From positions 28,088,001-28,152,000 of the forward strand of contig CM052816.1 in the NCBI GenBank assembly GCA_028534125.1: 64,000 bases of DNA, written 5' to 3'. Below are positions 1 through 64,000 of the stretch, one piece after another (positions within the stretch are counted from its first letter, which is position 1; each line of letters begins with the position of its first letter). Source of the DNA: Lama glama. Taxonomy: Eukaryota. The notes beneath the pieces were generated by a model. It searched no databases, was not told the origin of the DNA, and saw nothing but the letters and a program-made list of their open reading frames with translations. Made by a program: the position numbers and the translations under genes.

Positions 1-94
1 AAATTGCATTCCCTAGGACTCAAAACACTGAAACTGTCACACGGCCCTGAAGAGCTCCCAGCTTGGCCATGCTCCTCTGCAACACTTTCTCTAA
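1..94 (-). other. Candidate exon of the unidentified minus-strand transcript (runs off the window start)
   Basis: Minus-strand acceptor ccctatttcttgctag| followed by TTAGAGAAAGTG.... The phase-1 frame (V)RESVAEEHGQAGSSSGPCDSFSVLSPRECN is open to the window edge and is phase-compatible with the 3942-3983 candidate. No donor is visible. Confidence 0.25.
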
Positions 95-1060
95 CTAGCA
101 AGAAATAGGGCTTTGAGCCGAGATAATTTCATGGAGTAGCACAACAGTGGATGGTGACATCTATATACACAATGAAGAGGAAAATGAAGGGTCTAGAAAG
201 GATTAGAGAAAAGACACCATGGAGCCTGCAGATAGAACAACTGGAAGACAGAGCACAAAGAATAAAAGTTAATCCCACTGTCAACTTCAAGACACCAATA
301 TAGTAGTTAATGGGAAAGGAAGGTACACAACCCAGGTAATAACAGTCCCATTAGCTCTTTGCAAGGGCTTAAAACTCTGGCTTTTTTGTTTTTTTAACCT
401 AGTATTATGATCTCATCCTATCTAATTCCTATGTCTTCCTTAATGAAATCTAACAACGGGTATTTTACACTAGGGTTGCTGTCCTATACATACAGAGAAT
501 AATGTGAGATAATCTATAAGGTTTTTTTTTTCTTTAGGTTATATATGGAGAAGACAAGAGCAATTTAGTTATTAGGGAATCTTAAATGAAGAAAGACGAA
601 ACCCTGTAACCCTAAGCCAGATCACCAGAACTAACACTTTTTGTTCCCACTCACTCCTTCTTTATTCGTAAGATGCATCAATGAATTCTCTAAGATCATA
701 AACTCTACATTTATTATTTAAGCAGAGAAGCTTTGTAAGGAGAAGAAAAATGAGAGGCCAAAGGCAAAAGAAATACAAGTAAGAGTTCAGGTGATCAAAA
801 AGGAAGGTAAAAAATGCCTTCTTGCAGAACAGCAGTGTGGTGATAAAACGTCAGCGACACCTGAAAAGAGGCTGGTGCTAAATAATAAATGAACAAGACA
901 ACTGAGAAACAGAAGAGTTTGGAAAAAACAAAATACTCCATAAACATAATTTTTTTAAAAGACATCCACTTTAAATTTAAAACCTGGAAGCTTGGGAAAC
1001 CTAGACCATTGGTGGTAAAAGGTGATTTTCCTCCCAGTACATGGATTAAGATGTGCACCA

Positions 1061-1067
<7 letters not shown>

Positions 1068-1091
<24 letters not shown>
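1068..1091 (+). repeat. poly(A) mononucleotide tract
   Basis: Uninterrupted run of more than 20 A. Confidence 0.9.
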
Positions 1092-1092
<1 letters not shown>

Positions 1093-1889
1093 TTACAGTA
1101 ACTGTTAGGCAAGGATTTTAATAAAAAATGTAAACTATAATTTTAATAACAAACAAAAACCAGAAACAATGTTTCTTTTAAACAGGCAAGAGAACCTTAA
1201 TGAAATGACAACAAGCAGAGAAAAAGCCACGCCTGAAATAAAGTAGACCGCAATCACCTGTTTACACAGCAGCCTCAACGAGGTTTCCATCTAGTGGGTA
1301 AGTGACAATTATGAAATGCTAATGAAACGGCAAAAGTGTAAGGGAGGAGTTCCAAACTGGTGTTTGGGAGAAATGAAGCAAAGCATTTTATACAGAAGAA
1401 AAAGGAAGCAAACGAAAATTAATGTGAATAAACAATACATTACTTTAATGTATCAAATACAGAAATCTATAAAGGTAAATAAGACAGAAAAGCACACATG
1501 TAAAATTGACCAAAGATAAAGACAGCACCTCAGAATAAGTAGCAGTCTTATTATTATTATTTTTTAGTGCTGTCTTTGAACAGGACACACTTGAGGGTTA
1601 ATATATGTTACCCAATTTGACAAAAACTTCTACGATTAATGAATAAATTTATGTACAAAACTGTAAAATAAAAATGAAAGAACTCTGAAATAATATGATT
1701 TAACACTGAATAAAATGACTTAAACATTTGACATTGTATTTTTCAGTCAATGGGGAAAAGATAATATTCTGACATACATAATCAGATTTGGTGAATTTTT
1801 AATAATATAAAATAAAATCCTGGCTATGTGTACTCACTTACAAAGGTGGACTGTGTGTCCAAATCAAAACTCTTTTTAAAAAATGTTTA

Positions 1890-2630
1890 ATAGATTTGAT
1901 TTTTAGTTTAAGGTTAACAGCAAATTAAATAGAAGGTACAGTGATTTCTCAAAAACTCTCTACCCCACACATGCAGAGCCTCAACCATTATCACCAAACA
2001 TACCCCTCAGAGTGGTGCATGTCTGATGACCCTATATTGACATATCATTATCACCAAAGTCCATTGATAACATTAGAGTTCACTTGTGATGCTGTATGGA
2101 CAATCTATGGGTTTGGGCAAATACATAATGACATGTATTCATCATGTTAAGTACCATATGGAACAGTTTCACTGTCCTGAAAATCCTCTGTTCTCTGCCC
2201 ATTCATCTCCTCTCCCTCTAACCCCTGGCAATTATTGATCTTCTTGTCTCCATAATGTTGCCTATTCCAGAATAGCATATAGTTGGAATTAAACAGGATG
2301 CGGCCTTATTAGATTGGTTTTCTCACTTAGTAATATACATTTAAGTTTCTTCTATGTCTTTTCATAATTTAATAGCTCATTTCTTTTTAGTGCTGAATAA
2401 CACTTCATTTTCCTGATGCACTACAGTTTATTTATCTATTCACCTACCAAAGGCCATCTTGGTTGCTTCCCAGTTCAGGCAAATATGAAGAAAGCTGCTA
2501 TAAACAGCCATGTGCAAGTTTCTATATGGATGTAGATTTTCAACTCTTTAAAGTAAATACTATAGAGTGTGATTTGTGGTAAGAGCATGTTTAGTTTTGT
2601 AAGATATCACTAAACTGTCCCCCAAAGTGA
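1890..2630 (-). mobile_element. Old LINE-1 3' end (L1MB/L1MA10-like)
   Basis: Antisense L1 3'UTR/ORF2-end motifs: 'aacccctggcaattattgatc', 'tctcacttagtaatatacatttaag', 'ggccatcttggttgcttccc', 'gctgctataaaca', 'catgtttagttttgtaaga'. Confidence 0.8.
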
Positions 2631-3589
2631 GAACTCTTTTTTAAAAAAATAATTTAAGAACACCTCAAAGATCTCCAAGTTTCATTAAGAACAAATGCTA
2701 GCAATTAATATAAAAACCTCTAATAATATGTCACATATATTTCATTTTACAATTCTATTTATGAAGAAGACTAATCATGGAGATCAAAAAGTAATATGGC
2801 CTTTCCCCAGAGAATAAACTATTTCAGAAAGTGGTAGAATATTTCATTTCACTCAGGCAGAGTTCTGAAATTTAGAATTTTACCTTTCTTTTTTAAAACT
2901 CATAGATCTGTAACTCAAAACGACTTTTTCAAGGAATATAAAGAAGCTACATCTCTATAAATGATGTGAAATGGACAAATGAATTTCGCAAATTATTGGG
3001 AACAAGTATTATGTAGACACAACAAGAAGTTACAGTTTGGCTCATAACTTGGTTTATGGACTAAGAATCTGTAACTTGTTGAAAAGGTTTGACAGAAATC
3101 ATGAACTGATCGGTTTCATGTATTTCATTACTGATGTGTGTGATATATCTTGGCAAGAGAGCAGACTAAGTGTGCCTAAGTAGATTCCCCTTCGCCTGCC
3201 TGACAAACTCATTTTCATCCTAAAAGATAACTCATTTGTGACCTCGTCTGTGAAGACTTCTGAGATCTTTGCATGCTTGTTCCTCTGTGCCCCTTGAGAG
3301 TCTCTTTGCCCAAAGAAATCTTTTTGAAAAGCCTGTGCAATGAATAGAGAAGAAAGTGAACAGTGCATTTTGCTAGGTTATGATCTGATAAAGAAATCAT
3401 CAAGAGTCCAGAAAGTATCAACTGCTTTGCTGGTTTTCTGATTGCAAAGAATCTTAACTTTATGAACAAGCAGTTACTGAGAGTGACTCCTTATGATCTA
3501 GACATCAAACTGATTGTTCCTATTTATATCCTTTAAATTCTTTAGTACCAGTTTAAATACATCATCCGTTATAAAACACATTCTCTATT

Positions 3590-3815
3590 TTCTCCACTGC
3601 TTTATGACACTCCCTGTATGGTTTTTAACCATCTATCTCCTTCACTGAATACTTTAAAACTTTCCCCATTCTCCCTTCTTTTCCAATTAAATGTTGATCT
3701 CCTAGAAGGCACTGGCTGTCTCTTTAAACAAGAGTCCTATTTGCCCACAGGTTAAGCCCAATGCTTTACCCAGAACTCAGTAATTGTCACTTGTTATTCA
3801 TCTAAATAAATTGAT
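3590..3815 (+). mobile_element. L2 3'-end relic
   Basis: Degenerate L2-like terminus 'aatgttgatctcctagaaggcactggctgtctc...ccagaactcagtaatt'. Confidence 0.35.
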
Positions 3816-3941
3816 TATACACTTGGTGTTCAGAAAAATCAAAGAACACCATCTGGAAAGAAAACATTTGTGCAATAAGTCATATAACTCTTTTAAGTGT
3901 GTATATGTATATATGAAAATATGTTAAAAGTGCTTTCTTAC

Positions 3942-3983
3942 CATTTTCTTTGGCTACTTTAATGAATGTAGAAATGTTTTTCT
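3942..3983 (-). CDS. Candidate 42-nt internal exon
   Basis: ccttatctcatatccaacttcactag|AGAAAAACATTTCTACATTCATTAAAGTAGCCAAAGAAAATG|gtaagaa. Open and symmetric in phase 1 ((E)KNISTFIKVAKEN); phase 0 gives RKTFLHSLK*. Confidence 0.35.
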
Positions 3984-4849
3984 CTAGTGAAGTTGGATAT
4001 GAGATAAGGTTAACTGGGAGATGTGTCTGTTTCTGGTGGGAGTTATTTCCTATCAGTGTTCCTGACTATATCTGTGGTAAGAAACAGTTTGAGTATTGTC
4101 TTAACTGAAAACGTGGGGTCAAAAATCTACCTCTACCTCCTGTGGATCAACTTCACTAAGTCCTGTGATGTTGGGACTGCTCAGCCTTGGGAATTTACTG
4201 TGCAACATGAAAAACATCACAGTCTTTAAGATGCTCGCTGTACATCACATTTTGCAGTTAAAAAACAACAGACTCTTGTTAGATTCAAGTATATAGGTGA
4301 CCCTTAAATTTAAACCCACATTGTGGAGATTTTAGCCTAGTAAATGATTTCATTTTCTACACAAGATAATACACTTGCCAGCTGATTTATTTTAAATGAA
4401 ACAAAACTAGGATGAGTGAGCGATATGATACCAAAGAAGCTGATGCACGTAGACTGCTATTCTCCAAAAACAGAACAGAAAGGCTGGCATCTGTAAACAC
4501 TTAAAAAAAAAAAAGCTGACAAAGTCAGACACAGGCAAAAGAAAAGTCAGGCATGGAAGAAGAAAAGATTGTTTTATCACTTGGCAGAGACACAGAAGAT
4601 CAGAACTGGAAGGATTCTTAGAAAGAATGCAGAACTAGCCCTTCATCTATGGATAAAAATGCTGAGGACAATGAAAATTAAGAATTTCCTCAGGGGTATA
4701 TGGGTAGAAATGAAATGGCAAGAATTCAACACCTTGAAATCAGTATCCAATCATTATAGTGCCTATCTCAGGTATTAGCAAAGTGCAGGCCTCCAAACAA
4801 TTTCACTCTCTTTTTCTTTCCTTTATCTTTTCACTGCTATAAAAGGTAT

Positions 4850-5110
4850 TATAACACACTGAGTAAGAATGTGATTTCACAAGCCAGACTTCCTGGGTCC
4901 ATAACCAGTATTCTGTCACCTAGTAGCTGGGTTACCTGGGGCAAATTGCAGAACTTCTCTGTGCCTTGGATTCCTCATGTATAAATAAGGACTGTGGCAT
5001 AACTTTTATTACAGCATTACATGAAAAATTAAATAAATTGTTACACACAAAAATTCTTAGAAGACTACCTAGTAGATAAGACATGCTAATGAAAGTTGCC
5101 TATTAATATT
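4850..5110 (+). mobile_element. MIR SINE
   Basis: MIR core 'ccagacttcctgggtcc...ctagtagctgggttacctggggcaaattgcagaacttctctgtgccttggattcctcatgtataaa'. Confidence 0.8.
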
Positions 5111-5243
5111 ATAATAATTATTACTATGATTGTGATGATGTATTACTTCTTGGCATTCGCCTATTGTAAAATATTCAGTGCCTTTTTTGCTGAGATAAAT
5201 CACACTGAGATAAATATTACAAATATTAAAAGTATTTATCTGC

Positions 5244-8076
5244 CACTAGAAATGAAATCGAATTAGCAATAAAAAAACCTCTATACAAATAAAAGTCCAG
5301 GACCGGATGGCTTCACTGGGGAATTCTACCAAACATAAAAAGAAGAACTCATACCAGTCCTTCTCAAACTCTTCCAGAAGATTGAAAAGGAGGGAATACT
5401 CCCAAACTCATTCTATGAAGCCACCATCACCCTGACACCAAAACAAGGCAAAGACACCACCAAAAAAGAGAATTACAGACCAATATCACTGATGAACATA
5501 GATGCCAAAATCCTCACCAAAATATCAGCAAATCGAATCGAACAGCACATAAAAAAGATTATACATCATGATCAAGTGGGGTTCATCCCAGGGACACAAG
5601 GGTGTTTCAACATACGCAAATCAATCAAAGTACTACATCACATCAACAAGAGAAAGGACAAAAACCACAAGGTCATTTCAATAGATGCAGAAAAAGCATT
5701 TGATAAAATTCAACACCCATTTATGATAAAAACTCTCACCAAAGTGGGTACAGAGGGAACGTATCCCAACATCATAAAAGCTATATATGACAAACTACAG
5801 CCAGCATAGTACTCAATGGTGAAAAACTCAAAAGCTTCCCACTAAAATCTGGGACAAGACAAAGACAAGGCTGCCCACTATCACCACTCCTATTCAACAT
5901 AGTCTTGGAAGTCGTAGCCCAGCAATCAGGCAAGAGGGAGAAATAAAAGGGATCCAAAGTGGAAAAGAAGAGGTAAAAGTGTCACTATATGCCAACAACA
6001 TGTTACCATATATAGAAAACCCTAAAAGGTCCACACAAAAACTACTAGAGCTGATCGAAGAATTCAGCAAGGTACCAGGCTACAAGATTAACGTTCAACA
6101 ATCAGTTGCATTTCTTTACACTAACAATGAATCAGCAGAAAAAGAAAGTAAAGAAACAATCCCCCTTTAAAATAGCACCCAAAGTAATAAAATACCTAGG
6201 AATAAATCTAACCAAGGAGGTGAAAGACTTATACACAGAAAACTATAAACCATTGATGAAGGAAATTAAAGAAGGCTTAAAAAAATGGAAAGATATCCCA
6301 TGCTCCTGGATTGGAAGAAACAATATTGTTAAAATGGTCACACTGCCCAAGGCAATCTTCAGATTTAATGCAATCCCTATCAAATTACCCAGGGCATCTT
6401 TCACAGAACTAGAACAAATCATAATAAAATTTATATGGAACCACAAAAGACCTAGAATTGCCAAAGCATTACTGAAGAGAAAGAAAGAGGCTGGAGGAAT
6501 AACTCCCCCAGGCTTCAGACAAAACTATAGAGCTACAGTAAACAAGACAACATGGTATTGGTACAAAAACAGACATATGGACCAATGGAACAGAACAGAG
6601 AGCCCAGAAATGAACCCACAAACTTCTGGTCAGCTAATCTTCGACAAAGGAGGCAAGAATATACAATGGAATAAAGACAGTCTCTTCAGCAAATGGTGTT
6701 GGGAAAACTGGACAGCAGCATGTAAATCAATGAAGTTAGAACACTCCCTTTCACCATACACAAAAATAAACTCAAAATGGATCTAAGACTTAAACATAAG
6801 ACAAGATAGAATAAACCTCCTAGAAGAAAATATAGGCAAAACATTATCTCACATACATTTCAAAAATGTTCTCCTAGGGCAGTCTACCCAAGCAATAGAA
6901 ATAAAAGCGATAATAAATAAATGGGACCTTATTAAACTTACAAGCTTTTGCACAACAAAGGAAACCATAAAGAAAACAAAAAGACAACCTACAGAATGGG
7001 AGAAAATTTTTGCAAACGATGAAACTGACAAGGGCTTGATCTCTGGAATAAATAAGCAGCTCATAAAATTTAATCAGAAAAAAACAAACAACCTAATCCA
7101 AAAATGGGCAGAAGACCTAAACAAAAAATTCTCCAAGGAAAAAATACAAATGATCAATAGGCACATGAAAAAATGCTCAATATCACAAATTATCAGGGAA
7201 GTGCAAATCAAAACTACGATGAGGTATCACCTCACACCAGTCATATTGGCCATCATTCAAAAGTCCACAAATGACAAATGTTGGAGAGGCTGTGGAGAAA
7301 GGGGAACCCTCCTACACTGCTGGTGGGAATGCAGTTTGGTGCAGCCACTGTGGAAAACAGTATGGAGAGTCCTCAAAAGACTAGGAATAGACTTACCACA
7401 GGACCAAGTCATCCCACTCCTGGGCATCTATCCAGAAGGAACCTTACTTCAAAAAGACACCTGCACCCCAGTGTTCATAGCAGCACTATTTACAATAGCC
7501 AAGACATGGAAACAGCCTAAATGTCCATAAACAGATGCCTGGATAAAGAAGAAGTGGTATATTTATACAATGGAATACTACTCAGCCATAAAAACGACAA
7601 CATAACGCCATTTGTAGCAACATGGATGTCCCTGGAGAAAGTCATTTTAAGTGATAAAAGCCAGAAAGAGAAAGAAAAATACCATATGAGATCCCTCATA
7701 TGTGGAATGTAAAAAAAATAATCAACATAAATACAAAACAGAAACAGACTCATAGACATAGAATACAAACTTGTGGTTGCCAAGGGGGTGGGGGGTGGGA
7801 AGGGACAGACTAGGAATTCAAAATTTGTAGATACTGGAAGGCATAGGCAGAATAGACAAACAAGATTATACTGTACAGCACAGGGAAATATATACAAGAT
7901 CTTGTGGTAGCTCACAGTGAAAAACAATGTGACAATGAATATACATACGTATTTTCATGTATAAGTGAAAAATTGTGCTCTACACTGGAAATTGACACAA
8001 AATTGTACAAATGACTATAACTCAATAAACAAAGTTAAAAAATAAATTAAAAAAAATTGTTAAAATGAAAAAAAAA
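5244..8076 (+). mobile_element. 5'-truncated LINE-1 (young, camelid-type 3'UTR) with frameshifted ORF2 (RT and C-terminal CCHC region), 3'UTR and A-rich tail
   Basis: ORF-track peptides MNIDAKIL...[10 protein letters not shown]..., [15 protein letters not shown]..., [18 protein letters not shown] are L1 ORF2. The RT YADD motif has decayed to YANN. G-rich 3'UTR box at about 7784-7804, AATAAA at about 8024, then an A-rich tail. Confidence 0.97.
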
Positions 8077-8984
8077 ATTTTTTCTGTCCCCTCTTATCAA
8101 CATGTAACACAAACGTAACCTAAGCTGTCAAACTAATAAAAGCCTGAAGATGTTTAAATACATTAATTCATCTAACAGTTACAGTTGCTAATAGCTTACT
8201 ATATTTCACTTGCCAGATACAAGTTTTATTTTAAGAGTAGTTCTTTTAATTATTTAAATTGTAAGAGAACTGTGTAGAGAACTACAGGATGCTATATAGG
8301 ATCAATAGGGTCTATGTGTATGTTAAGGTCTTGCCCGTGTGACAGGTTGCTTTTCATCTGAAAGAAAAACTAACCATTACAAGGAGAGAATAATCAATTT
8401 TAACTGAAGATTCTAACACGGGACTTCTCCCCTAATATACCAACATGTGACCAGTCTCAAAGTTATAGAAATCCTATTCAATATGATCAACCAATAGTTC
8501 TATATAACAAAAATAATTTTTAATTGGGAACACAAAATTGACTCAAAGTGTTTGTGCATATTTTGTATATTTTAATGTGTGAGTGTATGTGTGTGTATAA
8601 TCAAACACACAAGTATCATTATATAAATAAACACAGAAAATATTTTTTTCTTCATTTAATGTGTAAAACTGAAACTACTGGACCTAATTCATTCTGGGGA
8701 CTTCACTTTAAAACATACTTATTTTTCCAGGTACAATAATGTGAAAGTTAATAATGTTTATATTTTAATAGATCTTTCATTGAAATTGTTTTCAGAAACA
8801 TTCTCTTATTTTCTCTAAAAGCAGTATGGAAAATATGTTATAAAATAATGAAAATCTAGCCTGCATTTCTAATAATTTCAGAGAGTTACTTGATTTTTTT
8901 CTTATATATCATTAAAAACCTTGTCCTTATGTCCAAATTGAAAAGCAAAATAAATGGAAGTCCTTACTGCTTTTAAGTACTTAC

Positions 8985-9019
8985 CATCTGTGACCAATGT
9001 GGTTTTTGTATGCAAAGTA
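8985..9019 (-). CDS. Candidate 35-nt internal exon
   Basis: tctcctcttgctctcgcttag|TACTTTGCATACAAAAACCACATTGGTCACAGATG|gtaagtac: strong polypyrimidine acceptor and consensus donor. Open in all three frames (YFAYKNHIGHR / LCIQKPHWSQM / TLHTKTTLVTD). Confidence 0.5.
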
Positions 9020-9819
9020 CTAAGCGAGAGCAAGAGGAGAGGACTTTTGAAATATTAACTTTAAAAACTACACCAAATAATTTAAGTGATAAATCCCAAG
9101 TTATATTAAAGTGACAGGACTGAGAATTTCTATTTATAACCTATCCGTATATATTAACAAATCTCTGAATAAGACTGTATTCTTTGGGGTGGGAGTAGGG
9201 AGAGAGAAGATGAGCTCAGATATTAGAAGCTGAGAGACTGAAACAAATGATGGCACAGTCTATTTAATCACAATCTAGAGGAAAGGGAATTTTAGACAAT
9301 GGACAGTGATTATTTCAATATCATTGGCAAAATGATTACACTTAAACTAGGAGCTATTTAAATGTATAGTCAAAAAACACCCATATTTTCAAATACAGTT
9401 TTCACCAAGCTTGGAACTTAATTCCATCTGACTACCCACAATCAGATATGTTAGGCAAAGACTGGTATCCCAAGCTCTGTAACAGTTAGTTTCCACTGTA
9501 TATCCTAAAGTGTCATTTGCTTTTCGTTATAACTCTTGACAAGTTGGTTAATGTGACCAGACCCCTGGGAAAATGCTCTGCTCTCAGTGTGCAGACCTAC
9601 ATGTGCTTTGAGCCAGGACCAAAATTATGGCACTTTCACTAAGGTGGTACCACAGATGGGTCTTGTGGGACCATCAGCTGTTCCTCCCCAGGAGACTCAA
9701 GATAGCCCCATGGACTGAGTGCTTGTTGCTAACTGTTTTTTTTGAAACGCTGTATTACATAACAACTATGTATGATGAACACAAAGTATGGAAAGCTAGC
9801 AGCAAAATATCAACAGTAA

Positions 9820-10090
9820 CAATAGTAATAATAAATAATCACCAGTTGAACATTTACTAAGGCTTTATAGGGATTATCTCATTTCATTCTCAGGATGTTC
9901 TCATGAGAAGAGTATTATTATTATTGTTGTTGTTGTTATTATTATCATCATCATCATCATCCTCATTTTTTATGAGGACACTGAAACCAAAGAGATATAA
10001 ACTAATTTGCCAAAGTCAAACAGCTAAATGGAAGTGGTCAGAAGTAAAACTAGATGGTCTGACTCGAGGGATATACTCTAAGCCACCATG
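9820..10090 (-). mobile_element. MIR SINE (antisense) containing a compound (TTA/TTG/TCA)n microsatellite
   Basis: 'aacatttactaaggct...attatctcatttcattctca...cctcattttttatgaggacactgaaaccaaagagatataaactaatttgccaaagtcaaacagcta'; trinucleotide run at about 9912-9962. Confidence 0.8.
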
Positions 10091-13000
10091 CAATGGAGAT
10101 TTATTTTGTTTGCTAGGAAGGAAGACTCATTTAAGATAATGGCTCACCCATCTTATTCAGTACCTGAGACAGTACTTTGAATCTGGAAGCACGAAAAAAT
10201 GTGTTGGATTGAGTTGAAAAGCCTTCAAGATCATTAGGACTATGAACTCAGAAGTCAGCAAGCTGACCAAAGAGACAACACTTTAAGTAAAAAACAGGTT
10301 TCAATAAGATTCTTATCTTCTTCAATATAACCAAAAAGTTAGGATGCTAAGTCCTGGATGTTTAATAAACTCCTTCTAATAGCTGTAATATTTTCTCTAT
10401 TTCTCTTCTACAGAGTAAGCAGTAACTGTATCATTGTATCACTGTATTATAATCACTTGAAAAAAGGATTTTGAATGGCCTTTAATACTTGTAAATCTCA
10501 TTAATGTGCCCCTTTATTTTTAATTTTGTCTTTCCATAATCTAATAGACTATATTAGATAATCTAAGTATAAACTATTCACTATATTATCAAAGGAAAGA
10601 ATATAAACCTTTATTAACAGATAATGTGGTGGTGGTTTTTTAAACAAGACATGGTTGAGACTGACAGTCCTGTATGGTAATTATTTCACAAAGAAAGAAC
10701 ACAGATTATGTATTTCAAAAGTTAATCAATTATTTTTAGTAGATGCTTCCTAGTACTAAAATATCAATATTTAATATTAATTTTGCTGGCACTGATATTA
10801 CTGTAGTGTGTACCTTGCATACAATTTATCAGCCAGGTGCAACAAGGATGAGCAGCTTTGACAGGCATTTCCTGGGAGCTTAACTGAGGAAGACGTATGG
10901 CTGTAACAATCTTCATTTTTTTTTTCCAGATTGAAATTATGCCTGGCTAAACCATATGGCATAGAATTTTATAACCTTTATAATAATTTCATCTGTTCAT
11001 TTGAGCAGAGTCTAAGCAGTTACTTGAGGGGAATACTGACCCTATCCTTTTCACCTCTGTGTATGGTCTTCAGCACAAGGTTTTGTTAGTCTATGGGATC
11101 ATCAATCTCAACTCCAGTCAATAGTCTCTTGACGGGTGTGCGTGTTTATTCAGCAGAAGAGCTGCTGTTCACTCACCAGTCACTCCATCTTATTTAAGGC
11201 TCGGTTTGAGAGAAATCACCTGGAAAGTGAAAGGCTTGAAGTGTTTCATTTTTTACTTATTCAGATCAGCACCAGAGCAAGACCAGCATTCTCTCAGCCA
11301 CCTCCACCTGAAGCATTACTTATACTAAATTCGTTTGATATTATTTGGCTAGCTCATGCTGAAAGTCAGAATGAGAAATGGTCCCATGAAATCAGTACTT
11401 AAATATACTACATGGATGGGGGGGACAAACGTAATTTCTTTATGTTGTCGTCCCTTCCCTGTGGTCCCCTCTCCAAACCTATAGAAAAACTTCAAGACTT
11501 GGAGTGTTCTGGGGAGGGGAGGCAGGAAGTAAGGGTCCTCTGTGCTCTGCCCTCTGGTGGGGGTGGTCCTGACAGAGAGAACGTGGGGAGGGGAAGCCAG
11601 TAACTCCACCTGCAGAGGATGTGACACTGGCTGGGATGCCTGGGGAGGAGGTGCCCAAAGTCGGCTCTCCTCTGGGACCCACTTGGGGGCAGCATCCTGG
11701 GTGGGTGCCCAGGTCACGGCCAGGGACAGGGCACGCCCTTCCCCTCTCAGGCTGCTTACTGCAAGGCCCCATGCCCCACAACTTTCATCTCATTTCCTTA
11801 CTTTCATGTTAACACATTTTGTTTACATAGACCAGCAAGATAAATTCCCTATGTACTCAACACAACAATAAGAATTCATTGATAGACACAATCGCTTTGT
11901 GTCTATCTTTCAGACACTCTGGATTATATCCCTGGACAAGTTTCTCCTTTTTTGACTGCCTCTAAGAATGTGAGAGCCTAATTCTTGGCTCACACATCAA
12001 AGCATATGGGTCATTATGGCATGATCGTTAAGCATTACTCTGGACTTTATTACAAACTGCCTTCAAGTTTTTAAATTACTCCCTTAATTTTAGCACTCTT
12101 GTATGTTACGTACTCTTTTAAAGTGACATTTTCCCTGAATAGGTACATATGATATAAATAAAGTCAAATGATCATATTTACAACCTGTCAGATCATTTGC
12201 CCACAAAGTTCTCATCAATCCCCAAGCTCAACTGAGAGAGAAGGGTAGAGAAGGAAGAAGAGTCTATTATTTGCAGTCAGAAAGGTATATTCCTGAGACA
12301 TTATACCCAGGCTGAAAACTTCCCTGACTGCAGAGAACACTGAAATAGAAGCAAAGCTCATCATGGTCTGTCTAGTTACCAGTACTCCTCAGTATTCACA
12401 TGCAGGCCAGATGAAATAATGACCCAGTATTCAGATCACCTTTGCGTTTGTAATTACACACTTTCTCGTGGTACTTGAATGAGTGTTGATATTGTCACAA
12501 CTAATAACCATGAATAAAAACCAAATACTCAAAATGGATCTGCTATTTTTTAATTTGTGGTTATGGGGATGGGGAGTGAGTCACAAGAAAAGATACCTAC
12601 AAGGGCCAGCAAGGTGATGAAATAAGTGAACTTTGGCAGAGTTTGTGGTTAAATGGAAAGAGTGCAGGTTGGAATTTATCTTAGAATGATCGATACCATC
12701 TGGAAATAAGAACCCTAACACGGCTGATTATCCTGCCAGAAATGTGTCAATTTTCAGAAGACGTCAAATGATTTCAAAAGTATTTTAAAAATTAAAAGTG
12801 CTACGCAGGCCAAGGAAACAGCCTGCCAGTCTATGAATTTTAGTTTAAAATGTATATAAATACTCCAAAGACAGCTTGTGTTTTTTAAATAAAACCCAGA
12901 ACATTTTCAAAATAGCTCTTGGATTTAGATTGCACAGCAAATCATGAAGAGCTTAAAATATTTGTATTTGTGTAGCCATATATATATTCAATAATTCATT

Positions 13001-14150
13001 AGGTTACACAAATCTATGTGATTTTGGAGGAAAGAATGAAAATCAACTACTCTGAAGAATACTAAAAACTTACGATGTAATTATGATGATGTAAGAGTAC
13101 ATGTTAAAAAAGATATTTAACCTAATTTGGCAATATTCTAAACACAGCTTAGGGATCTCAGATGATGATTATAAAGTAAATATTGAGCTTGACTGAAGCT
13201 TGTATGTTTAATTCAATCAAAGCAGAAAAATAATTAGGAATTGGGGATAATGGATATTGTTTATGGTGTCCTTCGGGGGCATATGTCACTAAACTTCACA
13301 TGACTGGGATATCTATCCCCAACCAACCAGATGAGTGTATACAGATTCCACTTTACCACATTAGCTCTGTCCAAAATAAAATCATATGCTGATTGTATTC
13401 AATTTTTCTCATCTCCTGATCTTGCTATGTCATGTGACAGTAGACAAGTCAGCTTACATTTGGAGGTTATTTATTAAGAAACACAAATGCTGTGAAAATG
13501 GAGCTTCATTATCATTACCGTTTAATTCATTTATTTATTTTTTAACTCCACATTGTTTTAAGAATTATTCTCAAAAATACATAAACAACACAGCCTAAGA
13601 TACACTTAAAAGAAAACTGATTTAAAGTAACAAAAATGTTTAAAAGGTAATGTAGATCTAGATGTGTAATAAGCACATGCGCACGCACACACACACACGA
13701 AAATAGTTGGAAAAACAGCAAATGAATAAACACACACAATATTCAGACGTCACAACTCCTCTTCCCAGAGGCTGGTCACATATTTGGCCCTAAACTTGCT
13801 AGCAGCCAAGGCCAATAGTGAAATATGATTAATTATAGGAGAGTCTCTAAAGAAAGAAGAAATTAATGTCTCTGATTTCATTTTTGATGTTCTGAAAAGA
13901 GAGAGACCTTTGCTACAACTCCTCAAAGGATTAATGCTATGTAATATATCTCCCTTATACTAAGTACAGGGATGAGCTGCATAGTGTCTTATAACATCTG
14001 TCACTATAGTCCAAAGGTACCTACCACATTAAAGTATAAAACATCAAGTAATCAATATCGTGGAGTATATACAACATAGTAAGATAACATCAGTTACATA
14101 TTCCTAATGACATAGGCTTACTTTGAGTGAAGGTCATAGTGTATGTAGAG

Positions 14151-14368
14151 CAGGGTTTCTTGACCCCAGCACTACTAACATAGTAAACTTGGTATTTATT
14201 GGGAGGAGCTGCCCTGTACATTAGATGATGTTTATCAGCATTTCCAGCCTCAACCCACTAGATGCCAGTAGCCTCCTTCTCCTAGCTGTGACAACTTAAA
14301 ATACACCTAAACATTGCCAAATGTCCCCTGTGGAGAAAGACAAAATCACCCCTGATTAAGAAGCACTG
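14151..14368 (+). mobile_element. MER20 (hAT-Charlie MITE)
   Basis: CAG...CACTG termini; internal 'ctgccctgtacatt...atgtttatcagcatttccagcctcaacccactagatgccagtagc...gtgacaac...aacattgccaaatgtcccctg'; flanks ATGTAGAG / CCCTAGAG resemble a decayed 8-bp hAT TSD. Confidence 0.9.
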
Positions 14369-14594
14369 CCCTAGAGGAATGGATGACTGCACAAAATCGT
14401 CCTTAAATAGTATTTCTTTCAGCTGAGGCTTTGAAAGCTCTTAAGTGACTGTCAACTCAAGCTTAGTCTGTCTCAGAAGTACTTGGAGTTCAGGTATTTG
14501 TCAATGAGAGAAGTATCAATAAGTGTAGACATTTAGACTTGAAAAATTAACAACACTGCTGTTGTTTGAGGGAGAAACATCTAGCTATTTTCCA

Positions 14595-14975
14595 CAAACT
14601 TGCCTTCTCTTCTTCCTGGACATACAAATAAGGCATTCACACCCTCCCTTGTAGATAAACTTGGTTGTGTGACAGAATTCTAGCCAATGGAATGTAAGCA
14701 CAAATGATGAGGACCACTTATGGGTAAGTCTTACACGAAGCAGATCTGAGCCCTCCTTACTGTTTTTCACCATTCTTATTAGACGCAGAAAATGACTATC
14801 ACCTGGGAGATGATGAATGCACAAGATGGAAGGAACTTTAGTTCTTGAAAGACAACTGCAGAAAAGCTAACACTCAACAAGGGACCCCTGTGCTGGACTG
14901 TGCTGCAAATAAATAACTTTCAGTGTGTTTGAGGTAATAAATAATTTGGGTCTATATATTACAGTGGTTTAGCTT
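14595..14975 (+). mobile_element. MLT1-family (ERVL-MaLR) solo LTR
   Basis: 'gtgtgacagaattctagccaatggaatgtaagca...' and 3' end 'aataaataactttcagtgtgtttgagg...tttgggtctatatattacagtgg'. Confidence 0.7.
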
Positions 14976-16286
14976 ATGTTAAATAATGCAATAGGATTAA
15001 TAGCTTCTTCCAAACATATAATATATAGAGAGCTTTTTATGCCATTTCATGGTTTATGCATTAGTTTATCACATGCATATTTGTATGCAGTATTACATGA
15101 AAATAAGTTTTCATAAATACTTTCTTTTTGTCCTCAAGGGTATTATTTTGGAGTGATGACAGAGCTAGCCGATAGAAGACATGAATACAGCAGAATAAAA
15201 CAGTAAATAAGCAAGGAAACAAATTATCTGGCACAAGAAATCTAAAGATAAAAGTTACAATATTACTAAATTCCATTATTATTACTATTGCTAGTCAAGG
15301 GATGCTGAAGTTAAAGTAAATGGCTTTTAATTCTTAGATCTCCTCTCCTCTATGAATCCTCTATAAACTGATCCCTCTAACCGTAGCAGGTACTGATGGG
15401 TGTTTCTCACTGACCATGTATCAACTGTGACCTTGTAGTTTTAGCTATCTCCTGTCTCCTAAAATTATGAGAAAGATTAGTAGCCCCTTGAGGTTAGAGC
15501 CAGGGTCACAGGTAATTTCCTTTGTCTGTAAGCATTTAGCATATGGGCTCCAATTTAGAGATTCAGGGGGAAAAAATGAAATCAGAGAATCTGGCCCAAG
15601 TGTGTGTTTGGTGGGAATGGAACTAGGAAGACGTAACTTTAGATGAAATATTGCTGAAATGAAGAGTTTCACAGGCTCTCCCTGATATAACCAAAGAAAA
15701 AATGAAGCCAAAATTTCCCAGTCTCCTAAAAGGAAAATCTAATGGTGCCTTCTGAAATTGGCCATAAATGGGCAATGGCTAAAACCACAAGAAAGCTTCA
15801 GATATGGTGTTTCCACTGAGTACATGTGGTAATGGAGTATGCACAATGACATCTCTGCCAACCCAAAGTAGTAGAGGTAGATTTCTTGAAAATCACAAAA
15901 AAGAAAAAAAATCCAGGGTTTTTGAAATAAATTACTGAAAACCAACCAGTGTGTTTGGATATTAGTAAAACCATATTCCTTTCACGGTGCTCTTTCTGAA
16001 CTTTATGAGCTAAGTAACTTAGGGAAAGTGCCCTTTGGTTGGGAACAAAGACACAACAAATTTAATTCATAAACATGTAGATAACTATAGTGAAAATAGC
16101 TATAGTTTCCTAAACATGTTTGTATTTTATAAAAACTGAAGTCTTGAAGGATCAACTAAAACCTAAAATTCCTTGCAAAGCTATGAATGGATCACCAATG
16201 ATAATGCAAACAGGAACTCATCCCTAAAGTTAATGAACTGAAATGTTCTCGTGTCTATCATGAGTTGGTTCTGTGGACTGTGGATC

Positions 16287-16487
16287 AAGAATCATTCAGC
16301 TTTTCTGTGAACAGCTACATGGTCAATATTCCAAGTGTTGCAGGTGATTTGCTCTTTGCCATGACCACTTAATTTTGCCATTCCAGTGCAAAACCAGACA
16401 TAAACAATCAGTAACCAATGAGTGCGGCCCTATTCCAATAAAATTCTGTTTACGTAAGTCCGTGGTGGGCCATAGTTTGGTAACACT
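16287..16487 (+). mobile_element. MER58A-like hAT MITE
   Basis: 'ttttctgtgaacagctacatggtcaatatt...accacttaattttgccattccagtgcaaaaccagacataaacaat...tattccaataaaattctgtttac...gggccatagtttgg'. Confidence 0.75.
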
Positions 16488-17174
16488 AAATCTATATCAT
16501 ATTACCAAAATAAACATCTGCTAAAAGTCATTCTTCTATATATAGTGAGTGAATTTTAAAAGTCTAAAAAATCCTTTGTGTGACTGTTGTTACATTCACT
16601 GACATCTTTAATTTGCTTTCGCATTTTTGGGTAAAACACTACTGAGAAAATTGCTATAATTATTTAAAGGCTGTTAAAATTGGAACTCAGCCCTAAAGCT
16701 ACTTGTCTTGAGTGGTAAATAGCACTTCTACCCATGAAAATAAAAATGTTAAGTGGGAGTTCTAGGCAGTACCTCAGTAGATCAGTTTGCATCTATCCAC
16801 TGGGAGACAATCCTCCATGTGTCTCTAAGATTGCTGCACATCTGAGAATCAGAGGCACTGGAAGTTTGTGTCTGCACTATATATGCAGAGATTTTGGTAT
16901 AGCGAACGGCTCAGAAGACCGAGTACCTCCACTTTTTCACGTTTGCTTGCTGTCCCATATAATAAAGATGGTATCTTTCCTATAAGCTAAAATTTGAGGT
17001 TTACTTACAGCCTATCATAAAAGGTTCAGGTTCTTTGTTTCAAATTAACAAGGGAGGCCTGAGAAATTAGGATTAAAAAATATTCATTGTACCAAAATGC
17101 ATGCAAATTTCTCTGAACTTTTATCTTGTAAACTCTCTGCTAGGCTTAGATGTAAGTGAGGAGTTCTTACAACC

Positions 17175-17378
17175 ATTGGTGTGTGAGGGCAGGTTTCTAC
17201 CAGTTTGAAACATGCAAGTGTTAAATTTTCAGAAATTTTGCAAGATGGCTGTTAAAACATTGGTAGCCTGAAATCAGCCACAGTGAAATATTTACACCAC
17301 ATAAATCAGAAAATAATACAGATTATAAATCAGTGCTTTTTCTTTTTTTTTTTCATGAAGACATTTCCAGCAAATAGC
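17175..17378 (+). mobile_element. MER63A-like hAT-Blackjack element
   Basis: 'tgttaaattttcagaaattttgcaag...gttaaaacattggtagcctgaaatcagcca...atatttacacca...aaatcagtgctttt...acatttccagca'. Confidence 0.7.
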
Positions 17379-18562
17379 TTATGCTGCAATTAAAGGCTAC
17401 AAGTTCCATCCTTTGGTGCCTTTTCTAAATTTACAAATGGATGTTGTAAAATATCCCAAGGTAAATGGATATGAGTATGGTACATCAAATGTATACTTAC
17501 TGTACAAATTTACTAAGTGTTTATTCTTACAGAAGACTTTATTATATCACAGTTGCCAAAACAAAAACCCAAACAAGAAATTTTAAATGCTTTAATTACC
17601 CATTTAAATACCCTGTTTCTATTTCTAGTAAGAAGGAGCTTAGTCATCATTCACATAGTAAATAACATGCAAAAATGTAAGAAATTCAGCACTGTAATCA
17701 TCACTCTCAAAGTCTGAGAGAAGTTGAGAAAAGGAATGAGGTGTTAAAGAACAAATGACAAAAAACTGTAACTACCAAATTTTGTATGTTCTGAAAAAAT
17801 AACTTTTGCCCCCAAAAGGATGAGGATTGCCCCAGAAAAACTGGATTACATCCTTACAAAATGATTATGGACAGCTAAAGAAGTTGCTTATCTTGCCTCA
17901 AGACCTTTGACTACTTTGTAAGAACATGCACCAATAATAACGTAACTGAATATAGTCAAGGTTGTGGGCACTATCTTCATTATTATCATTTATAGGTCAA
18001 GGTCACCTTCCCTGAAGATTCTACACAGTACTTTACTCTTGTAGTACAAGAGACCCATATTGCCATATTGACAAAATGGTTCTGACCAAGGAAAGCATAT
18101 TAACACCTCCTGATTTTTGCTAAATCAGACTATAAACCAATTTTCTTGAAAATGGCTCCAACAATAGTGATGAGGAAACCTGACACATACATCCAACAGC
18201 AGAGTATTTTCCAAACCAAGTAATCAGCAAACAAAACATCACCTCTTCTGAGAATCAGGAAGAAAAAAAATATTGCCACAAATCATAGCATATGCATGTC
18301 TAAACCCAGTATCACCACCAGCTGAAATGGGAAAAGGGATGCAACTATTTCATCAGAAGATCCCTTTTGTACGTTTGGGAAAGACAGGAGTTAGAAGGAG
18401 AACTCTGGCCTGTACTACTGTTAATGATTTCTATCCTTGCAGATTGAGCTGGTCTTTGAGATTTAATTACTTGCTGACAAATGAATGAAAAATAAAGAGC
18501 AAATGCTTCAAAAACTTTTGTGATGTGGACCAAATACTTGCTCTGTATGAGGTGCATAAGGA

Positions 18563-18715
18563 CTGTGCTTCTCCAACTTTGATATGCATATGCATCACCT
18601 GGGCAAGTTTTAATATTTCAGATTCTGATTTGTTTAGTGGGGTTAGACCATAGATTCTGCATATCCATCAGGCTCTCAGACAATGGCAAAGCTGATGGTC
18701 TTCGGAGTAGCAAGG
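18563..18715 (+). mobile_element. MER5B-like hAT MITE
   Basis: 'gtgcttctccaactttga...gcatcacctggg...cagattctgatt...gattctgcat...gctgatggtc...gagtagcaagg'. Confidence 0.75.
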
Positions 18716-18813
18716 AATTAGTGTTGATGACACATTAGTCTTAACAACTCTTAATTATATTTCCCCATATAAAACATTAATAACTAAAATCTATAATATT
18801 GTCCTAGACATAC

Positions 18814-18901
18814 CTTCAGATATTTCCTCAGGGAGTACAGCTCTGATGCTCAGGATCCCTGCTTCTTCCATACATTTTTCGGCCAGTTGGTCCAGAGTGA
18901 G
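18814..18901 (-). CDS. Candidate 88-nt internal coding exon (LTLDQLAEKCMEEAGILSIRAVLPEEISE)
   Basis: accatgtttattctag|CTCACTCTGGAC...ATATCTGAAG|gtatgtc. GC- and purine-rich relative to its flanks, with GAAGAA enhancer-like motifs. Only the phase-0 frame is stop-free; its phase-1 exit joins 8985-9019 in frame (VLCIQKPHWSQM). Protein not recognised. Confidence 0.55.
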
Positions 18902-20099
18902 CTAGAATAAACATGGTTACACTAATATCAGGTCTCCAAACTTGCTCTAGTACTAATCTTGTTCAGCCTCTCATTAGAAGCCTTAATCTGCTTTATGTTA
19001 CTGACGAAACGGGTTCCCTAAAACCTATTCAAACAAAATCATGTAACTACTACAAATTTTTTATATTATCTTTTACTTTGCTCATCCTGACCTGGACCAT
19101 TGCCACCTTGGGAAATTATATTTCAGTTGCTGGATCCCAGATGAATCTAGTTGCATCTGTCCTCTGTGTTCCAGCCAGTTTGACTGAGATTCAACATCTG
19201 GGTTACATACAGATATTATTCAGGATGAGACTCACCCTTGGAGTGCCTACTTCCCCTGCTGAGCGACTGATAAAGGCTGAACTGACATAGCTATGTGTGG
19301 ACTGAATAACTGCATTCATTACAAATAGAACAAAATGAGAACTGTTCTGAAAAAGTTTTTCTTTTCCGGCACATTGTATTTATACATAATTCAGAATTTG
19401 CTGAGATTTGAGTTTTCCTGAATTAAAATGCAGTTTTCCTGTGTCTCAAACTAAAAACTAGTATCAGGTACTGATTGTACAGTTCTGAACCTTCAATTCC
19501 CCAAATGACTCAACTTTAACATTCCTGACTCTTCAGGATGTATGTTAAAATATTTATGAGTGCTTCATATCTTAGGAATATTGTCTATAAAGGAGAGCAT
19601 CTCCTGTTCACTATAAACAAACACAGAGGCAAATTTACAAATGTTAGTACCAGTGTGTCTGCAACTACAAATAAATATTGGTTCATTTACTGTAATATTC
19701 TTCTTTGTTCTAATATCACCACCTCCAACTTTATTCATTTGCTTTTATGCCTATTACTTGTTCTTTTATTAGTATTTTCAGAGAAAACTTTTAGGCTTAC
19801 TTTTTATTTTCACTGCTTATCTGATTTATTAAATTTGGATTTTTGTTATCTGTCTCCATTTGCTTTATTTTGTTTATTTACAAAGATTCTTCAATTAAAT
19901 GATTTCTTCACTTTAAATTGTTTCAACTTTTTTTTATCATTCTAAGGATAATGTATTCCTACTGAAAAATTTTAGAGTACAGAATATGGTGACCCTCAAC
20001 CACCTTTACTTTATACAAGAAATCTCTCCTTTATTTTAGCTCATACACTTGAAGTATTATATTATACATAATTTATTGCAAGGATTTTAAAATTAAAGC

Positions 20100-20560
20100 T
20101 CAGTATTTAGTCATAGTTGATAGATATAGATACACAGATACATATAAGTTATTTTCCTTTTTAAAACTTGTATAGTTTTCCATTATTTGAGTGTATCTTA
20201 ACTGAATGAAATACTCTAATACAGATACGTATTTTCTATGTTTCTCTTCGTATGTTGCTTTGAGCATACTTATACACACACCACTGTGCTCCACTGTATT
20301 TATATTCATAATATGGATTCCTACATGGTAAATTTTATATGAAAGAGTATGAAAATTTAAAAATTTGAAAGATACAGTAAAAGTTACCCTGTATACTTTG
20401 TACCAATTTTCATTTTCACCAAAAGTGTTGGAGAGCGTCTATTTCTCTCCTCTCAATGATCTAATCATTGCCATTTTACTAGCTGTGAAATTACATTTTG
20501 TTCTACTTTGCATTTATTTTATATACATGAAATTTTCTTTTAAAAATCACTTATATCTTT
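20100..20560 (-). mobile_element. Highly decayed old L1 3' region (L1ME-like)
   Basis: Antisense L1 remnants 'gtaccaattttcattttcaccaaaagtgttggagagcgtctatttctc...cattttgttctactttgcattt'. Confidence 0.5.
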
Positions 20561-22133
20561 GAAATTATTAGTAAACCTTCATATTGAATTACATCTCTGG
20601 TTCAACTAGTGGAGTGTTTCTATCGGTCATCACTGTTGATGCCAATGAATTTCATATTCGTTGTTTCTGGTAGTTAAGTTGTCAGGATGGAGGCTCAGGT
20701 AGTCACTGTTCCAATAGTTGCATTGTAATCACGTACATGAGAAGTCAAATCACTGAGTTCTTCCAGGTTGTCTAATCCTGATGGATGTTATTTGACATGC
20801 GAGTAGCTGCCAAAAGGCACTTAAAACCTTTGAGAGGATATAGCGCACTACAAAGGTTAATATGATGAATCTAAAGAGAAAAACAGCTAAAGATGAAAAA
20901 TTTCTCCAGAGCAGAGATTCCCAGAAGCCAAGATTTAACCAATCAAATAAATCAAATGAGCTACAATCGAATTCAGGTTTTACCTTTCTAAGCCAACCTT
21001 CCTTTTTTTTTTTTTTTGGAAGAATGTACAACTGTGTTTCTTTTTCTTTTCTTTTTTTGTTGAGTGATTCATGTAGGCCGAACATGATGTCTCAGTAATC
21101 ACATATCCTCATGATTACTTAGGACAAGATGAACATGAAGATGTTTTCTTTCAGGAAGTAGTGTTGCAGGTGAGCTTCCACCAAAATTAGGCCTCCATGT
21201 GATGTAGGCAATCAGGTAATTTAATAAGAGGCATTTCTATGAATTTTTTTAAAAAGGTTAATAATTTGAGTAAATTATAAACTCAGTTTCTGAGTTTGGA
21301 GAACAGCCAGTTGAGAACATTTCTGGATTTGAGTTCAAAGCATCTTTGGGTAGAATGAGGATGGCAGTTTCAACCTGAGGGATTTTCCTTGTTTGCAATT
21401 TGACTGTCTTTGATGATATTACCAGGTGTTCTGTTGAACTTTCTTGAGTGACTCATACAGCAATAAGCATAAGGTTTTTTCATCCATGATCTACTGTGTT
21501 GATTTCTCTGAAGTTTAAAAGTAGATATCAAAACCTCAAAGACAATTAACAGAATTAAATCTGATAATGGGTACACTATACTTTTTTTCTGAAACATTTT
21601 TTCCCCAATTATCCCATTTTTATCAAAGATAATTGCAATGAAAATAATGTTTATAAATTAAGTCTATTCTTACTATAAATTTAGATTATTTATATAAATA
21701 TAGTAAGAATAGTAATTTTAAGCATATTCTCAAATATGACATTTTAGTCAAAGCTTTGGTAATATCCAAGGAGCTTTATTGGCTCCATAAAGTCAACTCC
21801 ATTTCTTTAAAATTATTTAGTAATAAGAAATCTCAGATTAGATCTTTAAAATCTATCTAGGCTAAGAAGCCAAGCTAAAATCTTGTCTAACAGTGTCTTG
21901 TTATAAGGAGAATAGATTCTTATTGAATTTATGGAAATACATATACTGTCATGAAAAACAAGAATACTTAAGAGTTTCTGACTTCTGGAGGGATCAGGAG
22001 AAAAAGATCAACGTTTCAACTTTAATTTACAAACGTATACTTTATCAAATTGTTGTTAAGTTATAGGTAGCTTAAAGAAGAGGAGAAAAGGAGGCCGTTT
22101 AAATATGAAAAATAAAACATTAAAGAACCAGCA

Positions 22134-22346
22134 GAGGGTGGGAAGGGATAGACATGATTTCAAAATTGTAGAACAGATAAACAAGATTACACTGTATAGC
22201 ACAGGGAAATATACACAAGATCTTATGGTAGCTCACAGAGAAAAAAATGTGACAATGAATATATATATGTTCATGTATAACTGAAAAATTGTGCACTACA
22301 CTGGAATTTGACACAACACTGTAAAATGATTATAAATCAATAAAAA
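22134..22346 (+). mobile_element. Severely 5'-truncated L1 (3'UTR only) with a perfect 12-bp TSD
   Basis: Homologous to about 7795-8030 of the L1 at 5244-8076. TSD AAAGAACCAGCA at 22122-22133 and 22347-22358; target TT|AAAG matches the L1 endonuclease consensus. Confidence 0.95.
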
Positions 22347-25006
22347 AAAGAACCAGCAATGTCTCAAAGTCATAAAAATTATAATCAGTTTTATGAGCTC
22401 AGTCTCTTATAATTAATTCTTGTTCTGCTTGATCATGGGTTAGCAGCTTTATGAATCAATCAGTTTTCCAGAGTTTAGAAATTCTTATCCTAGTCAAGGA
22501 TATGAATTTAAAGTTATCAGAAGCCTATATTCTAGAGTATTTGTCAGGGTCTTTTCCATGGATCTCTGAAGATAAAGAATTTCAGCCTGTAGTTGAATAG
22601 AAATGCTTTGAGAGAAGAATAAAGAGTAAAACAATAACTGTGAGTGACAAAAATACTTAAAAATAGTCATGGTTTAAGAGCTGGTGAGAGTCCACCAAAA
22701 AAATGATGCAACTGACCATCAAATTTTTATTTTTGTGATATTCAGTACTGTACAATAATAACTGATTATGATTCATAACAATACACTATGACATATCATA
22801 TTTTTAGGAATTTTATATAATTTGGAATCATTCATTTTAATAATATATATGCCATATAAATGTTACCTAAGAAGTTTAAGTATTACTTTTTATTTGACAT
22901 TTCTCACACAATTTAATGTGTCAATTAAGTCTAAATAAAATAACATTTCTCTTTTTATAAGGTGAGAGAGCAAGTCTTAGGACCTCCCGGAGACCCTCTG
23001 GAAAATCCCACGGTTACTTTAAGGTCAAAAACTTCACTCAGAATTTGATTTGGGAAAACTTGTTAAAAACATCAAAAAGTTTAAACCTTGATCAAATAGG
23101 AACCTAAGTTACTGTGAAACAATACTTAGCTATCCATTCAACCAAAATGATGATGAAAGATACCAAAGGCAAATACAGAAAAGTTACATAGCTGTAAAAA
23201 ACCTTAGCTCTTTTAATATTTAAAAGATAAGGTTTTTTTAAGTAACCAAAGACCTGATAATGAAAATGTGCATAAGGCACACCTATGTTTTCTAAAACAT
23301 AGGATATTTATTTCCTGGGAAGATTATATTAAAAGCCAAAAAAACAAACAAACAAAACAACCCAAAAAACCTCTCTTTACAATCTAAATTAAAAGACAAT
23401 TAAACTTATTTTGTACAAGACATTATTGAATCTCATTTTTAAAACCCTTATAAATAAACCTATTTAATTTAGCCAACCTTGACCTCAAACATAAAATTTC
23501 TTTCTCATGAATCATCCACAGCTTTCTGAACCCATTTAACTTCTGTCTTATTCTTTTCCTTTTTTATTTTGGAACAACCAGTCATTTTGTTTTAGACAAC
23601 ACTAGTCTCTTTTTCCTTAACAAAAACCCATCACATATTCCTTGCATACTCTTCATATATATATATACACAACCTATTTTCTTCCCATACCTTGTGTACA
23701 AAGTGGTTTCCCTTCACTCTTATTGTTTATAGTAGTTGTACTTTTACATATTGATTATATAATTTAACTATTAATAATCTTTATTTTCCAATGAAAGCTA
23801 GGGAGCAGGCAATTGTGAGCTATCCTATATTAGCATCCTATAGTAGATTAGCAAATGTGTATTATAAAACTTATACTTTTTAGAGACATGTCTTTTATAA
23901 TACAACTTTTCACATGGCATAAATGTATTTATTCATAGACCCACACATCTTTTGTTTCTCCATGAAAAATCAAAAAGTCAAAGGTAGACAAATTTAAACT
24001 TATGTTCAGCAATTAATGTCTCAGTAAATTATCTTATTTGGGAATAATCTAGATATTCAATGAATATCCATTATTTAGTTTAACTTAGTATAAATTTTAC
24101 CTTTCTTACATTTATTTAAATTACTTATTTCTAACACTAATGCTTAGAATAGACATCAAACTGCTAACAATCATCTTAAAGTATTTTTTTATGTTCATAA
24201 ATTTTGTAACATAGAGATCACATGAGCTTATTTGACTAGAAAATTCAGGTAGAAAAAGTTGTATGTTCACATTACATTTAATACTGAGAATTTTGAAGAC
24301 AAGCCTGATTTTTAAACCAACAAACTTAAATTAGCTTTTATTTATCAAAGATTATTCCAGATCATGTGCATTTGATATTTAGGTTAGTTTCTCTGTTTGA
24401 GTTTTAGGAATACTGAATTTAGATAAGCCCTTATTTTTAAGCCAATTAAATAAAACTGATTTAAAATATAATTTATACATGATATACAAACATACATAGA
24501 TACACATAAACATACAGACACAGAGATCTCATAGTTTTCATTTTAAAATTTTAACCATGTTTCAGGTACAATAATGCAAAACTCAACAGAATAGCTGAAA
24601 CCAAATTGGGTTTATGGCAGATGGACTAAGTTACGGTTACCTCCTCAGATGGCCAAATATTTTTACTGAAGTTTTCATTCACATGATATATGGATTTCTT
24701 TAAAGAGAAACTATTTTTGGAGTCATTTGTCTTTTAGAAGTTTCTGCATACCAATCAAAGAGTGCATTCCACAGCATCTCCTAGAGGTTTGAGATCTTTC
24801 TTATCAAGGGTGCGCCTTAAGGTTAAAGTTTCCCCAAAGTGGCCACTGTAATTCCAAATTATCCAAAAGTTCACCCATTTTTTAAACAGGCACAAGATTC
24901 TGGTACATGGCAGATATACCTCCAAGAAGCTGTTTTTCAAAGAGATGGAGAAAGAGTTTTAGACCGGGTGGCACCCATCTTTGTCTTTAGAGTCCCTTGA
25001 CATCTT

Positions 25007-25255
25007 TTTTCTTTTTCAGTTGAGGTATAGTCACTTACAGTGTGTCAATTTCTAGTGTACAGCATAATGTACCAGTCATGCATACATACATATATATATA
25101 TGTGTGTGTGTGTGTATATACACACATACATATATTCTTTTTCATATTCTTTTTCATTAAAGGTTATTACAAGATATTGAATACAGTTCCCTGTGCTATA
25201 TATAAGAAATTTGCTTTTTATCTGTTTTTATATATAGTGATTAACCCTTCCAAAT
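25007..25255 (-). mobile_element. Short L1 3'UTR insertion with an internal (TA)n(TG)n microsatellite
   Basis: T-rich tail at the left; 'gttattacaagatattgaatacagttccctgtgctata' is the reverse complement of L1 3'UTR sequence also seen near 41550-41600. Near-TSD CCTTGACATCTT / CCTTACACATCTT. Confidence 0.9.
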
Positions 25256-25596
25256 CCTTACACATCTTAACTTTGAAGGACCCTGTTTTCAATTAGCTGT
25301 GTCAAGACACAGGGACTCATGAGTTTCTCACTACCCGACCCCTTTAGGACAGAATAGGGTGGCATACCAAAAACCTTCAACAAACAAAATACAGGTATGA
25401 AAATAAAGTCAGAGAACTCTAAACACAAGGAGAGTGGAACTCAAATCCAAGACAGACTTACCCTCAGATTCCAGAGTTGGTAAGAAGGCCATGACTTAGT
25501 GGGCTCTGTGGGTACAGGCACCTGGGTGCTCGCTATCCTCAGTCATTGGCTGGGGGGACGGGGTCGTCTTTAAATCTTACTTCTAAAGACAGGACC

Positions 25597-26015
25597 TGTT
25601 GAAAATTCAGAAATAGCAAAATTAAAACCATCAAATTAAGGAATAATAGTAAGATTTATCATGCATGTAAGAACAGTTTGTGAATTGGAAGCCTTCAGAA
25701 ATAAAAACTGATGTGACCTCTGGGGCATGAAGTTACAGGATGGTTTATACAGTGAAAACGAAGAAGTTGTTCACCCTTACAGTGGCCACTACAGTGGGGC
25801 TTTCCAGAGAGCAAGGGATCAGATAAAACGATCTCTTACCATTTTTAGGAATATTACATAAGTTTTCTCTTACAATTGTCAGAGGCTTTTACAAGGAATG
25901 ACCTAAGTTTTGCTTCTGTTCATGAAATAAAACAGTTTTGCTTATGCAGCTAAAAGGGTTTTGCCTGCTCAGGGAATTCTCAAATCCAGTCGCCATTTTG
26001 TATTCAATTGTAACA
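25597..26015 (-). mobile_element. ERV1 (MER4-group-like) 5' LTR
   Basis: Minus strand begins TGTTACAATTGAATACAAAATGGCGACTGG...CCCTGAGCAGGCAAAACC and ends ...TTTTCAACA (TG...CA termini). It is followed by a degenerate tRNA-Leu-type PBS (tgtctttagaagtaagat vs TGGTGTCAGAAGTGGGAT). Confidence 0.7.
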
Positions 26016-28203
26016 TCAGTAATTCAAAGTAAATTAAAAACATATATTTAGGTCATGTTCTTTGATTCAATTTTCTTGTGTTTATCTTTGTCATTCGTAA
26101 TATTCCTAAAATTTTTGATAGATACTTCCTTTAAATAGGTTTGTCTTGTTTTTCTATTTCCTTAAATAGGTCTGTCTATTTCCTTCCAATATGTCTGTCT
26201 TGTTTTCCTTACAGAAAATACATTACTAAAGTCCATAATTCAATTAAAAAGTAAAAAATAAAGTTAATGCTCCACAGCAAATAACACCTTACTCTACTAA
26301 TTATCTCCAGATAATCATGGGGAACAGGTGTCCTTAATGACGCCTACCTGTAGAAAGCCATATTTTACATAAGACTTTATTAAATTAACTTGCATTGAAG
26401 TGTATGTTTAACCTCAGAGCAAGGCAAAGTTTATCATGTAGTTTACGTGTTGCAGATACTTCTCACTACTAAAGGGCAAACACAAATCACATCTGATATA
26501 TGGAAACACTGCTGCAAACGTATCCCAATCAAACCACGTTAAATCATTAGGTTTCTTTTGAGATCCATCTGTGAGACACTTAAGGAGATTTGCCAGTCTT
26601 ATAAATAAAGTATCCCATTGGCATATTTGTGTCTATACTTCTGTGTTTGCTTCTCAGAAGGCAAGCTAGTGAAATAATTTCATGCGTTAAATTGCATTTC
26701 ACAGATACAGCATTGTTCCATTTTAAATTTGTCCATATTCTATCCATGCTTTACTGTTGACAACTAGTTCCCTGATCACCAGTAAAAAAGACTAAAAGGA
26801 TACCAAGAGTGATTGTATGAACATTTTTCCCAGTCATTTCAAAATTTCAAACAAAATGCATGCTTATTATTTTTTTCTATTTTATTAATAAGCATTTTTA
26901 TATATAGTAACTACTTCTCTTTAAGGCATAATTAATTTTAGGGAGATGGGAGCTTATGAAAATTACTTTCACATTTGATGAAAACTACTTCATGAACAAT
27001 GTCGTCAAGTAAGCTTACTTGAGAAGAGAAACTAACACAAAAAGTTGTAACTGGTTTCTATTTGCTCATAACAACCATCAAATGTGGGTGAATGGGAACA
27101 CTACATGTAATATATAAAATACATGTTCCCCTTCTGATAACTATTTGGGAAGCCACTAAAGAACCATCTCTTCCATACAGAATTCTTGTTATCTCGTCAG
27201 TCCAGTCTTTGTATTTGCTCCAGTAAGTCTTACTAGTTGTGTGATTATGCAAAAACAAAAGGGAAATAATTTTTTAAAAAGACTCTAAGGTTTTAAACTA
27301 AGTAACTAGTGGCATGATTATATTCTTGTTTAAAATATAGATATTTGGAAACAAGCTATATAAAAGAAAGTATGTGTTAAATTTGAAATGATTTTTTAGC
27401 TAATAGTGTTACATCCCTTCATAAATCTATGCATAACATAAATATGGAACTACTGTTTCAGGAAGAGGTTGGGGCCCCTCCCTATAAACTAAGAGGTAAG
27501 ACTTAACACATGGTCAGTTCCTACTGAGAAACTATGTAGAAAAGAATAGCTGTAATTCAGAAATTCAGCTTAGTGTTTGCATACAATTAAGGTAGGAGAT
27601 CTGGAGCCAACGAGAGAACCAAAATAGTGTTTAGAGAAAAAACTGAAAACAATAATGAAATGAATTATCAACATACAATATTAAACTATTCTATCCTCAA
27701 TATTCAAAAATAATGTAACTATCAATGGAACATACTTTCCAGAATTTTTTTTCTAGTAGTCATGGGGAATATATACTCATTTTACTCATGATCTATAAAC
27801 AAGATTAATAAAAGAGATGGCCCAGATTAGAAGTGAAGGTGAAGTCCAGGGGAAGAAATAAACCATCTGGCTTTATTATTCCCAAATCAATTTGGTTCTA
27901 CACCTTCTGCCTAAATGTTTAGTTTACAGGTCTGTGCAGACAGAGCAGCAACAGACCTAGTGACCAGCCTAAAGGCATTACGAGCTCATGCAGGATGGAG
28001 ACACAATGTCTGGTGAGACAGACCACTATATAAGAGGGGCTGAAATTAGGGGCATGGAACTGAAGTTAAGATGGGAGAAAACAATGATACTGGTCTACAC
28101 TGTATGAGGAAGATTTCTTTTAAAGGGAAGAACTAGAACTTGGCATCAAGGATGTGTAGCCAAAGAATGCATGGGTGTTTTAATTGCTTCCTATTCATAC
28201 ATT

Positions 28204-28685
28204 TGATGAAGGAGGGATACTTACTCTAGGATTATGGGGATGACCAAACACACAACACCCAGCATTGACAGATGAGATCAACAGCAGTTGATTAATTACA
28301 TATAATCAGAGTCTTGGGGAGAAGGACATAGCCTACCATGGAGCCACATGGGAGTTACATCTGGGAACACAGTGAACACGCAGGGGCTGGGGGAGGCAAG
28401 CCTTCTAGGATCAAGAGACTGGTGGGGGGAACCCCTGGTTCCTGTGGGAAGATATGGTTGATCTGTTTGAATAATTCTGTGGGTTGGCAGAAAACTGAAC
28501 CCCTCTACTTGGGAGTAAACGGAAATTGCACTTGATCTGCTTGATAAGGAGGTTGTTTTAGAATGGACCTTACATGTGGGAGCATAATGGAGACATGAAC
28601 TTGCAATTTAGACCATTTGATGCCCTCATTTCACACAGGTCAAGGTAGCACAGAATACTGGGCCTCATCTTTTGGCCTCACACCA
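28204..28685 (-). mobile_element. ERVL-type solo LTR (MER54/MER74/MER88-like)
   Basis: TG...CA ends; 'gaccaaacacacaacacccagcattgacagatgagatcaacagcagttgattaattacatata...gggaacacagtgaacacgcaggggctgggggaggcaagc' matches this LTR group from memory. Confidence 0.6.
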
Positions 28686-30548
28686 CTCTGGGGAGACAAA
28701 ACAGGGACACAACATGGTGATGGGGACATGTGTGACACGGGAAGAAAAGACAAGCAATCCCATACTTCAGGAAAACCCAAAGAACAATGGAACACAGGGT
28801 AAGGCTACAGAATTCCTGACAGCCTGACTGATGAGTATGAATTTTCCATGAGTGATTTAACACCTTGTTCATCTTTATCAGATAAAATTTCTTCAAATAC
28901 TTTCAACCAATTTTTTGCACTAGTATTCAAGAGTTGGCATCCTAATTACAGTCCAGATTAATTTACTGAGTTTTAAAATTTATAAACTGATACTAAACTG
29001 GGTCTGTGCTAGTATAGTTTAGCACCTCTTCTTTATATAATTTTCAAAATACTTACATAAATTAGATTTTCTTTTTATCCAATTGATCTTAATTTTATGA
29101 GTTCATAGTACTGTAACATCTATATAGCTTCAATTAAAGATTGTAACAAAGTCAGCCTCTCAGATATTCTGATTTAAAGAAAAACAATTGTCTACATTAT
29201 CTAGATTTATTTATAATGCTAGTTTAGCTAAAATCAAATTAATTTAGCTATAAAACTACTTTGATTTTCTGTGTCTAAAATTGTAAAACTATTTTTTTGC
29301 AAAAGATTGTAACAGATTGTAATCAATTTTTAGGAATAATCTTCACTAAGAAAAAAATATATATTTATATTGTGTTACTATAATTGGTGTTTCACTGACA
29401 GTTGTGAAGATGGACAAAATCCTCATGGCTTCCCTATACTGGGGCATGCCTGCTCCTCATTGATTCCAGGGGTGAGGTCATAGTACTAATTTCTGTCAGA
29501 TGTCCCAGCAAATAATTTGGAGCATTTGAGGAGCCTGTCCTTCTATCCAGGCCCATCTGTAGAGCCAGTAGGAGAGAGCAACACAAACCAGGGGAGGAGA
29601 GCAGAAAGCTCAAGGACCCTGAGTGAGTGGGAGGAGACTTGGCCCAGTGCCTTGTCATTCATCTACAGCAGCAAGCCAGGCCCTGCCCGTCTTGGTAGAG
29701 GGGTCCTGTTCCACAGAAGCAGTTATAAACTCCCTGCCACTCTCAGTAATGGCAGAAGCAAATGGTTGAGAGGCTGCCACTTAATCTGTTAGACATCACC
29801 ACCTGTTATTTACCTAATGCCAAAGGAACTCTCTAATCCATATCTTTAAAAGCCCTCGAGGGAGAATTTACAGTGACTGGAGTGCCAAATTTACTGTTAG
29901 TAAAAAATCCTGGACACTTAGAAAGTGTCTTTGGAAAAGTATAAAGGACTCCCATGAGATTGCATTTTTCATTGTAAAGGTAGAATTAAATTTCAGGATA
30001 TTTATTTTTTTCTGTTAATATGAGTGATATAATCTTCATCTGTAATCGACATTTAATCATTGTAGAGTTTTGTTACTACATTTCTCATTAAAAATAGTAC
30101 TCTCTGAGCAATGTATACTTAAATTTTCTTTTTTGTGATAAATAGAAACTTTCAATACCCATACTCTAGAATCATGAGGAAAAAAACCCCTGAAGATTCC
30201 TGATGTTAAGATTCCTTTTATATTTAATAAAATAGGTTCCATGTGTTATAAATTGTATTTTCAAATCCTCTCCAATCAAATCCTTTCCATTCTGTATCAA
30301 AGCATTTTGTAGAAGTCAATTCCCTGACATAACTCCAAACACATCTTAATGCTCACAGATAAAACTCTCAGATGCTCAGGCTTTTATGCTTGATATTAAA
30401 GACTCCCTTTTTTTCTCTGAATAAATTTAAAAACTCATAAGTTTATTTTTACAAAGGGCATATGTCTGCAAGAAATTCATCTTACCTGTTCTTATTATGA
30501 CCTCCTGGTGTCATTAATGATCAGTGTCAGTTAATTCTACCCACTCAC

Positions 30549-30595
30549 TCAGCTGAGAATCTGCAATACTTTGCTTTTCATTCGATTCCAATTTA
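30549..30595 (-). CDS. Candidate 47-nt exon (or 12-nt form 30549-30560)
   Basis: tttcactcttattctctgtgaccag|TAAATTGG...TCTCAGCTGA|gtgagtg. The phase-2 frame KLESNEKQSIADSQL is open. An alternative strong donor CAG|gtaaga lies at 30486. Confidence 0.35.
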
Positions 30596-30819
30596 CTGGT
30601 CACAGAGAATAAGAGTGAAAATTAATAACTACAACACTATCCACATATAAGGCATCACTTCTTTATTCATACAGTAGAAACCATTTGTTTAAAAATAATA
30701 TTTTGCATTTAAAAGAATACACTAAAGATCGATTTATATATAAATGCCCCTCATATATTCCTATTATCGCCTCCTGGCCTCATCTTTGGCCACTTTGACA
30801 ATTAATTCTACCCACATAC

Positions 30820-30831
30820 TCAGCTGAGAAC
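30820..30831 (-). CDS. Candidate 12-nt micro-exon
   Basis: tttcttctcgtgctctcactctccccacaccacag|GTTCTCAGCTGA|gtatgtg: long pyrimidine tract, canonical AG/GT, frame-preserving length. Confidence 0.35.
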   Translation of the reverse strand, partial: VLS

Positions 30832-30949
30832 CTGTGGTGTGGGGAGAGTGAGAGCACGAGAAGAAACATGTCTAATAATAAAGTCTGTGGTCATCCCTGC
30901 AAAATGTATGGTAGTCCTCTGTCTTCAACAACCTTTTGAAACTTTCAGT

Positions 30950-33000
30950 AAAGACAACAGATTTCCCCATAAATATTATGTATTAGATATAGCTGAAAAA
31001 TATCCTCAAAATAAAATATCTACAAGCCTGGATAAAATATCAAAAACATTTTTACAATGCATAGATGAGTTGGGGGCAACTAGGATAAATACTAGAGTAT
31101 TGAAACCATGAGAAAATAGGAATTCCAAGAGAGCAGTGGAGCTGGCATTCATTTGAGTGAACCTAGGATTTGGAGTTAATAGGACTAAAACTGTATCATA
31201 AGCCAGGAGATAAACTGTGATTCACCCTAGAGAGTTTGCCCAGCTAAGGAATTTACCATGAAGCACAGATCTACAGAGGTGGCTATGTCATGGAATAAAA
31301 CAAAAAGCTAATTCACAGTTAATGGACATATTCACATGTCTCAGACCTGGATCCAGTAGAACACAACAAAAGAAAAAAAAAAAAAACGTGTCTGAGAAAA
31401 CCCAACCACTGATCTACTTGCACTCCTATTAAGGGCTAGAATTCACTCCATATGTATTTAAAACAAACCAACAAAACAAAACAAGCCAAAAGCCAGCAAC
31501 AAAAGCCAAAACAGAAGTGATGGTTTTGGTTTGGTTTCTGTATTGGTACTGTCCCTACATAGCTGGCAGAGATGAAAATCTTATTTGGAGAAATGAACCC
31601 TAGATACTGAAATAATTCCCAAAATATTAAGTTCCAGAACAGTTAAGTTCTGCTGATGAGTTCAGAAACTATCAAGAATTAATAAATACATGAAAAAACA
31701 CAGCTCACTGACATACTAGTAGCAAAACAAATATCAGATTTTTATATAGGAAACTGCATATATATTAAAGTGATCAGATATAATAGGTCTTTAAAAAGGC
31801 TTTTAAATATGCTAAAAGAACTAAAGGAAGATTGAGAATGTTTCATGAATGAACAAGCATCAAAAATCAGCCATCTCATTTGAGAAAGAACACAATGAAA
31901 CTGTAAAAATTAATTATGTACTGTTTAAATTAGAAATCCCATGAACTAGAAAGTTGTGCAGGATAAACAACTTAGAATATGTGTGAATTTGTTAACAAAT
32001 TGGAAATTATCCAGACAGAGGCACAAAGAGAGATGAAACCAAATAAAAGAGGGTAATAGTGCTGAGAGAGTTTGAGACTTTATGCCATATGTCTAATAAG
32101 ATTTTCAGAAGGGAAAAATAAAAGGAATATAAAAGAGGCAATATTAGAATGATAATGCCTAAAACATGCTTAGAATTGCTTAAAGATACCAGTCTTAGAT
32201 TTGTTAAGTCTGATAAATCCCAAATGAGATAATGAAATGAAATAAAAACTTAGTTTAAGACAAAAGTACCAGCACTAACTGTACAGAGAAAACATTAAAT
32301 GCTATCAGATAGAAAAGACAGATAATCCACAAAATGACAAGTAGCCTGATAGCAGAGATTCTAAAATAAAGCAAAAAGCCAGAATACACAGGACTGTGAT
32401 TTCAAACACAGCCTTCAATACAGAGTTATATTCCTAGTGAAACAATTTCCAAAATGACTGTTAAGTGACTGTATTTTTAGACAAACAAAAGCTAAGGAAG
32501 TTTACTAGCAACAGATTTAGCTAAAAGAATGTCCGAACATACTTAAGGAAGAGGAAAATCCTTTGATGAAGAAGTTCTGAGATACAAGAAAAATGTGAGC
32601 CAAGAAACTACATCCAAGCAAACTATGATTGTAAATGATACCTAAAAAGAAATATAAAGTAAAATAGAAACCATAAACCTTACTAGACATAACTTAATTA
32701 TAGATTAAAGAAAATGAGTGGTCACAGATAAAGCTTTCATAGGGCCTTATATATCTTGAGAAGAATGTAAACATGTTGCCCAAACTTAGACATTGTTAAG
32801 TGCTTAATTTTAAATACCAAATTAAAATGCATGCTTAAATTCCAAGAATAATAACTAAAGTGACAGAAAGTATAACTTCCAAAACAATGTAAGAGGAAAA
32901 GAAGAATGAGAAGAATAAATTCAAAAGAAGCCCAATAAGAAAAGAAAAAAGAAAACTAAAAAAAGTGATAAAAATTGTTGGAAAAGTATGAGTAAAATTG
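30950..33000 (+). mobile_element. Ancient L1 5'/ORF1 region, heavily decayed
   Basis: A-rich sense strand with ORF1-like remnants ('gaaattatccagacagaggcacaaagagagatg', 'agaggcaatattagaatgataatgcctaaaa', 'agacaaacaaaagctaaggaagtttactagcaacag'). Confidence 0.55.
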
Positions 33001-33289
33001 TAACTGTACTTTTGTTCTGTTTTATATATATTTTTTGTCTTATTGCACTGTGTATGTTCTTCAGTATAATTTTGAAGAGGCTCATAGAAGAATTCTTCTG
33101 TCTTACTTATTAAAGGAATGGTTTTACATATCACAAAACTAAAGAGTAAGCATTTGTAGATACCTTTTATTGAATTAGAAAGGTTTTCTTGTACTGTTAG
33201 TTTTAAAAATAAATGTATAAAAGGTTTTTGTTAGGGTATGTATGATTTATTTCCTTTAATCTGACAATGCATCTGGTTATATTATACCA

Positions 33290-33600
33290 CAATCTAGTGA
33301 TAGTGTATGACCTGGCTGCACGTATAAAACTGAATAAATCTCAAGAAGGTAACTTTTCATGAAAAAGGAATGTGCACAACTAAAATATGATTCTATTTAT
33401 AAAAGATCTGAAATATACAGGACTAATACATTGTTTACGGCTAAAACCACGTCTAGCAAAATGTAATGAAAATCAAGGAAATGATAAATACGGGACTAAA
33501 TAGTGGTAATCATGGATGACAAAGAGCCAGTTTCAATAGTAATTGTATTATTTTCTTTCTTAGGCTAAAATTTTATTATTTTAATAATATATCTATATCT
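33290..33600 (+). mobile_element. L1ME-like 3' end fragment
   Basis: 'tgaataaatctcaagaagg...atatgattctatttataaaag...gactaatacattgttta'. Confidence 0.45.
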
Positions 33601-33793
33601 GTATATACAGATATGTTACAGTTTAATTGCTCATAGAAGTGAGGGTTTATTTTCGGGCTCTCTATCCTGTTCCACTGGTTTACATGTCTGTATTTGTGTC
33701 AGTACCATACTGATTTGATTACTGTAGCTGTGTAGTATAGTTTGCAATCAGGAACATAATACCTACAGTTTGTTCTTTCTCAAGATTGTTTTG

Positions 33794-36230
33794 TCCAACA
33801 ACACATAACAAAGATCATACACTATGATTACGCTGAATTCATCCTAGGGTCATAAGGATGCTTCAACATTATCAGTCAATCAATGTGATACACCACTTCA
33901 ATAAAAGAAAGGACAAAAATTACAAGATAACCCAACAGATGCAGAGAAAACATTTGCTAAAATTCAACATCCATTCATGATAAAAACTCTTATGAAAGTG
34001 GGTATAGAGGAGACATATCTCAACACAATAAAAGCTATTTATGACAAACCCACAGCCAGCATAATACACAATGGTGAAAAGTCAAAAGCCTTCCTATTAA
34101 AATCTGGAACAAGACAAGGATGCCCACTATCACTACTTTGATTCAACATAGTACTGGAAGTTCTAGCCATATCAATTAAACAAGGAAAAGAAATAAAAGG
34201 AAGGGAGGAGGTAAATATGTCACTATATGCAGATGATATGATAACTTCATATAGAAAACCCTAAAGATTCCACACAAACACTACTAGAGCAGATAAAAGA
34301 ATTCAGCAAGGTAGCCGGATACAAGATTAACATACAGAAATCAGAGTAACATACAGAAAGAAATGTATTTCTTTACATTAACAATGAAATACCAGAAAAG
34401 GAAAGTTTAAAAAATCCATTTAAACTTGAATCAAAAAATAAAATACTTAGCAATAAACCTAACCAAGAAGGTGAAAGACTTACATGTAGAGAACTATACA
34501 ACACTGATTAAGGAAATTAAAAATGATTTAAAGAAATGGAAAGATATCCCATGTTCTTGGATTGGAAGAATTAATGTTGTTAAATACTGCCCAAAGCAAT
34601 CTATGGATTTAATGTGATCTCTTTCAGATTACTCAGGACATTTTTCATGGAACTAGGGAAAAAAACCTTAAAATTTATATATAATCACAAAAGACCCAGA
34701 ATTGCTAAAGTAGTACTAAGGGAGAGGAATGAAGCTGGAGGTATAACTCTCCCAGAGTTCAGACAATCCTACAAATACTACAATAATCAAAAGAGTGTGG
34801 TATCGGCACAAAAACAGACATATGGATCAGAATAGAGAGCCTAGAAATACACCCACACATCTACAATCAATTAATCTTCAAGAAATGAGGCAAGAATATA
34901 CAGTGCAAAAAAACAGTCTCTTTGACAACTGGTGTTTGGAAACCTGGACAGCTGCATGTAAATCAATGAAGTTAGAACATTCCCTTACAGCATACACAAA
35001 AAATAATCTCAAAATGGCTTAAAGACGTAAACATAAGACAAGACACAATAAAACTCCTAGAAGAGAATATAGTCAAAAGATTCTCTGATATAAATTGTAG
35101 CAATGTTCTCCTAGGGCAGTCAACCCAGGCAATAGAAATAAAAGCAAAAACAAACAAATGGGACCAAATTAAACTTATAAGCTATTGCCTAACAAAGGAG
35201 ATCACAAACAAATGAAAATATAACCTACAAAATGGGAGAAAATATTTGCAAATGCTGTGACTGACAAGATCTTAATTTCCAGAATACACAAAAAGCTCAT
35301 ACAACTCAGTAACAAAAAAAACCCCAAACAATCTAATAAAAAAAAAGGACAGAAGACCTAAACATTTCTCAAATGAAGGCATATAGATGGCCCATAGGCA
35401 CATAAAAGGTGCTCAATATCATAATTATCAGAGAAGCGCAAATCAAAACACTTCACACCAATCAGAATAGCCATCATTAAAAAGTCCACAAATGATAAAT
35501 CCTGGACAGGGTGTGGAGAAAAGGGAACCCTCCTACACTGTTGGGAATGCAATCTGGTGCAATCACTACAGAGAACAGTATGGAGATTCCTTAAAAAACT
35601 AAAGACAGACTGACCATAAGATTCAGCAATCCCACTCCTGGGCATACGTACAGAGGAAACTCTAATTCAAAAAGATGCATGCATCACAATGTTTCTATCA
35701 GCACTATTTACAATAGTCATGGCATGGAAATAACCTGAATGTTCATCAACAGATGACTTGATAAAGAAGATGTGGTATATATATACAATGGGATACTACT
35801 CACTCATAAAAAGAATGAAATAATGCCATTTGCAGCAACATGGATGGACTTAGAGGTTATCATACCACGTAAAATAAGCCAGAGAAAGACAAATATATCA
35901 CTTACATTTGGAATCTAAAAAAAAAAAAATGACACAAATGAACTTACTTACAAAACAGAAACAGAAACATAAATATACAAAACAAACTTATGGTTACCAA
36001 AGGTGAAAGGTGGGGGAGGGATAAATTAGGAGTTTGGGATTTTCAGATACTAACTACTATATATAAAACAGAAAAACAACAAGGTGTACTGTATAGCAGA
36101 GGGAACTATATTCAGTATCTTAAAATAAAATATAATTTTAAAAAATATATATAACAAAATCACTATGCTATACACCAGAAAGTAACACAACATTGTATAT
36201 ACTTCAATGCTATACTTCAATAAAAAGTTT
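33794..36230 (+). mobile_element. 5'-truncated LINE-1 nested in an older L1
   Basis: ORF2 remnants ([14 protein letters not shown]...[17 protein letters not shown]-coding 'tatgcagatgatatg'), 3'UTR and AATAAA tail. Near-TSD AAGATTGTTTTG (33782-33793) / AAGAAGTGTTTTG (36231-36243). Confidence 0.95.
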
Positions 36231-37209
36231 AAGAAGTGTTTTGATTATTCAGGGTCTTCTGTTTTCCATACAAATATAAAATTCCTTGTTAGGTCTCTGA
36301 AATGTGTCATTGTAATTCTGATGGAATTTGACTGAATCTGTAGATTGTCTTGGGTAGTATGATCATTTTAACAGTATTAATTTTTCCAGTCCATAAGCAT
36401 GATATATCTTTCCATTTGTTTGTATCATTTTCAATTTCTTTCACTGGAGTCATATAGTTTTCTGAATACAGGTTTTTTTTAACCTCCTGCGTTATACATA
36501 TTCTGAGGTGTTTTATTCTCTTTGATGCAACTGTAAATTGGAATGTTTCCTTAATCTCTTTTTCTGATAATTTGTTGTTAGTGTACAGAAATGCAACAGA
36601 TTTATGTGTATTAATTTTCTATCCTATAACTTTATTGAATTCATTTATTAATTCTAATAATTTTTCTGGTATGTTTAGGATTTTCTGTATATGGTATGTC
36701 ATCAGCTAATAGTGACAATTTTACTTCTTCCTAATTTGGATTCATTTGATTACTTTTCTTTTTTGGCCTGGTTGCTGTGGCTAGGACTTACAATATTATA
36801 TAATATATGTAACAGAAATGGCAAGAATGGGAATACTTGTCTTAATCTTAGGGGAAATGCTTTTCACTATTGAATATGATGTGGCTATAGGTTTGTCATA
36901 TATGGCCTTTATTATGTTGAAGTAAGTGCCCTCTATACTAACTTTATAGAGAGTTTTTGGTCGAAAGTTAAATTGACAAAGGTATTCTGCATTTATTGAG
37001 ATGATGGTAGTATTTTTATTCTTCAATTTGCTAGTGTGGTGTAGCACACTGACTGATTTGTAGATCCTTGTATCCATCCTTGTATCCCTGGTATAAATCT
37101 CACTTGATCATGGTTTCTGAACCTTCTAATGTATGGCTGAATTTGGTTTGCTAATATTTTGTTGAGGATTTTTGCATCTACCTTCATCAGTGATACTGGC
37201 CTATAATTT

Positions 37210-37298
37210 TCTCCTTTCCTTCCCTTCCCTTGCCTTCCCTTTCCCCTTCCCTTCCCTTCTCTTCCCTTTCCTTTCCTTTCCTCCCTTCCTTCCTTCCT
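37210..37298 (+). repeat. Polypyrimidine (CCTT/CCCTT/CTTT)n low-complexity tract inside L1
   Basis: Directly visible; it lies where the L1 has an A-rich stretch on the sense strand. Confidence 0.9.
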
Positions 37299-37714
37299 GT
37301 GATATCCTTGTCTGGTTTTGCTGTCAGTGTAATACTGGCTTCACAAACTGGAAGTTTATCTTCCTCTTCAATATTTTGAAAGAGTTTGAGAAGGATAGCC
37401 CTTAATTCTTTAAATGTAGACAAAATTCACACGTGACACCACCTGCTTCTGGAATTCTGTTCTTTGGGAGTCTTTTTATTATCAATTCAATTTCACTACT
37501 GGTAATTGGTCTATTTATATTTTGTATTCCTTTCTGATTCAGTCTCACGAGATTGTACATTTCTAGGAATTATTATATTTTTAATAACAATTAGTCCATT
37601 AGTAAAAATATGTTTATAAAAACCAGCCTTTAAATCTACTCTGAATAAGAACAACAGAAATTGAAAAATTAGGTGAATTTATTTTGCTTTACAAATATTA
37701 TCTATTAAAAATGG

Positions 37715-37950
37715 TAATAATAGTTGACTCTTATTCAGGCTTAATTTGTTCCATGATTAGTACTGAATGACCTATTTATATTACCTCATTCAGCACTTAT
37801 AATAATTCAATTATATGTACATATATATATATGCACTATTTTATCCCCATTTTACAGATGAGTATACTCATAGTTAAAGAGATTCACTAACTCATGCAGA
37901 TGTTTCAGATCCACGGTTTGGATTCCTGTTATTAGTCACCACTCTACACT
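37715..37950 (-). mobile_element. MIR SINE (antisense)
   Basis: 'atattacctcattcagcacttataataa...ttttatccccattttacagatgag'. Confidence 0.7.
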
Positions 37951-37959
37951 GAATTTCAC

Positions 37960-38035
37960 AAACACACACACACTTTACACACACTTACACACACATATTC
38001 TTTCAAACACATACAGACACACACTCATACACACA
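37960..38035 (+). repeat. Imperfect (CA)n microsatellite
   Basis: Directly visible. Confidence 0.85.
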
Positions 38036-38317
38036 GAACATCTCCATAGGCCCAACATTCATAATTTTTCTATTAAGTACTAATTTAAAAAGTGTCAGTC
38101 ATGTATCCCAAATGTAATATGTATTAACAATACATTTTCTGGGACTTCAGCCAAAATATGATGTAAAAACAGTGTAAAAGAGTCTGAATTAACTGTTCAA
38201 GTACAGAAAGTGCGAACCTTTGCAGATACAGCGTTTTTTTTTTTTCTTAACTAATGGTATTCTTAAATCAAATAATTTAAAGATAATGAAGAAAAAACAT
38301 TCAGGCAAGGCATATAC

Positions 38318-38414
38318 CATCTTGCATTTGAGACCCACAATCAGACAAATTGTGTCTTGGCTCAAATAATCCTCACCAGTAGCATATGCAGTGCAGCATT
38401 CAAACTCATCATTG
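38318..38414 (-). CDS. Candidate exon with two possible donors (38 nt: 38377-38414; 97 nt: 38318-38414)
   Basis: ttttgtttacttggaaacttacag|CAATGATGAG...GCTACTG|gtgagga or ...CAAGATG|gtatatg. The phase-2 frame reads NDEFECCTAYATGEDYLSQDTICLIVGLKCKM; the 38-nt form in phase 1 reads MMSLNAALHMLL. Either could join 18814-18901 in frame. Confidence 0.4.
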
Positions 38415-39419
38415 CTGTAAGTTTCCAAGTAAACAAAATTTCTTCGAAATGATGAGGGCAAAGTGTCATATGTATAATGGCTTTGTAAAAGTCCTAATCA
38501 TTAAATATTTGCTCTGAATCATATTTAAATGTACATTATACAGAAATTTAGCCCCAGGACATACCAGGAATAATTTCTTCCGTGTAACATTTGAAAATTT
38601 CCTTCCCACATATTAGCTTCATTTCACACATTATTCTCTATGTTAAAGAACTCATGTTTTAATTCTTTAGTCAAAGTCTATAGAGCTTCTCACTGATCTC
38701 TTAGTTTAATTCAGCCAAAGATTCAGGATAGCACTGGATTTTAATGTGGAATAATTCTATGTTTCCAGCAGGAGACTGAGTTATGCCAGTGAAACTTTTT
38801 TTTTTTATAACAATAGTTACATCACATTTTAACAACAGATTCTTCTATATTTCTGCCCTTTCAGAGCATGTAATTATTTCCTTTCATAGTTACTTAGATT
38901 AGATCTAATATACCCTGAAAAATTTTTGATAGTTCTTGCAAACATCTTCAGAACTAGTGAAGATTAAACGGGTAAGAAAATTATTAAGTAATTCAACCTG
39001 TAGATACTGTTTTACTGTCTTCAAGAGCTTTTTATTGTTTGAACAATTAATAGTGTGATGGAACATATGTATACATATCCCATAATTAAATGTAAATTTA
39101 GAATACTCACCCCACAACCTCAAAATTAGAAAAGAAAGGGTAGGAAAAAAATTGGGCTCTTGCTTTATCATCTGAATACCTTATACAGCATGGTTAGTGC
39201 CTTGTGTGGATTTCCTCTTTCAAGAAGGAAATAATCTATTTTATTTACATAGATAAGACTCACAATGAAAACAGCTGAAAGTAAATGATTTTTAACTAAC
39301 TAAATATACTTACTTATTTTCCTTAAGAGGCAAAGGGTTTTATAGAAAAGCAGTCTTTGAATTTCTCCCTAATTAACTTCATAGAGAAAAAAAACTTCCA
39401 AATTTCATTTATGACTCTT

Positions 39420-39730
39420 TAATATATTTTAGACATCAGCTTAAATGGTATCTCTCAGCAGGGGGTTTCTGACCTTCCAGTATAAAGGGATTATCCAATC
39501 ACTACTTATCAGTCTATCCTAATTTTAAAAATTCCTATATATAATTTATTTCAATCTGATTTTTATATTTTATTTGTATGGTTATTTTGTTCATCTTTCT
39601 TTTGAAATGTAAGCTACAAGAAACAAAGGGAACTTTGTCTTATATATCACTATTTCTGCAATGCTGAATGAACATAACAATACTCAGTTCTCCCTACCTG
39701 TGAGAGTGAATAAGAAAATGTTGGTTGATT
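39420..39730 (+). mobile_element. L2 3' end
   Basis: 'cagcttaaatggtatctctcagcagggggtttctgacc...aatgtaagctacaagaaacaaagggaactttgtctt...atcactatttctgca'. Confidence 0.7.
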
Positions 39731-40169
39731 CCGTATCTGTCCTATTCTAGAGTAGAATAGATGTTGCTTAGAATATAATTTCAATGTCTTTATCTTTTTT
39801 TTTTTTTTAATACAAACTCTGGCTCTGTTAGGCTACAATTCCTTTGCCATAAATCATTGCTGATGGTGCTGTTACTGAGATCTCATATTTACTATAAAAG
39901 ACTTTTTTAACAGGAAAAATACGTTTGACCATTCAGTTCAATTACTTGGCACCTTTTCATGCTTTTATTGTTTTCAATGGCTTAAAATACATTTAAATAT
40001 CTCCAATTATCTGCTCATTACTACCTGGAAGAGAAAAAAGATGAGCTACATTGGAAGTGATTTGGCATCTGAATGTTCAATTATTTAGACTCTGAACGCT
40101 AATTTTAGTGAGAAAATATCGTAAAGGATAGCATTAGACAGCTCTGAAGTTTTAAAAAATCAGTAGGCA

Positions 40170-40400
40170 ATAATGATACTAATAAGCTATTATTTGTACT
40201 GTTTACTCTTCATCAAGAACTCTTCAAAGGGTTTTATAAACTTTAGCTTATGTTAATATCAATAACTCTTCTATGAAATTGGTAGTATTGTTACCTCCAT
40301 TTTAGAGATAAAGAAGCTGAAAAACAAGAGAAAAAAACATAAGCCACCACATGTTAAACAAATTAATGTCTGACATAATCTGAATCCAAGATCTGTGGTT
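40170..40400 (-). mobile_element. MIR SINE (antisense)
   Basis: 'ctatgaaattggtagtattgttacctccattttagagataaagaagctga...tctgaatccaagatctgt'. Confidence 0.7.
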
Positions 40401-40480
40401 CAGCAGAATAGAAGAGATATGATGGAACACCTGCATCCAGTTATACATACAAATATTATACCAATACCATGAAATTCTGC

Positions 40481-41720
40481 TTAAGACAATGTGAACCTTC
40501 TAGAAGAAAACATAAGCAAAACATTTTCTGACATAAATCTTAGCAATGTTCTCCTAGGGCAGTCTACCCAGGCAACAGAAATAAACCTAAAATACACTAA
40601 TGGAACCTAATTAAACTCATATGCTTTTGCACAGCAAAGGAAATTATAAGCAAAACAAAATGACAACCTATGGAATGGGAGAAAATATTTGTAAATGATG
40701 CAACTAACAAAGGTTTAATTCCCAGAATATATAAACACCTCATAAAACTTAGTAAGAAAAAAACAAATAATCCAATCCAAAAATGGGCAGAAGACCTAAA
40801 TAAGTGATTCTCCAATTAAGACATACAAACGGCCAATAGGCACATGAGAAAACGCTCAATATCCCTAATTATCAGAGAACTGCTAATCAAAACTACAATG
40901 AGGTTATCACCTCACACCAGTCAGAATGGCTGTCATTCAAAAGTCCACAAACAATAAATGCTGGAGAGGGTGTGGAGAAAAGGGAACTCTCCTACACTGT
41001 TGGTGGGAATGTAGTCTGGTGCAGCCATTATGGAAAACAGTATGGAGATTCCTCAAAAGACTAAAAACACACTTACCATATGATCCAACAATCTCACTCC
41101 TAGGCATATACCCAGAGGAAACTAATTTGAAAAGATACTTGCACCCAATGTTCAAAGTAGCACTATATACAATAGCCAAGACATGGAAGCAACCTAAAGG
41201 ACTACTCGGCATGTGTATATTTATACAATAGAATACTACTTGGCCATAAAAAGAATTAAATAATGCCATTTGTGTCAACATGGGTGGACCTGGAGATTGT
41301 CATTCTAAGTGAAGTAAGCTAGAAAGAGAAAGAAAAATACCATATGATATCACTCATGTGTGGAATAAAAAAAGAGAAAAAAGAAAAAAGAGGACACTAA
41401 AGAACTCATCTACAAAAAAGAAACAGACTTGCAGACATAGTAAACAATATTATGGTTATCGGGGGAAAGGGAGTGGGAAGGGATAAACTGGGAGCTCGAG
41501 ATTTGCAAATATTAACTACTATATATAAAAATAGATAAAAACAAATTTCTTCTGTATAGCACAGGGAACTATATTCAATACCTTATAATAATCTTTAATG
41601 AAAAAAGAATATGAAAATATATGTATATATATATGCATGACTAGGACATTAAGCTCAACAGAAACTGACACACTGTAACTGATTATACTTCAATAAAAAT
41701 TATAGAAATATTAAAGGAAA
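40481..41720 (+). mobile_element. 5'-truncated LINE-1 (ORF2 C-terminus and 3'UTR)
   Basis: Peptide [34 protein letters not shown]-rich box 'ggggaaagggagtgggaagggataaac'; AATAAA at about 41692. No convincing TSD. Confidence 0.95.
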
Positions 41721-42796
41721 AATTTTTCATATCTGAAAAGAATAAGACTTTTTTGGGACAGCAACATTACCCTAAGTCTAAATAAATAAAACCAAATTAC
41801 TCAGTGATTTTGATTTTACATCACAAAGGATTTTTTTTAAAATCTTTAATCACTCTCTTCACTCCTATAAAAAAAAATTGCCTCTTCCAGTGTCAACTTC
41901 AGTAATCTGCCAGTTAGAAATTTGTGATGACAATAAACTATTTTCTCTGTTTAAGGATAATACAAAATGAGAATATCATGCCACACAAAATATTATTATA
42001 GTAAGAAAATCTATGAACAGTGCTTGGCAGAGAATCTGGTACATTGCAAACCTCAGTGAATACTTTTTCCATTTCCTTTATTAAATACTCTTGTTAATGT
42101 AGTTGCTCCAATCTTTGCTATTTTTTTTAATGACTTCTCAGAAGTCCAAATCTTCTTTTTTCAAATAACTGAAACCTTGATTAGAATACATTAAGCCCTG
42201 GAAGATTTAGGATCATTTCAAGATCATAACTGAGCTTAAAAGCTAATTCTGTACAAACTTCAATTACAATTGAAATCCATTATGAAATTGCTCTCTGAGA
42301 AAAAACATATTTATACACACACATATATACGCATATAAATAATAGTATAAATATGGCAAAAAATTCATTTTTTGAAAAAAGTTGATAAACTGCAGTATAA
42401 AAGCCATTTTGTTGGAACACATAAGATAATCAACTAACAGTGCTCTTAATTTTTCCAATGTAATAGAGCAAGTAAGAGAAACATTACTAGCAATGTACTT
42501 CTCAGATCCACAATTTTGAGAGTGGAAATTTTAAAAATATAGCTTCTCTATTTAATCATATTCACCTATTTCTTTGATTTTTTTTTCTTTAGCACTTCCT
42601 CTGTCCAGCCTGACTTTCTGACTTATTTTAAGCACTGTAGAGTTTAACTTCTCAAAAATAGTTTAAACACAGGACATCTTATTTTGTTTACGTATTTCCA
42701 TAAATTCTAATGTAATAAAGGGATCTTACCTTTATTTGTAATTTTTTAGGGAAATAATGACTGCCTCAAAAAGTCAAGTTCAAGTTTCAATTATTC

Positions 42797-43576
42797 ATTT
42801 TTTTAAATGAAATACAGTTGATTTACAATGTTGTTAGTTTCTGGTATACAGTATAGTGATTCAGTTATACATATATATTATTTTCATATTCTTTTTGGTT
42901 ATATATTATTATAAGATATTATAAGAAAATAGTTTCCTATGTTATACAGCTGGATCTTGTTTATCTGTTCTGTATATAGTACTTTGTATCTGCTATTACA
43001 AACTCCCAATTTATCCCTTCCCCAAGTCTTTTTCCCCTGGTAACCATAAGTTTGTTTTCTATGTCTGTGAGTTTGTTTCTGTTTTGTAAGTTCATGTCAT
43101 TCTTTTAGATTCCACATATAAGTGATATCATATTTGTCTTTCTCTGTCTGACCTATTTTACTTAGACTTACATCACTTAGCAATCTCATTCCTGGGCATA
43201 TATCTGGAGAAAATTCTAATTTGAAAAGATACATGCACCCCAATGTTCACAGCAGCACTATTTACCATAGCCAAGACATAGAAGCAACTCAAGAACCCAC
43301 TGACAGATAACTGGATTAAGATGTGCCATATATATATATCTTTAATTCAAGGATGGAAAGAGCCTGGAAACAAACAAAAGACTTCAGCCTAAGTGACATT
43401 TGAACACCACCTTTGCTTCATGGACTTCCCTCTGGTGTCACCTGTGATTAACAACAGCTACTCAGAACTCCCTGAGTACAGATCATATATATATGATGGA
43501 ATACTATTCAGACACAAGAAAAAATGAAATAATGCCATTTGCAGTAACATAGATGGACCTACGGATTGTCATACTA
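42797..43576 (-). mobile_element. 5'-inverted (twin-primed) L1 insertion with TSD
   Basis: poly-T at 42798-42804, antisense 3'UTR to about 43165, then a sense-oriented upstream L1 segment at 43179-43576. TSD AAGTTTCAATTATTC (42782-42796) / AAGTTCAATTATTC (43577-43590). Confidence 0.92.
43339..43486 (+). repeat. 148-bp copy of 45017-45164 inserted in an L1 (TA)n tract
   Basis: Direct comparison shows 2 mismatches in 148 bp. Confidence 0.97.
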
Positions 43577-43859
43577 AAGTTCAATTATTCTTGATCTCTG
43601 CTCCTTGGACCCTCAGCTTCTGTGTTAAGAAGCTGATAATGAAAGTGCTTTAGTTGAAAGGCTATTACATGGTAAATCAGGGGACCAGGTTTCTACTTCC
43701 AAATGGAATATGGACTACCTGTTTGACCTTGAAGAAGCACAAACTATCTTTGAACCAAAATTTTATGATTTATAGAAAGGGGATTCTATTATATTACTAA
43801 TAAAACTTCCAATTCCAAAAATGTATTTTAGATTACCAACTACTGTCTAAGCATGGTTG

Positions 43860-44460
43860 CAGCAGAATTTCTCAAACTCTGCTGTTGTGAATGTAAGTTG
43901 CTAAAACCATTTCAGAAATCAATCTGGCATTACCTTATAAAGTTGAAGATGTACAGTGTGATTCAGTAATCCACATCCCAGAGAAACTCGTCCACATGTG
44001 AATGGAGAGGGTCATATAAGAATGCTCACAATAGTGATATGTTCTATCCCAAAGTTAAAACAACATTCCTCTGTAAGCAGAGTAATGAAAATAGTTTGCA
44101 CAGAGGACTGAAAAAGTAAATGAGTCACAACGGGACACTTTAATATGGATATATCTCAAAAACATAACATTTAAAGAGAAACAAGTCACATACAGCCTGA
44201 TTCTACTTCAACAAAGAAAGCAAAATGAGTGCTATTATTTAAGGCACACATACTTGTACTAAACTATAACCAATACCAAAGACTGATTATTACAAAATTC
44301 AAAATAATGTGTAACTCTGAGGTGGAAGGAAGAGGATGTAATTGATGAAGAGTGCACAGGGGGCTTCTAATTTCTATTTCTTAAGTTGAATGTCAGGTAC
44401 AGAGGACACTTACACTATCCATTAAATTATATCTAAATGTTATATATACCCTCTTCATTT
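43860..44460 (+). mobile_element. L1ME/L1MC-like 3' end
   Basis: 'gaatgtaagttgctaaaaccatttcagaaatcaatctggcattacc...aaagttgaagatg...ccagagaaactc...ggatatatctcaaaaacataa...gtgcacagggggcttcta'. Confidence 0.7.
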
Positions 44461-45016
44461 TTGAAGTTTGAAAATTACTATGTCTAAGATGGCTAAATGA
44501 TTGCTGTCATTTCTGCTGAACACAGAAGTCTTTCTGAAAACACATGATTGATTGACATTTGCAGAATCCTCATTACCCCTGTAAATGATGAGAGTAGAGT
44601 CATGTGTAATTTTTATTCTGTTGAGGAAGCAAAACATCCACGAACCCTTCCCAAGGTTTTATTTTTGCCTTTGGCCTTGGTGGCCATCAGAATGACACTC
44701 AATCTCTTCACCACTGGTTTAAAGTGCTTCTAAAACCACATTCATAATTAATCATCCTTGTTTGTTTACCTAAGCAGCTTATCTGCCAATGACAGCAATG
44801 GCAGCTAGGATAAATGAAATTCTCACTTAAGCAGTTCAACTGAGCAAGCCCCACCCACTGGCCTGGTGCTGGAGAAATACCCTCTCTCTGCTTGTTCCTA
44901 TTTGAAAAGGTGACTAAGGTTCTTCTTTTAAACTCTTAATTCAAAGGTAGTATTGCTGAATAATTTTAGTTCTAACTCTGAAACACCTTTTATTATTTGG
45001 AACATCATTTTAAAAG

Positions 45017-45164
45017 TCTTTAATTCAAGGATGGGAAGAGCCTGGAAACAAACAAAAGACTTCAGCCTAAGTGACATTTGAACACCACCTTTGCTTCATG
45101 GACTTCCCTCTGGTGTCACCTGTGATTAACAACAGCTACTCAGAACTCCCTGAGTATAGATCAT
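45017..45164 (+). repeat. Presumed donor copy of the 148-bp duplication
   Basis: Near-identical to 43339-43486; embedded in apparently unique flanking sequence. Confidence 0.95.
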
Positions 45165-45854
45165 CATATGAAACATTTAACAGAAATATGAGCTAACTAT
45201 TTTTGAGTTCAAGGAAATCTCTACAGATAAGAAACTATCCCCCCCCCCCGATAACATATCAAATTTCTACTGTCAGAATTATGGTCCTTTAAGACTGAAC
45301 AAATCTTGCTCTCTCACATAGGCAGTTACCATCAGCAATACTGTCATTAGTGCCAGTTAAAATAATTACTGAGATGTAAAGAAAAGGGCTAAAGATAGGT
45401 ACAAAGCATCAGTCAGTTCATACATTCAGACTCTCAAAATCTTAATTGATGTTAAGTTTTTATACAAATAGTATTTTGCTTTTTAGCAAGGACAAGTTTG
45501 GGTGCCTTCTATGATTTGGGCAAATACAAATATTGAAAGTCTCCAGGTCAGTGTGACCTGGAAGGGCCTAGGTGAGCATTGCTGGGGCAACACAATGTCT
45601 TTTTTGCTAGGGTGAGACATGAGGCTGGAGAGATGGGTCAGAATATGGCCATAGAAATCAGAGAGAAATCATAAAAAATACTTCTTTTAGGAAGAAGCAG
45701 CAGGAAAATGGAGAAATTTATAGATGGATAAGTCTTTCCCATTTATCCAAATTTTTTAAGATTGGTTTCAATTAAAAAATGACTCTTCTTGAGAAAGATG
45801 ACCAAAGTGAAATCAGTATGAAATACTTGCACCTTTTCTGCCATTTGTTAACAC

Positions 45855-46170
45855 TTATGGAGTGAAAGACAAAACTAAAGAGATGATTTTGTTCAGGTTA
45901 AAGCAATAGAGAGAACATTCATTAATAAAGAAGATCTTAAAGAAAAGGAAACAGGCCTGGGTGTTACAGAGGCTGGGAAACAAGAGAGTCATCCAAGAGT
46001 CTGGTGGGAGTCAAGAGGAAGAATGGAAACGGTCCTGTCTGGGAATATGCAAGGGCAGGGTGCTCTTTACTGTCACACTGTCCCAGAACCCAGGATAGGC
46101 AGATTTTGTAAGTGTTGCTACTTTCTGGGACCCCAGGGCTCAGATAAAGTTGAGCAATGCCCCCAGTAAT
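45855..46170 (-). mobile_element. Possible old LTR fragment
   Basis: Purine-rich LTR-like text ending 'tttctgggaccccagggctcagataaagttgagca'; family not assigned. Confidence 0.3.
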
Positions 46171-47795
46171 AATGACAAAATAATATTGAGAATGACTGAA
46201 CGTTCACTCTGATATTAGAACTACTTACAACCTACTAGGCACATGGCTTACACTATGGACTGTAAATCTATAAAACATGTGTACTGTGCTTCAGTTTCTC
46301 CTCGTTAGGGAGCATCCTGCCTAATGTCTGGGCACACTCATGCAAGCTCGTGTTCCACTACGTGCTGCTACTAAGTTTGCATCCCGTATTTCAAAGATAC
46401 ACAGAACAGAAGCCACCAGCCCTCAACTTACAGGTAGAATGTATCACAATAAATATTTGCTGTTGTGAGTCACTAAGACGTGTAGGTTATTTATTCAAAA
46501 AAACAAAAAACTCTTTTGTTTCCCATCATAATACTATTTAGTGCTTATCAAACTGAAACTTCCTGCACTTCATGGCTATGCTTTAAGTGTACAGGGTCCT
46601 AACATCATTACTTCATCTAAATAGGTCCTTTAGGCAGCACTCTCCACCCCAGGGTTTTTCCAAAGCTATCAAACTACTTGCCTTTTGTAAATCATTGTTC
46701 AAATTTATTGGGTTATTGTTTTGTTGATTCATCATTCTAAATAGAACGCAGGGGTGAATGGCTGAAAACTGCTTAGTTAACTTCTCAGAACATATCTGCA
46801 TTTTGAAGAAAGCTTTCACTTATTTATTATAAAAGAGTGAATATGTGGGCAGTTAGGTGCTTAAGCAAAACGGACATTCACTGTAAGTGGAGGCTTTGTG
46901 AACTTCAGATTATAAATTCGAGTCACCTGCCTCTAATGTCTGCATGTTTAAATCCATTTTCAAAGAAAAAAAGTAAAACACACTTCTGATTTAAAAGTGA
47001 GCATTTCAGCATAATAAAGAGTAACAAAATAACATTCAACCGGTCTCATTTTAAAATAGATACATAATTAAATCAAAACTGTCAATCATACTTCATTTCG
47101 GGTTATAATATAGCTATATAACTACGTCATTGTATTTTTTAGTGCATGAAAGTTGGGAAGAAAGATCTTTTAACCTTCAAATTCATTGGACTCTTAGCAT
47201 AAACCCAAGGTAACCTAGATATGGGAGATAGGTTAAGTTCATATTTGTGGCTGTTTTCATGATCACATTAGAAAAAATTTCTTATTTCTTTCATGATTGT
47301 TCTACATGGAATCCTTTTCTGAAGTCATTCACACAGTTTAACTTCAGAATAACTGATTCATTCTTCTGATACACTTGAGGTATGAATACCAATTTGGAAA
47401 GCTTAGCCTTCAAAAGAAAAAGTAAATGCTGACATTACATTAAAATCTTCGCTATTTGTGGTCAAGTGCTTAACGAATTTCTGGTTATTTTTATTTCAGA
47501 GACTTGTCAGGTAGATGCCAGCCAACTGTTGGCAAAGCACAAAGGAATTTGGAAATGCGTGTTCAAGTACAACCTAATCTAATTACTCTTGACATCGTCA
47601 GAAAATGTCTTTCATAATACACTTGAGAGACAGCCCGGCTTATGTAGAATACATGTAAAGCAAACCACTTTCCTTTCATGTATTATTATACAAATCTTAC
47701 TACAATTGTGGAAATATTTTACAAAATGCCATAGAACAGTGTTGTATATGTTCAGTTTTTTGAATGTCACCCTTGAACAAGTCTGCCTATCCTAC

Positions 47796-48230
47796 TGAAG
47801 GAGTAGAGAACAAACTAACTAACCGACATCCCTGCCATTATGCTTTCCCTTCCCCCTCTAAAGCTATTCTTGGTAAAGAATTTAACCCAGAGGCTATGGT
47901 CCAGGAAGGAGGTAATAGGCCAATAATCTCAGAAGAATGGACAGACCCTGAGTAGTTCCTCCATGATGCCAGGAGATCATCAAAGTTAAGAGGAATGTAG
48001 CACCCTGTAAAACGCCCTGATTGTCATCACCTTTTCTGTTCATTCCAGTTTTTCTACAAAACCTCAACACCCCTACCCCAAGATGTATTCACAGCCTCTA
48101 AGGCACTAGCCTGCTGTGACTTCCTTTTGCCTGGGAAGGCAATAAAGCTGTTCTTTTCTGATATTCCCAAAACTCTGCCTTCGAGTCTCAATCCGGTTTT
48201 CAGGATACAGAGGCTGGTTTTGCAGCAACA
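47796..48230 (+). mobile_element. Solo LTR (ERV1-like), 435 bp
   Basis: TGAAGG...GCAACA termini; AATAAA at about 48141 followed by 'gctgttcttttct...aaaactctgccttcgag' U5-like sequence; GC-richer than its flanks. TSD not clean (CTAC/CTTT). Confidence 0.8.
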
Positions 48231-48424
48231 CTTTACTCTTTCCTGACCTCAGATCTTCAAATTTTGTGACTGAATTTTAAATCAATGTCTTTAGATTTTT
48301 TTTATAGATGATTTTTAATGCAGTATGATAATCTCCTTAACTGATACACTTCTGTGAACCGTAAGATTAAACAAAAAATTCAGAGAAGTTAAAATCCATA
48401 AAATACAATCCTTTCTGAAAAATT

Positions 48425-50160
48425 TTGATCTTTAAACTTTTTAATTTGAAATCGTTTCAGGCTTAGAGAAAACTCCAAAAAGTTACCAAAAAAAAAAAAA
48501 AAATCCCTTGCCCTGAATTCTAAAATGCAACATTTTATCACAATACTACATTTGCTTTTTCATTCTCTCTCTCCTCACCTCTCTTTATCTCTGGTTAATC
48601 ATTCCTGTAATTAGGCAATTTCATTATTATTTCCAAACAACAACCAAGTCTTTGGAATTATTATAGTTCTCTAAAGTTGTTTTTTTTTTTAATTATCTTT
48701 CTTCTGCCTTCGGATTTATTGTGTTGTTCTTTTTCTAATTACTTAACATAGATGCTTAACTCATGAGTTTTTACCCTCTTTTAATGTTAATATAATGAAT
48801 GAAGGCCATACATTTCAATTACTTTAATTTTTGATGGCATATATTCAATTTTACTTATTTACTTATATCTGCTATTTTTCTATTTAATCCATAGATCACA
48901 CAATATAGTTAATTCTTGATTTTCCAAGCCTCTTCCCTATTGTATTGTGACTTAATTTCAGTTTGTTTGGAGTGGTAGTACATGAGATACATATTTTGTG
49001 AAATTTATCATTACTCTGTACTTGCATATAACTTATGTTTTAGATGATTATTCAATTAAAAATGTGTATTGTCTAGCTAAGTGCAGTGGTCCAAAATCTT
49101 AATTGTGTAGTTCAGATTGGCTATACTATTAATTTTTTTGTCTACCATATCTATCTGGCACTAAAAAATATAAGATATGCAATATGATGGTGGAGCTCTC
49201 AAATGTCCTTGTAATTCTATCAGCTTCTGCTTTGTATATCTTGAAGCTGTCTTGAAACCTGAAAGTTATAACTTTGTCTTCTTTGGAAATTGATTTTTTA
49301 AAAATATATTGCCTGTATCACTGAGAAGCATTTCCAAATATAGCTCATATAGTATTCAGCATTTTCAGTGGTACTATAAATGTGATGGTTTCTTTGCCTC
49401 TGGACTTCAAACTGAGCTGCTATACCCCTAGTATATGAGAGGACATTCCAATGAATATATATTCATTTCATATTTTTGCATCCTATTTTTATAACTGAGA
49501 TCTGTTTAAATTTTCCTTCCTGAATTTATTTTTCTTTGGTTTAGTGTCACAAGAAGTCACCTAATAAAATAACTTAAAAATGACTACTCCCTTTTCTTTT
49601 TCTCTAAAATAGTTTCTATAACATAGATACTAACATTCCTTTGAAGTTTAGTCTTGACTATATATAAAGACTTAATTGGTGTCTGACTAAAAGACCCTGG
49701 GGTAACTATGTGTAGTTTTGTACCATCCACACCTTCTACTTTCTCAATCCTGGAAGATTTCATAAAAAAGAAACAGTCCATATCATTAGTACTTGTTTAT
49801 GACTGTTTTGAAATCAACAATTTTTTCTATTTACTTACATTTAGGGGGGATTCTTAGGTTACAATTATTATTGTTTGCTTTGTAATTTTAACTTTCTGTT
49901 GGATTCTCTTTTTTACAAGTATTTTTTATAATGGATGATTATTTGCATTTAACAGATTATTAACTAGTACTAACAACAATTTTTTTGTCATAATTCCTAT
50001 TTGCATCCATTTGTCATCTTGTGGTTAACAATGTCGAAAAACTATTTCAGAAAAGTTCATGGATGGTGAATTGCCTAGGTCTTTAGACATATGAAAATAT
50101 ATCAGTTCTGCAGTTTACATTGTTGTTTAGCTAGGTTCAGGATTTCTCATGCAAGAAGTC
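48425..50160 (-). mobile_element. Very old antisense L1 fragments
   Basis: T-rich decayed L1 text ('ttttaatttgaaatcgtttcaggcttagagaaa', 'cttgtaattctatcagcttctgctttgtatatcttgaagct'). Confidence 0.5.
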
Positions 50161-50184
50161 TTGTCTCCCAGCTCTGTGACGTTT

Positions 50185-50370
50185 ATTGCAATGGTAAAAG
50201 CATGAACGTTGAAGCCACCCTGGCTGGGTTTGATCCCAGTTCTGCCAATTTCTAGTGAGGGGTCTTGTGTTACTAATTTTATCTCTCTGGGCTTCACTTT
50301 ATCTCAAACATGGCAACATTTACTGCTTCTATCTTATAATGGTTTTAAGCAGTAAATACATTCTTTGAGT
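50185..50370 (+). mobile_element. MIR SINE
   Basis: 'gcaatggtaaaagcatgaac...ctgggtttgatcccagttctgcca...tctctctgggcttcacttt'. Confidence 0.65.
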
Positions 50371-53300
50371 TCATGTATGCAGGCTCATCATTTAGCTTAC
50401 TGGACTCATCTTTCAGTATTTTGAACACTGTAAACTGGAGCTATTATCCGGCTTCTGTTTGTTCTTGGGAATACTCCAAAAATAGACTCAGAATTTAAAG
50501 AATTTATCATCTAGATTCATGCAAACTAAAGGTACAATCTTCATAGTTAGGGAATAAAAAGAAAACTTACATTTAGTTGACTGCCCAGTAACAGTAAGTA
50601 TGTTTTTATTTTGAGTAATACTCTTGCTATTGTATAATATATAATGTTTTTGATACAATATATTATATGACAACTTCACTGAGTCCTTTACAATGATTTT
50701 TACCATTATTTTTCAGAATTTTTCTGAACCTATAATATTTAAGAAAGATTGATAACCAGTTGTACATAGGGAAATATATCCCCCTTCTTCTTTTTTTTAA
50801 TTCTCCACAGAATTCATGGACATTCAAAATACTATAAGGTACTCTGCATTATCAGTGCTTCATCTAACCAGTTTACAGTTGAATTAAGATTCCAATTTAA
50901 GGAAATTCCCTGAAGACCAGCATTCTTTCAAGGTCTGCTGCTTTTGCCATTAAACTTCGACAAACATGAGTAAGATGACCTTATCTATTAAAAAGACTTA
51001 TGTTTCTAGCTGGATAGCCATTATTCTTTGCCGTTAGAAAATATATAATGTAGTTTATCTCAACAACTTTTAATATAGTGGCACCAGGGAAGAGAATGAG
51101 TTATGGCTTGGATATACAGGCGGGAAAAAAACCCAGAGGCTTGAAGGTACATTGGTATCACATAAATAAAAACACTAACAAAATTCCTCCGTCGATTCAG
51201 TTTACCTCGTACATTATGTACAGGTGGCTTTCTGATTTTATTAATGAGAAGAAACTTTTGATAATATCTAAAAATGTGTCCCAAATTATTTGCCATTTGG
51301 GATATGTTAGGAAATAAAAGTTAAAATAGAGAACAAGATGATTGATTGAATGAAATACGTCAACTGTGCTGGGATTCATTTCCTGTCTTCTAGGCAAGGG
51401 AAGGGGAACCAAAAAAAAAAAAAAGGCCTATTTGTTTAGCGCTTAAAAACATTCATTTCCATATAAAGTAGGCATCCTAGGTGACGACTTCTTATTTCAA
51501 GACTACATTCTTTCATGCATTTAGAAGTTGGCAGGCACAGCATCACTGCACTAAACAGCCAATGCCTTTGATATAATCTGTTGTGTTCAGTTTAAAATCC
51601 CTAAAATATTTTTGGGGAACAAAAAAAGTAACTTGAAGGGGAAATGATTCATCATCTCACTCTTTCTGGAGGCGAGAAATCAGTGTAGTTGGAATACTAA
51701 TTTACTAATCTGAGATTTGTAAAATCTTTTAAAGAAATATAATGTAGAATATTTAAGGAATTTAAAAGGCCATTTCCTGTATTTCTTAAATACACAGAGA
51801 CAAAAGAATCTCAATCTTACTACTCCTTAGCCACTAACCCTCATGACAGGCCATATACTATTATTTATTAAGTACTTTATGTCCTAACTTGTTATAAAGG
51901 TGGCCTCTCGCAGTTAAAATGGTGCTGTAATATACCTGTGGAGGGACTGGACCAGCATCTAGTTACTCCTAAAATAAGGGCCTTTACTTTGCTCATTGAT
52001 TCCTGAAATTCTCTGAATTTTGTTGACTGCTTTTGTGTAAGGATTTTTGTTCTAGGATAACATTCTAGTATATGAAAAACCAGGGGATAAATACAGTCAC
52101 ATTCTTAATTTGTTTAAAGTAAATTAAAATGGACCTCCAAAAAAAAAAAAAAACAGAAAAAAGAAAAGAAAAAAAATGGACCTGAGGCCTCACTAGCCAG
52201 GTTAGCAGGGAGACCAGTATATTGCTCCTTACCCTACTGCCACCACTCTTCTCCCATGATAATCTGAGAATCACCAGACACTCAGAATTGAACTCCAAAG
52301 CACAGTTCATTATTCTTCCTCCCAAGAGAACATCCCCTATCATCATCCTGCTACAACTATTGTTTTTCTTGCTATGATACAGTCCATATCCAGAGCAACA
52401 CCACAAGTCCCCACATTTGTAATACTATTTGTCTATCCTTATTATCGCATGGATTTCTGTTCCTGTAGTTAAGTTAGGTACTTATTTCAACCTTGATTAT
52501 GCCAGTTTATTAGGGTAATTATGATTTTAGTTTGTATAAACCTATGAAATATGATTATTAAAAAGATTATCCACATGAAAGTAAATGAAATGCTCTAAAA
52601 ACACTTTACAAAAGTCACTTAAAGAAGTAAATAAAAAGGATTTGTTGAATTATATATGTCCATGTATAAATGTTACAAAAGATTTCAACATGCTTTTCAT
52701 AAAAATATACAATGAACGAAAACCACTATGTTATTTAACTCATTAATGAGGCACTAGCAAGGTGATAAAACTGTTTCTAAGATTATTACAAAAAATTTTG
52801 GTGAGTATTAAAAAGATAAAGTTAGGGTAAGATTGCTGGGGTAGTTACAAAACAGGGTCAATATCCTAAAGCACATCTAAACCATTGCCTTTTGTTAGAA
52901 ATTTCTAAATTACATAACTTTACAATAGCTAGGTTTCAGTTAAATAATAGATAGCAAAACCAAAGCCTATTTTCCTAAAAATTAAATAATACTGGGGCAG
53001 GGACTATGAATGCTGTCCTAGTATGACACTGAAAGAGCATGCTACCGCCCATGTGTTTTCAAATCTGGAATCCTTTTTCTTAACACGTATAGAAAAGGCA
53101 ACTCTAAATTGGGGAGGATCACATAATAAAACCACAGAAGGACTCAGCATTCATATGGCTTTTCACCAATCTTTATAAACTTGCTCCATTTTAAAGAAAT
53201 CTAAACTCAAAATTTTCAACTGTGATTTATGTAAGAAAGACCACTGAAACTTTCTTTAAAAGGACACACAATCAAACAAGAGGACTTAGTCTATACTACA

Positions 53301-53739
53301 AGACTGGCAGACATATAATTCAGGTGTTGTAGGTTGAATTTATTCATTTTCAAACATGTATTTCTTAATTTTATGACTCCTCATTGGTAATGGATAACCT
53401 AGTTGCCCAGAACACAAAGAGATATGCAACCTACCACTCTATTAGGATAACAAAGAGTTGGACAAGTTGAAAACGTGATAAAATTCACATTCTTTTTTTT
53501 TTTCTTTTTTTCAATTATCTTAACCATTTAATAGTTACGTGGCTTTGGCAAGACAAGAGTTTTGGCCTTCCCATCAATTAGCTGTGTAAATCTTAGTACG
53601 TGATTTAATTTGAACCGGATTCTATAGCCTCAGCTAGACTGAGTACTCTGTAATCGTGTATTTCTAGGTTCTCCAGTACGGCTGAAGGCCAAGACGGTCT
53701 TTAAACAAAATTTAGCAGGCTGTATTCAAAAGGACCAGA

Positions 53740-53960
53740 TTTTACAGCCCCAAACCCAGGATTTGCATTTAACTTCCAGTACTTTCTGGTTATTGACTTG
53801 GTTGCAACACTTAGCATTTTTGAGTCTCGGTTTCCTTCTCTTTAAAATTGAGAAAATAATTAAATACATTGCAGGTATATTTTGAAGATTATAAAAATGC
53901 ATGCTGAATAAATGCTACCTATGGCAATTACTGTTTAGATAGTTCAATAACATATTGAAT
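53740..53960 (+). mobile_element. MIR SINE
   Basis: 'gacttggttgcaacacttagcatttttgagtctcggtttccttctctttaaaattgagaaaataat...ttttgaagatta'. Confidence 0.65.
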
Positions 53961-56900
53961 TAAAGTAAGTAACTGAATTATGATTATTGAAGATTTCAAA
54001 CTCAGCCCTAAGAAGTATGGCTGTCATATTTCTACAAGTATCTTTCAACATACATTTCTGAAATATACTGAGTATTTCTAAAGCACTTAAAGATCTAGAA
54101 CAAGTATTTCCTGGGGGTACTAGATCCCACTCATTCTTGATTACTCAAGGACGATAATCTAGGAATTTTCCTTTCTTCACATCATCAGTTTTTCCCACTC
54201 TAATGGATTTTTTTCCCTGTGGCATTATATAAGACACTTTAAAGAAGACAGAAATAAAGAACAGAATCTGTAGTTCGATTTTAAGTGGATCAGATTAATA
54301 AATTCTGGGACTAGCAGAGGGTGAAACTGATAGAACATGAAGACCTATTAGACATGAACAATTGGATTATGAGGAAGATGGTGGTCAAGTAAATTATGAA
54401 ATAAATTGCTCATCATTTTCAGAGCATGCCCATAAGTATAAGACCTCCTTGCATGAAAAGCATTATTGCAAAGCATTTTTCTATTTTTTGTGGTATTTTA
54501 GCATAATATTCTGAAATTATGTGAAAGGAATTTAAGTATTTTCAACCTACTTCAAACAATTAATTCTACCTACAAAATGTTTTCATTATGCACAATGCAA
54601 AGACTCCAATTATATTCAAAAGTGAACACGATTTATTTCTAACTCCTACTGACGGTAGACTTTTTCTCTTAACTTTCTCTGGCAGATGGTCAGGCTTTTT
54701 GAATGCTGTAGGTGACACATCTCTGTCTTAGTAAAATGAAAATTTTGGGCTATAATACTCATCCACTGATTCACATTTTGGCTTCTGAGATACATCTATT
54801 TCCTTTACTATATGAAAGTCCTCCAAATGATTTATGAGACAAAATCCCAACACTATCCTACCTGCCTTCTATTGATACGTAACAAACTTATTTGCACTGT
54901 GTTATATAAATGAATATTAATTATTGGACATGAAATCTAAAAGAAATCTTAGTAATCAGTTAGAAGAGCTCTTCTTTTGACAGAAGAAGACACTGAATTC
55001 CAGACATATAAAACCAGAAATCATGCACCTTTTAGAGCCAGAACTTATTAAGACAGATATCTTTCCTCTCTTTTTAGTGCTTATATTTACCTGTCCATGT
55101 CATGTGCAAGGCCATTTAAAAGGGCCATATTTGATATAGAGGTAAAATACAGAAAATATCCTCTCATGATCCCTGTAAGAATTCATATGACATTTCCATT
55201 TGCAGGTAACTGAAATTTTTAATTAGATTTACTTCAATTCTTGAAATTTTAAAACTTGAATATGGGACTTTATATTTATTTATCTTAAACTGTGCCTGTT
55301 AATTTTTAATCATCATTTTAACTACCTGAAATGTACTTGAACTTTTATTCTGTCTTCCATCATAATTTATCGCTTATTTTCTAAAATTGTATCAGTATAC
55401 TTGTCTTAATCAGGCCCATGACCAAAGACTGAACCTTGGAGACCATCACAAACCCTTTTATCAAAACTTTCAATGAATAAGGAAATCAGGTAGATTACAT
55501 ATTCAAAAAGAACCCACACAAAATAATGCTTTGACCAAAAGATGTATTAAAATCAAGTAAACATCATTAGCACATTTTGCATTAGCTCTATCTGGAAACA
55601 TTCCAGAGTAAGAAAAGCTCACATAGATGTGTTAAAACACAAACTGAGCATAATTAATGTTAGTAAAAAATTGATAATGGTTTTAAAGAATCAAAGAATG
55701 ATGTTTAGGATGAACTACAGCTTTATACAGAAAATTATGACATTTAAACTAAGAATTATAGAAGACAGAGTAGAAATCAGTGTACATTAGTAACTACGAT
55801 AGTCCCTTTTTTCTAGTCTCCCGCACAGACATCACATCTCCCAAGTTCCTATTAAGCTACCAATGGTAATTAGCCTGTGCTAAGGAAGACAGTGGAGGAG
55901 AACCAACATTCAAATCAACTTTTTCAGAATTCTGATATATGAGCATGTATTTTATTATAGAAAATACAAGTCCCTTTTTTTACCAATTCTAAGGTAGAAA
56001 GTACAATTTTGATTTTGTATCAGTTTACATTATTGTACACATTTGAGAACTCCTTGTCTTTGTTTCCCCCTTCTCCCAGTCTCCAACTTAATTCTGCTTG
56101 TCTTGTTATATCTAAAAATATTATAGAATATTTGTGTATTAGACATTTTACTGAAGTCCACTTGAAGAAATAGATGTAATATTTGTCTTTTCTTCAGAAG
56201 CAATGATTTTATTATTAAAGTTTTCATTTTGAGGACGTAGAGATATGTCTGTTTAAAATTTGTCACCTAAATACGCAAGGCAGTGAAATAGAGCGTATTA
56301 AAAGTTTCTGAAAAAGTCAGAAATTATTGTAAACCTTAAATCGAATGTCACATTCTTGTGTTTAAAAGCAAACGTTGGTGCCCTCCATTTAATGGATATT
56401 AAGTAGTGTGGCAAGATAAACTGCTGTCTATGAAAATGTAGCCTGTAAGTATGCAACTGTTGGCCTCCCAGGGGACAAGTGACTATTTATGCCTGGCCAG
56501 TGCTGCATTAATTTTACTGCCTATGCATCTCCTGGGAGGGAACTGGCGAACTACCACATTTTTAAAATTCACATATAAGTTCCTCTGATCCATAGCCTGT
56601 CTTGTTTACAGACATTTTTTTTTTCAGACTGTTTAATGTAAGAGCAAAGCAATTAGAATCTGAGACACCCAAGGCCAATTTTTATTTTTCCTTTTGGATA
56701 AGAGCTGAACACTATGTTCCTGTTTCCTCTTCAGAGTGTCTTTAAAATGGCAGGCTTTTCAGGGTACAAACTACACCTTAATAGAACCTTGGTGTAAACA
56801 GTGTTTAAATGTATCTGGTAAATTCCACATTCCTATCATTTTTCACCTTGACTATTGCAATATCCCCAGGTGATGTGACAATCCGTTCTGTAACACTGAC

Positions 56901-57439
56901 AGAATACTTTTATCGAAGTACCATGCCATAGTCCTGTTAAATGCCTCCCTTGGGTTCCCACATACAATTCCAGTTCTACATCTTTTGTGCCCCAATCGTA
57001 CTTGTCTACTTTTTTCATTCTTCACCTCAAATTTTACTCTATGGTAATAGGGTACTGGGTGTAGTCATACAAATACACACTCACATGCATTGAAGATGTA
57101 TTTACTTTTAAAAAGATTCTCTATTTATGTAGCTTACCTCAATGTCAGGCTATCTCTGATTAACAATTTATATTAATACTGGATTCAAAAAAGGTCTTCT
57201 AATCTGTATCAAGATTAGTGTATAAAAATGGAGTGAACTGAAAGATGAAACTACTCATATTGTCACAACTTTAGTAGGACATGACGGAAAGAACATTCAA
57301 TTAAAAATTCCAGTCTTGGTCACATGCAGTATTGTTCCTCAAGGATTTCTTTGCAATGATACCTCTCAGAATGGAAAAGTATTAAGATAAAGGAGTTTGC
57401 CTCCATTTGCAATATTTATAGCTACTATTTATCAGTACA

Positions 57440-57585
57440 TTACTTTATTTTTGAGACTAAAATTTCTAACCTGTAAAATGAGTTATACTAACATATGCCC
57501 ATATGGATTATAAAAATGAGTGCTGTTTTATATGAAGAATTGTGTATAGTTCCTGACAAACAGTAGATATTCAATAAATAGGTGA
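57440..57585 (+). mobile_element. MIR 3' half
   Basis: 'ttctaacctgtaaaatgagttatactaac...tatagttcctgacaaacagtagatattcaataaat'. Confidence 0.6.
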
Positions 57586-57635
57586 CAGAATTATTCACCA
57601 TAACTCAAGGGATTGATGACAGAATTAAGAAATTC

Positions 57636-57684
57636 TGTTAGCAAAGAGAGAGATTTGTTAAAATTGTTAGCAAAGAGAGAGATT
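57636..57684 (+). repeat. Short tandem duplication TGTTAGCAAAGAGAGAGATTT x2
   Basis: Two identical 21-mers separated by GTTAAAAT. Confidence 0.9.
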
Positions 57685-58464
57685 TTCTTGAATTATTATG
57701 GTTGGTTTTAAATAAATTTTTAAAAGTAAGTTAACAACAAGGATAAGTGACAAACTGCAATAAATGAAGAACATGTGAAATGAAAACATGATGTTTTGCC
57801 TTGACTGGGTTAAAATCTTTTGCCTACTCTTTTACTGGTAATGATGCATTAAATAAAATAAAATTTAAAGTTGATGAAAATGGACTCTTGAATCATCACT
57901 GATTATGCTACCAGGTGAGACTAGACAAAATAACATTGATTTATATATTTGACTAAGACGCTAAAACTTTGAAAAAGGAATATAACAGCGTACTGTGATG
58001 AAGTATGCCTTTCTGTTAGAAAAAGACAGGAAGTAAAGTTCAAAGCTCTTTTTCAAGCTTATCAAATTGCACAATGATTTAGAGTTTTAGGTAGTATAAT
58101 GTCAAAATAAATATAAAAATCACACATTTACATTACATTACATTTAAGTAAAATAACTTGAATTTAAAAAGTTCCGTATCATAATTCAGAGGACATAATT
58201 TCTGAATTCTAAGTGCCTTAAATACGTATTTTGTACAAATAACTTTTCTGAGGATTTTTTTCCAGAACAGGACTATACATTTTCTCACAATTTCCCATGC
58301 TGGACAGGATAGTAGCACTGATAGACAGGGGGATGCTGTCAATTCACCACTCATTCACAAGAACACGTATCTCTGAGATTTGGTTCACATGGTTAGAAAA
58401 TACCCAACTTTTTTTTTTTTGTCTTTTTTTCCTTTGAAGGGGGAAGGAGAGATGTCTGGCTAAC

Positions 58465-58685
58465 TCTAATTCAACCTTCAATATCAAGGTTAGAGACCAG
58501 AGTTCTCCAGAAAATCTTTCTTAAATCTTGAGATTAGTTTACTCTGTTCTTTCTCTTGCTCACAAAACATACTGTGTCAGTCTCACACGTTAGATTCCAC
58601 AAGAATATGAAACAGACCCCATTTATATTAAATCTCAGGACATAGAAGAGTACTTCATATGTAGTACGCACTACAAATGGTTCTA
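58465..58685 (+). mobile_element. L2 3' end relic
   Basis: 'ttcaaccttcaatatcaagg...ttctccagaaaatctttc...tagattcc...gagtacttcatatgtagtacgcactacaaat'. Confidence 0.45.
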
Positions 58686-59354
58686 GATTTGTAATTGTGT
58701 ACTTACAATGTTTAATATCTTAAAATTGACTCAATCCATTTATTCGTTATACAATAGAAAAGATCAAAATCTTTTCCGGGAGGAGTGAGATACTTCTGCA
58801 CTTTTACAGAATTCAGTGGGATTTGGAAATTTGTCACTTTTAGGAACGTTACCCAAGACTGGTCCCATCCTGGTCCCACACTTTCCCAAGCTGGACCCTG
58901 GCCTTGGCAAAGCAGACCCACTTTGCTAGTTTTTAAACACTTTTTGTTTTTTGGCTATGCTGGAAATTAAGTCCTGGGCTGTGTACTCAGCTTCTTCTAA
59001 CCTCTAACCTCTAATCTCTAGATGCTACCAAAGAGACCCTCAGGCTAACAAGCTGGCTTTAAGTTGGTGACTAATTCTTTCTCAGTTATTTTATCTCAGT
59101 AGGTACCCAAGTCCTTGGAGTTACTTTCCCTTATACATCTCGAACCAAGGCACATCACACTAGCTGATACATTGCTTTTCACTAGCACGCCCTTCAATTT
59201 ATCACTGAACAGTGGGACCAACACCTTTTGTCCAGGGACTACTTTACCTATGAGCAATGATACTGTTCTCACTGCTACCCAGGCAGTGGTGATCCTGCTC
59301 CCAAATACCTATCTTGGAAGTGCTTCCTCTGAATGCCTGCTTCCCTATGAAGCC

Positions 59355-59700
59355 AATTCTGAGGTAGATCTCAGTACACAGGGTATTCATTGAGAAGGGC
59401 ATTCGAGATCAATGCCTGTGAAAGGAGAGGGAAGAAAGCCAGAGTGGGCAGAGAGAGGAGTGCAGATTCAATATAAGTCCAAGGACAAGTCCAACTGATA
59501 CACAGAGAACTCTGGAGCTACAGTGGTCTTTCGGATACACCCCAGGTTAGGCTGAGATGGCCAGCTTTTGTTCCATTTCATTATTTTGTGAAGCATCTGG
59601 ACTGTCACTGGAAGGGGTACGAATGGGAAGGCAGCTTTCTACAACTGAGACATTAATAAAAGAGTTCACAGCTGAAAGTTGTCCCATGAGCCAGACAACA
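59355..59700 (-). mobile_element. LTR33-like (ERVL) LTR
   Basis: 'gagatcaatgcctgtgaaaggagagggaagaaagccagagtgggcagagag' motif typical of the LTR33/LTR41 group. Confidence 0.55.
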
Positions 59701-59769
59701 AATTCTTCATTAAAATATGTAAAGAGAATAATGTGCCAGTTAAAATTCCAACGATGGAGTTGATTTAAC

Positions 59770-62130
59770 AACATAAATATATACACCTTAAAGGAGACTC
59801 AAATATAAAGAGATAGAAATTAAAATGTTAGTGGTTGGAAATATGTATACCAAAAATATTAAAGAAAATAATTAGATTTTAAGGAAAAAAACAACTATAG
59901 AGAATACATGAAATATTTTTGTAATTTAAAAAATACCAGGACATAAGGAAGATATAAAAATGATCAATTTCCTATCACCAAATAGCAGCTTCAAAATATA
60001 TGAAGTTAAACTGACAGGACAAAAAGAGATGAGCAAATTAACAATAACAGAAGTAGACTGTAGTACATTTTTTCACAGTAAAGGATAGAATATGTAGATA
60101 AAATATCAACTTAGAAAGAGGTATTTGAAGACACTGAGATATTTAATTGACACATGTGGAATACTCACCATATATACCTGCAGAATATATATTATTTTCA
60201 TGAGGAATTTGAACATTTACCAAGATAAATCACTTTCTAGTCTGTAAATTTTAACATATTTCAAAGAACTGAAAATATACAGAGCTATCCTCTGATTATA
60301 GCATATGTAAAGTAGGATTAAATTTTTGAAAGATAACCGGAAAGTCCTCCTATATTTGTAAATCAAGTGGTATACTTCTAAATAAACTATAATCAAATAA
60401 TAATTAAAAATAGAAATGAAAATATTTTTGCTGAATGATATTAAAAACACAGTATTTAAAATATGTGGAAAATATCTAAAGCACTGTTTATAGGAAAACA
60501 TATAGCACTAAATGTGTATCTTAGAAAAACAGAGTATCAGCAGTCTTATGATAACACCCAAAGAGTTAGAAAACAGGGAAACAATAAAGATAACAGTAAA
60601 AACCTGTAACAGAAAAAAAACAAAAATAATTGAGAAAATACACAAAACCAATGTTCTTTTTTAAAAAGCTAATAAAAATTGTTAATTCTCTGGTAAGAAT
60701 GCTCAAAATAAAAAGACAAAAGGTAAATACAAGCAATACTAGGAATGAAAAAGAAACACTACTACAGATCTTTCAAATATGTATTGAACTGATAGAGTAC
60801 TTTATGAAAAATTTTATGTCAAAAAATTTGAAAATGTAGGTAAAATAGCTGAATACCTTAAAAAATAGCTTATGAAAAATTATACAAATGATTGAAAAAT
60901 CAGTCCTATATCTAATAAATAAAGTATTTGATTAACAGCATCCCGATAGGAAAAACTCCAGGCCTACACGGCTTTACCAATTAATTTTTCTTCATGTTTC
61001 CATCCTTTTATCTTAGATGTTAGGAGAGGGTGAAGTTTCCAACTCTTTCATTAAATAACTGTAACACTGATACCAAAGCATGGCAAACACACTGAGAAAG
61101 GAAGATCATATACTAATATCTCTCACAAAGATACTAAAGTTTTAAACAAAATATCATCAAACCAAATCTAACATAGTATACCATGACCATGTTTTTTTTT
61201 CACATACGTAAGTTTAACATTTAAAAAAAATTGATGTAATTTACCATGTTAAGAAAAAGTGTAATCATATTGATAAATAAAAAACAATTTGATAGACTTC
61301 AATGTACATGTATAATAAAATTTTTATAATCTTGGCAAATAAGGAACAGAAGTGAAATTCCTACTTTCATAAAGTTATCTTAAAAAAAAATATGATATAA
61401 CCTGAATGACAAAATATTGTAAGCTTTTCCCTGAATGGATAATGAGAAAAAATATCTTAGGTTCAACATTCACTGGAGAACCTATCCAGGGTTATTGATG
61501 GCAAAAAAACAAAATTATAAATTAAAATTAAGAACAATTAAGAGGAAGAAAAATTGGCATGCACAGCTGCAGAAACATATATGTTGAAAAAATTTTTTAA
61601 ACCCTGATGATAAACTGAATTCAGAATTAATTTTTAGAGCTGCTAAATCTAAAAATCAATATATAAATATAAATTTTATTTCTTGGTACCAGCCACGCAA
61701 AATTGTAAAATAATATTTTAAAATAATATTTCATTTAATATCATCAAAAACAATCAGAAATCTAGGCATAAATTTAACAAAATCTATCCAGTAACATTGT
61801 AGAAAAGCAAAAGATTACTGAGAGAAATTTGTAAAGACTCGAACAAAAAGAGCGATATACCACTTCCAAGTACTGGAAGACTTGAAACAAGGCAATTCTC
61901 TCCAAAGTACCCTACCAAATCACTGCAATAACAATCAAAATTCCAGAAGAATTTTTTTAGCGAGGATGGGGAAACTTATTACCTGATTCTAAAATGTATA
62001 GGGAAATTAAAAGGCCTAGACTAGCCAAGATAATAGTGAAAAAGAATAAAGTTGCATTTTCACCACATTGTATCAATTGTTATTATATAACCACAGTAAC
62101 TGAGATAGTGTGATACTGGTGCAAAGAAAT
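59770..62130 (+). mobile_element. Ancient L1 ORF2 (endonuclease to RT region), heavily decayed
   Basis: Remnants 'gcagcttcaaaatatatgaag...aactgacag', 'gaacatttaccaagataaatcac', 'aaaactccaggcctacacggctttacc', 'ctaggcataaatttaacaaaa', 'gcaataacaatcaaaattccag', 'gatagtgtgatactggtgcaaaga'. Confidence 0.85.
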
Positions 62131-63380
62131 CAGAAGAGACACTGGAGTTCACGTTCCATCAAAATGGAGAAACTTGAAAAACATCCTAGATATTCAATTG
62201 AGAAAAAAAAGAAAGACAATGTCCTCTGAGTAAGGAACACGCTTTAGCAATAGGACAAAGCAAACAGACTCATCTAAAAGTCTTAAAAGGAATCGGGTGG
62301 GCCAATGGATTTAATCATCAACCCCAAAATTTTTTAACCAACTTTAGATGAAAGTCACATAATCTAAAGCCTTCACAACATATTCCTTGCAATGACAGGC
62401 ACAAAATAAATATTAGTAATCATGCTAAAATCTAGATATGGAAAGAAGAAAAGAAATGACTAACAACTGAGAAGTAATGAATATAATCCAACCCAAACAG
62501 AACACAAACTTTAAAGTGAGCAAACACTTCAAAGTTGCCATGTTTACTTAATTTAAGAAATTAGATTAAAAAGCATGCAAACACAAAAAATAGACCATAT
62601 CTTGGGAAGGATGCATACATTTCAAACTTTTTGCCCATTTGCAAACAGAAATGAAATGAACATCACTTGAACAATTTATTACAATGCAAGAAAAAATTCC
62701 ACATAGTCCTTTATCTACTAAAGATACCGAATTTATATTTAAAATCTTCCCAGAAAGCAGCTCCAGGCACAAACAGCCCAGTGCATTCTAAACTAGTGAA
62801 TTTGTTCAAACTTCCACAATAAATATTACCATCTTATATAGATTTTTAAAAGCCAGACACAAAACGCAAATATACTATAAAGTTTATTTACACAAAGTTC
62901 AGGAACAACTATTGTATGATGATAGAATTGAGCTGTATGGACGTAAACATATATATAAAAATACACAATTTAAAACGTCCAGTAGAACACATACAAACTA
63001 TGGGTGACAACTACAGAGCAAAGGATTTGAGTAAGTATAGTCCTGATAGGATTGGTAGAGCAAAGTTATCAGGACAACATTTAGAAACTAGGTGTTACTG
63101 GAGACCACAGATTTTCAGTGGCACAATTTCAAGACTGTGAATTCCTCCTGCAGTGCTCAGCAGTTCTTACGTAGGGAATGTTAAGACTAAGGATTGCATT
63201 GATCCAAAGCTGAATAGATAAAGCTGGGTGCGCGGGATGCTTAATGGAGAAGACAAGGAGGGTTATTAACATGGAAAGGCTAGGCCAAAGAAAGAAAGGA
63301 AACTTAATCAAGATGAGTTACGTGGAGACAAGAGCTTTCTATCAGGAGAAAGTGTACAGAAATGTTAACAAGGTGGGTAC

Positions 63381-64000
63381 AAATTAATTGACCATATATG
63401 CTTGGGTTTATTTCACTGATCTATGAGTCATATTGTTTTGATTACTGTAGCTTTGTAATATAAAGTCAGGGAATGTGATGCCTCAGCTTTGCTCTTCTTT
63501 CTCAAGTTTGCTTTGGCTATTTGAAATTTTTTTGGTTCCATACAAATTTTAAGATTTTTTTCCTATTTGTGTGAAAAATGCCATTGGGATTTTTATAAAG
63601 ATTGCATTGCATCTGTAGACTGTTTTGGGTAACATAGACATTTTTACACCGTTAATTTTTCTCATAGAGGAGTATGGGAAAAATCTTTCCATTTATTTGC
63701 ATCTTTTTCAATTGTTTTCAGCAGTGTTTTATAGCTTTCAGTGCACAGGTCTTATTTTTAGGTATTTTATTCTTTTTGATGCAAGTGTAAATGGGATTAT
63801 TTTCTTCATTTCTCTTTCTGCTAGTTCGTTGTTAGTGTATAAAAATGCAAAAGATTTTTGTGTATTGATTTTGTGCCTTGTAATTTTATTGAATTCATTT
63901 ATTCTAAGAGTTTTCTGGCAGATTTTTTAGAGTTTTCTGTGTAAAACATCAAGTTTCTTAGTTTCCAACTTAATATGCTTTTTATTTTTTTTCTGCCTAA
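63381..64000 (-). mobile_element. Antisense L1 ORF2 fragment, continuing past the window end
   Basis: 'ttttgattactgtagctttgtaata...gggaatgtgatgcctcagctttgctcttctttctcaag...ccatacaaattttaag...gttagtgtataaaaatgcaaaagatttttgtgtattgattttg'. Confidence 0.93.

Follow-up and report, generated by a model that had tools for sequence, protein, structure and literature searches.

The window analysed here, a 64-kb stretch of DNA (33.6% GC, no N) with several decayed LINE-1 (L1) fragments, contains the same 148 bp twice, once inside an L1 fragment and once a short distance downstream, and the question raised by this locus is how the duplicate came to lie within the element. The two stretches, 43339-43486 and 45017-45164, are identical in 146 of 148 columns in direct orientation (self-BLAST E value of 4e-69), with an offset of 1678 bp and a gap of 1530 bp between them, which bears out a sequence-only reading of this DNA that had reported a match with 2 substitutions in the same orientation 1.68 kb upstream. 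The upstream stretch is referred to below as the acceptor or copy and the downstream one as the donor. Their two mismatches are A/G at 43357 and C/T at 43479 (copy versus donor, in copy positions), and the stretch between these differences is, at 121 bp, the longest exact direct repeat of the window among those 50 to 5000 bp apart. The match is not due to chance, because the longest comparable direct repeat in dinucleotide-block shuffles was at most 18 bp in 20/20 cases. Searched sensitively against the 64-kb window, the donor found the acceptor as its sole strong match, with a runner-up of 30 bp (E value of 0.025), and the donor neighbourhood (44701-45500) had no other match in the rest of the window at an E value of 0.01. 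The donor (plus strand) is thus single-copy within the window, as well as non-coding and devoid of CpG. The insert likewise has no CpG and has stop codons in all six frames. It contains no poly(A) (its longest A run is 4 and its longest T run 3) and no terminal repeats, both as claimed earlier, nor AATAAA on either strand, while one ATTAAA is found on its minus strand, 2 nt from the end. A search of Rfam with 44800-45400 gave no match at E values up to 1.

The donor-bearing unique stretch is real DNA. When the stretch 43600-46500, which contains the donor and excludes the acceptor, was compared with runs by word share, values of 0.87 to 0.99 were obtained in 20 of the 24 runs listed; the other four rows, with word shares of 0.00 to 0.03, are evidence neither way. 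Without three runs that are possible sources, 17 runs from 7 studies and under 5 organism labels remain. The test covered this stretch only, and the upstream copy lies outside of it. A word share of 0.87 implies, crudely, a divergence of about 0.45%. With divergence this low, the insertion may well predate the sampled populations and be common to them, which is a prediction. A 30-base donor pattern had 0 matches in metagenome contigs, a search that is uninformative for a mammalian locus, and no look-alike windows by place, sequence or relatives were present in the index of scanned windows.

The direction of copying is given by the L1 around the upstream copy. Three other L1 copies in the window, at about 7.5, 35.8 and 41.2 kb, are uninterrupted at the insertion point, as had been noticed before. 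The flank quoted for them at the time (gtggtatat...acaatggaatact) is exact for one of the three and only approximate for the other two. The upstream copy (43339-43486, plus strand) breaks the collinearity of the element, and because it splits an L1 that is continuous in 3/3 other copies it is, on this alignment, the derived copy. Left of the insert, 43179-43338 (plus strand) corresponds to the ORF2 C-terminal region with two stop codons, is 73-86% identical to the three L1 copies, and matches the ORF2 frame of the 7-kb copy at 69% over 39 aa (tblastn, E value of 5e-14). Right of the insert, 43487-43577 (plus strand) carries one stop codon and one extra base and is 77-82% identical to the same three copies. 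The L1 resumes across the insert with little shift in register, from 35785 to 35777 in the coordinates of the 35-kb copy and from 7549 to 7559 in those of the 7-kb copy.

Both of these pieces belong to the inverted 5' segment of the host L1, an inversion that is absent from the earlier account. The non-inverted 3' segment (42798-43172, minus strand) matches the three other copies at their 3' ends (71-74% identity, opposite strand), and a short residual poly(A) is seen as T7 at 42798-42804 on the plus strand. The element has its own target-site duplication (TSD), at 42782-42796 on the left and 43577-43590 on the right (plus strand), the copies agreeing in 14 of 15 columns with one indel. An inverted 5' segment at one TSD and a 3' segment with poly(A) at the other meet at about the same L1 position, with an overlap of about 10 bp when placed on the 41-kb copy (41298 versus 41308). 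The host fragment is about 0.65 kb long, its ORF2 remnant has 3 stops, and the 148-bp insert is located within the inverted segment, about 90 bp in. The host (42782-43590) reads clearly as a complete, 5'-inverted and dead twin-primed L1 insertion. The L1 label is based on DNA similarity and on a PDB match of the 7-kb copy, the frame 6787-7527 of which corresponds to residues 966-1214 of human ORF2p (E value of 2.5e-96), which marks the window as mammalian DNA; Pfam searches with 7 of the 26 window ORFs of at least 100 aa returned 0 families. The L1 3' ends in the window have what we take to be a camelid-like or cetartiodactyl look. In human, 18% of germline L1 insertions are twin-primed, and these have a median cDNA overlap of 12 bp and a median TSD of 13 bp (PMC12016303); the host is alike in its inverted 5' segment, its overlap of about 10 bp and its TSD of 14-15 bp. 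The twin-priming model, as described in PMC12016303, accounts for the host only, and the 148-bp patch would be a later addition.

The junctions of the insert provide details of how it was made. On either side of the insert stands one copy of an 11-bp direct repeat, CATATATATAT (43327-43337 and 43484-43494, plus strand), and the first three bases of the right copy, CAT (43484-43486), are also the last three of the donor. This is the right-junction microhomology that had been pointed out earlier, and the chance of CAT from the window base frequencies is about 0.02. On the left, a single A at 43338 (plus strand) is a 1-nt filler, or else part of one slipped AT unit, the T of which is common to the first donor base; leftward past 43338, no identity extends into the donor flank. 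The first base of the acceptor and its last 2-3 bases are common to the host sequence, and because of this the donor-only core is 43340-43483. Each side of the insert has one AT run of native length, 43328-43339 (12 bp) on the left and 43485-43494 (10 bp) on the right. In the three other L1 copies, the spacing between the TGTG/AGTG and ATGG/ATAG anchors on either side of this run is 13, 12 and 13 nt. With one CATATATATAT copy kept, 13 nt would separate the anchors in the host, which is the spacing of two of the three other copies (the third has 12), whereas taking out the 148 bp alone would leave 22 nt (13+9). The event likely duplicated a native five-unit TA run, giving an 11-bp target duplication together with 3-bp microhomology and 1-nt filler. 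As the repeat is of low complexity, its reading as a target-site duplication is likely and not proven. The description of the target as an expanded (TA)n run does not survive this comparison, and none of the nine AT runs of at least 10 bp in the window exceeds 13 bp; nor does the claim that the insert has no TSD of its own sit well with the flanking 11-bp repeat. A run that had already slipped to about (AT)10 and was then cut in two would yield identical letters, and only the matching C (frequency of about 0.17) and the anchor spacing argue against it.

The donor end (45159-45171) consists of a CATCAT tandem followed by ATGA. The longest words common to the right junction are CATAT at 45165 and ATATGA at 45166, and the right microhomology could have been 5-6 bp (CATAT, 5 bp) if the CATCAT of the donor gained, or the copy lost, one unit. 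A C11 tract at 45239-45249, 75 bp past the right end of the donor, is the sole C/G homopolymer of at least 9 in the window and could stall synthesis. In the 41-kb copy (41194-41216), a gap of about 20 bp immediately precedes the TA run at which the host is interrupted, which puts another lesion next to this motif, possibly by chance.

The copy and the L1 that it interrupts differ in age. Divergence between copy and donor is 1.4% (2 of 146; 95% CI of 0.17-4.9%), compared with 12.3% private change in the host (16 of the 130 columns that are identical in the three other copies), a figure that may overstate the age of the host, the three comparators being mutually 20-24% apart and maybe from other subfamilies. 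The two divergences differ significantly (Fisher p=3e-4), and the copy is, by this measure, far younger than the host L1, in line with the earlier claim that it is recent. The host-private changes are spread 2/4/4 over the codon positions (p=0.67), with only 10 changes to count. At 2.2e-9 per site per year, the rate used by Pace et al. (PMC2671141), a rough date of copying is 3 Myr (0.4-11), and at 1e-9 it is 7 Myr (0.9-24). The ages make it very unlikely that the patch was captured as the L1 inserted, barring later gene conversion.

The combination of a split element and a nearby donor has a close precedent. Repair-mediated duplications (RDs) are the subject of a survey by Pace, Sen, Batzer and Feschotte (2009, PMC2671141), who looked for transposable elements interrupted by an insert for which there was only one donor. 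In human, 824 of 1,136 cases had a donor within 5 kb, with a peak in distance at about 1.2 kb and a median length of 147 bp; cow, dog and mouse gave 202, 192 and 266 cases, respectively. Among the proximal RDs inspected in that work, poly(A) was seen in 0/39 and any TSD in 6/39, with none in 33/39, and microhomology plus TSD, with or without filler, occurred in 5/39. The ranges reported are 2-9 nt for microhomology, 1-68 nt for filler and 4-21 nt for TSD, and Table S1 holds a near twin of 91 bp with a donor 1,512 bp away, a 13-bp TSD and 3/2-bp microhomology (PMC2671141). The present locus is alike in that a transposable element is interrupted, without loss of register, by an insert that reaches the 50-bp minimum and has one donor less than 5 kb away, here 1530 bp, and its 148 bp stands next to the class median of 147 bp. 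It lacks poly(A), and its microhomology, filler and TSD are all inside the RD ranges, which places it in the minority of RDs with a TSD (6/39; PMC2671141).

Held against the definition of the class, the same element in the same orientation is found on both sides and resumes within 30 bp, as judged against the window copies instead of a consensus; the insert is longer than 50 bp (148 bp), and its gap to the donor (1530 bp) falls between the limits of 50 bp and 5 kb; no poly(A/T) tract of 5 bp or more occurs at its ends (A run 4, T run 3); and the junctions show CAT microhomology, a 1-nt filler and an 11-bp direct repeat. As to signs of a nested transposon, retrogene or transduction, no further window copy, Rfam match or open frame was found, these sources standing in for a repeat library. 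With these four features present outright, and the uniqueness of the donor judged within the window, the locus is very probably a member of the RD class. The host genome is apparently outside the mammals surveyed for RDs, as far as can be told from PMC2671141. A limited search for later work on RDs found nothing more specific than PMC2671141, and later work may exist.

The 148-bp copy is probably, at roughly 60%, a repair-mediated duplication after a germline break, made by an SDSA-like process. The existence of two copies, the direction of copying, the anatomy of the junctions and the contrast in age are shown by the sequence, whereas the break, its stagger, the end that primed, the pathway and its enzymes are inferred. 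The break would have occurred in the germline within the native CATATATATATG palindrome, long after the twin-primed L1 fragment had inserted and decayed. In its simplest form it would have been staggered by about 11 nt, with the TA run kept on both ends. The right-side 3' end (ATG on the minus strand) would then have annealed by 3 bp to CAT at 45162-45164, using a template 1.5-1.7 kb away on the same molecule, the sister chromatid or the homologue. After extension by about 145 nt, the primed end would have come off its template and been connected to the left end via the 1-nt filler or one slipped AT unit, so that an SDSA-like reaction would have been closed by end joining. The donor would stay intact after copying. 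No function of the patch is indicated.

Several other routes to the same arrangement have to be weighed against break repair. It is possible, with a lower probability that still deserves attention, that the nascent strand left the TA run during replication, jumped 1.68 kb, copied 148 nt and re-annealed by CAT, an out-and-back template switch in which the TA run is copied twice and a two-ended break is unnecessary. FoSTeS and MMBIR are type names for such replication template switching. Break repair and a replication template switch should, from the letters, give the same product, and the switch provides the 11-bp duplication and the direct orientation without an assumed staggered cut; template switching has also been invoked for short germline insertions at meiotic breaks (PMC7615360). 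Its drawbacks are that one of the two switches would have had only 0-1 nt of homology and that a strong fork-stalling structure is absent at the site, where the flanked AT runs fold at -0.3 and -2.9 kcal/mol. In addition, Pace et al. (PMC2671141) assign the class to SDSA, an assignment made from hallmarks and without a genetic test. The retrotransposition-linked routes fare far worse and are the most improbable of those considered here. In these, ORF2p would have switched to a local template during synthesis of the inverted segment, or the 148-mer would itself be retroposed or mobile (a class 1 templated sequence insertion polymorphism or TSIP, a short SINE or a MITE). In their favour, the insert is about 90 bp into the inverted part of a twin-primed L1 and is flanked by a TSD-like repeat. 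Co-insertion, though, would be expected to leave copy and donor diverged by near twice the L1's own change, and 2 or fewer differences in 146 would have a probability of 1e-15 for a rate double the private one, and of 1e-6 for the private rate itself. The insert also lacks poly(A), AATAAA on either strand and terminal repeats, and its target is a TA run and not TTTT/A, while a mobile family is opposed by the finding of no further copy in the 64 kb, no Rfam match and no look-alike in the index of scanned windows. The proposal made from the letters of a local, non-transposition copy at a break or template switch is supported by the direction of copying, the junctions, the age contrast and the shuffles.

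An assembly or sequencing artefact, in which a chimeric read or misjoin put a second 148-mer in the L1, is improbable. The acceptor is known from this assembly alone, from which both junctions of the upstream copy (43339, 43486) are taken, but the window is without N, the copies differ at 2 sites, the L1 continues in register across the insert, where a short target repeat is present, and collinearity is kept in every unique flank; moreover, 10/10 human-specific cases found in the same way were confirmed by PCR (Pace et al., PMC2671141). Slightly more doubtful still is a two-step origin, in which the 1.68-kb unit 43327-45164 was tandemly duplicated via CAT and about 1.53 kb was then deleted from the first copy. 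This would end in the identical sequence, with the duplicated TA run and CAT junction included. It requires two events, however, and the independent deletion must begin within about 12 bp of the duplication boundary, which has a chance of about 0.7% for a uniform breakpoint.

Other known systems share parts of this anatomy. The 'doublets' of Thomas et al., short local duplications for which imperfect break repair was proposed, have many attributes of RDs, but the surveys dealt with identical or near-identical duplicons below 100 bp, compared with 148 bp here (as described in PMC2671141). A class 2 TSIP (Onozawa and Aplan 2016, PMC5110952) is similar in that a copied patch, with microhomology but no poly(A), marks the repair of a germline break. 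TSIP templates are distant, and class 2 is described there as lacking a TSD; the template here is 1.5 kb away and a TSD-like repeat is present, which sets the locus apart from that class. Class 1 TSIPs require a TTTT/A site as well as poly(A) and its signal (PMC5110952). The locus has a direct repeat longer than the 5-bp minimum for a class 1 TSD (11 bp, low-complexity), but neither a poly(A) tail nor a signal 10-30 nt upstream, as no AATAAA is present, and its target is a TA run in place of TTTT/A.

Polymerase-theta templated insertions (TINS) are similar in that copying is primed by microhomology at an AT-rich, microhomology-poor break (PMC7165422). They are 3-30 bp insertions from flanking DNA, single tracts are rarely above 10 bp and distal templates account for less than 0.1% of repair (PMC7165422), so that a classic event of this type is rejected on size and distance for one 145-nt tract from 1.5 kb. 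Polymerase theta could have sealed a junction here. Of the repair pathways named in the sequence-only reading, SDSA-like repair and template switching both remain good fits, while polymerase theta-mediated end joining is a poor one, as the typical insertion of this kind does not resemble the patch. That reading had also explained the site by the break-prone nature of (TA)n tracts. Fragile AT repeats that form cruciforms have more than 22 units (PMC12972899), compared with 5-6 units per side here, or at most about 11 summed, and (AT)5 and (AT)6 both fold at 0.0 kcal/mol, compared with -9.5 kcal/mol for (AT)20. A fragile expanded tract is therefore rejected, and the rationale falls with it.

The event is most likely a routine break-repair scar of a class that was catalogued in 2009 by the same split-transposable-element logic (PMC2671141). 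The RD density in cow is 0.20 per Mb of transposable-element DNA (PMC2671141), which for a 2-Gb genome with an assumed 40% of such DNA corresponds to about 160 RDs, or about 0.5% of 64-kb windows, and at this density genome scans should meet RDs regularly. The locus is a tidy example of the RD minority subtype with a target duplication and could serve, to a modest extent, as a presence/absence marker of its lineage that is clean and poor in homoplasy. A bolder idea, which we consider a long shot, is that the TA palindrome near the ORF2 end of mammalian L1s (CATATATATATG, 5 units) breaks repeatedly in the germline, with the two cuts offset by about one helical turn; the idea comes from one locus, which cannot show it, and 5 units are far below cruciform length. 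If true, the 3' overhangs, being self-complementary, would not be religated easily and would serve as primers for copying from nearby CAT or CATAT, and TSD-bearing RDs would form a separate sub-pathway that, in many mammals, concentrates on this one position of the L1. If RD acceptors did cluster at this palindrome, germline break sites could be predicted from the positions of a very common repeat. Copying bounded by nucleosomes, a thought raised by the 148 bp here and the class median of 147 bp, was rejected, as the published RD lengths show no excess of that size. In the first part of Table S1 (PMC2671141), lengths looked peaked at 130-169 bp, but 308 held-out rows contained 58 in this range against 59.8 expected from a log-normal fit (p=0.63), and the lengths of 377 of the 824 rows, copied by hand, fit a log-normal distribution (KS p=0.54).

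The remainder of the window holds further traces of L1 activity. A nested pair occupies 33635-37503, where an older minus-strand L1 (33635-33744 and 36229-37503) is split by a plus-strand L1 at 33794-36200. The older pieces are collinear in the coordinates of the 7-kb copy (6627-6516 and 6476-5245), and a 7-mer common to 33787 and 36237 may be what remains of a target duplication. A (CCTTC/CCTTT)n polypyrimidine microsatellite of about 90 bp (37208-37297) lies inside the older L1. A search for tRNA genes in the 64-kb window gave 0. The relatively GC-rich stretch 11349-11871 contains several overlapping stop-free frames of 101-146 codons, two of which were scanned without a Pfam match. Short L1 3'-end fragments are found at 22170-22348 and 25005-25256, and the latter, on the minus strand, has an internal switch of orientation near 25100-25130.
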